In this document: in pieces, positions 1 to 64,000 of the stretch | How the letters are laid out: every line of letters starts with the position of its first letter | How positions within the stretch are numbered: position 1 is the first letter of the stretch | Assembly: GCA_964016885.1 (NCBI GenBank) | Contig: OZ024740.1 | Coordinates: 360,964,001-361,028,000 of the forward strand | Reading direction: 5' to 3' | Source of the DNA: Eledone cirrhosa | Lineage: Eukaryota | DNA length: 64,000 nucleotides | Translations under genes and position numbers: made by a program | The notes under the pieces: model-generated | The model's database searches: none | What the model saw: the letters and a program-made list of their open reading frames with translations, nothing else | Told to the model about the DNA's origin: nothing

Positions 1-91
1 TGATTTGTTATAATATCAAAACAACTTGACACACACACACGTGTATATGTGTGCGTGTTTGTGTATGTATGTAACTGTATGTATATATATA

Positions 92-173
<82 letters not shown>

Positions 174-814
174 CACACACACATGCACATCAGATATCGG
201 TGTTTAAAGAGAAAGAGAATAGAAATGGTGCTGGCAGAAATGCAGTGAGAAGCAATAGGAGAATATTTTGCAGTGAAGGAATGGAACTGTGTGTGATATT
301 AAGACAAACAACATCAAAAAGCATTTTTGAAAACAAATATTAAACTATTATATAATGTAGTTGTAGTAAAATATATAGTAGCATATGTTTTACATGAAAA
401 AATAAAACTACCTGATACAGACTTCAATGCCCAGAGTGAGATCATTCATTAAAACCTCATTAAGTGCCAGTTACTTGCAATACAAGTTTCACCTAGTGGA
501 TGGTGAAAATGACCAGCATCTAGGTGAAACTTTTTATTCAATTAATTGCCACAGACACACGCGTACATAATTATATACATATTTTTCAAAATGCATGAAG
601 AAATGCATTCCAATCAAAAGTTTACAAGCATGTTGAATAAAATAATGTTTAATGCTATATATATATATATTACTCACACATTCTCTAATGAATTTATTAC
701 GTTTTCGCATTTTCTCATAATTAAGGTATATATGTTAAATTTTCTCTTAGGTTAATCACTACCTTGATTAAATCTTAACCATTTAACATCTCAGGGTATG
801 TCATGTATCATTAT

Positions 815-867
815 ATTTTGTCTGATGAGGACGTACTGTTGTACATCCGAAATATGTATAATAAAAT
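815..867 (+). ncRNA. Minimal type I hammerhead ribozyme motif (Penelope-like pLTR)
   Basis: ATTTTGT-CTGATGA-GGACGTAC(TGTT)GTACATCC-GAAA-TATGTA-TA-ATAAAAT: stem I 7 bp with one G-U, conserved core, stem II with one mismatch, quasi-palindromic stem III. Confidence 0.75.
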
Positions 868-1007
868 GAAATTGATCAAAAGAACACCTATTTTATTAAT
901 ATTTATATTTTAATATTAATAACTCCGGAAAATTATTTTACCGTAGAGTGCTTCCAATCTACTGTAAAACTCATTCTTTGACATAATCATTGAATATTGT
1001 TTAACAC

Positions 1008-1046
<39 letters not shown>

Positions 1047-1068
1047 CATACATACATACATACATACA

Positions 1069-1102
<34 letters not shown>

Positions 1103-1144
1103 CAATATATTAATAAATGGAAACTATATTTATAAAACCAGAAT

Positions 1145-1210
1145 TATTTTATTATATATATTTCAAGGGCAACCAAGGTAGATTATGGTGCGCTTTCATC
1201 AGATAAAATA
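1145..1210 (-). ncRNA. Hammerhead ribozyme motif, left arm of fold-back 1
   Basis: Reverse strand: TATTTTAT-CTGATGA-AAGCGCACC..GGTTGCCCTT-GAAA-TATATA-TA-ATAAAATA. Perfect 8-bp stem I; stem II is irregular and closed by A-U. Confidence 0.6.
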
Positions 1211-1301
1211 CAGATTTGTTTTATTTGCTATCCAGCGAATTTCAACCGTTGAGGTTGTCTTTTTTCCGGGTATGTCAATATTTATTTATAAAACAAATCT
1301 G

Positions 1302-1367
1302 TATTTTATCTGATGAAAGTGCACCATAATCTACCTTGGTTACCCTTGAAATATATATAATAAAATA
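1302..1367 (+). ncRNA. Hammerhead ribozyme motif, right arm of fold-back 1
   Basis: TATTTTAT-CTGATGA-AAGTGCACC..GGTTACCCTT-GAAA-TATATA-TA-ATAAAATA. Confidence 0.6.
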
Positions 1368-1701
1368 ATTATGGTTTTATAAATATAGTTTCCATTTATT
1401 AATATATTGTATATATACTCCACTAACTTGTTGAGTGCTTTATATCAGTTATAAAAATTTTTAAGCTTGTTGAATCCCAACAAATTAAATATAACCTCTG
1501 CATACATCATCATTCATCATTGCATTTTACGTCCGCTTTTTCCCTGCTTGCAAGGGTGGGACGGGAACTGATGCTGGCTTGATTTCTACAGCTGGATGCC
1601 CTTCCTAACACCAACCTCATTTACAGTGAGTGCTGGGTGCTTTTTTGCCGTGGCACCTCCACGACCACTTTGCAGTGGAATGATATGGACCCCAGTCCCT
1701 A

Positions 1702-1849
1702 TCATCTCATTTCTACAGCTGAGTAAACTGGAGCAATGTGAAATAAAGTGTCTTGCTCAAGGAAACAACACATCACCCGGTCTGAGGATTGAACTCACAA
1801 TCTTTTGATTGCAAGGCCAATGCTCTAACCACTAAGCCATGTGCCTCCA
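1702..1849 (-). mobile_element. tRNA-derived SINE head with CORE-like segment
   Basis: Reverse strand has A-box TGGCTTAGTGG and B-box GAGTTCAATCC, followed by ccttgagcaagacactttatttcac. Same family as 16857 and 60359. Confidence 0.75.
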
Positions 1850-1940
1850 ACTGTCATATATATATATATATATATGACAGTTGATCGACTTTTGTCAAAT
1901 CGAACCAAGGAAACAATGTATCCATTGGTCTTTCCAATTG

Positions 1941-1983
<43 letters not shown>

Positions 1984-2132
1984 ATACTTTGGGAGGGTCA
2001 TGTTGCCAATAAGAAACACACGCACCAGTTGCTTTCACTTCAATTTATTATATATTTATAAATTTACAAATCTACAAACTTATAAATTTCTGGTTAGTTG
2101 GTTGGTTCCACAACCAGATAGTTGTTTATATA

Positions 2133-2179
2133 TAGTCAGAGTCCTTTCGTCACACACTCTGTGACCTCTTCAGTGACTG
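2133..2179 (-). ncRNA. Hammerhead ribozyme motif, left arm of fold-back 2
   Basis: Reverse strand: AGTCA-CTGAAGA-G-GTCACA(GAGTG)TGTGAC-GAAA-GGAC-TC-TGACT. Confidence 0.78.
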
Positions 2180-2285
2180 GGGATTCCTTTCTTTGTTTCT
2201 GTGCCTTTCCTTTCTTCTATCCTACGCCAGAAAAATGGCGTAGGATAGCAGAAAGGAAAGGCACAGAAACAAAGAAAGGAATCCC

Positions 2286-2332
2286 TAGTCACTGAAGAGG
2301 TCACAGAGTGTGTGACGAAAGGACTATGACTA
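2286..2332 (+). ncRNA. Hammerhead ribozyme motif, right arm of fold-back 2
   Basis: TAGTCA-CTGAAGA-G-GTCACA(GAGTG)TGTGAC-GAAA-GGAC-TA-TGACTA: 6-bp stem I and 6-bp stem II. Confidence 0.78.
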
Positions 2333-2788
2333 TATATAAACAACTATCTGGTTGTGGAACCAACCAACTAACCAGAAATTTATAAGTTTGTAGATTTGTA
2401 AATTTATAAATTTATAAATATATAATAAATTGAAGTGAAAGCAACTGGTGCGTGTGTTTCTTATTGGCAACATGACCCTCCCAAAGTATAACAATATCGG
2501 TTTCAACACACGATTTCAGATAAAGAATCTTGCTAAACAAATTCAGAAACGAAATATATATATATATATATATTATGTACGTATAGGAAGGTGTAGAGAA
2601 TGATGTACTGTAGAAATATAGACAGCAGATCCTACAAGACATTTTATACTTAGTTCGAAAATATTCCAGTAACATTACTAATTGAATAATATGTATAAGG
2701 ATGACAAATATCAGATACGGTATAGACGTTTGTACATGTATGTAGATAGATATAGAGAAACAGTGAGAGGTATATATATATACACACA

Positions 2789-2865
2789 CAGCGTGTCCCA
2801 AAACATGTATACATACTTCAACAGCATTCTAATAAATATGTGTATACATTTTGAGGGACACCCTG
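2789..2865. mobile_element. 77-bp Tc1/mariner-type MITE
   Basis: Terminal inverted repeats CAGCGTGTCCCAAAACATGTATACA ... TGTATACATTTTGAGGGACACCCTG. A solo matching TIR occurs near 25555-25586. Confidence 0.65.
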
Positions 2866-3078
2866 TGTGTGTGTGTGTATATATATATATAGATAGAGAG
2901 AGAGAAGGGGGATTCAAACAGATAGTTACAAAGAGATAGTAAGTGAAGGAGAATGTTTAAGATTGTATGAGAAAGTGAAATTGAAAAAGGAAAATTTAGA
3001 TTTTATTGACTGTTTTCTGTTTATATGGAAGAATAATAAGATTTATTGTATATAAAAGTTGTTAACAGAAATACTCAC

Positions 3079-3195
3079 TATCCTATTTTGAGTTTCGTCT
3101 TCCAGACGTTTCTTGGCCTCGGCAACTAGACTATCGAGACCAGCTCGGGATGTTTGGTATGTCTCTCGTTCAATATCGATGTCTTGTTTTGTCAG
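3079..3195 (-). CDS. RUFY2: RUFY2-like exon (coiled coil), 117 nt, phase 0-0
   Basis: LTKQDIDIERETYQTSRAGLDSLVAEAKKRLEDETQNRI (family TYxxSRxGLD). Acceptor gtttgcag, donor gtgagt. The gene continues beyond the left edge. Confidence 0.9.
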
Positions 3196-3905
3196 CTGCA
3201 AACAATAATGGTCACAATCCAAAAGTGAACATTAGAAATCCACATCTGGGGTGGCGCCAGATTTGGATGAAGAACGAAAACAAAACAAAATTACATTTCC
3301 TGTAATGATGGCATAGCACTGATTCCAATCAAAATTCTTTCCTTCCTCTGCCCACCAATCATAGCAAAAAAAAGAAGAAAAAAGAAAGGAGCCAGTTGTT
3401 AGATCACACCAAGGAATCAATGTTTCCATTGGTTTTTCCACTCCTGATACTGTCTGCTGGTTGCTACTACTAGCAGAAGAAAAGAGCCAATCATTAGATC
3501 AGACCAAGGAATGAATGTTCCCATTGGTCTGATCTGCTGGTTGCGTTATTGGTAGAAGAAAAAAGCCAATAGTTAGATCAGACCAAGAAAACAATGTTTT
3601 TGTTGGTCTTCATTGTTAATACTGTCTGCCAGCTGTAACTCTTGGCAGACGGAGCAATGTAAAATGAAGTATTTTGCTCAAGAATACAATGCACTGCCCA
3701 GTAAAAGAACCAAACCCACAACCTTATGATTGTGAGTACAATGCCCTAAACACTAGGCCACATGCCTTAACAAATCATTGATAAATATCTTGATTGATTA
3801 CATGCCCACAATGAAGATATTCTTGCTCTATATGTATCATTGGAACAAGGAATAAAAGGTAAATTTAAGTTAAAACATATTCCACACTCTACACACTTTA
3901 TAAAT

Positions 3906-3947
<42 letters not shown>

Positions 3948-5415
3948 CAGTCTGTCTATTTCTGTCTCTTTCTAACATACACAAACACAAGCATCTTCAT
4001 GTTTCAGTATGATGTTCTTTGTCAGAGTTAATGAGATTTGCTGTTGCACTTGATGTTGCTGGTGTTGATGATAATGTTGATAGTGATGTTGATATGACAT
4101 GGGTGTCATCAATGATGATAATGATATGGGTAATGATGGTGATTAAGACAATAATGATGACCAGTAGCACAGTTTCCTTTTACAAGAATAAGACATGAAG
4201 CATTCATAGTAGCCAAGCGATCCTTTAGAAACATTGCAGTTTCCAACACTACTGATGGTTCAAACTTCAGTGTCATTTAAAACTGTCTGATTTTCTATCA
4301 TACAGTAGTAATTTAGGTGACTAAAAGGGTTGATGCTATGAAGGGCATCCAACTGTAAAACATTACCTCAAAAAGAACCCCACAATCAAAATGAAGTCTG
4401 TTATTGGTTCTGCAAAACTAACTCCTGCTTTAACAGAGAAAATAGCCTTAAAATATTAAAATACTTTATGAATGATCTTAGTTTTTATTTATTTATTTAT
4501 GCAACTCTTTTAATGCCAACCCAATCCAACCTAGCTCTGGTTCTATCAAACAAAATCATCCATTTTAAAGGGTTCCTATATAAATTAAAGTCTTCCAACA
4601 TAATTTTATGTAAGAACCATATGTTAAATTACTACCTTAGTAATGAAACCAACAATTTTAGTAAATCGCTCAAAATATTTCATGAATTAATTCAAATGAA
4701 ATGTATTTCATTAAGATGTAGTCTCGAAAGAATTAAATAAATTGTCATTTTTTATGCTATTTTAATCAAATGTGACTTCATTTCCTGAATTCAATTTAAA
4801 TTAAATATTTCCCAACATAATTTTATAAAGAAACCATATGTTAATTTACCATCTTAGTAATGAAATAATTAACAATTTTGGTAAATCATTCAAAATTCTT
4901 CATTAATTGAAATGGAGTGTGTTTCATTTAAAAAGATAGTCATGAAAGGGTTAGAACTGTTGTCTTTAGGCTAACAAACATGCCAAGGTATCATAAACCC
5001 TTTCAACTAAAACAAAAGTTAAATTTAGTCATTGAGAGGTCTCCCCCCCCCCCCTCCAACTTACATATACTTTACACTTATCTATTATCAATTATATAAT
5101 ATAAAAGAGAGATGTTTTTTGGTTGGTTAGTTGGTTGGTTGGTGTCTTCACGCATTACATAAAAACAAAAACTGACAATCAGAAAGTAAGTATAAGGAAC
5201 AAGGATATATACCCAGGAAAGTTTATTGATACTCATTTTATAAAATCAAAAAAGAAAAACATCCCGGGTATGCTAACCAACCTGACTTCTCTTTCTAGCA
5301 AGTTGGGAGACAACCGTAGGGGATTCTCTCTGTGTTGTCAGTGATACACGTGTTTCATGGCTAGCGTCTTCATAGCTTTGAATGCTGGTTTTCACACATA
5401 TTTATATTATATATA

Positions 5416-5921
5416 TCTATATATAATATAAAAGATTAGAATTCCCATCATCCTTTTGAGAAACCTGAACCAGCCATGTCTATGCAATGGCACATACTTA
5501 ACAGTCAGGTGGATGATGAACCATCTCCTAGAGGTCACTTTTCTTGGAGGCAATCATCAAGGAGAAAATACATTTATTCTCAAGATTCCGCTCATCCTTT
5601 TCTCTACCGAGCTGCCATTCAAATTCTCAAGACTTCATTTCTCTGTTAAAGTCAGTTTTGCTATGACCATAAATAAAGCTCAGGCTCAGAGTCTCAAAGT
5701 TGTAGGATTGAATATGAGAGAATTGGTTTTTACCCATGGACAGTTATATGTAGGTTGTTCATGATTGGGAACACCTAGAAATCTTCATATACTATGCACA
5801 AATGGTAAAATGAAGAATCTAGTGTACCTGGAAGATTTTTTACTTTTCTTTTTGTCACCAATAGTCGTTTTATCTTCTCCTATCCTCTGTTGACCCGGGT
5901 GAAGCTGGGAATTTCAGCTAG
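5416..5921 (+). mobile_element. Internally deleted Helitron retaining the C-terminus of its PIF1-like helicase
   Basis: 5' A|TCTATATATAAT. Decayed LRNL..LCNGT..PFKFSR..FAMTINKAQAQSL..VFTHGQLYVGCS. 3' hairpin CCCGGGTGAAGCTGGG, then CTAG|T. Confidence 0.88.
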
Positions 5922-6239
5922 TTGTTTATAAATTTTGTTTTAATCAATAATATTACACAAACGTCTAACCCATGCTAGCGTGGAAGAACGGACGTAAAAC
6001 GGTGATGATGATGATGATGATGAAACGGTTTTTTTTATTTTATATATTTTTCTTCCAAATACCTGCTTAAAATACATTTTCTACTATCTTAAACATATTG
6101 TCTGCTATCTTACATAAACTGGCTGCAATCTTAAAAACATATGTAGTGTGTAGTGGGATAACGGGTAGACTAACAGGAAAGGAAGATTTTGTATGTAGAC
6201 ATGCAGAGGAGTAATCGAGGGAAAGAGCATCAATGATAT

Positions 6240-6515
6240 AAACCTCAAGTCACAGGAATGATCCATATAAGTGGTTGATAGCTTCTGCTTTGTAAGTGAC
6301 TTAATTAGCAGCAGAGGAGGGTGCTCTGAGAGCAAAATAGCTAGAATAAGGATAGAATGAAAAAAGTTTAGAGAGCTACTCCCACTGTTGACAACAAAAG
6401 ATTTCTCCCTCCATACAAAAGGATGACTGTATGATGCCTGTATACGAAGTGTAATACTGCATGGTAGTAAAACATGGTCATTGACTACAGAAGATATGCA
6501 TAGACTGAAGAGAAA
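6240..6515 (+). mobile_element. Degraded RTE-clade LINE RT fragment
   Basis: Reads approximately VVDSFC..SDLISSRGGCSESKIARIRI..KKFRELLPLL..LYDACIRSVILHGSKTW; same family as 14881-16549. Confidence 0.8.
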
Positions 6516-6939
6516 GGCAGAGCTTGGATGAATTACTACTACTACTACTGATGATGATAATGGTGGTGGTGATGTTGATCATGGTGATGAAGGTAACGAT
6601 GATGATAATTTCTTAAACACAACCCATGCAAGCATGGAAAATGGACACTAATCAATGATGATGATGAAAATGATGATATTGTCTGCTATTTGACTATATT
6701 TACCAGGTATAACTACAGTTTGCTGCCTCCTGCAACTTGGTACCTACATAACTTTGCCAATAATGTATATTTTTAATGTATATTTTGCAGAGATACATTT
6801 TTTAAAGTATAGACTAAAATTATGGTAATGATTTTTAAAAGAATATAATTTTCCTTATTTTTTCTTTTTTTATTCGCAATTCATAGTTATAGAAATGACA
6901 TTATGTTTCAGTATAAAATATATGACATTATCTTCATTG

Positions 6940-8045
6940 AAGTGTAAAACTGCCAGTGTCATTCCTCTGTTCAAAAAGGGTGACCGCACATCACCTGTGA
7001 ACTATCGTCCAGTCAGTCTTACTAGCTGTATTGCCAAACTGATGGAATCCTGTATCAGAAAAACGCTTTGGAACTTGTGGAACTCTCAGTCTTATCCGGC
7101 CCTCGCAATTTGGATTTATCCCTAACTCCAGCTGCTGTGATCAGCTTATCGAGTTTCTTGAAGACATCACCCGGATCACTGATGGCGGCTCATGGGTGGA
7201 TGTTGTTTACCTTGACTTTGCTAAAACTTTCAATTCTGTGCCACACAAAAGATTTATGGCAAAACTCTCTGCAATGGGTGTGAAGGATGATCTTTTTAAC
7301 TGGTTGAAGTCCTTCATTCTCAGTCAAAGAGAGGTAGTCACGGTTCTAGGACAGCATTCCTCACCATATGAGATGTCATCTGGTGTACCACAGGGATCTG
7401 TCCTTGGCCCCCTTTTGTTTGTGGCATATATTAATGACATAGATGCCAACTTAAAGAATGCCACAGTACTGAAATATGCAGATGACATCAAGCTGTACCT
7501 TGAGATAAAAAGGACAGATCCTGAACACTATAGATCTTGCCTGCAATCTGACCTGGACACAATGGATCACACACTGGCAACTCAAGCTAGCTGTGGACAA
7601 GTGTACCACCATGCATTTTGGGAGTAAAAACCCAGCGTCCACATACTCCCTCCACAACACTAATATCAAGAAGTCTTCTTGTGAACGTGACCTGGGTACC
7701 TTTTTGATTTCCATGTGTCTAACACACGTGGGCATGCCAACAAAGTCAGAAAACAGCACAGCTCCCATGACTTTCAGAAACATTTTTTCACGCTCAGAGT
7801 TGCTGAAGCATGGAACAAACTACTTGCATCAGTTATTAGCTGTCGAGACACTGCATCCTTTAAAACCTCCATGCTTCCTGAGATTCACCAACACTACACC
7901 TAATATTCTCCCTCCATACACACATGTATATCATGACTCATACACTATTCCCTTCCCTGACACTTGTATATTATTCTATGTACTATACATGCACCTTTGA
8001 CGAGTTGTAGTGCACCTGAGCACTGTACACAATAATTTCATTATT
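6940..8045 (+). mobile_element. 5'-truncated CR1-group LINE (RT and 3' UTR), frameshifted
   Basis: VIPLFKKGDR..NYRPVSLTSCIAKLME, DVVYLDFAK, SGVPQGSVLGPLLF, YADDIKLY, RKHFFTLRVAEAWNKL; short ATT tail. Confidence 0.92.
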
Positions 8046-8391
8046 GTACAAACAATAATGAAATATCTTTTTAAAATAATTTTTCCTCAATTTGACATTA
8101 ACTCAAAAGCTCAAAGTGTTTCAAAATATTTGTTCCAACTATATGCTAAGATCCCATTTTCTCTCGACTTGATCTTAAATGAAAAGGCTATGTTTAACCT
8201 GAGGTTATAGAAAAAGACATTTTCCGCAAGATGGCTTGCAGTAAGATTGGACTCTGGATCTGATAATTGCAAAGTGGACTTCTTATCCACTCAACCATAT
8301 AAACACCCCAGGATATATATATTGATGTGTGCTCTAGCTTAAAGGCTTACAATACTTTGTTACAACAATGACTTGACAACAAGGTGACAAC

Positions 8392-8445
<54 letters not shown>

Positions 8446-8571
8446 ATAGTGTGAATGTGATTGAAAGAATGAGAGAAAGAGCACATCAAACACAACAGAT
8501 AGACAACAGTCAGAAAGACAGACATTAGCAAACGATCTGCTAAATACAACAAGCGTGGTAGTGGTACTTAC

Positions 8572-8743
8572 CTCAAGTTTTCGTTTGTGATCATTTAAAA
8601 GAATATCTTTTTCTTTTTTAATCAGACCATTTTCTTCCTGTAGAGTTAAGATAGTGTTTTTGGTTATTGCTAAATCTTCCTTCATAAGAGCATTTGTGGT
8701 CTGCACACTCTCCAGTTTCTGCTGTAGATTGGTCACTGTGGCG
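8572..8743 (-). CDS. RUFY2: RUFY2-like exon (coiled coil), 172 nt
   Basis: ATVTNLQQKLESVQTTNALMKEDLAITKNTILTLQEENGLIKKEKDILLNDHKRKLE. Acceptor gtttatag, donor gtaagt. Confidence 0.92.
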
Positions 8744-9738
8744 CTATAAACAAAATAGACAGACAGAAGCAATGAATAATTAATGATTACTTTATTTATA
8801 TAATTAGAAACCTCCTTAATCATAACTGAACATAGAGCAGTCAGCATGTCATATATCAAGGTATGACAAGGGACATAACTCTGCTTGTCTAAGACTGAAA
8901 TAGGATCATTAGGTGCTGCCGTTTGGTTACAACCTATTTGGCCTGACCATTTGGGTGCCAGACCAATTCGGTGATTGCTTTTACGATGACAAACAATTTG
9001 GCAATGAAGACAAACACACACACATATACGAATGGAATGAACCTCCATCTGTTTAAATCAATAAGTGCTTCAGTTCTTTAATCAACAGAAGAGTCTGCTT
9101 ATGAAATTAACATGAAAGTGGCTGAGTATTCCATAGACACATGTACCCCAAATGTAAGTCTCAATAACAAGGCTGTCCACTTGAATTATAGCTCCAGTCC
9201 CTCGGATTGGGTTCTAGACAGTTTCCATCTCCCCAATTTTACATAAAAGGCTAGCGTCAACTCAAGGGCATAATAAATAACATTTACGCAAGATGCAACG
9301 CAATGTTATCAAACCCAGAACATTATGATGGTGAAGTGAACCTCTTAAACAGATGAAAGAATGTGCATGATCTACCTTATCCTTGAGCCATATGGTATTG
9401 AGTTAGGCGATTGGTTTATGTCTGGCTTGGGTTTGAGATTGGCTTTGATTTTCTGGATGTATTTATTTAATTAGTGGTTATGGCAACTGTCGGTCTTAGT
9501 TGTATACATACATACTTATAAATATATATACATACATACTTATAAATATATATATATATATACATATGCACACACATATATAATCTAACTAGGGTCATTA
9601 CAGTTATAACACCCAAGAACCCTCCAATGAGATGGAACATCATAGGAGGTGGGCTAAACCTATGTGTAAGCCAAAACAACAATGTACCAAGATTGGTATA
9701 TATATAAAAAGAATAAGTATTCAAGGTTTTGTTTTTAC

Positions 9739-9813
9739 TTCAAATGTCGATTCAGCTCTTCCAGATAGTTCTTCTGGTCAAGAATGGTGGCCATCTTGGA
9801 TTTTCCTTCGGCA
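9739..9813 (-). CDS. RUFY2: RUFY2-like exon, 75 nt, phase 2-2
   Basis: (S)AEGKSKMATILDQKNYLEELNRHL(N) (family motif LDQKNYxEELNR). Acceptor gtcttccag, donor gtaaaa. This minus-strand frame is not in the ORF track. Confidence 0.92.
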
Positions 9814-10690
9814 CTGGAAGACAAAAAGATGCAACTTTTCATAGACTGTACAGAATATACCAGAAATGCTTAAACTTAACCTTTCCATTGCTGTATTTAT
9901 AATGAAAAACACTATTTCAATAAATTAATAAGAAATTTAGAAAGATTTACTCAAATTATTAATTATTTCATTATTAAGATGTCTGTAAGATAACATGATG
10001 TTTGCAAAAAATTGTCTTGAAAGGTTTTTAAATAGGATCCCTTTACAATGAGTGATTTTGTTGCATAGAACTGGAAGCAGTTTTAGCTGGGATAAAAATC
10101 TCATAAATCTGGATGAACAGAATCTTAGTTATTATGAAAAGTGGGTCAATTAAAAGTTGGACATGCAGAACACATAATCAATATCATGCTAATTTTGTGT
10201 CCTTTTCTATACTGGTATAGATTGGATGGGATATTAAAGATTAAGTTAGTACTTAATCAGAACAACTGTTTCCAGCAACAGGGAGTGGAGGAGATTTTTG
10301 TGATGGAGTGCCACTCTATCTGTCACAGTTATTTAATGCAACATGGAAACCAGAATAAGATTCAGACTGGTGAGCTTCTGGTCTTGAGAAAGGCATGTTT
10401 TTTTAACAATAAAATACCAGCTCAGTCTGTAAAGTAGTAGTACTGGTGCTACAACAAAATACACCCAGTCTACTTTGTAAAGTAGTAGTATTAGTATTAC
10501 AATAAAATGCACCTAGTACAAGCTATAAAGTGGTTATGTTAAGAAGGGCATGCAACTGTAGAAACTAAACCTCAAATGGAATTTGTGAGCAGACATCACG
10601 ACCTGTCTAGTCTCAGAAATGTGAACACCCATCCAACCCTGGAAAACAGACATAAATCAATGATTGTGATAATGATGAGAAAATAGTTAC

Positions 10691-10761
10691 CTCTCGGAAT
10701 CAGGAGTATCCATTGGTACCTTGTTGTCTCTGAGATAAAGGCTGAAATCTATAACACCCAT
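10691..10761 (-). CDS. RUFY2: RUFY2-like exon, 71 nt
   Basis: MGVIDFSLYLRDNKVPMDTPDSE (family motif GVIDFSxYL). Acceptor atttccag, donor gtaact. Phase 0 in, phase 2 out. Confidence 0.9.
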
Positions 10762-13635
10762 CTGGAAATAGAGAAAAAGATAATGAAAGAGATTTTGAAA
10801 ATATAGTTACCCAATTTATTTAAATTATTATCTATAGTTATCAATTATTATTGTAGTTATCTGCATTGCGACAACTATATTTTCAAAATAACAAATTTCC
10901 CAATGCTTTTTAAGTCAACCAAATCTTGTTCACAATGAAAGAAGTTTTATTAGGAGAATTGTGGCCTTGGATAAATATGTATGCCATGGGTTATATATAG
11001 GACAGTGTGAAGTTTGGCCCTTTTGATACAAAACTGCCTAAAACCTGATACAATAACGTTAAACTGTTTGTTTTAAACCTTCTGACAACAAACTGCCAAA
11101 AATAGCCGCTGGTTCTACAATATAAAGCTGTTTGTTTTAAAGTGTTTATATTTATCTAAAAAACCTTCCATTATAATTTTATTTAAGAACCTCTGTTATG
11201 TTACAAAGTTATGTTACAAACACCAGATAAATAACAAAAAAATTAGATATTTTACTAAATCCCTTCATTTTCTTGATTATTTTCAAAATTACTTGAAAAT
11301 CCAGAGCTGTGACTTTCATTAGAAATATAGTAGCAAAAGGATTAATGGTGAGTTAGACATATGACAGTGGTTTAATGGTGTGGCATAGTACCTGGACAGT
11401 GCATTATTTTATAGAGAGGCAAATAAGGGAGGAACAGAGTGTGTGAGTGCGCATATCAATGGCATGCATTTGTTTGTGTTAAATGTTGTGGTATTAAGAA
11501 GTGGCACAGCATCCAGACCCCTAGCAGAAACAGAAGTTGGGTAACATTTCCTTCAGTTCTATGTGAGACTTTAATCCTTGACAATCTGGAATACAATAGG
11601 CAACACAGTTTTGGTGCCAGACTCAAAGACTACCCCTGCTGCCCCATTACTCTTGAAATGGAAATGAAATGAAAAATGAAATTTACAGCTAATACCTTTG
11701 CATGTTTAACAAGCTTCCTATGAGGCTTCTTAAGTATTTTAATAATAGAGTCTGCAGCCCTATTATGAAATGCAATGCGAAATGAAAAGCATCTTGATTA
11801 AGAACACAATGCACTATCTGGTCCAGAAATCAAATCCATGACCTTATGGTTGCAATTTCTCAACTAAGCTATGTGCCTTCACTTGAGAAAAGTATGAATA
11901 TTGTAGCTTCTTATTTTCTCTTTCCTGTAAAATCAAAGTCAGATGTGAATTGTTAATTAAAAGCTGGGAAGATAAGATGCTACATTCCTGAGGTCATGGA
12001 TCATACTAAAGCCATTGTGCCTTTGGGTCAGACACCAAATTGTTTGACTCTAGTTCACCCATGCATCTATGCTGTTGCTGCTGCCTCCAATACCACTCCC
12101 ACCACCATAATCATCAACAATTTACATCTACTTTCCCTGCTAGCATAGGTTGAACAGGTTCCTATTCAGATTTACTGCCCTCCTAGACGTGCCCCATGAC
12201 TATCCCATGCTCATATGTTGCAAATCTGGCATGGTTTTTATGGTTGGATGTTCTTCCTAATATCAACCCCTTTACAGAGTGTACTGCATGCATTTTAATG
12301 TAGCACCAACACTAGAGAAGTTGTCATGTCTTTGAACTAAAGAGTTCTCTCTACACTACACTATCTCAATTTAATAACCAATCATTTTACAGAGTGTACT
12401 TCCTACATTTTAACATGGCATCAATACTAGAAAGGCTGTCATGTTTTTGACAAGACTAAAGTATTCTCTCTACACTACATTTTCTCTGTTCAATCAGCAA
12501 CCACTTTATAGAGTGAACATAGAATACCAGGCTTCATTTGCTACTTGATGGTTGAATGATAATCAGGTAAAACTGTGCAGTAAAACAGCTCTAACAAATA
12601 ATCTATCCCATTTATGCAAGTGTGGAACAAAATAGATGTAAAATAATAACAGTATTATGCTCAATTTTGTTTTATATATATATCTCATGCCCTATACATA
12701 AACCGTTTTATAGTCATTTACCTTACTAATGCAAGGGTTAGGCTAACAGTCTCATATGAGGCTTCATACTCATTATAGGGTCCCTTTTTAGGCAATGTTT
12801 TATAGCTGGATGCCTTTCCTGATGCCCACCTTTTCAATAATCTCTTACAACACACAAAAACATTTTGTGCCTATTTTAAACTGGATACTTATATTTATAC
12901 CCTAAATGACTGCAAAACTCTTTAAGCAATACCATTTTTATCTTCTTTGTTACTGTTTAGTGAGGCAGGGAACGGCAGTGCCCGTGACTCATTTCACAGC
13001 ATTCAAGACTAATGGAAGGGAAGATGTCTTCGAACTGGAGACCCATACTGAATGTTTAATACAGAATGGACCTCACTAATGGCACCCAACAGACAGATGG
13101 TGGTGTTAAACCAGGCAACTTATTAAATCTACCACCAGAGTAGACCATCATGATATTTGAATTCAGAATGCAAAGAGCCAGAATAAATACTGCAAGGCAT
13201 TTCATCTAACACTTGATCAATTCCACCAATTGCCCTGGACTGGTAATTTATTTTATCGACCCTAAAAGGATGAAAGCAAAAGTTAACTTTATTGGGGTCT
13301 GAACTCAGTGAAGCAAAATAAAATATATCCTCATGGAAAGAAGAAAAAATAGTTTAACCCATTTGATACCAACTTGCCAGAAACCACTCCTATTATACAA
13401 TATAAAACTGCCAATTTAAAAGTGTTCATATTCATATTAAAACCTTACATCATAATTTTGTGTAAGACATTTTTGTGAAGTAATATTCTAAACATCAGCT
13501 TACTAATGAAATAGTTAGTTATTTTAGTAAATTACTTTGAAAATTACTTGAAACAAATTGGCTGTGTATATCATGAGAAATACATTAACAAAAGAGGTAA
13601 AGAAAATAAAAGTAGATTTAACAGCTTGCACTCAC

Positions 13636-13759
13636 AGGTTGATCTAAGTCTTCCTCTTTAATGCACAAGTTGCAGTCAATGACGTTAAGACCAACCAACA
13701 ATCCAGTTATCACAATGCCTTCATCTTCCACCATTATGGCACCCCGTTCATAAAATTCA
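13636..13759 (-). CDS. RUFY2: RUFY2-like exon (end of RUN domain), 124 nt
   Basis: (S)[41 protein letters not shown]. Acceptor tgtttcag, donor gtgagt. Confidence 0.95.
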
Positions 13760-13872
13760 CTGAAACAGAAGAAAGGAAATAAGGCACACATACATCTCAT
13801 CTATCATGTTTTCTTCTTTTTTTATAGTGAACTTCTTAACAAAACAGCCAGGCTTGTATACACACACACGTG

Positions 13873-13903
<31 letters not shown>

Positions 13904-14105
13904 ATGTTTATATATATATATATATATATATGCATGTATATATATAAATATTTTCTAGGGCGGGTAAAATTCCCAAAATCCATGGACAAGTTCTCTCCAG
14001 CAGTCTCTGTTCTTCATCCTCGCTGCCATGTCCTGCATCTCCTAAAAACCAGTGTCATATAAATATGTATATGTATATATATATATATATGTGTGTGTGT
14101 GTATG

Positions 14106-14136
<31 letters not shown>

Positions 14137-14381
14137 AGGTGTTACAACAAAAAGCACCCAGTCCACACTGTAAAGTGGTCAAGTAGGAGTCATGACAAAA
14201 AGTACCCAGTACAGACTGTAAATGTGGTTGGCATTAGGAAGGGCATTCAGCTAAGAAATCTAGCAAGAAGCAGTTCTATATGAGCAAGACATGGTCACCT
14301 GACCCAATTTGCCTCAAATGGGACAATCTGCCTAACCCATGCTAGCATGGAAAATAGATGTTAAATGATGATGATGATACA

Positions 14382-14877
14382 TCTATATATATAAAGTTGT
14401 AGTTCCTATCTGTTTGTTTGTTTGTTCACAAACTCCTCCTATGGTTTTGGAGATAGACCCCCATAACCATATATATTCTGAAACTACATTGCCCAGGGTA
14501 CTTAGATAAGTATGTTTCATTTTAATCAAATAGTTCCCCGGGGGCACAAACCTCCGCTGTTTTCCCTTCGATTTATATGAAATTTAAACCATAGGTAAAT
14601 GTCAAGATATGATGCCTATTCACAAAAGTTTTGAATTGATATTTTGAAAAAAATTATTTACAAGAAACAAAATAAGAATAAGATTTAATAATGTAATTTT
14701 GATTTGATATATTACAAAAAATAATGTTTTCCAATTTTTCATGCATAACATTTTACATTGAGTAATATTGAAATGCAGAGTTTTTCTCCATAAATTATAT
14801 CACTGATTTAAAATCAATCATCATTTTCTTACAAAAAAAATGTGTGAAGCGCAGCAAGGCGCGAGTAATTTAGCTAA
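14382..14877 (+). mobile_element. Non-autonomous Helitron
   Basis: A|TCTATATATATAAAG 5' end with (TGTT)n subterminal tract. 3' GC-rich hairpin GCGCAGCAAGGCGC followed by CTAA|T. Confidence 0.65.
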
Positions 14878-14880
14878 TAT

Positions 14881-16549
14881 ATCATCATCATCAACGTTTA
14901 ACGTCCGTGTTCCACGCTTGCATGGGTTTGGACGGAGGTATTCCCACTTGAGGCAAGAGTGATTGTCTTGCTCGCATAGGACTGTCTGGCAGGTTTTCTA
15001 CAGTTGGATGCCCTTCCTAACACCAACCACATTTACAGTGTGGGTCTGGGAGGTTTTTACCGTGTTGCCTACACGGCCACATTACAGCGTGGGCTGTGTG
15101 TTTTTTTGTCGTGACACCTACACGATCTCATTTGTTTCGGCCTGGATGGCGTGGCACCGACATAACTTTACATAGAAGGGGGTGGTGTGGATGGGGTGGG
15201 GGTGGTGGGACGGGGTGTATTTTGTTAGAGATGCCTACTGGCTGTAATAGGTTTTACTATGTATTTAGGTAAGGCGGGTCTTCTCTGTTACTGAGTACCG
15301 CCAAAGGTCTCGGTCCAGTGACATTGTCTTGGAGAGGTGTAAGTGTGTGAGGTCGGAGTTTATCAGCTCGTCCCAGGTTTTTCTAGGTCTGCCTATTCCG
15401 TGGCTACCGTCTATCTTTATTGCCCTGCACTTTGTTATACAGCTATCGACTTTCATGCGCATCACGTGTCCATACCAACGTAGCCTTCTCTCGAGTAAAC
15501 AACATCTGATCCCTCTTATTTCTAATTTTTTCCTTAGTTCGTTTATGCTTTGCCGTTCACGCGTATATTACTGTTACACATCCAGCGGAGCATGCAAGCT
15601 TCGTTCCTCTCTAGTCTGCGTATATCCTCTGCACACAATGCCCAGGTCTCACTGCCATGCAACATTGCTGTTCGTATGCAGGCATCATACAACCTGCCTT
15701 TCATTTTTAGGGAGAACCCTTTAGCAGCTAATAGTGGTATAAGCTCTCTGAACTTTTTCCATCCAGTTCTGACTCTAGCTACTGTACTTTCTGAGCACCC
15801 TCCCCCACTGCTGATTTTGTCACCCAGGTAACGGAAGCTGTCCACTATTTCTATAGAGCCCTCTGCGCAGTTGTAAGAGCTAGTATTTTGTGGGCACTTG
15901 CTGCTACTTATTGCACTAGAGCACCGGCCACATGTAAAATCTATGTTCTTAGTTAGCTTACCTGTGATCCCACTACATCTTTTATGCACCCATACTTTGC
16001 ATTTGGGACATAAAATGGAGTTTCTACCTACGCCTTTCCTACACACTGAGCATGGCCATTTCCCAGAAGGGACCGCCGCCTTATTTTCTTTCCTACAAAC
16101 TAGAACTTTAGTCTTAGCCAGGTTAATTTTAAGTCCTTTTGATTCTAGGCCATGCTTCCATGTTTGGAATTTCTCTCTAGCTCGGCCATTGATTCAGCTA
16201 TGAGTGTCAGGTCGTCTGCGTATAGGAGTTCCCATGGGCAGCCGGTCTTGAACTCCTCTGTTATAGCCTGAAGGGCAATAATAAATAGTAGGGCGCTGAG
16301 AACAGAGCCCTGATGGACGCCAACTTTTACGCTAAACTCTTCACTATGTTCGTTGTTAATTCTAACCTTGCTGACTGTTTCTTTATACATGGCTTGTATC
16401 GCTCTCACAAGCCATTCGTCAACACCTAGTTTTCTAAGAGCCCACCAGATAATGGAGCGGGGGACTCTGTCGAAGGCTTTCTCCAAGTCGACAAAAGCTA
16501 AGTAGAGGGGTTTACCTTTAGCTAGGTACTTCTCCTGTAGTTGTCGTAC
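14881..16549 (-). mobile_element. 5'-truncated RTE-clade LINE (RT, 3' UTR, (GAT)n tail)
   Basis: ORFs 16145-16612, 15543-16046 and 15265-15465 give AFVDLEKAFDRVP, GVHQGSVLS, LLYADDL, FRYLG and GRPRKTW. Two frameshifts. Confidence 0.93.
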
Positions 16550-16856
16550 ACATATATTTATATTTATATATATATATATAATCATCATCACATATATATG
16601 TAATTCTAACATTAACTCTCACACACTCATCTTTCTACACCTCTACCTTCACATAAACAAACAATAAAACACAAAATGTTCACCATTTTCTAAACAAATT
16701 TTATCGTGTTTATTGTATTTTATTATCTAGCTTCTACCTCTCAGCTTACCTTGCCCTGAACCGCATGCACAATAAAAAACTATACAACCAACTATACATA
16801 TAAATAAGTTGCTCGAGATACACCAATGCATTATATGTACATATATATGTGTGTGT

Positions 16857-17191
16857 GAAGGCACATCGCTTAGTAGTTAGAATATTGGGCTTACATTGCG
16901 AGGTTGTAAATTTGATTCCCGGATCAGGTGGTGTGTTGTGCCCTAGAGCAAGGCACTTTATTTCACGTTGCTCCAGTTCACTCAGCTGTAGAAATGAATT
17001 GCGATGTCACTGGTGCCAAGCTTGTATTGGCCTTTACTTTTCCCTTAGACAACATCGGTGGAATGGAAAGGGGAGACTGGTATGCATGGGTGACTGCTGG
17101 TCTCACACAAACAACCTTGCCCAGACTTGTACCTCAGAGGAGATTTCTAAATGTAAATCTAATTGTCATTTGTGACTGAAGGGAATCTTTA
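16857..17191 (+). mobile_element. tRNA-derived SINE with CORE-like domain
   Basis: Degenerate A and B boxes (cgcttagtag, tttgattccc) and gagcaaggcactttatttcacgttgctccagttcactcagctgtagaaatg, shared with 60359 and 1702. Confidence 0.75.
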
Positions 17192-17400
17192 CCTATATAT
17201 ATATATATCATTATTGTTTTCACGTTCGTTTTTCTGGGTTGGATAGGTCCACACAGACCAAGTCAGTACTCAAATGGAGCTAATAACCTCTGAGACAGAC
17301 TGGAGGCCCACCTCTCTCTACATATGTTCCTGCACACTACAAAGTGCTCAGACATGTAGGACAATTAAAAACTGTAAATATCAACTTCAAAAATACATAC

Positions 17401-17505
17401 CTTAACACATCATCTTTTTTTTCTATGATTAACTTAAAATAATCAGCCAAGGTTTTCTGCATGAGAGCCAACCTCAACCATGCTCGGGCACGTCCCAAAG
17501 GAGTT
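17401..17505 (-). CDS. RUFY2: RUFY2-like exon (RUN core), 105 nt
   Basis: [34 protein letters not shown], containing the hallmark RUN motif [14 protein letters not shown]. Acceptor tttcaacag, donor gtatgt. Confidence 0.95.
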
Positions 17506-20222
17506 CTGTTGAAAAACAAAGAAAAGAAAAATGAAAATGAAAAAATACATGGCAGAAGTAAATTTGAAATCAATATAAAATGGATTCCCCAAAATGTTTA
17601 TAGTTACTTGGGATGAGTGAGGAGGAGGGTATGTTTTCAAAATGAGTAGAAGGGGATAAGGTAAATGCTTAACCCTTTTGATACCAAACTTCTGGATGCT
17701 GCCCCTGTTTTCGTCATACAAGACTGAATATTTTTAAATGTTTATATTTATCTAAAAAAAATTTTTTTGAAATCAATTTGACACTAAACTGCCTGAAACT
17801 ACCTCTGGTTAAATAACACAGAACTGCTTATTTTAAGGTGTTTATATTTATCTAAAAAAAAAAAAACCGACATCAGAATTTTATATATGAACTTTTGTTA
17901 ATTTATGTTCCAAACACCAGTAATGTGAAAATTAGTTATTTCATTAAATCCTTCCAAATTCTAATTTACAAAATTATTTGACAATCATTAGAAATATGGT
18001 AACAAAAGGGTTAAGCAATATAGATTGACTAAATTTTAGAGATATTTTATATCTGGCTCGAGAGAATACCTGTGACACAAATGGATACAGGATAATTTTT
18101 ATGAATAGAATGAACCTCTGTTAGTTTTGATGATGAGTGGTCCAGTTGTTCAATTTACAGAACAGCCTGCTCATGGAATTAATGTCTAAGCAGCTGAGCA
18201 TTCTGCAAACATATGTAATCTTAGAAATATGGTAATGAAAGGGTTAAGTAATCATATTGATGACCTCCCCACAGCCCCGGCAGACAGAATGGAGAAGGCG
18301 TTTCCCCAGAGGATGATAAGGGAGATGCAACAGCAGAAGCCAAAGTGAGAGCCTCTGTTTGGTGCTCAATCTGCTAGAAATAGCAGTTAAATCAACCTCC
18401 AAATACCCTGCTGTCATTAATAAAGGACCTATTTGGTAATTTTGAGATGTAAACATAGTCTGACAATAACAAAATAGTATGGTCATGGCTGGAACATATC
18501 TCAATCAAAGCAGATATGGAGCTAAACAACAACAATAACACAGTCCAACTGTCACTTGAGCTGCTAGAAATAGTAGCCGAGTATCCTTCAAAACATATGC
18601 TACCATATGTAATATCGAAAGATACATTGGACAATGTAATCTCTGATATACAGAAAGATGGGATGATCAACACTGGAACACTTTAACCCTTTCATTACCA
18701 TAATTTTGAAAATAATCAAGTATTTGGAGGGGTTTAGCAATATAACTAACTTTATCAATATTAAGCTGGTGTTTGGAACATAATTTGACAAAGGTTTTTA
18801 CACGAAATTATGATGAAAGGTTTTTAAATAAATATAAACACTTTAAAATAAACAGCTTAGTATCATAGAATCAAGGGTGGTTTTAGGGTAGTTGGTTGGT
18901 TGGTTGGTATCAAGAGGGTTAAGTCGTAGGTCAACATGATCAGAGTTGAAGTGAGGCTAAACAAGACTTCTATTAACACCAAAAACAATAAAAGTAATGG
19001 CTACCTTGCTACCAACAATAACAATACTTTCATCACCAGTATTTTGAGTACTTCCCCTCCAAATTGTATCACTAGTACTAAAAATGTCTCACACATCGCT
19101 TATGAGGGATCTTTTACATGGTCACTTGACATGTTCGAAATAACAGTAAAATCTCTCATAAATCAGACCTTACAGTTGTAAGTAAAGTGGGGTATATTTT
19201 GGACTATAGAGTCCATGAGATACAAAGACAAAATAGGAAGGTCATAGCTAGAAAGTCTTTGATCATAGTTCTACTCATTAGTAGATGTAGGCAGGGTTCA
19301 ATAGTTAAGAAATTTACTTCACAATTATGAAATATTAGATTTGATCCCACTATGAAGCACCTTTGACAAATGTTTAATCCTTTTGCTATCATATTTCTAT
19401 TGAAAGACACAGCCTATGATTATCAAATTATTTTGAAAATAATCAAGAATTTGAAGAGATTTTGTAATGTAACAAACTTTCTCATCATTAAACTAACAGT
19501 TGTGGCATAACTTAAAGGTTCTTACATAAAATTATGACTGGAAATTTTTAGATAAATAAAAACGCTTTAAAGCCAAGTTTTGTATCATAGAACCAGGGCC
19601 AATTTCAAGCAGTTAAAGGGTTAACATAGCCTCAGGTTGACCTGGGTGTTGTGAGTGAAATTGAATAGGTGAAAATTATGTGGAAGGTATCAGATAAATT
19701 ACACCTGTAATTCAAAGGTGCAGCTATGTCACATAGTGTAATGCTAATACTGCCTGAGAATGACATAAAAGGTGCATGTATCGGTGGAATATTCAACTAT
19801 TTACATGTTAATTCATGTTTGACATACAGTTGATTTACCATTCAAATCAATGGCAGATCCATATGGCAGAGTTAAAGAAGAACAACAACCACAAAAGCAA
19901 CAATTCTCCCACCACCAATCATCAACAAAGATGTGAACTATCAATTATTAACTCTTAAGAAACCAAATGATGTTCTTGAAAAGAACAAAACAGCACTATG
20001 ACTGCATCACCTTAAAAGTTTAGGTGTTTGCTCTAATACTGTAAATTTCCACAAAGATTTGTACTCTAGTAAAGATACTAATAACAATTGCATTATCAAA
20101 CCACAAAAAAGCCACACAAGCAAGAAATTGTTGAAGTGTACAAAAGAGCAATATGGCTGCAACCAAATTAAACATTAAAGTTTGTACTATAAGACTGTGA
20201 ATTCACAAACAATACGTCCAAA

Positions 20223-20482
20223 TTGAAAAGTCTGTTTGTTTGTTTAGAAAGTCGTACAATGCAAGTGGGTTAGATTACCAAGGTAATAATCAGAAGGGAA
20301 TTGAGAAAACAAAATAAAAGAAAGGGATATTGGGAATATTGAATTGCTAAGGTAACTTTCAGTCATTCTTCTTTTATTTTATTTTGGTTTCTCTGTCAAT
20401 TCCCTTCTGGTTATTAACTTTGGCAATCAAACCCACTTGCAATGCACAGCTTTCTAAACAAACAAACAAATGGACTTTTCAG
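20223..20482. repeat. Diverged fold-back element (~100-bp arms)
   Basis: aaaagtctgtttgtttgtttagaaag..tgcaagtgggt..cagaagggaattga is mirrored by tcaattcccttctg..acccacttgca..ctttctaaacaaacaaacaaatggactttt. Confidence 0.75.
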
Positions 20483-21812
20483 TTTCATGCTCCACAATGC
20501 TTCAAGCAAACTATCACCTTATAAGACTATAAATATTTGGATAAACAAACCTGCTTTTAGATATGCTAAACCATTAAATCCTTATCCACACAGACCTTTT
20601 GCTACGATTATCACCAGCAACAACACTAACACCATCACCCTTAACACCAATAGCAACACTAGCCACCCTAACACACACGCTAACACCGCCAACAATGCTA
20701 ACACACCACCACTACTGCCAACAACACTAACACCACTACCATTACCACCAACAACTCTAACATCACAACCACCAACACCATTATCATCATGAGAAAACAA
20801 GAGACCCTCTATGTGGTGGTTGCTCATGCAGCAAGGAACATCAGCCAAATCTCCCTCACATTACCCCCTCCACTCCCCTATCTTCAAAAAGAAAGAACAT
20901 ATTGGATAATGCAGTCCAATATGTCTGAATGAAGAAGATGGAATAGTCATGACTGGAATGTTTTTTTTTATCATATGACTGCAACATCAAAGCTGATCTA
21001 TCTAGGGCTAAACAACCTCAAACACCACCATCATCTTAACCACAGGCACCAGAAGCCGCATAAGAACCACCTCACAAGTATCACCACCACATATTACTAC
21101 TGTTACTACTACAAATATCACCACCACTACCACCTCACATTACCACCATTATCACAATATTACCACCACAAGTATCACCACGACTACCACTGCAGGTATC
21201 ACCACCATTAATCCCATTACCACCACTACAAGTATCACCACCATCACCACTACAAGAATCACCACCACTACTACCATCACAAATATTACCACCACCACCA
21301 CTACCACTACACCCTCTCCCATATATATGCTCCACTCACCTTTTAATTACAGCTGTATACATACACTAAAATCAGTGCCTGCTTGTTAATTAATCACAAC
21401 TCTTTTCACAAACAAAACACCACCCCACACAACCAACATCACCTAACCTCCACCCCATATACCCTTATTACCACCAGCAACTGTTACAGTTAATCACTTT
21501 GCCAAACTCACAACCACTGCTACCCCACTATCACCTCCACCACCACACTACTAAGACTCCCAACATTGCTACCATCACAATTACCATTACAAACACTCCA
21601 CCACCATGACAACCACAACCCTAGCCCCATCACCACCATAACCAACCTCACCACTTCCTCCATAACTACTGTTACAGTTTCATAGTTTAATTAACTGCCT
21701 GCAATACCACTGCATTTAAAGAACACCTGCCTGCCTAATGAAGCACTGTATTAAATGATCCTTTACGGGTGAGGGGTTGGGTGAGAAGTGTTTATGGAGT
21801 GAAGGGTGGAAG

Positions 21813-21967
21813 GTAAGAAAAAAGAAAAAAGAAAAAAAAGAAAAAAAGAAAAAAAGAAAAGAAAAAAAGAAGAAGAAGAAGAAGAAGAAGAAGAAGAAGA
21901 AGAAGAAGAAGAAGAAGAAGAAGAAGAAGAAGAAGAAGAAGAAGAAGAAGAAGAAGAAGAAGAAGAA
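21813..21967 (+). repeat. Poly-purine tract ending in about 33 uninterrupted GAA repeats
   Basis: Directly visible; (GAA)n runs from ~21868 to 21966. Confidence 0.95.
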
Positions 21968-22530
21968 CCGACCTCGACAAAAACTGTTTATGACAAGTTA
22001 GAAAATATGGTCATTATTACTATAATTAAGTCGCTGAGCATTCCACAGACATGTCTACCCTTAATATAATTCTCAGGGAGATTCAGTATGACATTTTATG
22101 ACATGGCTGGTTCTTTGTATTACAGGTACAGTACATATTGTATTATGATGTTAGTAGATGAGCATTCTACAGACATGTATCCTTAATGTTATTCTCAGCG
22201 AGATTCAGCATCTGCATGATACAGTTTTATAACACAGCTTATGACAAGGCTGGCTCTTTGAATTACTGGTACAGTCCATCTGACTGGCTTCCAAACAGTT
22301 TCCATCTATATAATTTCACTCACAAAAGTTGAATCAACTCAATGCTATGGTAAATGACAATTGCCCCAAATTCCATGCATAGGGATCGAACCTGGGACCT
22401 TATGATTGCTAAGCAAACTCCTTAACCTTGCTATGTCCACTGAGGGTTGTTAACTGTCAACGTTCTTGACCAACACACATGGACCAAAGATTTAGGTAAA
22501 ACCTTTACAAAAGAACAGTGTGGCACCTAC

Positions 22531-22648
22531 TTGATGTTTGGCATCTCTCTGACACTGGTTGTAATCTCAGCAGCTTCTGGGGCAAATTTTTCAATGACCT
22601 CTAACACTCCCCAAAACTCTCGTTTATCTCGAAGTATTCCTTTCTTAG
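22531..22648 (-). CDS. RUFY2: RUFY2-like exon (RUN domain), 118 nt
   Basis: (P)KKGILRDKREFWGVLEVIEKFAPEAAEITTSVREMPNI(K). Acceptor ttttttccag, donor gtaggt. Phase 1 in, phase 2 out, matching both neighbours. Confidence 0.92.
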
Positions 22649-23753
22649 CTGGAAAAAAAGAAAGACATCAGCATATTAAATACATTTCAACTTAAAATCT
22701 ATAACATTAGTTCTTATAAATTGCAATAAATTGTACCTATATATAAATTTGTGCGACTCCATCCGTCTCACAATGTATGTGTGTGTGTGTGCTTGTGTGA
22801 ATGTATGTGTGTGTTAGTGTGAATATATGTGTATATGTGTGAATGTATGTCTGAGTGTGTATTTTTGTAAGTGTGTCTGTTTGCGGGTTTATATTTATAT
22901 ACTCATACATATAAATGTATGCATATACACATACACACACACATATACACATGTGCAACAGCATTTGAAAAACTTTCTAGTTGTATAAAAGGCTACTAGT
23001 ATTATGTAATAAAATGTAATATAAGACTATTAATGTTATATCTTAAATTGGTTTATATACAAGATTATTAATGTTAATTAAATTAATATAATATAATATA
23101 AATGTATACAACTACTAATGTTATATTAATATAGGACTGTTAATGTTATGTAATAGTCTTATACACAAGACAAATATAACTAAATTAATATAGGACTGTT
23201 AATCATCATCATCATCATCGTTTTTACATCCATTTTTCCACTCTTGCATGGTTTAGATTGATGATGATGTTGTTCATGTTTTTGGCAGGATTTTTTCTGG
23301 ATGGATGCCCTTCCTATCATCAACCACTTTACAGTGTGGACTGGGTGCATTATTTGTGCCACCAGCACTAGAGAGAGTGTCTTACTGGACTCAAGAATCC
23401 TCTCCACCCAGTGTTAGTTTGTATTTGGTGTGTCTACTCTCCTAGACAGTTTGCTTTCACTGAGGCTTACGGAACCCACGTCTATCCCATTAATGTTATG
23501 TAATAAACAGTGTTGTATAAAACACTACATTTTTCTTATTAATGTGTGTGGGTAAGGGTGGAAATTGGGATGTTTAACTTGTAAAAAGGGAAAATACATA
23601 CAGAAAAGGTTAAAAATCAGTAATTTAGTACAATTCCTGAATCTACATATAGGTATCTTTTTTACTTGATAGGTCTGGAGGGAAGAGCAATGCACATGGC
23701 ATTTAAAGGCCCTTGAAGATCAGAGAGATCAATGCTGTTGATATTCTCTTTAA

Positions 23754-23971
23754 CCCTTTAGTATTTAAACCGGCCGCATCCAGCCAGAATTCTCTCACCT
23801 CTTTCTGTTCAAACTGGCTGTAACTAGCCACTCATACTAATGTTAAGGTATTGTTCTCAAAATAAATATCAAAATTTCATAGATTCGATATTATGTGAGG
23901 TACTTAAATGAGGTAAATCCTTTACCATGAAAACGTAACAGTAAATATAGAGTAATGCAAATGCTAAAGGG
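23754..23971. mobile_element. piggyBac-type MITE (TTAA target site)
   Basis: TTAA|CCCTTTAG ... CTAAAGGG|TTAA. Same family as 30557, 54722 and 61892. Confidence 0.8.
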
Positions 23972-24270
23972 TTAAACTGTTGCAGGTCTGCTCTCTTTGG
24001 AAAGATATGAGCAACATTTGAGTTCTAGAAGGCTGACATTCTGGGCAAGAAGAACTGATCATATGATTAGTTTGGGTGAGTGACTCCCTCATTTCCAAGC
24101 TACACAACCTATTGAGTAACATTACTCCAAAGACCCTTCAGAGAAACCCCATTTTGGCCATTTGTGTTTCCTATCACATTCTGAAGATAATGATAGTAAT
24201 TGTAATGATGGTAACAACTACCATCATCACAATAACAACAATGGTGATGATAGTTACAGTAATGGTGATG

Positions 24271-25045
24271 TCACTGGTGATGATAGTTATGGAATGGTGA
24301 TAAAACTGGTGATGATAGTTATGGAATGGTGATGACACTGGTGATGATAGTTATGGAATGGTGATGACACTGGTGATGATAGTTATGGAATGGTGATGAC
24401 ACTGGTGATGATAGTTATGGAATGGTGATGACACTGGTGATGATAGTTATGGAATGGTGATGACACTGGTGATGATAGTTATGGAATGGTGATGACACTG
24501 GTGATGATAGTTATGGAATGGTGATGACACTGGTGATGATAGTTATGGAATGGTGATGACACTGGTGATGATAGTTATGGAATGGTGATGACATTGGTGA
24601 TGATAGTTATGGAATGGTGATGACACTGGTGATGATAGTTATGGAATGGTGATGACACTGGTGATGATAGTTATGGAATGGTGATGACACTGGTGATGAT
24701 AGTTATGGAATGGTGATGACATTGGTGATGATAGTTATGGAATGGTGATGACACTGGTGATGATAGTTATGGAATGGTGATGTCACTGGTGATGATAGTT
24801 ATGGAATGGTGATGACACTGGTGATGATAGTTATGGAATGGTGATGACATTGGTGATGATAGTTATGGAATGGTGATGACACTGGTGATGATAGTTATGG
24901 AATGGTGATGACATTGGTGATGATAGTTATGGAATGGTGATGACACTGGTGATGATAGTTATGGAATGGTGATGACACTGGTGATGATAGTTATGGAATG
25001 GTGATGACATTGGTGATGATAGTTATGGAATGGTGATGTCACTGT
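24271..25045 (+). repeat. 32-bp minisatellite, about 24 copies
   Basis: Unit GGTGATGATAGTTATGGAATGGTGATGACACT, near-identical copies with an occasional ACATT or TCACT variant. Confidence 0.95.
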
Positions 25046-25611
25046 TGATCACGGTAACAGTAGTGAGGATAATAACAGATGGTTATGATGATGATGATGA
25101 CAAAAGTAGGAAAAAAGGGTTGATTAAGGTATTCTATATTATAATGTTTCTACTGTAATGTCTGTCAGTCTGTTACAACTCTGACGTCACAGTACCATTT
25201 CTAAGAAGTAGTTTTTATTAGTTAAAAGCACGCATACATAAAAATGTTTATTGTCAGTTTTTTTTTCATGTTCTTTATTCTTCACACACAGAAAAAAAGA
25301 CATTGTATCTGCCAATATCTCACTCTTTCACTTTGTCTGCCAGTCCCCCCTCCCCTGTATTTTTCTATCTATTTATCTATATCTTTCCATACTTATGGTT
25401 GTCAGTCAATAAAACAAATCAGGAGACGAACAGATATGACCCGCTTGTTAAGCTGTATATTTATACATACACACACACACACACACCAATGTAACAATGT
25501 CAAATGATGATGATTACACACACACACACGTGTGTGTGTGTGTGTGCATGTGGACAGGGTGTCCCAAAAAATGTATACACACTTTGCTTACCAATATAGG
25601 CAATATATATA

Positions 25612-26229
25612 TATACGTGAACGACAAAGCATAAATGAATTGAGAGAGAGACTGAGCATAAGAGGAATCAAATGCTGCGTGCAGGAGAGGCGGTTACGCT
25701 GGTATGGACATGTGATGCGTATGAAGGATGACAGCTGCATAAAAAGGTGCAGAGCACTAGAAGTTGATGGAAACCGCGGAGTGGGGAGACCCAAGATGAC
25801 TTGGGATGAGGTGATAAAAGCCGACCTTACCCAACTACACCTCTCAAAGTCAATGACACACGACCGTGACTTCTGGCGTCACGCAGTAATACAGGGTACC
25901 CGACCTCCCATGGGTACATGCTGAAGCATATAAACAATATGCCCCCCCCCCCCCCCACCGCAAGGTGGTCGTGGAGGTGCCACGGCAAAAAAGCACCCAG
26001 CCCACACTGTAAAGTGGACGTGTAGGCGCCACGAAAAAGCACCCAGCACTCACTGTAAATGAGGTTGGTGTTAGGAAGGGCATCCAGCTGTAGAAATCAA
26101 GCCAGATCAGTTCCTGTATGAGCAAGGCATGGTCAGCCGACCAGACACTGCCCACAACAGGACAACCCGTCTAACCCATGCTAGCGTGGAAGAACGGACG
26201 TAAAACGGTGATGATGATGATGATGATGA
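25612..26229 (+). mobile_element. RTE LINE 3' fragment (left arm of large fold-back)
   Basis: ORF 25532-25924 contains RRLRWYGHVMR..GRPKMTW, followed by the 3' UTR and (GAT)n tail. Confidence 0.9.
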
Positions 26230-26299
26230 TATATATATATATATATATAATAATGATGATTATATATATACACATACATGTGTGTGTGTGTGTGTGTAT

Positions 26300-27037
26300 G
26301 ATCATCATCATCATCATCATCATCACCGTTTTACGTCCGTTCTTCCACGCTAGCATGGGTTAGACGGGTTGTCCTGTTGTGGGCAGTGTCTGGTCGGCTG
26401 ACCATGCCTTGCTCATACAGGAACTGATCTGGCTTGATTTCTACAGCTGGATGCCCTTCCTAACACCAACCTCATTTACAGTGAGTGCTGGGTGCTTTTT
26501 CGTGGCGCCTACACGTCCACTTTACAGTGTGGGCTGGGTGCTTTTTTTGCCGTGGCACCTCCACGACCACCTTGCAGTGGGAGGGTGTGGGGGCATATTG
26601 TCTATATGCTTCAGCTTGTACCCATGGGAGGCCGGGTACTCTGTATTACTGCGTGACGCCAGAAGTCACGGTCGTGTGTCATTGCCTTTGAAATGTGTAA
26701 TTGGGTAAGGTCGGCTTTTATCACCTCATCCCAGGTCATCTTGGGTCTCCCCACTCCGCGATTTCCATCAACTTCTAGTGCTCTGCACCTTTTTATGCAT
26801 CACATGTCCATACCAGCGCAACCGCCTCTCCTGCACACAGCATTTGATTCCTCTTATGCTCAGTCTCTCTCTCAATTCATTTATGCTTTGTCGTTCACGT
26901 ATATTACTGTTACACATCCATCGGAGCATGCAGGCTTCGTTTCTCTCTAATCTACGTAAGTCTTCCACCTTCAGCGCCCAGGTCTCACTACCATGCAACA
27001 TTGCTGTTCGGATACACGCATCATACAGTCTGCCTTT
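26300..27037 (-). mobile_element. RTE LINE 3' fragment (right arm of large fold-back)
   Basis: MLHGSETW..RRLRWYGHVM on the minus strand with an (ATC)n tail at 26300; reverse complement of 25612-26229. Confidence 0.9.
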
Positions 27038-28462
27038 ATGATGATTATATATATAAACAACTGTCTTCTTTTTCTATCTCCAGGAGTATTTAACACGATT
27101 TTCTAAACTATTATTTATAATGATCAACTATTATTATAGTCATTTGCGTTGGGACAACCACATTCAGTTTTCACGCACACACTTAGCTTTGGTATCAAAA
27201 TGGTTAAAAATTTATAACTGCCGTTGGCACTGCCACCATCTCCACCCCACCACCACTACTAAATAATATTGCTGTTTTTGGTGGTTGTTTTCTTGTTATA
27301 TTTTCAAATTACAGCTACATTCCACGCCTGTCATCAAATAAAATATTGTTTCTCTATTGGTTTATTTATAATGGTGAGTGTTGGGATGAGTTGGATGGAA
27401 GCCCCAGTAGGCTGTTTGGTGCAGCATGTGTGTTTGGTGCAACACACATGATTTGGTTGTAGGCTAAATATTCTTCATGCAATGAAGAATATCCTTAACC
27501 CTTTTGATACCAGCCTGCCCCTGGTTCTGTGTTACAAAATAACCAATGTTAACTCTTAATATCCTGTAATGATTTAGTAGAAAATATCTAATGTTTGTTA
27601 ATTTAAATGTTCATAGTATCTTATTAGTGGCATATTGTTGTGAATAGTAAAGACATTCTTTACCATATCTCTTATGTGATGTAGTCAAAGTGTTGTTTTG
27701 TAGCTTTTCAAAAATGTATTGCTGATGTAGTTTCATGTGGTACAAGATAATACAAGTTAGAGTGTTCATGTTATATATATTCCATCATAATTTTTTATAA
27801 AAACTTGTGAAGTCATTTTCCAAATACCATTTTCAGGTTTTTGATAACAAAACACCTGAAACTACTCCTGGTTCTAAGATGCAAGGCTGTTTATTTTAAA
27901 GTGTTTATATCTATCTAAAAACCTTCCATCATAATATTATCTAAGAATCTTTGTTAACCCTTTAGTTACAAATCCGGACAAAACAAGCTCTGGTTCAATG
28001 AAATAAAGTCACTCATTTTAAAGGTTTCCAATTCAAATTAAAATCTTCCAACATAATTTTATATAAAAACAATATGTTAAGTTACTATCTTAGTAATGAA
28101 ATAATTAATAATTTTAGTAAACCCCTCAAAATTCTTCATTAATTAATTGAAACGGAGTATTTCATTAGAAATGTGGTCATGAAAAGGTTAAGTTATGTTC
28201 CAAACAACAGCTTAATAATGAGAAAGTTATTTCATTAAATCCTTCTAAAACTTTTATTATTTTCAAAATATTTTGAAAATTATAGGCAGTGTCTTTCATT
28301 AGAAATATAGTATGGTCAAAGTATTTATATAAAATTTTCAATCATATCATGTAAGAACCATTAAGTTCTATGAAAAGTTATATTATTAATTCCTTCTAAA
28401 TTCTTAATTATTTTCAAAATTATTTGAAAATCATAGACAGTGTATTTTATTCAAAATATGAT

Positions 28463-28643
28463 AATTGTTTCTACTTTTGGCACAAGGCCAGCAATCATCC
28501 CAGTGCATTACTGGTACTTTATTTTATCGACCCCGTAAGGATGAAAGGCAAAGTTAACCTCGACGGGATTCGAACTCAGAATGGCAAGGGCCGTAACTTT
28601 ATGCGTCAAAGCATAGCGTCCGACCCTCTACCGATACTGCCAA
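28463..28643 (-). mobile_element. tRNA-derived SINE, second family (Meta/Sauria-like central domain)
   Basis: Reverse strand A-box TGGCAGTATCGG, B-box GAGTTCGAATCC, then aactttgcctttcatccttacggggtcgataaaataaagtaccag. Close copy at 44318-44497; older copies near 35370 and 54505. Confidence 0.75.
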
Positions 28644-29394
28644 AGGTGTCACATAGTAAAACTAAATCTGAAGACATGGTTGTGAAGTGAACTCTTTAAG
28701 CACACAGCCATGTCTGCACTCATGAAAATGAAAAAAAAAAAAATGAAATTTACAGCTCACACATGTGCAGGTTTAGCTGCATTCTTACAAGGTTGGATCT
28801 CATAAAAGATTTCTTAAATTTTTTAATGACTGGGGGTCGCAGTCCTACCATGAAAAGCAACATGAAATGAAGTATTTAGCTCAAGAACATAATGTGCTGC
28901 CAGGTATAGGAGCCAAACTCATGATGTTTTGCAGAAATGACAAGAAATGAAGGAAAAATAAGAAATGAGAGATAAAAACAGTGAGAGGAAAATCAAAGCA
29001 AATCTGAAGAAATATTTTGCTGTGGAATGTCAAAAAGTTCACTACACAAGAAAATGTCAATAACCCCCCCCCCCCTCTCTCTCTCTCTCAAGTGCCAGCA
29101 ATAAACAAAAACAAATGTTTCAGTAAAGGTTATTTTAACATTTTGTCATGACTGGACTGGCAGGCTAGATGATGAGGTCATAGCCATTTTATTTCAGATG
29201 GAGCCATAGGTATGAGGCTTTACCAAATTGTTGTACAACTCAGGTTCAGCAAGTAAATAATTATCTACAAACTCATCTTTCTTTTATGTGATGTAGTCAA
29301 CATTTTAGTATTCTTTTACTCTTTTACTGATTTCAGGCATTAGACTGCAGCCATGCTGAGGCCTTCAAAGAATTTTAGTCGATCATATCGACTA

Positions 29395-29930
29395 AGTGTT
29401 TATTTATGAACACTGTTTCTTCATCGTTTCCTATAAATGATAAAGTCCATTTGGGAAAGATGCCCAGCTGGATGTCTCTAAGTCCACAGTCTCCATTTTG
29501 GTTTCTGGAAAATAGTATTCCCAGCTAAGAGATTATGTCGTTGTAGAAACTCTTCAAGGAATATACTGTTTCTGTTAGTATTCTGGTGGTATAAAAATTT
29601 GCCTCTAATTTGTGCATTAGAATCTCCTTTAATAATTAATATGGTATGTGGGAATACTTCAGAAACAGTGGCACTCAGTTGATTGTTAAACTGTTCTACT
29701 TCCTTTTCCAGCAGATGATTGTGGGATATATAGCAACTTATAACAACAGTAGGATGTAAGTGAGCAGCAGTTTAGAGAGCCAAAGATCTATGGTCTCTTT
29801 GGTTGAGATAATCCCCTCTGGATTCTGATATCGGAGGATGCTCATCCAGTTGGATTCAATGAACATGCTGGCAGATAAGTTGAAAAACCAAACATCACAC
29901 TGAAGAATGTTCTTGAAGTTGACACTGGGT
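29395..29930 (-). mobile_element. Decayed APE endonuclease fragment of an RTE-like LINE
   Basis: Manual translation: VVISCY..GDSNAQI..NTNRNSIFLEEFLQRHNLLAGNTIFQKPKWRLWT*RHP..SQMDFII..*RNSV. Confidence 0.72.
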
Positions 29931-30556
29931 TGGAAGCAAGGGAACTTCTGATGGACATGATGAGCTGGAGAAGGAACTTTGTCATGGCACCAATAATGGA
30001 TATGAAGAAGAAAACTTATTTATTTTTCAAGTCTGGTACTTATTTAACCAATCTCTATTTGCTAAACTATGGACATAAACAACACACATCTTTCATGAGA
30101 TATATGGTTAAAGAGACAAAAATATGACATACTGGCATTGAGGAACAGAGTGGACAATAGAGTGAGAGTGTGACATGCCAGGGCTGCTACACTGCCCCTC
30201 AGCTGATAAAGCAGGCTAGGATACGCCACTAGACACAGTCTTAGTAAATAACTGGAACAAAGAACCTCCAGATTGCATTTATTCTTTTGACTCATGTGAT
30301 ATACATCTCTGCCCAGTCACAAGTTAACATGGGATTAAACTACATCATCACCATCATCATCATCAACAACAAGCTCGTTAACAATATATATTTACATAAT
30401 AACAGCAAGTGTTGTGAGAGTGGTACCAAAAAGGTTAAGGACATTCCTGCATATATTGCAAGAAGAATGTTTAGCCTTCTACCATATCATGTGTGTTGGA
30501 CCAAACACGCACGTCACAAACACATGCTGCACACAGACAAACATTTTCCCTATTAA

Positions 30557-30771
30557 CCCTTTAGCATTTACATTACTCTATATATAGCATTATATTTTCA
30601 CAGTAAAGGCTTTATCTCACATAACATCTCACATAATATCGAATCTATGAGATTTTGTTATTTATTTTGTGAACAATGCCTTAACATTAGTATGAGTGGC
30701 AGGTTACAGCTGGTTTTAACAGAAAGGTGAGAGAATTCTGGCCAGATATGGCCAGTTTAAATGCTAAAGGG
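30557..30771. mobile_element. piggyBac-type MITE
   Basis: TTAA|CCCTTTAGCATTTA ... TAAATGCTAAAGGG|TTAA. Confidence 0.82.
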
Positions 30772-31843
30772 TTAAAGTAAGAGCTAGCCTTGCAGGTCCC
30801 ATTACAAGCTTCTCCATTTTGCCCTATCGTCTGCACCTGGCTTTCATTTTCTTTTTCAGCGTTTTTAGTCAAGCATTTCTTGGTCTTCTCTTTCCTCTAC
30901 TTTTTTCCACATTCATTTCCATCACTCCTCTGAACCAGTCACATTCACTGAACCATTTCATTCCATTTCTCTTCACAACATTCACCACTAGCTCTATTCC
31001 TCAACACATGACCTGACCATCTTATTACATTCCTCTTCATAACATTCATCACTGGCACTATTCTCATCATCCTCTACAATTCAGTGATTGTCTTCCTCTC
31101 TTTCTCTCAGCAAACCTCCATCCTTATTTCTATTTTTTCCAGCTTTCCACTCCCATAAGTGAAAGAGACAAAGAGATACATAACTCAATGATATCCAACA
31201 TGTAATCTGGCACTACTGGTAGCATAACACCTACAAATACTAATAACAACTTAGAGGGATTGAAGTAAATACCCCAAGGTGCTTTACTGATTCTGTCAGC
31301 AATATATATAAAAGTTTTTAACAGACAGTTTCAGACATGATCATAAGCTTGTGGGTTCAATTCCTGAATCAGGCTGCATGTTTTTGAGCAAGACGATTCA
31401 TTTCACATTGCTTTTCATATAGGATTGGGGACATTCTCATTTAAAAACCTAAGAAATGTCCTATGAAATACTATCTAACAGGAGGTTAAACCTGTAGCAG
31501 TAATATATATCCTTTGTAATTAAATGTATTTTCCTTCGGCGGAAGAAAAATGTTACGGAAGTAAATTGGCTGAAGTGTGAGCCAATCAAAACCTTCAGTG
31601 TAGCGATACAAGTAACTGGACTACTTAGACCAGAGAACGGAAGTTAAGACAGAAATCCAGAAAAATCTGCTATCGTCAAAACGTCAATTCTTCGATACGC
31701 CATATCCTGTCGTATCTCACACATGGAAATACAGGCAAAATGAGTTTCACAGTGTGAAGCAAGAATAAATGAAGTACATACTTGTAATGGAGTTTGTCTA
31801 TTTAATGCCTTCTGATCTAACGACTTACAGTCTTCATTATAAA

Positions 31844-31861
31844 TGGTGACCCCGACGTGAT
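31844..31861 (+). other. Primer binding site complementary to tRNA-Trp
   Basis: TGGTGACCCCGACGTGAT, the 18-nt complement of the metazoan tRNA-Trp 3' end. Confidence 0.9.
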
Positions 31862-32663
31862 ATAAACAAGCATTTTTGTACAACAAATATAAAAGAAAGA
31901 AAGAACGCTGTCACATTTATCATTTGCCTGCATGCACAAACACATTTTGTATCGACATGTATTACATCGAAATGCATTATTAACAAAAAAAAACAAAACA
32001 AAAAAAAAATGATTGGTAAATTATTCCATCGTGCGTTATAATTTTTTTTTTTTTTCACTGCGTCTCAAAATTTGTATTTTGCACATAAATCCTCCTGGAT
32101 TCTGATTGGGTGATGCAATCTTAAAAAATTTGCCTGTATTCCGGAGCATTACGAATGGCCATTATATGTCTTCTGCGTTTGTTTGCCAGCCAATTTGATT
32201 TAAAGGCAACGCCTTTTTGAAAAATATAAGAAAAAACTTTTTCTTATTCTTAACATTTTTCCTCTCTACCGCCCGGTGTTCAGGCGATTTTAGTGCCTAT
32301 GGTGGAGACTACCACAGTCGACCAGCTAGCTGCTTTGGCCGACAAAATTATAAGTTTCACTGGAAACCCTGCCTCCTATGTTGCACCTCGGCCACCGGCT
32401 GCGGTCTCTTCGTTCTCTCCAGCAGCTGCCGTCCACACCGATCACTCACTTGCGTCTGTGGCAATACTTCAAGCCATAGAGCAACTCACCAAAGAGGTGA
32501 GAAAATTGAGTACCTCCAGGGCTCAATCGCCCAGACGTCGCTTTCAGAGCCGTTCGCCCTCGCCACGCCGCCGCCACACAAGCAAGCCAGGACTGTGCTA
32601 CTACCACAGCCGTTTTGGCACGACGGCACGCTCTTGTAACCAGCCCTGTTCGTTTTTCATCCA

Positions 32664-32706
32664 GGGAAACAGATTTCAGGAGACCTGAGCACGGCACAGT
32701 CTCCTC
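32664..32706 (+). other. -1 programmed ribosomal frameshift signal (gag-pol)
   Basis: In-frame G-GGA-AAC heptamer at 32664-32670, 7-nt spacer, stem-loop AGGAGA..TCTCCT. The -1 frame is open from the heptamer into the protease DTGA. Confidence 0.8.
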
Positions 32707-35589
32707 TGACACTCCCAAATAATCGTGCATTCTTTATAACTGACACGTTTTCCCAAGCTCGATGTCTAGTGGATACAGGCGCTGCTTGCAGCATATGGCC
32801 GCTAAAACTTCTCAAAGAGAAGCCGCCAGTTTCATCCATTTCTCTGCAAGCCGTAAATCATTCTCCTATCTCCACAAATGGTCAAATTTCTTGTTCTTTG
32901 AACCTGGAATTGCGAAGAGACTTCACGTGGATTTTCACGGTTGCTGATTTGCCTTACCCTATTCTAGGCTCGGATTTCCTGCACCACTATAACCTCTTAG
33001 TGGATATGCGCAGACGCCGGTTGTTGGATGCTAATACGGAACTCTCTGTTCCGGGTTTGAAATCTACTGTCTCATCTATCAGCCCGGTATTCTTCATCGC
33101 CGCTTCAGAGGACCCTTTCCAGTCACTTCTAAATTCCTTCCCGGAATTGACAAATTTTAAGTTTGTGGTGAGCAAGCCTACTCACTCCACAAAACATTAT
33201 ATCGAAACTTCTGGCGCTCCTGTATTTTCTCGCCCTTGCTGCCTCCCTGCGGAGAAATTGAAAGCAGCGAAGGCTGAATTTAACCACATGCTACAGCTGG
33301 GTATCATACGCCCATCCTCAAGTCCGTGGACCGCTCCTTTGCATTTGGTTCCGAAGCGTTCCGGTGATTGGCGTCCCACTGGGGACTTTCACCGGTTAAA
33401 CGCGATGACGATACCCGATCGCTACCCGATCCCACACATACAAGATTTCGCGTCTTCGCTTCATGGATGTAAGACATTCTACAAATTGGATTTGGTCAAG
33501 GCTTACCACCAGATTCCAATGAACCCGGCAGATATACCTAAAACTACCGTAACAACTCCTTTCGGAGCATTCGAATTTCTGACTATGGCTTTTGGTTTGC
33601 AAAACGCAGCCAGTACTTTCCAACGGGTGTGAGCTGTAATAACAACATACGTATGTGTGACAGGACTGGAGGCCCCTATCATTAAAATACCTTGAAAATC
33701 TCCTAAGACATGCATCCTCATAGAAAGCCATCTAAACTTGCATGGGTGAATTATAACAACAATACGATAGGATTGGGGCACCCTATCATTAAAACACCCA
33801 AGAAACCTATGAGATACAACCTCATAGGAAGCCAGCTAAACCTGCATTGGTGTGAGCTGCAATGACATGATAGGACTGGAACACCTATCGTTAAAATGAC
33901 CCCCAAAACTCCTGTAAATTTCTTTTTTTTTTCTTTTAACAAATATTGAGGGAAAGAACAGATGACTACTTTACTGTTGCTTTATCAGCCCCTAGTGGGA
34001 TTAGAACTCTGTATATAAAGGGATGTAATTAATTATGAGATTTTTATGGTCAACACTACATATTATGCCAGTTACTGTTCCTACCAAAAATAATAACTTC
34101 TAACATACATAAATGATGGTGATGATAATGGTAGTGATGGTGATGATAATGATAATTAGGATGATGAATGATACTGATGATGTTGATGATGATAATGATG
34201 GTAATGATAGTGATGATATAGCCATGATGATGAATGAGGATGGTGATGAAGTTGATGATGGTGACAGTGATGATGATGATGACAATGACAGTGGTGGCAG
34301 TGATGGTGATAATAGTGATACTGGTGTTGGCCATGATGATAAATTACACGTCAGACAAATACACATAAATGTGTGTGTGTGTGTGTGTGTGATGATGATG
34401 TGTGGTGTGTATGCTGACGGTATGTAGTGTAATGCGATGTAGTAGTAAGTATGTTTAGTGAAAGTTTAGGACACAGGAAAAGGGAGGGGAAAGGGCTAAT
34501 AATCAATAAGAAGAGCTTCCTTCCAGAGAGCAGGTGTTAAGTGATCCGTCCCCCACACTCTCCAAACAGCCTCCCCCACCCTAGTGCAAGTTACCATGGA
34601 TACTGACCTGAGGCCCTACAGATGAATCATAGTTATGTTAGTTATTTATCAAGTATGTGTATGCATGAACATGCATGCATGTGCATGATGTGTGATGCAT
34701 CTGCATGTGTTGACGAGAATCATCAAGTTGAGGAATGCAAGAATGTGGGTAGGAAGGGGAGGAGTAAAGCCCCTGTTCCACATCCATACTTTCAATCTCT
34801 CATGATCCAGTTTTTCCCACTTTGACATTATTTACTTTTGCCTACCAGCTTCTTCTTGTTATTGGTTATATTTCTCTGATAACCATTTTCATGTCAAACC
34901 ACCCAAAACAATCCCTGGTTCTATGATACAAAACTTTATCTTAAAGTGTTTATATTTATTTAAAGACCTCCATCATATTTCTATGAAATAAACCTTTGTT
35001 AAGTTATGTTCCAAACGCCAGATAAATAATGAAAAAAATTGATATATTACTAAATCCCTCCAAACTTTTGATTATTAAAAAAATTATATGAAAATAATTG
35101 GTAATGCTTTTCATTAAAAATATGGTAAAGAAAGGATTAATTTATAGTAATTTTATGTAAGAACCCTTGTTAAGTTATACTCCAAATACTAGCTAATTAT
35201 GGGAAAGTAATATTAAATTTGTCTAAATTATTGATTATTTCAAAATTATTTGAAAATTATAAATTATAAATTATAAATTATTAGAAATATGGTAATGAAG
35301 GGGTTAATCATAATTAACCTTAGGTTAAATTATGATTAATACATCATCATTGTTATTATCATTATAAGGACAGTGGATTGGCAGTATCAATGGAATGTCA
35401 AAGAAAATGTTTTGTGGTATTTATTTATGACTTCTGAATTCTAATCCCACCACGCTCAAACTTTGCCTCATCCTTCCAAGGTCGATAAAATAAAGTAGCA
35501 GTTAAGTACTTGGGTCAATATAATCAACTTTCCTCTTCTTGCAAATTGCTAGCCTTGAGCCAATGTTCATCATGATCATCATCATTGTG

Positions 35590-35965
35590 ACCACAGTCGA
35601 ACATTCCTGACAAAGTTTCTCCAGGATCCAGGATTTCCCATTGCTCCTAGTAACTGCTCCCTACCGAGATTTGTATTGTCTGAGAGTTGATTGATGAAGG
35701 TTCGATCGGGTCTTCCTCTACTCTATCTCCCATGAATTGGTTCCCATAATAGTAGCTTGTATATATACCTTCCTGCTTACTTCTCCAGCAATGTCCTGCA
35801 AACCGTAACCATCTTTGAGATATTGTATTTGTTATTTTGGGCAAGTATCCATATAAACTTTCATTTGTAATACATTGATGCCAGTTTGGTTTGTACAACC
35901 CTAAGCATTTTAGTGCATGCACCATCTAGTTTCTTCTCAAGTGCTTGTGTCAGGGTCCAAGCATG
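35590..35965 (-). mobile_element. 3' fragment of a different RTE-like LINE
   Basis: WHQCITNESLYGYLPKITNTISQRWLRFAGHCWRSKQE. Confidence 0.78.
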
Positions 35966-36004
35966 GAAGCTCAAGTTCTCTCTCCTGGTGGTGGTATCAA
36001 GTTT

Positions 36005-38230
36005 TTTAAAATCTTAGTGGGAGTCCTTGACACAAAGGAGAAGTGGATGGTATGGTTGTGGCACAAGAAATGAGGAGGGGACTAGGCTTCTGGAGTTCTG
36101 TGATGCCCTCGATTTATTGATCTGTTACACAAACTTCAAGAAACCAACCATCTGATTACCTACCAAACAGGGGCAAATACAAGCCAAATAGACTTCCTCC
36201 TCACCAGGAAATGAAACAGGCAAATGGTTGTAAATGCCAAGTCCCTTCCTGTTGGGAGATACATTCCTCCCCAGGAATGTAACTCCCAACATAGATTAGT
36301 TGTCAGTGACTTTAGAGTAAGGGCTAGGTGGACCAAGAGACAAAAGCCGGTCTGGAGAAGGAAGACATGGAAGCTGAGAGAACCTTCTGTAGGTCCCACC
36401 AAGACAGAAAGTGACATGGTGGTGGAATGACAAGGTAGTAAGAGCCATTAAAATAAAGTGACAAGAATGGAGGAAACAAAAAGCAATACCAGATAGCTAG
36501 AAGTATATCTAGAAAGGGGAGAAGCAGAAAAGAAGTTTGCACATGTTTTACATCATGAAGATCAGAAGCGTGAAATTTCAGGATTGCAAGACAGTATACT
36601 ATAAAAAATATGTCCAAAATGATAGCGGAGCACTTGCCCTATCTGACGCTGAAAAGAAGGAGGCATGGAAGATGTACTATGAAAGGCTGCTGAGCAAAGA
36701 AAATAAATGGGATAGAGAGGGCCTACCCCATGCAGACCCTACGGAGAGACCAGCCATAAAAGTTGACAACAGTATGATAGATAAAGCAATTAAGGTCATG
36801 AAGGTAGGGAAAGCAGCTGGACCATCTGGCATGGTAGAATATGAGCTAGCCAGATGCATAGTTAATCAAGTAGTACAGGATGGTGTCACACCCATCAACT
36901 GGTGCAGCTGTATCATTGTAAATTGTAACAAAGACAAAGGAGATGCACTAGAGGGAAGTAACTACAGTGGCCTCAAGATGACAGACCAGGTCATGAAACT
37001 TGCTGAAAAGGTTATAACACAATTAATAATGGAAAGAATCAAGTTAGATGAGATGCAGTTTGGATTTATGCCAGGTAGGTGTATTACCGATGCCCTCTTT
37101 CAGGTGAGACAACAGGAGAAGTACTTAGCTAAGAGTAAACCACTGTATCTGGCATTTGTAAATATGGAGAAGGCCTTTGACAGAGTCCCACACTCTATAA
37201 TCTGGTGAGCACTTAGGAAGCTAGGTGTAGATGAACTGCTTGTGAGGGCCATGCAGGCCATATATAGAGGAGCAACCAGCAGAGTGAGGGTTTGCAACAA
37301 GTACAGTAATGAATTGAAGTGCAGGTGAGGGTCCACTAGGGATCAGTCCACGGTCCACTCATGTTTATTATTGTACTCCAGGGCATCACTGAGGAGTTTA
37401 AAACTGGTTCTCTATGGGCGCTCCTATATGTTGATGACCTAGTCCTTATAGCTGAATTCATAGGAGAATTAGAAGCAAAATTTCAAGCTTGAAAGAACCT
37501 ACATTTGAAAGGCCTAAAAGTAAACTTTGAAAAGACGAAAGTCTTAATAAGTAAGAAAGAAGACAGGAGAGTGATACCACGAGGAAGGTAGCACCTTCTT
37601 TGATATGTCAGAAAGGGGTGGGCAAAAATTTCATAATGAGCACAGTGTAATTTATGAACGCACAAGACAAGATACACAGGAGAAGTGAGCACAAAGAGCA
37701 CACATGAAATAGATTCCTTCAGTTACCAAGAAGGCCCCTAGAAGTTATTGAAAATTTGCTAGGCGATCAAATTAGCAATGGGTGAGGATGCAACAAAAGT
37801 GTGACAGCTGGAAGATGTTTAGAGAGCTATGATGACAACAAAATTCTTTTTCTCAAAGTGAAGGGCAGACTGTATGATGCCTGTGTGCAAACTGCAATGC
37901 TACATGGCAATGAAACATGTAATGTTAGTGTGCATGAGCAACATAGCATGAGAAAACTGGGGGAAAAACTTGAATAAGTGGAATTGATGTAGTGTGTAAA
38001 AGAGAAGACTATGCTGGTATGGGCATGTCTTGTGCATGGAAGATGACAGCTGTATAAAGAAATGCAAAGAAATCCCAGTAGCTGCTGGGAACTATGGAAG
38101 AGGTAGACTCAGAAAGACATAGGATGGGGTTGTGAAGACTGACTTTAAAAAACTAAACTGCACAATTGAAATGGCTAATAACTGTGAGGGATGGCCCTAT
38201 AATGTGCTGAAGAAAACTTGATCAACAACA
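36005..38230 (+). mobile_element. Old, multiply disrupted RTE LINE (APE end and RT)
   Basis: SQHRLVVSDF, KAAGPSG, QFGFMPGRCITDALF, AFVNMEKAFDRVP, LLYVDDL and RLCWYGHV, with many stops and frameshifts. Confidence 0.88.
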
Positions 38231-38864
38231 TACACAGGTGTGAGCTGTAAGTTTAGTTTTTAAGTTTCAATGGAAGCAGCATAGAGCAATAATGGAGTTT
38301 CAATATAGTCACTGAAACTAATTATTGTAAGGACATATAGAAAATAATAAATGACAAAGAGAAGTAAAGAAAAATAGAACCAAGAAGAATGGAAGGAGGT
38401 AACCCCCTTAAAAAAAAAATTAAATTTTTCCTTATGCTTTTAATAAAAGACAATGTTGATAATTTTCAAATAAGTTTGATAAAAGCAAAGAATTTAGAGT
38501 GGTTTATTAATACAAGTTGGTATTTGGAACAGAAAGGTTCTTATATAAAATTATGATGGAATGTTTATAGATAAATGTAAACATTTAAAAATAAACAGTT
38601 TTGTATCATAGAATTAGGATCAGTTTCAGCTGGTTTTGTATCAAATAGTTAAGCTGGTGCTGGGAGTTTAATTTAATAAAGGTTCTTACTTATAATTATA
38701 ATATAAGGTCTTTAAATAGATATAAATACTTTAAAATAGACAGCTTTGTATTGTAAAACCAAAGGCAGTGTCAGGCAGTTTGGTACAAAAAGTTTAAAGA
38801 AGACAAAAATTCAGACAGTACAAAACTTAGAGGTAAAAGTAAATAAAATAGAAATGTGACTTAC

Positions 38865-39035
38865 GTTTGAGTCCATGTCGTAGGACATGTTCTAGAACAA
38901 CAAAGAACTGTTGTAGAGGTACATGGTCATCATCTAACATTCGACCATGAGATAACGAGGAATCTATCAGTTCCTTGATTATTAATTTGGACACATTCAG
39001 CAGATTGGCTCGCTCTATAGTCCGTGGATCTCGTC
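38865..39035 (-). CDS. RUFY2: RUFY2-like exon (start of RUN domain), 171 nt, phase 1-1
   Basis: Minus strand reads [56 protein letters not shown], resembling RUFY-family ERANLLN...[18 protein letters not shown]. Acceptor ttattgcag, donor gtaagt. The symbol is a family-level label; invertebrates typically have one RUFY1/2/3 co-orthologue. Confidence 0.93.
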
Positions 39036-39269
39036 CTGCAATAACAACAACAAAAAATATTACAAACGTTATACAAATAGTTCAAAATCTAACAGTATTT
39101 CTCTCTCTATAAATATATTGCATACCAACTGAAATGGCCATCCAGTGGAATTTTACAAATTGTTATACCAACTTTGAACTTAAACATGCATTGAGTACCA
39201 CCCTGATCTGTGTTCTAAGATGTCTCTGTACCGCGAATATTATCTCATCATCATCATTACCAAAACATA

Positions 39270-39545
39270 AGCAAACTGAGAAAAAACTTGGCATAAGAGG
39301 ACTTGAATGTAGTTTGAAAGAAAGAAGACTTGTGTTGGTATGGACATATGACGTGCATGGAAGATAACAGCTGCATAAAGAAATGCAGAGAAACCCAAGT
39401 TGCTGGGATCTGTGGAAGAGGCAGATCCAGGAAGACATGGGATGGGGTTGTGAAGAGCAACCTTAAAAAAACTAAACCTCACAACAAAAATGACTAAAAA
39501 CCGTGAAGGCTGGTGCTATGTAGTGCTGAAGAAGAGCTGACCTGC
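39270..39545 (+). mobile_element. RTE 3' coding fragment
   Basis: EKKLGIRGLECSLKERRL..GRGRSRKTWDGVVK; similar to 37950-38230. Confidence 0.75.
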
Positions 39546-41009
39546 AACATAGAATGTGGCCTGACCTACCCTCACGTCCCTACCTTCTACTACCACTAAC
39601 AGCTATTCTCGACACCACTACACCACACACACACACCCCATGCCCACTCACACACACATTCCTAGCCGCTGCACCCTTGTGAGGTGGTTGGTGATGTGAA
39701 GGGCATCCAACCGTAGAAAGCTTGTCAAACAAAGGGCTGGGAAGACCACTCAATTGTGTCAAGGACATGACAACTTCCCTAGTGTTGGTGATCTACACAA
39801 TAAACGCACTCTGTACAGAGAGAGAGATTCTTTTACTAGTTTCAGTAATTGAACTAAAGCCATGCTGGGGTACTGCCTTGAAGGGTGTTCAGCAATCATA
39901 CTGACCCCAGTATTTATGTTCTTAAGCTTAGTGCTTATTTTATCAATCTCTATTTGTCAAACTGTTTGGTTACAGGAATGAAAAAACATAAATCCACACA
40001 CACACACATATATATATATATATGTACACACACACTCTCTTACACCACCAACTCTACACACCCTACCACCACTGACCCCCACTCACACCCGCATTCAACC
40101 CTTTCTCCACCTCCTGTATACTAACACCCCCTCCACCGACCCCCACACCCTTCTCTCCCCGTTCCACCCACACCCTTTCTCAAACACTCACTCATCCCAC
40201 TAACACCTCTACTAATACACACACACACCCTCCTCACTCCAACTTTCACACCTACCCATCCTCTCCCCTTTACCATTCCACCCTACTGCTGCTATGCCCT
40301 CTGACCACCTCCCAGCACACACAGACACACAGCACTCCTACTGCCTTGACCACTTCCTGTTGCGCGCGCACCCCACATCTCCCCTCTTCCGACCAATCTC
40401 TTCACGGATTACACGTATGTGGACCTTGACCGCGGAATCAACCACCATCCTACGATTTTACTAACCATTCCACCACATCTTCTTACGGAATCACCTTTAT
40501 GACTCACCCACACACACACCCAAAAAAATTTTTTTTCCCACACGCCACCTACACCCACAACACGCTTAAACACCACACACACACATGCGTTCCACCACAT
40601 ATTTACACATTCAGCCTCCGGATTCCTCTCCCCCCACCCCTCTATCCACACACGCACACACACTCCGACCTCCACACCACCCAACACACACCTCTTCCTG
40701 AACATGCAACCCCGTTCTTCCCCCAACCCTTGCTTTCACATACACACACACACACACACACGTACACCTACACACACACACCACCTTCAGCCCTCCCCGC
40801 TCGGACACCCTGTCTCCCTCTCCCCACTCCACCCGCCACCACCCCTACACGCCCCACACCCTTCCACCACCTGTTTTACCCCATTTTAATTTTAATTTGA
40901 TCATGCTTTTATTTTTAATTTCATTTGCACCGTTTCCTCCCACCCCCTTTTTGCTATATGTCTCTCCACCACTCCCCTACACACCCTTTGAACTCTCTTC
41001 CCACACACT

Positions 41010-41080
41010 TTTCACCTGAAGAAGGGCTTATGCCCGAAACGTCGTTCCCCACCACCACCCCACTCTCAAGAGCGTGAAAT
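41010..41080 (+). ncRNA. Hammerhead core in a Penelope-like terminal repeat
   Basis: CTGAAGA-A-GGGC(TTAT)GCCC-GAAA-CG-TC, then AATAAA and (TA)n. Only 2 bp of immediate stem I. Confidence 0.6.
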
Positions 41081-41132
41081 TAATAAACATTCGTTGTACT
41101 GCCTCTCTGTCTTGTTCCTGTTCAAATTTTCC

Positions 41133-41171
<39 letters not shown>

Positions 41172-41184
41172 CAAGATTAAAAAT

Positions 41185-43560
41185 GACAAACAGAGATGCA
41201 GTCTTAATACATACTCCTATGTCAAAAGTATCAACCCTGACTTCATTACAGTCACGGAAACATTCCTTACTCTGTGATGGGGTTTTCAGCATAACTGGCT
41301 ACAACTTGTTTTGTAAAGACTGCATTAATCGTTGTAGTGGTGGTGGTGGTGCAATGGTCTACGTTTGGTCAAATTTTTTTGGCAATTCCTTGTGTTGATT
41401 TGAACCAATCGCAGCAAGAAGTAATTTTCTGCGATATACATATGACCATGTCAACACTGCTACTTGGAGTCGTTTACCGTCCCCCAAAATACCACCAGGA
41501 CAGTCAACTTTGTGATATACTCAGAGCTGCTGCCAGGAAAACAGCCACATATGTTTTTTATTGCAGGGGACTTCAATCACCCTGAGATTGACTGGGAAAC
41601 CTTTCGTTGGCCACAAAGTGCAAATGATTTCCTTGAGCTAGTGCTGGACTCGAATTGGTCCCAAGTAGTCACCTCCCCAACAAGAGGTGACAACACTTTG
41701 GACCTACTCTTCACCACTACTCCTGAAACGGTTATTAGTGTTACTACTGAGGAACCTTTAGGTGACTCTGATCATACTATGATCATTGCCAATCTATCCC
41801 TCATGGGCAGTAACAAAAAACCACAACCATCTCCAAACTGCTCACTTTGACTGGAATAAAGCAGACTGGAACTGTTACTGCACCGAGCTGCAACGTCCAA
41901 ACTGGCTTGAGTTCTACAACTCTGGAGATGTCAACACTGTACTCCAGAACATCCTGAACTCAATATGGACAGCATGTGCAGCATCGGTGCCACGAAAGCA
42001 GAAAAACATCCTAAAAGTGCAATTTGGGAGACTGCAGCAGTCCGTCTTGCCAGAAAAGAACGTCGTAATGCTGAACGTGAGTACAAACTGCACAAATCAG
42101 ACATCAATAGGAAAAAGCGAAATAAATCATCCAACCATCTCAAACAGGTGACAAAAAAGGCAGTGCTTCAATTTAAGCAGCGCATAGCAACCAGCCCTGA
42201 CAGTAAGGTGTTCTGGAAGTATGTTCACTCAAAGCAAAGGCCTCACTCTCCAGTTGGTCCTCTCCACAATCCCCACATAAGCCAGGTTACTGACGACCCC
42301 AAGGAATGGTACACTCTAGTCACTATTGAAGACTAGAGTGTACCATCTCCACCACCTTTGACATCTGATTCTTTTACAACTATGGAATTTGCACATGCAA
42401 TGCTGCGACATCACCTTAAAAATAAATGCAACCATGCCTCTCCTGGTCTTGATGGTGTTACGTACCGGCTTCTCAAACGTGGTCGGTACTTCCTTCTGCA
42501 CCAGCTATAACGCTTCTTCCAATTCTGTCTGAACAACGGTGCTACTCCAGAACAGTGGAAAACTGCCAGTGTCATTCCTCTGTTCAAAAAGGGTCACCTG
42601 TGAACTACCGTCCAATCAGTCTTACTAGCTGCATTGCCAAACTGATGGAATCCTGTGTCAGAGAAACGCTTTGGAACTTCTGGAAGTCTCACAGTCTTAT
42701 CCGGCCCTCGCAATTTGGATTTATCCCTAACTCCAGCTGCTGTGATCAACTTATATGGTAAAACTCTCTGCAATAGGTGTGAAGGATGATCTTTTTAACT
42801 GGTTGAAGTCCTTCATTCTCAGTCAAAGAAAGGTAGTCACGGTTCTAGGACAGCATTCCTCACCATATGAGATGTCATCTGGTGTACCACAGGGATCTGT
42901 CCTTGGCCCCCTTTTGTTTGTGGCATATATTAATGACATAGATGCCAACTTAAAGAATGCCACAGTACTGAATATGCAGATGACATCAAGCTGTACCTTG
43001 AGATAAAAAGGACAGATCCTGAACACTATAGATCTTGCTTGCAATCTGACCTGGACATAATGCAACAATGGATCACAGACTGGCAACTCAAGCTAGCTGT
43101 GGACAAGTGTACCACCATGCATTTTGGGAGTAAAAACCCAGCGTCCACATACTCCCTCCACCACACTAATATCAAGAAGTCTTCTTGTGAACGTGACCTG
43201 GGTACCTTTTTGATTTCCATGTGTCTAACACACGTGGGCATGCCAACAAAGTCAGAAAACAGCACAGCTCCCATGACTTTCAGAAACATGTTTTCACACT
43301 CAGAGTTGCTGAAGCATGGAATAAACTACCTGCATCAGTTATTAGCTGTCGAGACACTGCATCCTTTAAAACCTCCATGCTTCCTGAGATTCGCCAACAC
43401 TACACATAATATTCCCCCTCCATACACAGGCACACATGTATATCATGACTCATACACTATTCACTTCCCTGACATTTGTATATTATTCTATGTACTAAAC
43501 ATGTACCTTTGATGAGTTGTAGTGCACTGTACACAATAATTTCATTTTTATTATTATTAT
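41185..43560 (+). mobile_element. CR1-group LINE with APE endonuclease and RT, disrupted
   Basis: VTET, GVVYRPP, GDFNHPEIDW, PTRGDNTLDLLFT, LGDSDH, FWKYV, NYRPISLTS, GVPQGSVLGP; (ATT)n tail. 3' part near-identical to 6940-8045. Confidence 0.92.
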
Positions 43561-45153
43561 ATAAGGGTTTGGGAAAAATCCCTGAGGCAAAGATGTTGAT
43601 GTTCAGTAGTTCATTTATTAATAATTATTGGTAATTCTAATGTGTTTTGATACATTACACAATTTAATATCCAATCAAAGGCCCTATGAAATGGATTAAA
43701 CAATCTCATAGATTCAATATTATATGAGATAATTATGCGAGGTAAAGCCTATAGTATATATAGAGTAATGTGAATGCTAAAGGGTTAAGACATATACACA
43801 AATACATATATATATATTGTCTGAGTTAATTCTTCTTCCTAACTATGGAGATTGAAAAAAACAGAGGAACAATCCCTATAATATATAGGAATGATTAAAA
43901 AAAGATTCAAATAAATACATAATTAAAACCCCAGTACTGACAAACATATACACAACACCTAGATAATAGCACTAGTAAAGTATTGCACACATATAACATA
44001 TTAAATAGACTGCTTTCAGTATATTACAAAGTTAACCTTGACAGGATTTGAACTCAGTGAGTAGAAAGTCGAAACTAAACAACACATTCTACTGATGCTG
44101 CCAATCCTGGTTTGTTAATTCAAATGCTTATAATATCTTTACATTGTGAAAATCATCAGTATTTAACTGGTACTTTATTTTAGTGACCTCAGTGAAGTTG
44201 ATTTCAGCAGGATTTGAACTCAGAATGTAAAGGACTGTAACTAAATACTACAAAGAATTGTCTAATGCTCTAACAATTCTGCCAATCCACCACTCTTATA
44301 ATAACAACAATAATAATAATTGTTTCTACATTTGGCACAAGGCCAGCAATTATCCCAGTGTATTACTGGTGCCTTATTTTATCGACCCTGTAAGGATGAA
44401 AGGCAAAGTTAACCTCGGCGGGATTTGAACTCAGACCATAAAGGGCCGCAACTCTTTGCTGCAAAGCATGGTGTCCGACCCTCTACCAATACTGCCAAAT
44501 GATGATGATAAAGGTTTCTAATTTTTAATAACAACAACATCAATAATAATATCAAAGCCCATCATCATTGCTGTTTTTCATGTTGGCATGGTAGATAAAA
44601 AAATACAGATGATCTTTTCCACATGCTCCAGCATTAGTACAACTTCCTTAATAGTATCAGGTGAACTTAGAAAGCACCAGGTGAAACTAGTACTTTCTCT
44701 CCTATACATACACAGACACACAGTTTCTTAATTAACATACTGCTATATGTTCCACATCAGTTCAACAAGAATCCATTTTGCACTAAGGAAACTAATTTCC
44801 AAGGTCAAAATTTCACAAGTGACTCTCCTACCACCACAACGACCAGCACAATATCATCATATTTGTCATTATAGTTATCATCATCATTACAATCATCACA
44901 ATCCTTGTCACCAACATCATTACGATCATCACCATCACTAATCACCACCATTATCATCATCATGATTGTCAAAGATTTCCTGTGATAGAAGAGCTTTAGT
45001 TTCCTGGAACTTGATACCCCTGTTTTTATTGCCATTGTAATATTACTCCCAAGAGCTACTTATTTTATTCAGTGAAGCCCTTTAATTTCTGCTACTTTTC
45101 TCACAGTTATATAAATCGGACAAATTATCCACTTTATTTACTAACTATACTTA

Positions 45154-45346
45154 CCATATATACTCAAATATAAGCCAAAGAATATGTGACCAAAAAATTG
45201 CTGGTAGAATGTGGGGGGGGGGGGGGTATATATGCCATCTAAACAATGTGTTGATTAGCTGTTTCGGCTTATAAATGGGGATTGAATTTTTGCCCATTTC
45301 TCAGACATAAAATGGGAGGGGGTAGTTTATATTCGAGTATATACAG
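45154..45346. mobile_element. Tc1/mariner (pogo/Tc2-like) MITE with TA target site
   Basis: TA|CCATATATACTCAAATATAAGCC ... TTTATATTCGAGTATATACAG|TA. Confidence 0.7.
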
Positions 45347-46517
45347 TACTTTGTACTTAACAATTTAGTTACCAACTTGGCCAAAACCAGCACTGGTTCT
45401 ATGAAATAAAACCACCTATTTTAAAGGTTTCCAATTTAATTAAAATCTTCTAACATAATTTTATATAAGAATATTATATTAAATTACTATCTTAGTAATG
45501 AAATAATTAATAATTTTAGTAAATCCCTCAAAATTCTTCAATAATTAATTAAAATAGAGTGCATTTCATTAAAAAGGGTTAAGTCAATGTTTTCCCAGGA
45601 TGTGTTGAGCTGGCTCTAGCTGCTTTCCCAGTTATATCAGTCAAATATAATCCACTTTATTTACTTACACTGTACTTGACTCTGTTTACTCATGATGGGT
45701 TGAACCAGCTTAAGTTCTGCTGCTTTCCCAGTTATATCAACCAAACAAATACGCTTGTTCAATTATTCACAGCAGTCACTCAAGGTGGGTTGAACCAGCT
45801 TCAACCAGTGAATCCACAGTACCATAGACAGATGCCACCCATGCAGATATCCAGTGCAGATATTGGCTAGTCATAATTTCTATAGTGGACATCATATATA
45901 CCAGCTCCAACAAGTACATCCACATATCACACACAGTGGTTGCTCATGCACTGTGATCATAAATGTCCGATAAGGATATTGTCAGCCAGTCATGATTTCA
46001 ATGGTGGACACTATATATGTAAAGATCGGATATTAGCTCATAATCCAACATGATTTTGTCAATCTAAATTTTCAGCTGTCCAACCTGATTATGTGATCCC
46101 ATGAAAGGATTTTTATTAATGGATTCCTTAATTACCACAAAGAGAAGGGACAAACGTGTTGAACCCTAAGATTCATATCCATCTGAAATGCTACAGGCTG
46201 GTAGTGTTGTGGTTGTTATTGTTCTGTTTAGACAAATATTTGGCTGCTGTTTCTAGCCAAATGAACAACTGTATAGAGATTTGCTCAACTCAAGGGATTG
46301 CTGCTGTTGTTTAGCCCTGGGTCCATCCTGATCTAACAGACCAATAGCAGAGACATTCCAGTTATAACTATTCCATTTTTTTCTTTTTTTCAGTATAGTA
46401 AATATATCTAGTATTATATTTATCTAGGATAGCAGTCTTTAGAAAAGGTTGGAGATTTCCAGAGAGGAAGACTTCTGAGAAAGAAATATGAAGAGGAAAA
46501 TATTTATGTAACATTAA

Positions 46518-46736
46518 CTATGATGCTACACCATGTCCTTTATATAACACTATACTATAATGCTACACCATCATGTTCATTATATAACACTATACTATGA
46601 TGCAACACCATGTCCATTATATAACATTATATTATAATGCTACACCATGTCCATTATATAACACTATACTATAATCCTACACTAATGTCCACACTATTAC
46701 ACTATACTAAAATGCTATACTAAGTTCACACTATAT
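46518..46736 (+). repeat. Degenerate ~37-bp tandem repeat, about 6 copies
   Basis: Unit approximately CTATAATGCTACACCATGTCCATTATATAACACTATA. Confidence 0.8.
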
Positions 46737-47489
46737 TGACCACAGTGCTTGAAAATAAAGTACTAGTCAAGCATTGGGGTTGATATAATTGACTTCACTC
46801 TTCCTCCAAAGTAGCTGGCCTTGTGCCAATGTCAGAAAGAATTATAGGCAACCTCACATGGTGGCTCAACCTGCTAAAAATAGCAGCCAAATTTCCCTGA
46901 AATCACAGCTAACGTATTAAAAGAGGTAGGACACATTTGATAATATGGTTCTAGAATCCCTTAAAAATATGGGATCGTTTCAGCTGGAATGGCTTTGATC
47001 AGAGTTGATAAACAACATAACATTAAACTACAAATAAATAACAACATAAATTAATACCGTTACATGCTGAGAACATTACTACACAGCCGTTTCACGTGCT
47101 AGAAATAGCAGCTAAATATCCCTGTAGTCATACTCAACTGTCTTTAAAATAAATATACTGGATCCTGCAGCTCAAAGTACCCTATTTCCCTAAATCAGAT
47201 GGGGTGGTCATACGTCAAATTTCTTTGTCCAATGAAGATCGACTAGTGACTAAGCAACAGCTGGGTATCGATAAAATTAGAACACACAATTAAGCCTCTA
47301 CGTAGCCACTTGATTTGCTGGAAATAACAGCCATATCTTGCTGAAATCACATCCTACTGTCTTTAAAAAGGAACACATTTAATAATGTAGTTCCGGGTAC
47401 ACTATTCGACCCCAAATCAGATGAGATGGTCATAATTTGAATGTCTTTGTTCAATCAAGAACTGATCTATGGTTAAACAACAGCTATCA

Positions 47490-48185
47490 GCATCATCATT
47501 TTACGTCCGCTTTTCCCTGCTTGTAAGGGTGGGACGGGTCTTATTCAGCACAGCATCTCTCCACTTGTCACGGTCCTTCGTGATCTCTACTGTGAGCTTC
47601 AGCGATCTGAGGTCTGTTCTCACCACCTACGCCCATGTTTTTCATGGTCTACCTCTACCACGTCTTCCTTCAACTGGCATTTCCTGGCACTTCTTTACCC
47701 ATCAGTCATCCTCCATGTGCATCACATGTCTATACCACCTCAGTTTCCTCTCTCGCACACTACATTCTATCCCTCTCAGACACAGTTCCTCTCTCAACAC
47801 ATTCATGATGGGTCGTTCATGCACATTTACACAGCACATCCAACGGAGCATGCTTGCCTCATTTCTCTCCAACCGTTGCATATCCTCTGCAGTTGCTACC
47901 CATGTCTCACTACCATGCAGCATCGCGCTCCTCACACAGGCATCATATAACCGGCCTTTCATACGCAGGGAGAAACCCTTCTTCGTCAGCAGAGGAAGCA
48001 GCTCCCTAAACTTCTTCCAACCCGTCATTCTAGATACTATGGCCTCGGAACACGCCTCTCCCATGCTAATCTGATCTCCTAGGAACCGGAAGCTATCCAC
48101 CACTTCTATAGCACCCGCCTGCATTTGAAAAATGTGTCTATCAATGCGACTTCTACTGTCTAATTTCCCTGTACATCTACTGTAT
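47490..48185 (-). mobile_element. RTE LINE 3' fragment
   Basis: ORF 47702-48283: VVDSFRFLGDQI..GWKKFRELLPLL..LHGSETW..LRWYRHVM; (GAT)n tail at 47490. Confidence 0.88.
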
Positions 48186-48380
48186 ACTGCTATGTATTGA
48201 TATATAATCAGAACACTACAAATCAAAACTGTATGTTGCAGTTTAGTTTGGTAAAAATAACAACTAAATCTCCCTGTAATCATATCCAGCTGTCATAAAA
48301 ATGAACACATTTGATAATGTTATTCAGAGTATACTATTCCACTCTTTCCCAGGATTGCTCTGTGGTTAAACAACAGCTTT

Positions 48381-49897
48381 GTAGCGTACAAGATGTTTGG
48401 TGTAGCTGGGCCTCGAAGAGGTTCTTGTCATTGTTAGCAGCTCACCTTACTTATGTATTAGGTGATGCTCATGTTGAGGGTGCTTAGCTATTCCAAAACC
48501 TTAGCCTTGCTATCACCTGCCTTTACTGAAGTATCAGGTGACGCTCCAGTAGAGGGTATTTGATTATTCCAATGCTTTAGCTTTGTTATCATCTCTGGTA
48601 ATGCCCAAGTATCTTTGGTTTGCCTAAAAGATTATTACAGGGAAACACCAATGCTCCCTGCTGTGGTATGTTATTGAGTGTGCATATCTTCTGCCTTTTT
48701 TGTCTTTTGTTTTATTTCTTTTTTTTCTTTTCTTTCATTATTTTTTTTACTGCAAATTGCTAATGTTTTGATATATAAATCAGAACACACCACTAAATGT
48801 TACAACCCATTAATTCCATTCCAATCTAGGACACCTTATATGTTTCTATTTACTGGAAGAAAACAAATAGTCGGACAGAGAAGACAGCCAGTACATTAGG
48901 ATCTGCTTGCAAGAAGATGGGTAGAGATGGTTACTGCAGCTGTAGTCAAACAGAACAAACAACTGAAATAATGTGATTTATTAGTAAATTGCATTTTCCA
49001 GCTTATGGCATTCAAGGCATATCAGAAGAGCTGGACTGCTGTTGTTGGCAGCTTGCCTTACTAAAGTATTAGGTAATGTTCTTGTTGAGGATACTTGGTT
49101 ATTCCCGTGCCTTAGCCTCGCTATCACTTGTGGTAATGCTGAGTGTCTTGGCTTGCTTTAATAGTTTTTAGAAGGAAGCAACATTCCCTATTGTAGCATG
49201 TACCTGAAGGACTAACTATCATCCACAGTAATGCAATGAGTGTCTTGGCTTACTTCAAACGTTTTAAGGGAGAAACACTATCATTCATCATGGTAGTGTG
49301 TAATTGAGTGTGCATGTTTTCACTCATATTTTTACCTCCCTTTTCTCCCTAATTAACTTCCATTGATTTGTTTCTTTTATAAATCATATTCATTATATAC
49401 ATTCTGTTTATATGTAAATATAGTCTAATAAATCTTTGTATTTACCATAACATTACACATTTATTTTCATCTTAAGACAATGATCAAGAGAAAATTTTGA
49501 AAGATTTTACTTTAAGACAAAGCCTACCAATAAACGTGTAATGGCATTTTGGGAGACATTAACTATGATGCATTAGGTAATTTTATTTACATATAAACAC
49601 AATTTATATAATGAATATGATTTACAAAAGAAACAAATCAATAGAAATTAGTCATAGAAATAAAAATAGAGAAGACATGTGCACTCAATTATACACTATA
49701 ACAGGAAATATTGGTGTTTCTCTCCACAGGTTTTTGAGGCAAGCCAAAACACTCACAGTGGTGCTACATGTGATATCGAGACTAAGACACTGGAATAGCC
49801 AGACATCTTCAACAGGATGTGTTGGTAAGGTAAGCTGCCAACAACGACAAGAACCTTGTTGTAGCGGCCCAGCTCTCCTGAGTGTCTCAAATGCTAC
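48381..49897. mobile_element. Cluster of decayed CRE-like (restriction-like endonuclease) non-LTR 3' ends
   Basis: Copies at ~48381-48680 (+, internally duplicated), ~49005-49315 (+) and ~49725-49897 (-). Consensus VAFETL..AGP..GD..E..WLFQxLSLAITxGNA resembles the C-terminal FQRLSxAIQRGNA motif of CRE-type elements. Confidence 0.6.
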
Positions 49898-52800
49898 AAG
49901 ATGAAAAAAATAGTTTACCAATAATCTGACATTATTTCTGATGAAACACACTGTATTCTAATTAAGGAAAAATTTAGATGGGCTAACTAAAATTATTGTT
50001 TCTTTATTAAGATGTAATGCAATATATTATTCTTATATTTTAAAATGGCTGTTTTGATTCATAGAACCAGAGGTTATTTTGAGCAGGTTGATATTAAAAT
50101 GGTTTAATCTTTTTGATACCAAATTGCCTGAAACTGCCTTTGATTTTACAATGTTTATTTTTAGAGTGTTTATATTCATCTAAAAATACCCCATTTAAAT
50201 AATGTTCAAAACACTAGCTTTAAAATGAGAAAATTAATTATATTGGAAAATCTCTCCAAATTCTTGATTTTTTTCAAAATTATTTTTAAAATATAGACAG
50301 TGTTTTTCATTAGAAATATGGTAACGAAAGGGCTTGACGGTACTTTTAAATGAATAAATATACTATAGCAGGAGTGAGGAACCACACTGAAAGCTCATAT
50401 TTTGGTAGTTGGCTGGTGCTGAGTAAGTATGCAGTGTCATGAAGGAGAGAAGACTGGCTGGTTGGTTGGTGGAGACTAAGTATGCAGTGTCATGGAGAAA
50501 AGTGGAATGTGGAGAAAGGAAGCAGTCAGTGATGATAAAATGAGGTTAATATAAAAAAAATAATAATCTAAAGCATAACAAAGAAGAAAATACATCTCAA
50601 GAGATTTTGTTATTCTGGAAAATAATCTGGAAAAATATATATATACTAAAATACAACTAATAAAAAAAAAAATGGAAAATGACCTTAAAGAAACATTATG
50701 AATCTATCACACACACACACAAATGCACAATCACAGACAAAACACACACAATTAGATACACACATACACGCACTGAAGGAACAAAAGCAGCAGCTTCCCA
50801 AATTGCATGTAATCGATAACCAATGAGGTTTAGGTGGTTGGATGGTTGGGGAATCTGTACGGCTGGGTGATTCGGTGATTGGGTTGGGTTGGTTTAGTAG
50901 TAAAGATCGTTGCTAGGCAAATTAATCTGTTCCAAGCCACCACTGATCAGCAAAAATTAAGTTAAATTACAAAACGCATGATAGCCTCCCTTTCCTTCTC
51001 TTATCTTATCTTTCTCATTTGTTCTTTTAATCACACAATACAGTAATCTAATAGTTTCTATCAACCACTATAACGTGTATGTGTGTGCATGTATGGATGT
51101 GTTTGCACATATGTGTGTGTATGTGTGTATTTAGCGTAGGTGGTTCAGTGAATTACTGCTGTAGGTACCAAAGCAAGCACTCGATGTAGCCATAACTGGA
51201 CCCCAAAACCTAAAGTCACGCATATTAAGTGTATGATCTTTAATATATACTAAATAAGTTCCCTTGTACTAGATTGAGCATTTTTTCCTTGACCTTTTAT
51301 CTACAGATACCATGCATACACACACACGTTTGTGTATTTGTGTGTGTGCGTGTGTGTGTGTACATGTACATGTCAAAAGACTAAATTGTATCTTGATATA
51401 TGGTGTCTCATCGTATACTTCAATCCATAGCAGCAGTCAACTTCTACTAACTGTTGGTGCACTGAGCTGAACAATCCTATCCATATAATTTAGTGAAATT
51501 ATGGTGATTCCCATCAAACAGCTGATTTTACAGGGGTGTTTCCGTTTTTGTTCTGATTTTGTAGTGTCTGTTGTCATCATTTGCGAACAGATGTTGACTT
51601 ATATAACTACATTTATATATATATATCATCAACATCATTTAACGTCCACTTTCCCTGCTACCAAGGATGGGTCTTCACAAACCAAGTTAGTACTGAAGTG
51701 AGGCTACTGAGCTCCTAGATAGGCTGGAGGTTTGCATCTCACTTACATATGGTTCCATATTCTACCAAGTGCATTTGATAGTGTGCACCAGCACTAGAGA
51801 GGTTGCCATGTCTTTCAAACATCTAGAGGGTCCTCTCAACCCTTTGTTTAGCAAGCTTTCTACAGCTGACTGACTTCCTATCCTTGACTACTTTACAGCA
51901 TGTACTAGGTGTGTTTATTGTGTAGATTACCAACACTTAGAGAGGTTGCTGTATAACTGACACAACTGAGGGTTCCTCCCAACCCTTTTAGGCATGGTTT
52001 CTACAGCAGGGTGTGTGTATGTGTGTATGCATCCATGTATCCATGAATGTATGTAAAAATATATAAAATGAAATTCACTACTCACACCTATGCAAATTTA
52101 GCTTTTCATAGGAGGTTTCTTATGTTTTTTAATAACAAGGTCTCAATCCTGTTATGAAAAGCAATACAAAATGAAGCATCTTAGTCAAGAACACAATACA
52201 TTTCGCAGTCCAGGAATCAAACCCACAAACTTAAGATCATAAAGTCCAACATCCTAGCCACTAGGCCATACACCATCACAATGCATGTATGCATCCAAAC
52301 ATACATGTATGTATGTTTGTTTCTACTTTTTTAGATATTTAAATTCTCCTTGTTAAACAAGCAGATAGCTGATAATATAGGGATGTTTCTGTTTGTCAGG
52401 GTTTTTTTCTCTGATCTTCCAGTATCTGTTGTTCTCATTGTCTGTAGTCAGATTTTGACTTATATTCAGTAGCTCTTAGCCAACACAGGCCACTTGATAT
52501 CTGTATCTATCTATCTGTCTTGAAGAAACACTCAGGTCTAATCCACCACCTGCCAATAAACTCTTGAATTCCCTGCTAGTGTTCTCCTGATCCCTTTCTC
52601 CACCCTGAGCCCAAAGAAGCAACGATGGAACAACTCTCGATATACTCCTGAGTTTTTGCTCAACTCATGCTAGCATGGAAAACTAGAATGAACTTTGACT
52701 GATTCACCCCTATCGCTTGCTGAACCCTTGCAACCCCAACACTTCCCCAATCCAGGAAAGCTTGGCACACCCCAAAATGACAAACATCACCCACCCACTT

Positions 52801-53295
52801 GCTCTAAGCATTATATAAACACTGTTTTTAGGCCATCAGGGAAACTAGGCACACCCCTTAATATGTCAGAGACACCATTCACTTGCTTTAAGGCCATCAC
52901 CATGACCCACCCACACACACAGTTGCGCAATGCCTGTACCTCAACCTCAACTCCAACCAATGCCTCCTGAGATAGTACTGGTGCCACGACAAAAGCATCC
53001 AGTCCACCCTGTAATGTGGTAGTGCTGGTGCCACTAAGAAAAGCACCTAGTCCACTCTATAAAAGTGATAATGTTGGCACCATGATAAAATGCTGTAAAG
53101 TGGTTGGTGTTAGGAAGGGCATCCAGTCATAGAAAACATTCTCCCAGTACACGCTGTGAAGTGGTTGGCATTAGGAAGGATATCAAACGGTAGCAGCCAA
53201 AATAAAACATATGAGCAAGACTTAGTCACATGACCAGTCAAGCTTCAGCACAAGACTGCCATCTAACCTATGCAAATATGGAAAATAAGTGTTAC

Positions 53296-53326
<31 letters not shown>

Positions 53327-54721
53327 CATATATACAAATATGTGTGTATGTGTGTGTGTGTCCATAATCTATGTTTACATTCACTGTTTATTTATGTGTG
53401 GTAACTTAAAATTGTTTTGAGGTGGTCCCCCAGCATGGTCACAATTTAATGACTGAAACCAATAAAAGAATAAGGGAATATAAAATGACTGAAAACACGA
53501 GAGACAGATAAAGAGGAAACCATCTATATTACTGGTGCTTGTAAAAACATAAAATAACACTTTAGTAAGACATTATAGTCAAGCTACAATATTTTGTCTA
53601 TTTATTTACGTTGTAATTGAATATAAAGTAATTCACAGCTTCAGAATCTTTTATTAAAATAATATTATTAAATCATTATCACTACTATGATATAATAATA
53701 CACTTAAATAAAACAACTTTCAAATTGTGAATAATTTTAAATTCAATTACAATAAAATCTTGTTGAAATGTTTATGGAGCATCATCGACAGTTGACAATT
53801 AAATTGATATTACAATGCAAATAGACAAAGCATTACATTTATATATTTGAGTCTGTCTATATATTTGATGCTAGAAGTAAATGTGATGAAAGGTCCCATC
53901 TAACTTCCCCAGAATAACCAAGACAACATAGCATATAGGACCCATATACATGTTTAGTACTTGAAAACTTCTCTAGTGGTGGTGGCATAGTAAATTGTTG
54001 CCGATCAAAGAGAGACAATTTAGAGTATGGAGGACTCTTCAGTTTGGTTGAAAATATGACAACCTCTCTAGTTCTGGTGCCACAATAAAATGCATCCAGT
54101 ACAGTCAGTAAAGTCGTATTGCTGGTGACATGAAAAACATGCACTCAGTACATGCTGTAAAACGGTACTGCTGGTGTCACAATAGCAGCAATCTCTATAC
54201 TCTGTAAAGTGGTTGGCATTAGGAAGGGGATCCAGCCATAGAAACCATGTCAAAATATGGTACACATGAGCAAGACATAGTTCCCTAAACAGTCAAGTCT
54301 CAGAACCTGAAAACCCGTCCATCACATGCCAGCATCAAAAGTAGATGTAAAATCAAAGATATGAAGGTGTTCATGTTTAATCATTTTTATAAAATGATTT
54401 TTCATTTTGTTTTCTATTCGTTTGATTTGGTTAAAGAACAATAATGTTCTTAAGTCTGTTAACATTTTAACATCTTCTCAACCTCATCATATACATGGTG
54501 CATTGGCAGAGTTGTTAGAGTGTCAGACAAAATGCTTTACAGTATTTCATTACAGTCTTCTACCTTTTGGGTTCAAATCCTGCTGAGGTCAACTTTGCTT
54601 TTCATCCATCCGAGACTGATAAAATAAAACACCAGTTAAGTACTAAAGTTGGTATAATCAACTTTCCTCTTCCCCAAAATTGTTGGCCTAGTGTCTATGT
54701 TAGAAAAGATTAATGTTTTAA

Positions 54722-54928
54722 CCCTTTAGCATTTCCATTACTGTATATTACTGTTATATCTTCATGGTAAAGGTTTTATGTCACATAATATCGAATCTAT
54801 GAGATTTTGATATTATTTATTTTGAGAACAATACTTTAACATCAGTATGAGTGGCCGGTTATGGCCAGTTTGAACAGAAAGAGGTGAAAGTATTCTGGCC
54901 GGATACGGCTGGTTTAAATGCTAAAGGG
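54722..54928. mobile_element. piggyBac-type MITE
   Basis: TTAA|CCCTTTAGCATTT ... AAATGCTAAAGGG|TTAA. Confidence 0.82.
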
Positions 54929-55334
54929 TTAAATGATAAAAATGGTGATTGCATGAATTGAAATGAAAAACATGAAATGAAATTTCCTACTCACACCTAT
55001 GTAGGTTTAAGTATGTAGGTTTCTATGAAGTTTCATCCCATAAGACATTTCTTGGTTGCTATAATGATAGAGGCCCCAGTCCTATCATAAAAAAGCAATA
55101 TGAAATGAACAACACAATATGCTACCTGGTCGAAGAATTGAACCTGGACCATATGACCATGAATGCAACATCCTAACCACTAGGCCAATTAACTCCAGAT
55201 TTCTTTCATAGTTTCTTTCATGTTGATTTTTTATTTAATAAAAGTTCCAGAGCAAACAAAATTGTTATGCAAAATACTATATGGAATATAAAAAGTAGTG
55301 TTTTCAACTAATGTTTTTCAACAAAGTTTTGTTT

Positions 55335-58300
55335 CATATACTGTAGTATACTGTACTATATGATATACTGTAGTATACTGTACTATATGATATACTGTAG
55401 TATAATGTACTATATCATATACTGTAGTATACTGTACTGTATTATAATCTATTGTATCATATACTGTAGTATACTGTACTATATCATATACTGTAGTATA
55501 ATGTACTATATCATATACTGTAGTATAATGTACTGTATCATATACTGTAGTATACTGTACTATATCATATACTGTAGTATAATGTACTGTATCATATACT
55601 GTAGTATAATGTACTGTATCATATACTGTAGTATACTGTACTGTATCATATACTGTAGTATAATGTACTATATGATATACTGTAGTATAATGTACTATAT
55701 CATATACTGTAGTATACTGTACTGTATTATAATCTATTGTATCATATACTGTAGTATACTGTACTATATCATATACTGTAGTATAATGTACTATATCATA
55801 TACTGTAGTATAATGTACTGTATCATATACTGTAGTATACTGTACTATATCATATACTGTAGTATAATGTACTGTATCATATACTGTAGTATAATGTACT
55901 GTATCATATACTGTAGTATACTGTACTGTATCATATACTGTAGTATAATGTACTGTATCATATACTGTAGTATACTGTACTATATCATATACTGTAGTAT
56001 AATGTACTATATCATATACTGTAGTATACTGTACTGTATCATATACTGTAGTATAATGTACTGTATTATATACTGTAGTATACTGTACTGTATCATATAC
56101 TGTAGTATAATGTACTATATCATATACTGTAGTATAATGTACTGTATCATATACTGTATTATACTGTACTGTATCATATACTGTAGTATACTGTACTATA
56201 TCATATACTGTAGTATACTGTACTGTATCATATACTGTAGTATACTGTACTGTATCATATACTGTATTATACTGTACTGTATCATATACTGTAGTATACT
56301 GTACTATATCATATACTGTAGTATAATGTACTGTATCATATACTGTAGTATACTGTACTGTATCATATACTGTAGTATACTGTACTATATCATATACTGT
56401 AGTATAATGTACTATATCATATACTGTAGTATAATATACTGTATCATATACTGTAGTATAATATACTATATCATATACTGTAGTATAATGTACTGTATTA
56501 TATACTGTAGTATAATGTACTGTATCATATACTGTAGTATAATGTACTGTATCATATACTGTAGTATAATGTACTGTATCATATACTGTAGTATAATATA
56601 CTGTATCATATACTGTAGTATAATATACTATATCATATACTGTAGTATAATGTACTGTATCATATACTGTAGTATAATGTACTGTATCATATACTGTAGT
56701 ATAATGTACTGTATCATATACTGTAGTATACTGTACTGTATCATATACTGTAGTATAATGTACTGTATCATATACTGTAGTATAATGTACTGTATCATAT
56801 ACTGTAGTATAATGTACTATATCATATACTGTAGTATAATGTACTGTATCATATACTGTAGTATAATGTACTGTATCATATACTGTAGTATACTGTACTG
56901 TATCATATACTGTAGTATAATGTACTGTATTATATACTGTAGTATACTGTACTATATCATATACTGTAGTATAATGTACTGTATCATATACTGTATAATG
57001 TACTGTATCATATACTGTAGTATAATGTACTATATCATATACTGTAGTATACTGTACTATATTATATACTGTAGTATACTGTACTATATCATATACTGTA
57101 GTATAATGTACTGTATTATAATGTACTGTATCATATACTGTAGTATAATGTACTGTATTATATACTGTAGTATAATGTACTGTATCATATACTGTAGTAT
57201 ACTGTACTATATCATATACTGTAGTATACTGTACTGTATCATATACTGTAGTATACTGTACTGTATCATATACTGTAGTATAATGTACTGTATCATATAC
57301 TGTAGTATACTGTACTGTATCATATACTGTAGTATAATGTACTGTATCATATACTGTATTATACTGTACTGTATCATATACTGTAGTATAATGTACTGTA
57401 TCATATACTGTAGTATAATGTACTGTATCATATACTGTATTATACTGTACTGTATTATATACTGTAGTATAATGTACTGTATCATATACTGTATTATAAT
57501 GTACTATATCATATACTGTAGTATACTGTACTGTATCATATACTGTAGTATAATGTACTGTATCATATACTGTATTATACTGTACTGTATCATATACTGT
57601 AGTATAATGTACTGTATCATATACTGTAGTATAATGTACTGTATCATATACTGTATTATACTGTACTGTATTATATACTGTAGTATAATGTACTATATTA
57701 TATACTGTAGTATACTGTACTGTATCATATACTGTAGTATAATGTACTATATCATATACTGTATTATACTGTACTGTATCATATCAGTAGTATACTGTAC
57801 TGTATCATATACTGTAGTATAATGTACTGTATCATATACTGTAGTATAATGTACTGTATCATATACTGTAGTATACTGTACTATATCATATACTGTAGTA
57901 TAATGTACTATATCATATACTGTAGTATAATGTACTGTATCATATACTGTAGTATAATGTACTATATCATATACTGTAGTATAATATACTATATTATATA
58001 CTGTAGTATAATGTACTATATCATATACTGTAGTATAATGTACTGTATCATATACTGTAGTATAATGTACTATATCATATACTGTATTATACTGTACTGT
58101 ATCATATCAGTAGTATACTGTACTGTATCATATACTGTAGTATAATGTACTGTATCATATACTGTAGTATAATGTACTGTATCATATACTGTAGTATACT
58201 GTACTGTATCATATACTGTAGTATACTGTACTATATCATATACTGTAGTATAATGTACTGTATCATATACTGTAGTATAATGTACTATATCATATACTGT

Positions 58301-58845
58301 AGTATACTGTACTATATCATATACTGTAGTATAATGTACTATATCATATACTGTATTATAATGTACTGTATCATATACTGTAGTATAATGTACTGTATCA
58401 TATACTGTAGTATAATATACTATATCATATACTGTAGTATAATGTACTGTATCATATACTGTAGTATAATATACTATATCATATACTGTAGTATAATGTA
58501 CTGTATCATATACTGTAGTATAATGTACTGCATCATATACTGTAGTATAATATACTGTATCATATACTGTAGTATAATGTACTGTATCATATACTGTAGT
58601 ATAATGTACTGTATCATATACTGTATTATACTGTACTGTATCATATACTGTAGTATAATGTACTGCATCATATACTGTATTATATACTGTAGTATAATAT
58701 ACTGTATTATACTGTACTATATCATATACTGTAGTATAATGTACTGCATCATATACTGTATTATAATGTACTATATCGTATACTGTATTACAATGTACTA
58801 TATCGTATACTGTAGTATACTGTACTGTATCATATACTGTATTAC
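55335..58845 (+). repeat. 27-bp satellite, ~3.5 kb (about 130 units); degenerate continuation at 59686-59757
   Basis: Unit TATCATATACTGTAGTATA(A/C)TGTACT(G/A). It translates as a repeating 9-mer (IIYCSIMYC), which explains the long ORFs. Confidence 0.97.
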
Positions 58846-59685
58846 AAGTGTACCACCATGCATTTTGGGAGTAAAAGCCCAGGTCCACATACTCCCTCCA
58901 CAACACTGATATCAAGAAGTCTTCTTGTGAACGTGACCTGGGCATTACTGTCGACAATGATTTGCGTTGGACGAAGCACAGTTCTAAAATTGTCAAGAAG
59001 GTCAAGGTTGTCTTAGTATCACTCAGCAAGACCTTTGTCAGCCGCTCTCCAGATATCTATTTAAGGCTGTATATAGCTATGTTGCGGCCACACTTAGAAT
59101 TTGCATCACCAGTCTGGAAACCCTACCTTGTTCAGAACATTGACCGTCTGGAAACTGTTCAGAGACATGCAACCAAGCAAATAACCTCCATCAGGCATCT
59201 ACCATACTCTGAACGCCTTGCTTCTCTGGGCATGGATACATTGAAGCTCCGACGTCTGGCAACTGACTTGGTAAACACCCACAAAATTATTAACCATCTT
59301 GCCAACAACAACCCTGAGAACCTTTTTGATTTCCATGTGTCTAGCACATGTGGGCATGCCAACAAAGTCAGAAAACAGCACAGCTCCCATGAATTTCGGA
59401 AACATTTTTTCACACTCAGATTTGCTGAAGCATGGAACAAACTACCTGCATCAGTTATTAGCTGTCGAGACACTGCATCCTTTAAAACCACCATGCTTCC
59501 TGAAATTCGCCAACACTGCACCTAATATTCCCCCTTCCATACACACGCACACATGTATTTCATGACTCGTACTCTGTTCATTTTCCTGACATTTGTACAT
59601 TATTCTATGTACAAAACATGCACCTTTGATGAGTTGTAGTGCACCTGAGCACTGTACACAATCATTTCCTTATTATTATTATTAT
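58846..59685 (+). mobile_element. CR1-group LINE 3' fragment inserted in the satellite edge
   Basis: ERDLGITVD..LRWTKH..LRPHLEFASPVW..RKHFFTLRFAEAWNKLP; (ATT)n tail; satellite units on both sides. Confidence 0.92.
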
Positions 59686-60358
59686 ACCATACTACAATGT
59701 ACTGTATCATATACTGTATTACAATGTGTTGCATCATATACTGTATTATAATGTGCTACAAGGCTTCCTTGTAAATGTATGAACAGCCATCAAGAAAATG
59801 TACTTGTGTATTCAATAGAATTGTTTGAGTAATGAAGTTGATAAGCTTCTTGTTTACATTGAAATGTGTATAATACATTGGTTATCTGAAGTGTGTTCTG
59901 TGGTTAGCATGTTTCTGGTTTCATGTTGATGAGAATGTTGTTCATTCTGGTGTCTTTGTAATCTATTACAACAAAACAAGTGTTTTATGGCCAATTTCCC
60001 CACAAACTCTGATATAGGGCCCTTTCTGAGGTAATGTTTTACAACTGGATACCCTTCATGGAGCCAACCCACTTACAACATATTTTTGTAATATATTCTA
60101 ACTGGTCATATCTGGTTAGGTCTGATGCATGTGTTCTGGGTTATGACTTTTTTAATGACATATCTATTCCAGAACTGGGTTGCATTTGGTTGATGAAGTA
60201 TACTATATGTGTGGTTTCTGTATTTCCATTGAGTGTTATATCTGTTCTATCTGTGTAAGTGTATTTATTCTTGTTGTTCTATGGCTTGGTCTACTAATAT
60301 ATTGGAATATTATTAACTAATTTTGAGCTCAGGATTTTTGTATATATATATATAAAGC

Positions 60359-60505
60359 GTGAAGGTGCATGGCTTAGTAGTTAGAGCATTGGGCTGGCAA
60401 TCGAAAGGTTGTGAGTTCAATTCTCGGACCGGGTGATGTGTTGTTTCCTTCAGCAAGACACTTTATTTCACGTTGCTCCAGTGTACTCAGCTGTAGAAAT
60501 GAGTA
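60359..60505 (+). mobile_element. tRNA-derived SINE head
   Basis: A-box TGGCTTAGTAG, B-box GAGTTCAATTC, CORE-like gcaagacactttatttcacgttgctccag. Confidence 0.75.
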
Positions 60506-61891
60506 CCGGCCTGCCCGCCCAGCCAGTGGGATGGCGTTATCTTATGACTAAAAACAACATGGCGTGCTGTGACCAGCGGCGCCGATTGGCGCCCGACAGA
60601 CTGCTCGGTCAAGGTGATCAAGGTGATATATAAAGCTTCTTTAGAGGATGTAAATTTAAAAGCTCACCTCAAAAAGAATTTCACCACAGATATTTATATC
60701 TATGGAGACACTTGATATCCTGTGCATGTAGGGGTATTTGTTGGTGTTTTATATGTACACTGATCAGCGATATCAGTTATTCATTATGCCTATGTTTGTA
60801 TCTAAGAATGGGATGATCTTGAGGTGTGAATTTATGCTGGGGGTTAGCCCTGTAATGGACTGGCAATCTGTCGAGAGGGGAATCTTTAACTCTCAGTTAC
60901 TTACCCAAAAAACTGAGTGAAGCTCCAGACTTTGTCTAGCCCATGCAAGCATGAAAAAACTAGCATAAAATGATAATCCTAACTCTAACTATATTGGATT
61001 ATAAATCTGAGGATGGAATTATTTTCCATGTTTTCTTCAGATCTATCCACCACAATGAATATGCAGTCGTAATGGTTAAGGTGGTAGGATCATGATCATG
61101 AGGTCTTGAGTTTGATTACATGAATGGGTGGTGCATTCTTGTCTTGAAGAAGTCCCTTTGTTTGAAATTGCTTTTTGAAACACCTAAGAAACCTGAGATG
61201 CAATCTAATAGACCAAATAAACCTAAAAAGTGTGAGCTTTAAATTTCATTTTTTCATTTCAACATACTTGGTATGTATGGTGTAGTTGTGTATGAATGAT
61301 AGAGCACAAACATGTTGAGAGAAAAACTGGATATAAAAGGAAGCAGATGTAGTGTGAAAGAGAGGAACCTACATTAGTGTGAGCATGTGAAGGAACTGTG
61401 AAGCACTTAAAGTGGATGGAACCTGTGGAAGAGGGAGACATAGGAAAACATGTTATGAAATAATGAAAATTGATCTCAAGTAGCTGAACCACATAAAGGA
61501 GAAGAAGGACTGCAATGATTTAGGACACACAATGCTAAAAGACCCATCACAAGTGAAAGCAAGACAAAAAGGTCACTAAAATAATGTTTTTGAGTTTCTC
61601 ACCTAGTATATTCCTATGAAGATTCTAATAGCTGCCTTATCTCCTTCATCCCCTGCTGTCTTATTCACAATACTATGTCACCTTGTAATGAAATTTGGCA
61701 TTTGATCCATCCATATTAAGGAAAGATCTACCATGGATGGGGTGGGGCAATGCAACCTGGACACAAGTTGGAGCTTAACTAAAGCTGGGTTGCTTGGGTG
61801 TGAGCGTCTGAAGTTGGAAGACACAAATCACTTAATGACTCTGGGAACATCAATTAGGATGTGTCCAAGTGCATTACAAGACGATGTTTAA

Positions 61892-62097
61892 CCCTTTAGC
61901 ATTTAAACTGGCCATATCCGGCCAGAATTCTCTCGCCTCTTTCTGTTCAAACTGGCAGTAACCGGCCGCTCATAGTTATGTTAAGGTATTGTTCTCTAAA
62001 TCTCATACATTCAATATTATGTAAGATAATTATGTGAGATATAGCCTTTTCTGTGAAAATACAATATTAAATATAGAGTAATATAAATGCTAAAGGG
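61892..62097. mobile_element. piggyBac-type MITE
   Basis: TTAA|CCCTTTAGCATTTA ... TAAATGCTAAAGGG|TTAA. Confidence 0.82.
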
Positions 62098-63789
62098 TTA
62101 AACAAAAGTCTACTTGTGAAATTAATGTGCAAGTGGCCAAGCATTCTAAAGACACATGTACCGTTAATGTAATTATCAGTTTTAGCATGACTATATGACA
62201 AGGCTGGCCATTTGAATCACAGGTACAACTAATTTTTGCCAGCTAAGTGGATTGCAGTAAGTGTCTTGCTTAAGAATACAACACACCACAGGGACTCAAA
62301 CTCATGACCATATGATTATCAGTCAAACACCCTAACTACTAAGCCATGTTCCTTCATATGTATATACACACACACAAGTATGTATAGTAATCAAGCCGTG
62401 AATAACATTAAATTCAAAGATGTCTTCATCTTGTTGAAACTTGTACTGACCATCATCATAAATTGACAATTAAGTTAATATTAAAAGGTGAATAGAAATA
62501 AAGGTTCATAGCCTAAAGAATTGCTTTAATCTCTTCAGTGCCATAGATGAGATAACTCGTCCTAACATGTATGCATTCCAGTGCCACGGACAAGATAACT
62601 CATCCTAACATGTTTGAACTCTTTTCCAACAGTTCATAACTTCAAAGCGAGATGGGGTTACTAGTTCATTGATGTAACGTTTGTCAATTATTCAGAAATA
62701 TGTTGTTAATAAACGTTTGTTTAAAAAAATAGTCATTTTACTGAAAAAAACCTGGCACAGCAAGTGTAGGTGTGTAAAATATGTGCAACAGTCAACAGGT
62801 TTATGACAGTAAGAAATAGGTTTACTATTTTAAAGTTCTATTTCAGGCGTTTATAAAAAAAAATATGTAAACATTATATCATAGTTGTACTTGTCTGGCA
62901 AGTGACTTGATCTGAGACTGTGTCTTCAAACTAAATCAATTACTGCATGGAAGAGTAATTTTATCCACAGTTGTACTTGTCTGACAAATGACTTGATCTG
63001 AGACTGTGTCGAAGCTAACACAAGCTGACACAATTACAGCATGGAAGAGTCATTTTAGCTTTTATAATTCATTTCTTGGTGTTAAACTTTTTGTCACACT
63101 GCCTGCAACCTATTGCTGACAAATTGACCATGGTGCAGACAGTATGACAGATTTTGAGAAACATTTTTATGAATAATTCCAAACATTTGGAATAATTTTT
63201 TCTGCCAAAAGAAACAGGAGTCTTGACATTTTGAACAGCACCCTTTGTTGGACAGAGATGAAATGTTTACTGGTGCTACAGGTAAAATAGATTAACAATA
63301 GTAAAAATAAGGAATTATTATTATAACGGAAGAGTAGGATGAGGAAGAGTGGGAGGATGGGAATGTAAAGAGGTGGCAACAGTCAAAGTATTGGTGACAT
63401 ACCAAAAAGCGCTCAGTCCACACTGTAAAGTGGTCATTTTGGTGCCCTGACAAAAAGTACTGTCTCCACTGTTAAGTAGTCATTTTGGTGCCATGATAAA
63501 AAGCACCCAGTCCACACTGTAAATGTGGTTGGCATTAGGAAGGGCATCAAGCTGTAGTAACCAAGCCAGAAACGGTTCTGTATGAGCAAGACACGGTCAT
63601 CTGATCTAATTTGTCCTATAACAGGACAACTCGTTTAACCTATGCTAGCGTGGAAAATGGATGTTAAACAGTGATGATAATACAACCTATTACAGATAGA
63701 AATGACTTATACAGGACTTATACTAGAACTGCTCCATTCATTGGAAATCATCAATACCTTATTTAACTGTGGTTTGTTTCTGTTCCTCT

Positions 63790-64000
63790 TCAGACTCAGA
63801 AGTTCCTGCGTCTTGCGACACATGAGGCAATTATAGTGTTCCATCGCGTTCGGTCAGCAGCCAGTTGCACAGCGTCCCGCCATTGTCTGTTTGTCGCTCG
63901 CAGGTCCCTGTCAACTGTCTGGCACCAGTTCATTTTGGGTCGCCCTCTCCGTCTGCTTCCCTGCAGGCTCCATTTAAGTACTTGGTTCGCCAGTCTCTCC
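63790..64000 (-). mobile_element. 3' end of an RTE-like LINE running off the window edge
   Basis: ERLANQVLKWSLQGSRRRGRPKMNWCQTVDRDL..AADRTRW..*. Confidence 0.78.

Follow-up and report, generated by a model that had tools for sequence, protein, structure and literature searches.

The ~520-bp hairpin close to the start of our window (the whole 64,000-nucleotide stretch of Eledone cirrhosa DNA that was analysed) is very probably what an abundant Penelope-like retrotransposon left behind: a two-armed, head-to-head copy, truncated at its 5' end and inserted in a (TA)n tract within an intron of a RUFY gene. On this reading the hairpin likely arose as a side effect of insertion, and we predict that its hammerheads are silent whether or not the hairpin is present. 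An earlier note on this DNA had proposed a different role, in which the antisense arm would mask the hammerhead in the RUFY pre-mRNA and so let such elements persist in introns, with A-to-I editing as a possible means of release.

The structure described in that note, with ~255-bp arms and a 6-nt loop, is present in the assembly (Table 1). The arms (1976-2229 and 2236-2497) match at 251 of 254 aligned bases, differing by three substitutions (2139/2326, 2179/2286, and 2216/2249) and one 8-nt indel inside a tandem 8-mer, and the minus strand is predicted to fold at -447.7 kcal/mol, compared with -120.4 +/- 6.0 kcal/mol for shuffled sequences, none of 100 shuffles being as stable. Each strand does carry a single type-I hammerhead located in its 3' arm (plus 2286-2332 and minus 2134-2178), and the two do differ at the cleavage site, UC on the minus strand and UA on the plus. 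Helix I has 5 bp in the minus hammerhead and 6 bp in the plus one, helix II has 6 bp preceded by one unpaired extra base, and helix III of the minus motif is a self-complementary stub; thus the conserved core, the extra base before helix II, the short helix I, and the palindromic helix III stub that define minimal dimer-type hammerheads of Penelope-like elements (PLEs) are all present. Folding predictions put the cost of closing helix III in a monomer at ~5.5 kcal/mol. Compared by sequence alone with the minimal metazoan PLE hammerheads described in PMC4209133, the octopus motifs share the type I topology, the short helix I and long helix II, the extra base between positions 9 and 10.1, G10.1-C11.1, and the tiny palindromic helix III, and they differ only in host species and in one UA-to-UC mutation. 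An Rfam scan of the window at the gathering threshold returned no matches and recovered none of these hammerheads, and for this reason their identification relies on our own descriptor, which gave 2-8 loose and no strict hits per 1.36 Mb in three shuffled controls of 1.36 Mb.

Table 1. Features of the hairpin and its surroundings, in window coordinates.
Feature	Position	Strand	Remarks
(TA)n microsatellite, left target flank	1944..1979	.	overlaps the arm end
Arm without the tail: 3' end of the Penelope-like element's pLTR, in the sense orientation of the RUFY transcript	1976..2229	-	
Minimal type-I hammerhead whose UC cleavage site is a private mutation (2139)	2134..2178	-	
6-nt loop, the inversion junction	2230..2235	.	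similar to the element sequence immediately upstream of the right arm
Arm with the tail: 3' end of the pLTR, antisense to RUFY	2236..2497	+	
Minimal type-I hammerhead, UA cleavage site typical of the family	2286..2332	+	
56-nt element tail, right arm only	2498..2553	+	
(TA)n, right target flank	2554..2572	.	
Coiled-coil exon of the RUFY2-like host gene	3079..3195	-	5' boundary approximate; donor at 3078 opens the hairpin-bearing intron

The hairpin sits in a 6.5-kb intron of a RUFY2-like gene, ~525 nt from the splice donor. When a RUFY2-like protein was mapped to the locus, residue 381 fell at window position 3079 and residue 382 began 3,447 bases before the window, and the peptide of the coiled-coil exon is 100% identical to RUFY2-like proteins from several Octopus species, which confirms the minus-strand RUFY host gene that had been presumed. 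The minus strand carries RUN-domain exons at ~22.6, 17.4, and 13.7 kb of the window (the best structure match being to RUFY3), FYVE exons lie ~147 kb before the window, and the RUFY exons are collinear on either side of the hairpin. The earlier statement that the antisense arm precedes the ribozyme in the RUFY pre-mRNA is correct, and in simulated growing RUFY transcripts the hammerhead was predicted to be already paired on emergence, so that the proposed duplex would indeed cover the motif fully as the transcript grows.

The same intron holds two further Penelope hammerhead insertions, both absent from the earlier note. One, at 1096-1416, is a second head-to-head hammerhead palindrome from a different Penelope family, with 129-bp arms, a 63-nt spacer, and motifs at +1302-1367 and -1145-1210; the other, at 814-868 (+), is a minimal hammerhead from a third family, single and unmasked, which lies antisense to RUFY and is followed by (TA)n at 1012. 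The next intron of RUFY contains, ~10 kb before the window, another copy of the hairpin's own family (G000:C1:360953794-360954543, L031/L032), in which an intact UA hammerhead occupies the sense strand and the inverted, tail-bearing arm breaks off within the ribozyme core. Elsewhere in the RUFY span there is an unmasked sense minimal hammerhead with a short helix I and a UU site (G000:C1:360904885-360904977, L101). The gene region also includes a 3.5-kb satellite of 27-bp units (window 55330-58853) and an 812-bp array of 32-bp units (24238-25049), and by eye the translations of four frames resemble fragments of LINE-type reverse transcriptase (36513-37208 (+), 47702-48292 (-), 15265-15567 (-), and 25514-25924 (+)).

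Relatives of the right arm occur across the genome at 97-99% identity among the best 40 of 1,040 candidates scored. Longer copies of the family, all outside the window, have one ORF in which a reverse transcriptase (with YVDD) is followed in the same frame by a GIY-YIG endonuclease at the C terminus; the Pfam matches of these copies were below the curated cut-offs (RVT_1, E-values of 3e-4 to 5e-3; GIY-YIG, 9e-4), and the Atlas clusters nearest to the element protein (0.96-0.98) included some holding RT or GIY-YIG members. In translated copies a CX4CxxC linker precedes the C-terminal endonuclease, and a CX2-5CxxC linker is given as a feature of the Neptune and Nematis clades (PMC8557442). Judged from these translations, the anatomy is that of a putative endonuclease-bearing Penelope-like element of the Neptune or Nematis type. 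Family copies have two fixed end points, one that includes a 56-nt tail and one that lacks it, and beyond these they run into (TA)n; the tail of the window copy (2498-2553), which the earlier note did not record, is on the right arm only. Some family copies have a pLTR with hammerhead, a partial tandem repeat, ahead of the ORF; in the tandem copies L006, L018, and L028 the pLTR plus tail reads into the ORF start, and in L004, L011, and L094 a pLTR follows the ORF end. The window copy is an extreme truncation with no ORF remaining, and (TA)n flanks both of its sides, as it does most copies, a target-site duplication being unreadable inside such a tract.

The inverted head-to-head copy, the junction palindrome, the tail at one end, the 5' truncation, and, to judge from the flanks, perhaps the (TA)n targeting are shared with endonuclease-bearing Penelope-like elements as described in PMC3846280 and PMC8557442, as is the combination of RT and C-terminal GIY-YIG with a CX2-5CxxC linker seen in the clades Neptune and Nematis, although the octopus tail, at 56 nt, is longer than the 30-40 nt given there. 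The suggestion that these are inverted pLTRs of the Penelope type is upheld. We found no published description of this octopus Penelope family in the literature searched; subscription papers or supplements may contain one. In the N-terminal third of the ORF (L090, L093, L094, and L097) there is a long low-complexity stretch rich in asparagine, threonine, and histidine, which recalls the N-rich inserts described in Adineta Penelope ORFs (PMC3846280). Animal non-LTR retrozymes (bioRxiv 10.64898/2026.07.22.740005) are likewise short, hammerhead-bearing derivatives of Penelope pLTRs, but are described as tandem direct repeats, whereas the octopus hairpin is an inverted pair; we rejected a retrozyme identity on the basis of the inverted arms and of tandem arrangement in only 3 of 22 neighbours within 5 kb.

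The hairpin has a great many counterparts. A 33-nt core has 3,470 exact copies in the genome (control 0), its first 14 nt have 30,223 (control 5; this count pools related subfamilies), and 780 pairs of the 14-mer are arranged head-to-head with a gap of 100-130 nt (control 0), that is, the genome has at least 780 equally tight hairpins. Neighbours within 5 kb of the first 100 listed 33-nt cores were head-to-head in 18 cases, tandem in three, and tail-to-tail in one; for the first 100 listed 14-mers there were 10 head-to-head and one tail-to-tail neighbours within 400 bp, and 15 and five, respectively, within 5 kb. An inverted partner was found within 1.5 kb at 19 of 29 distinct best loci, a set biased to the best matches. 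Junction centres vary by locus, and the distance that the arms reach upstream, measured from the core, runs from a few or tens of bases up to 2.9 kb. With head-to-head pairs this abundant and their centres and arms this variable, the antisense-first arrangement on both strands is simply head-to-head geometry, which is the default both in the octopus genome and in print: it is reported as the most frequent arrangement of Penelope-like insertions (PMC3846280), and minimal hammerheads paired at a distance of 100-700 bp, one on each strand, were reported from Schistosoma in 2014 (Cervera and de la Pena, PMC4209133). Multi-kilobase head-to-head palindromes of the hairpin's element, reaching deep into the ORF, occur at L091, L095, L089, and L098; their arms reach as far as 2.9 and 1.6 kb from the core in the upstream direction, and L098 is exactly symmetric. 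We also observed a recurrent palindrome of ~110-130 bp beside (TA)n, hammerhead-less by our own pattern (G000:C7:40353002, C9:34657052, C17:20038414, C17:42317650, C22:15222078, and C1:360947034, and also upstream in L027), which is likely to be a stub left by a different family of fold-back elements.

These counterparts bear on two other origins for the palindrome, both of which we consider very unlikely. Perfect hairpins are a known artefact of long reads, and a fold-back read chimera or assembly error would give a structure of this general kind; here, however, the arms differ at three sites and by an 8-nt indel, the tail is one-sided and the flanks are unmirrored, both ends coincide with the two end points at which family copies stop, the RUFY exons to either side are collinear, and there are hundreds of like loci in the genome. 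A self-contained, palindromic MITE-like element moving as a unit would match the shortness, the near-perfect terminal inverted arms, and the hundreds of similar-sized copies, and the loop sequence does recur at one other locus (G000:C1:241865310). That locus, however, has a different haplotype, centres and arm lengths vary among copies with no uniform internal structure, the arms grade continuously into multi-kb copies bearing the ORF, and the tail is on one arm only.

How a Penelope insertion acquires its mirror image can be approached from the pairs themselves. In 57 head-to-head pairs (drawn from 82 loci, many of which were fetched because they were pairs) the arms were discordant at 21 of 374 polymorphic sites, compared with 28% between loci, and the tail was on exactly one arm in 52 of the 57; together, arm concordance and the one-arm tail indicate that both arms come from one source and that each insertion builds its own mirror. 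Among 37 pairs scored of 52 loci, the tail-bearing arm was longer in 18, the tail-less arm in 14, and the two were equal in five, a split between the longer arms that favours two separately primed strands over a simple snap-back. We would envisage the element's endonuclease nicking both strands of the TA tract, with reverse transcription beginning twice, at two start sites of which one would give the tail and the other not, on RNA template from one source copy; both strands would stop ~56-60 nt upstream of the hammerhead core and then be joined end to end. In vitro, cleavage and extension of both target strands are reported, the tail is accounted for by two start sites of the RT, and a dimer is predicted (PMC11167929). 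The head-to-head insertion mechanism of Penelope elements is called undefined in PMC8557442. No Penelope paper using the term twin priming was found in the literature searched, most subscription papers falling outside it.

The competing snap-back account, in which a single cDNA folds on a 2-nt microhomology at its 3' end, copies itself, and has its centre trimmed later, is in our view possible, if doubtful. Self-priming is the option favoured by Arkhipova et al. (PMC3846280) and would suit arms of one haplotype, the -2 to +2 nt overlap with which most junctions close, and the window copy itself, where the loop belongs to the tail arm, 4 nt longer; either arm of such a palindrome could also lose length through later central deletions. 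A pure snap-back, however, predicts that the tail arm is always longer, and in 14 of the 32 pairs with unequal arms the tail is on the shorter one: barring later deletion of the centre, a short tail arm would not be templated by a tail-less first strand and is unexpected from a tail-bearing one. Double priming at two sites remains our preferred account, and a snap-back would alter the insertion step only, leaving the verdict on masking unchanged.

The difference between UC and UA has no functional meaning that we can support, and we rejected this candidate: among 125 arms the cleavage-site base was A in 122, T in two, and C in one, the window arm, and a 22-mer with UC has four exact copies in the genome, the window included. 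The UC site is a private, one-off mutation, one of three point mutations between arms whose divergence (3/254) fits the family mean of ~1%. Among the best DNA-search matches the arms seemed to disagree unusually often at one site; we set this aside as ascertainment, the allele being absent from loci picked by position. There is no sign of conservation at the window locus, where arm divergence equals the family mean.

If sense-strand intronic hammerheads harm splicing, fold-backs should survive preferentially in introns, with ADAR editing unmasking the ribozyme as a switch; this is the model implied by the earlier note, and the strand of intronic motifs bears directly on it. Our sample combined ten spans of dynein genes, defined by same-strand DHC_N2 and Dynein_C exon matches (10 of 19 such spans being taken wholly or partly), with the RUFY span, for 11 spans and 1,551,071 bases in total; it mixes families, comes mostly from dynein genes, and assumes nested genes to be absent. 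Of 77 descriptor hits we kept the 73 with a homologue in another span and dropped four, and we called an intact motif unmasked if no inverted arm within 8 kb upstream covered it. In these 1.55 Mb of gene spans unmasked intact hammerheads numbered 16 sense and 17 antisense (p 1.0), degenerate unmasked ones 20 sense and 29 antisense, and masked ones 24 sense and 16 antisense (Fisher p 0.35), so that no depletion of unmasked sense-strand copies was found (33 motifs in 11 spans, a small sample). Excluding three sense calls judged doubtful by eye leaves 13 unmasked sense and 17 antisense motifs (p 0.58); three of the unmasked sense calls, including one of those excluded, are close to the edge of a span and have little sequence upstream. 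The first 1.36 Mb had leaned towards masking (4 sense and 7 antisense under the strict unmasked definition), and a further 190 kb evened the counts.

Several observations do lean towards masking. The motif is predicted to pair completely and during transcription, splicing can be blocked by fast ribozymes within introns (Fong 2009, as cited in PMC10919898), masked motifs are sense in 24 cases and antisense in 16, four of the five intact sense motifs in RUFY are masked, and the hairpin's family alone has no unmasked sense copy in the sample, among a handful of insertions. In addition, of ten fold-backs with only one arm passing the scan, nine had the sense arm intact (p 0.02, post hoc); when nine of the ten were inspected, threshold effects and single substitutions were seen, and this skew is probably due to chance and thresholds. 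Against the model, the unmasked intact motifs are evenly divided between strands and include one inside RUFY itself (G000:C1:360904885), slow intronic ribozymes were without effect on splicing (Fong 2009, as cited in PMC10919898), and Penelope hammerheads are reported to be inactive as monomers, slow as dimers, or protein-dependent (PMC4209133, PMC6765202, and PMC11167929). For instance, the Schistosoma monomer did not cleave and dimers did so weakly (PMC4209133; reviewed in PMC6765202), and the Anolis hammerhead cleaves only with the element's protein, and RNA ends at the site were looked for in vivo and not seen (PMC11167929). Any one RUFY transcript holds only one arm's motif, so the hairpin offers no dimer partner; by analogy with these relatives, the window hammerheads are predicted to be silent whether or not the hairpin forms. 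A-to-I editing would also strike the A-rich catalytic core, more likely spoiling the ribozyme than releasing it, and the locus has the divergence of an ordinary family member (3/254 between arms) rather than a sign of conservation.

We therefore regard the masking and switch model as very unlikely. Masking is not needed for persistence, although there may be a mild strand bias, and the ideas of the hairpin as a design for persistence in introns and as an editing-tuned switch are not supported: the geometry is the default product of insertion, the unmasked counts are near-equal, related minimal hammerheads are reported inactive alone, and the UC site is a one-off mutation. In the literature searched we found no papers on strand bias of intronic antisense hammerheads in retrotransposons, and nothing on point about octopus hammerhead ribozymes or octopus Penelope palindromes.

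One element of the earlier proposal, that the duplex would suit ADAR, is plausible on the strength of the predicted near-perfect 254-bp pairing, and an intronic duplex of this kind is likely an ADAR substrate. In the RUFY pre-mRNA the stump would fold into this duplex, be spliced out with the intron, and probably be edited by ADAR as other inverted repeats are, with no selected role. Porath et al. (2017, PMC5625713) name Penelope as massively hyper-edited in lizard and give octopus the highest hyper-editing, with a very high share of loci in near-perfect duplexes; octopus is omitted from that paper's breakdown by repeat family. The window hairpin resembles their palindromic Harbinger repeat of frog in having a long near-perfect duplex, as predicted from its sequence, and a short loop. 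In a sample of 1,634,300 octopus bases we counted 163 near-perfect inverted repeats (arms of at least 40 bp, within 2 kb, simple repeats excluded), amounting to 2.6% of bases; 37 of the 163, or 13.8 of 43.2 kb, were homologous to the hammerhead families or to the hairpin's element, a rough label, since some long entries do no more than contain a Penelope copy and stubs lacking a hammerhead go uncounted. That about one-third of the near-perfect inverted-repeat bases in this 1.6-Mb sample are homologous to these families lends some support to a speculative extension, which we put forward tentatively: Penelope insertions might build fold-backs each time by double priming at two sites, and the resulting thousands of hairpins could be a leading source of the near-perfect intronic duplexes behind the record A-to-I hyper-editing of octopus.

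Taken alone the window locus matters little: it is a young stump that shows no conservation and comes from a retroelement of known type. The masking model, if true, would reveal a novel means by which a parasite carrying a ribozyme conceals itself within genes; the strand count argues against it. The octopus genome as a whole, with its many hammerhead fold-backs from several Penelope families, is a large natural data set that bears on two questions: how Penelope elements come to insert head-to-head, and which repeats supply the duplexes on which octopus ADAR acts.
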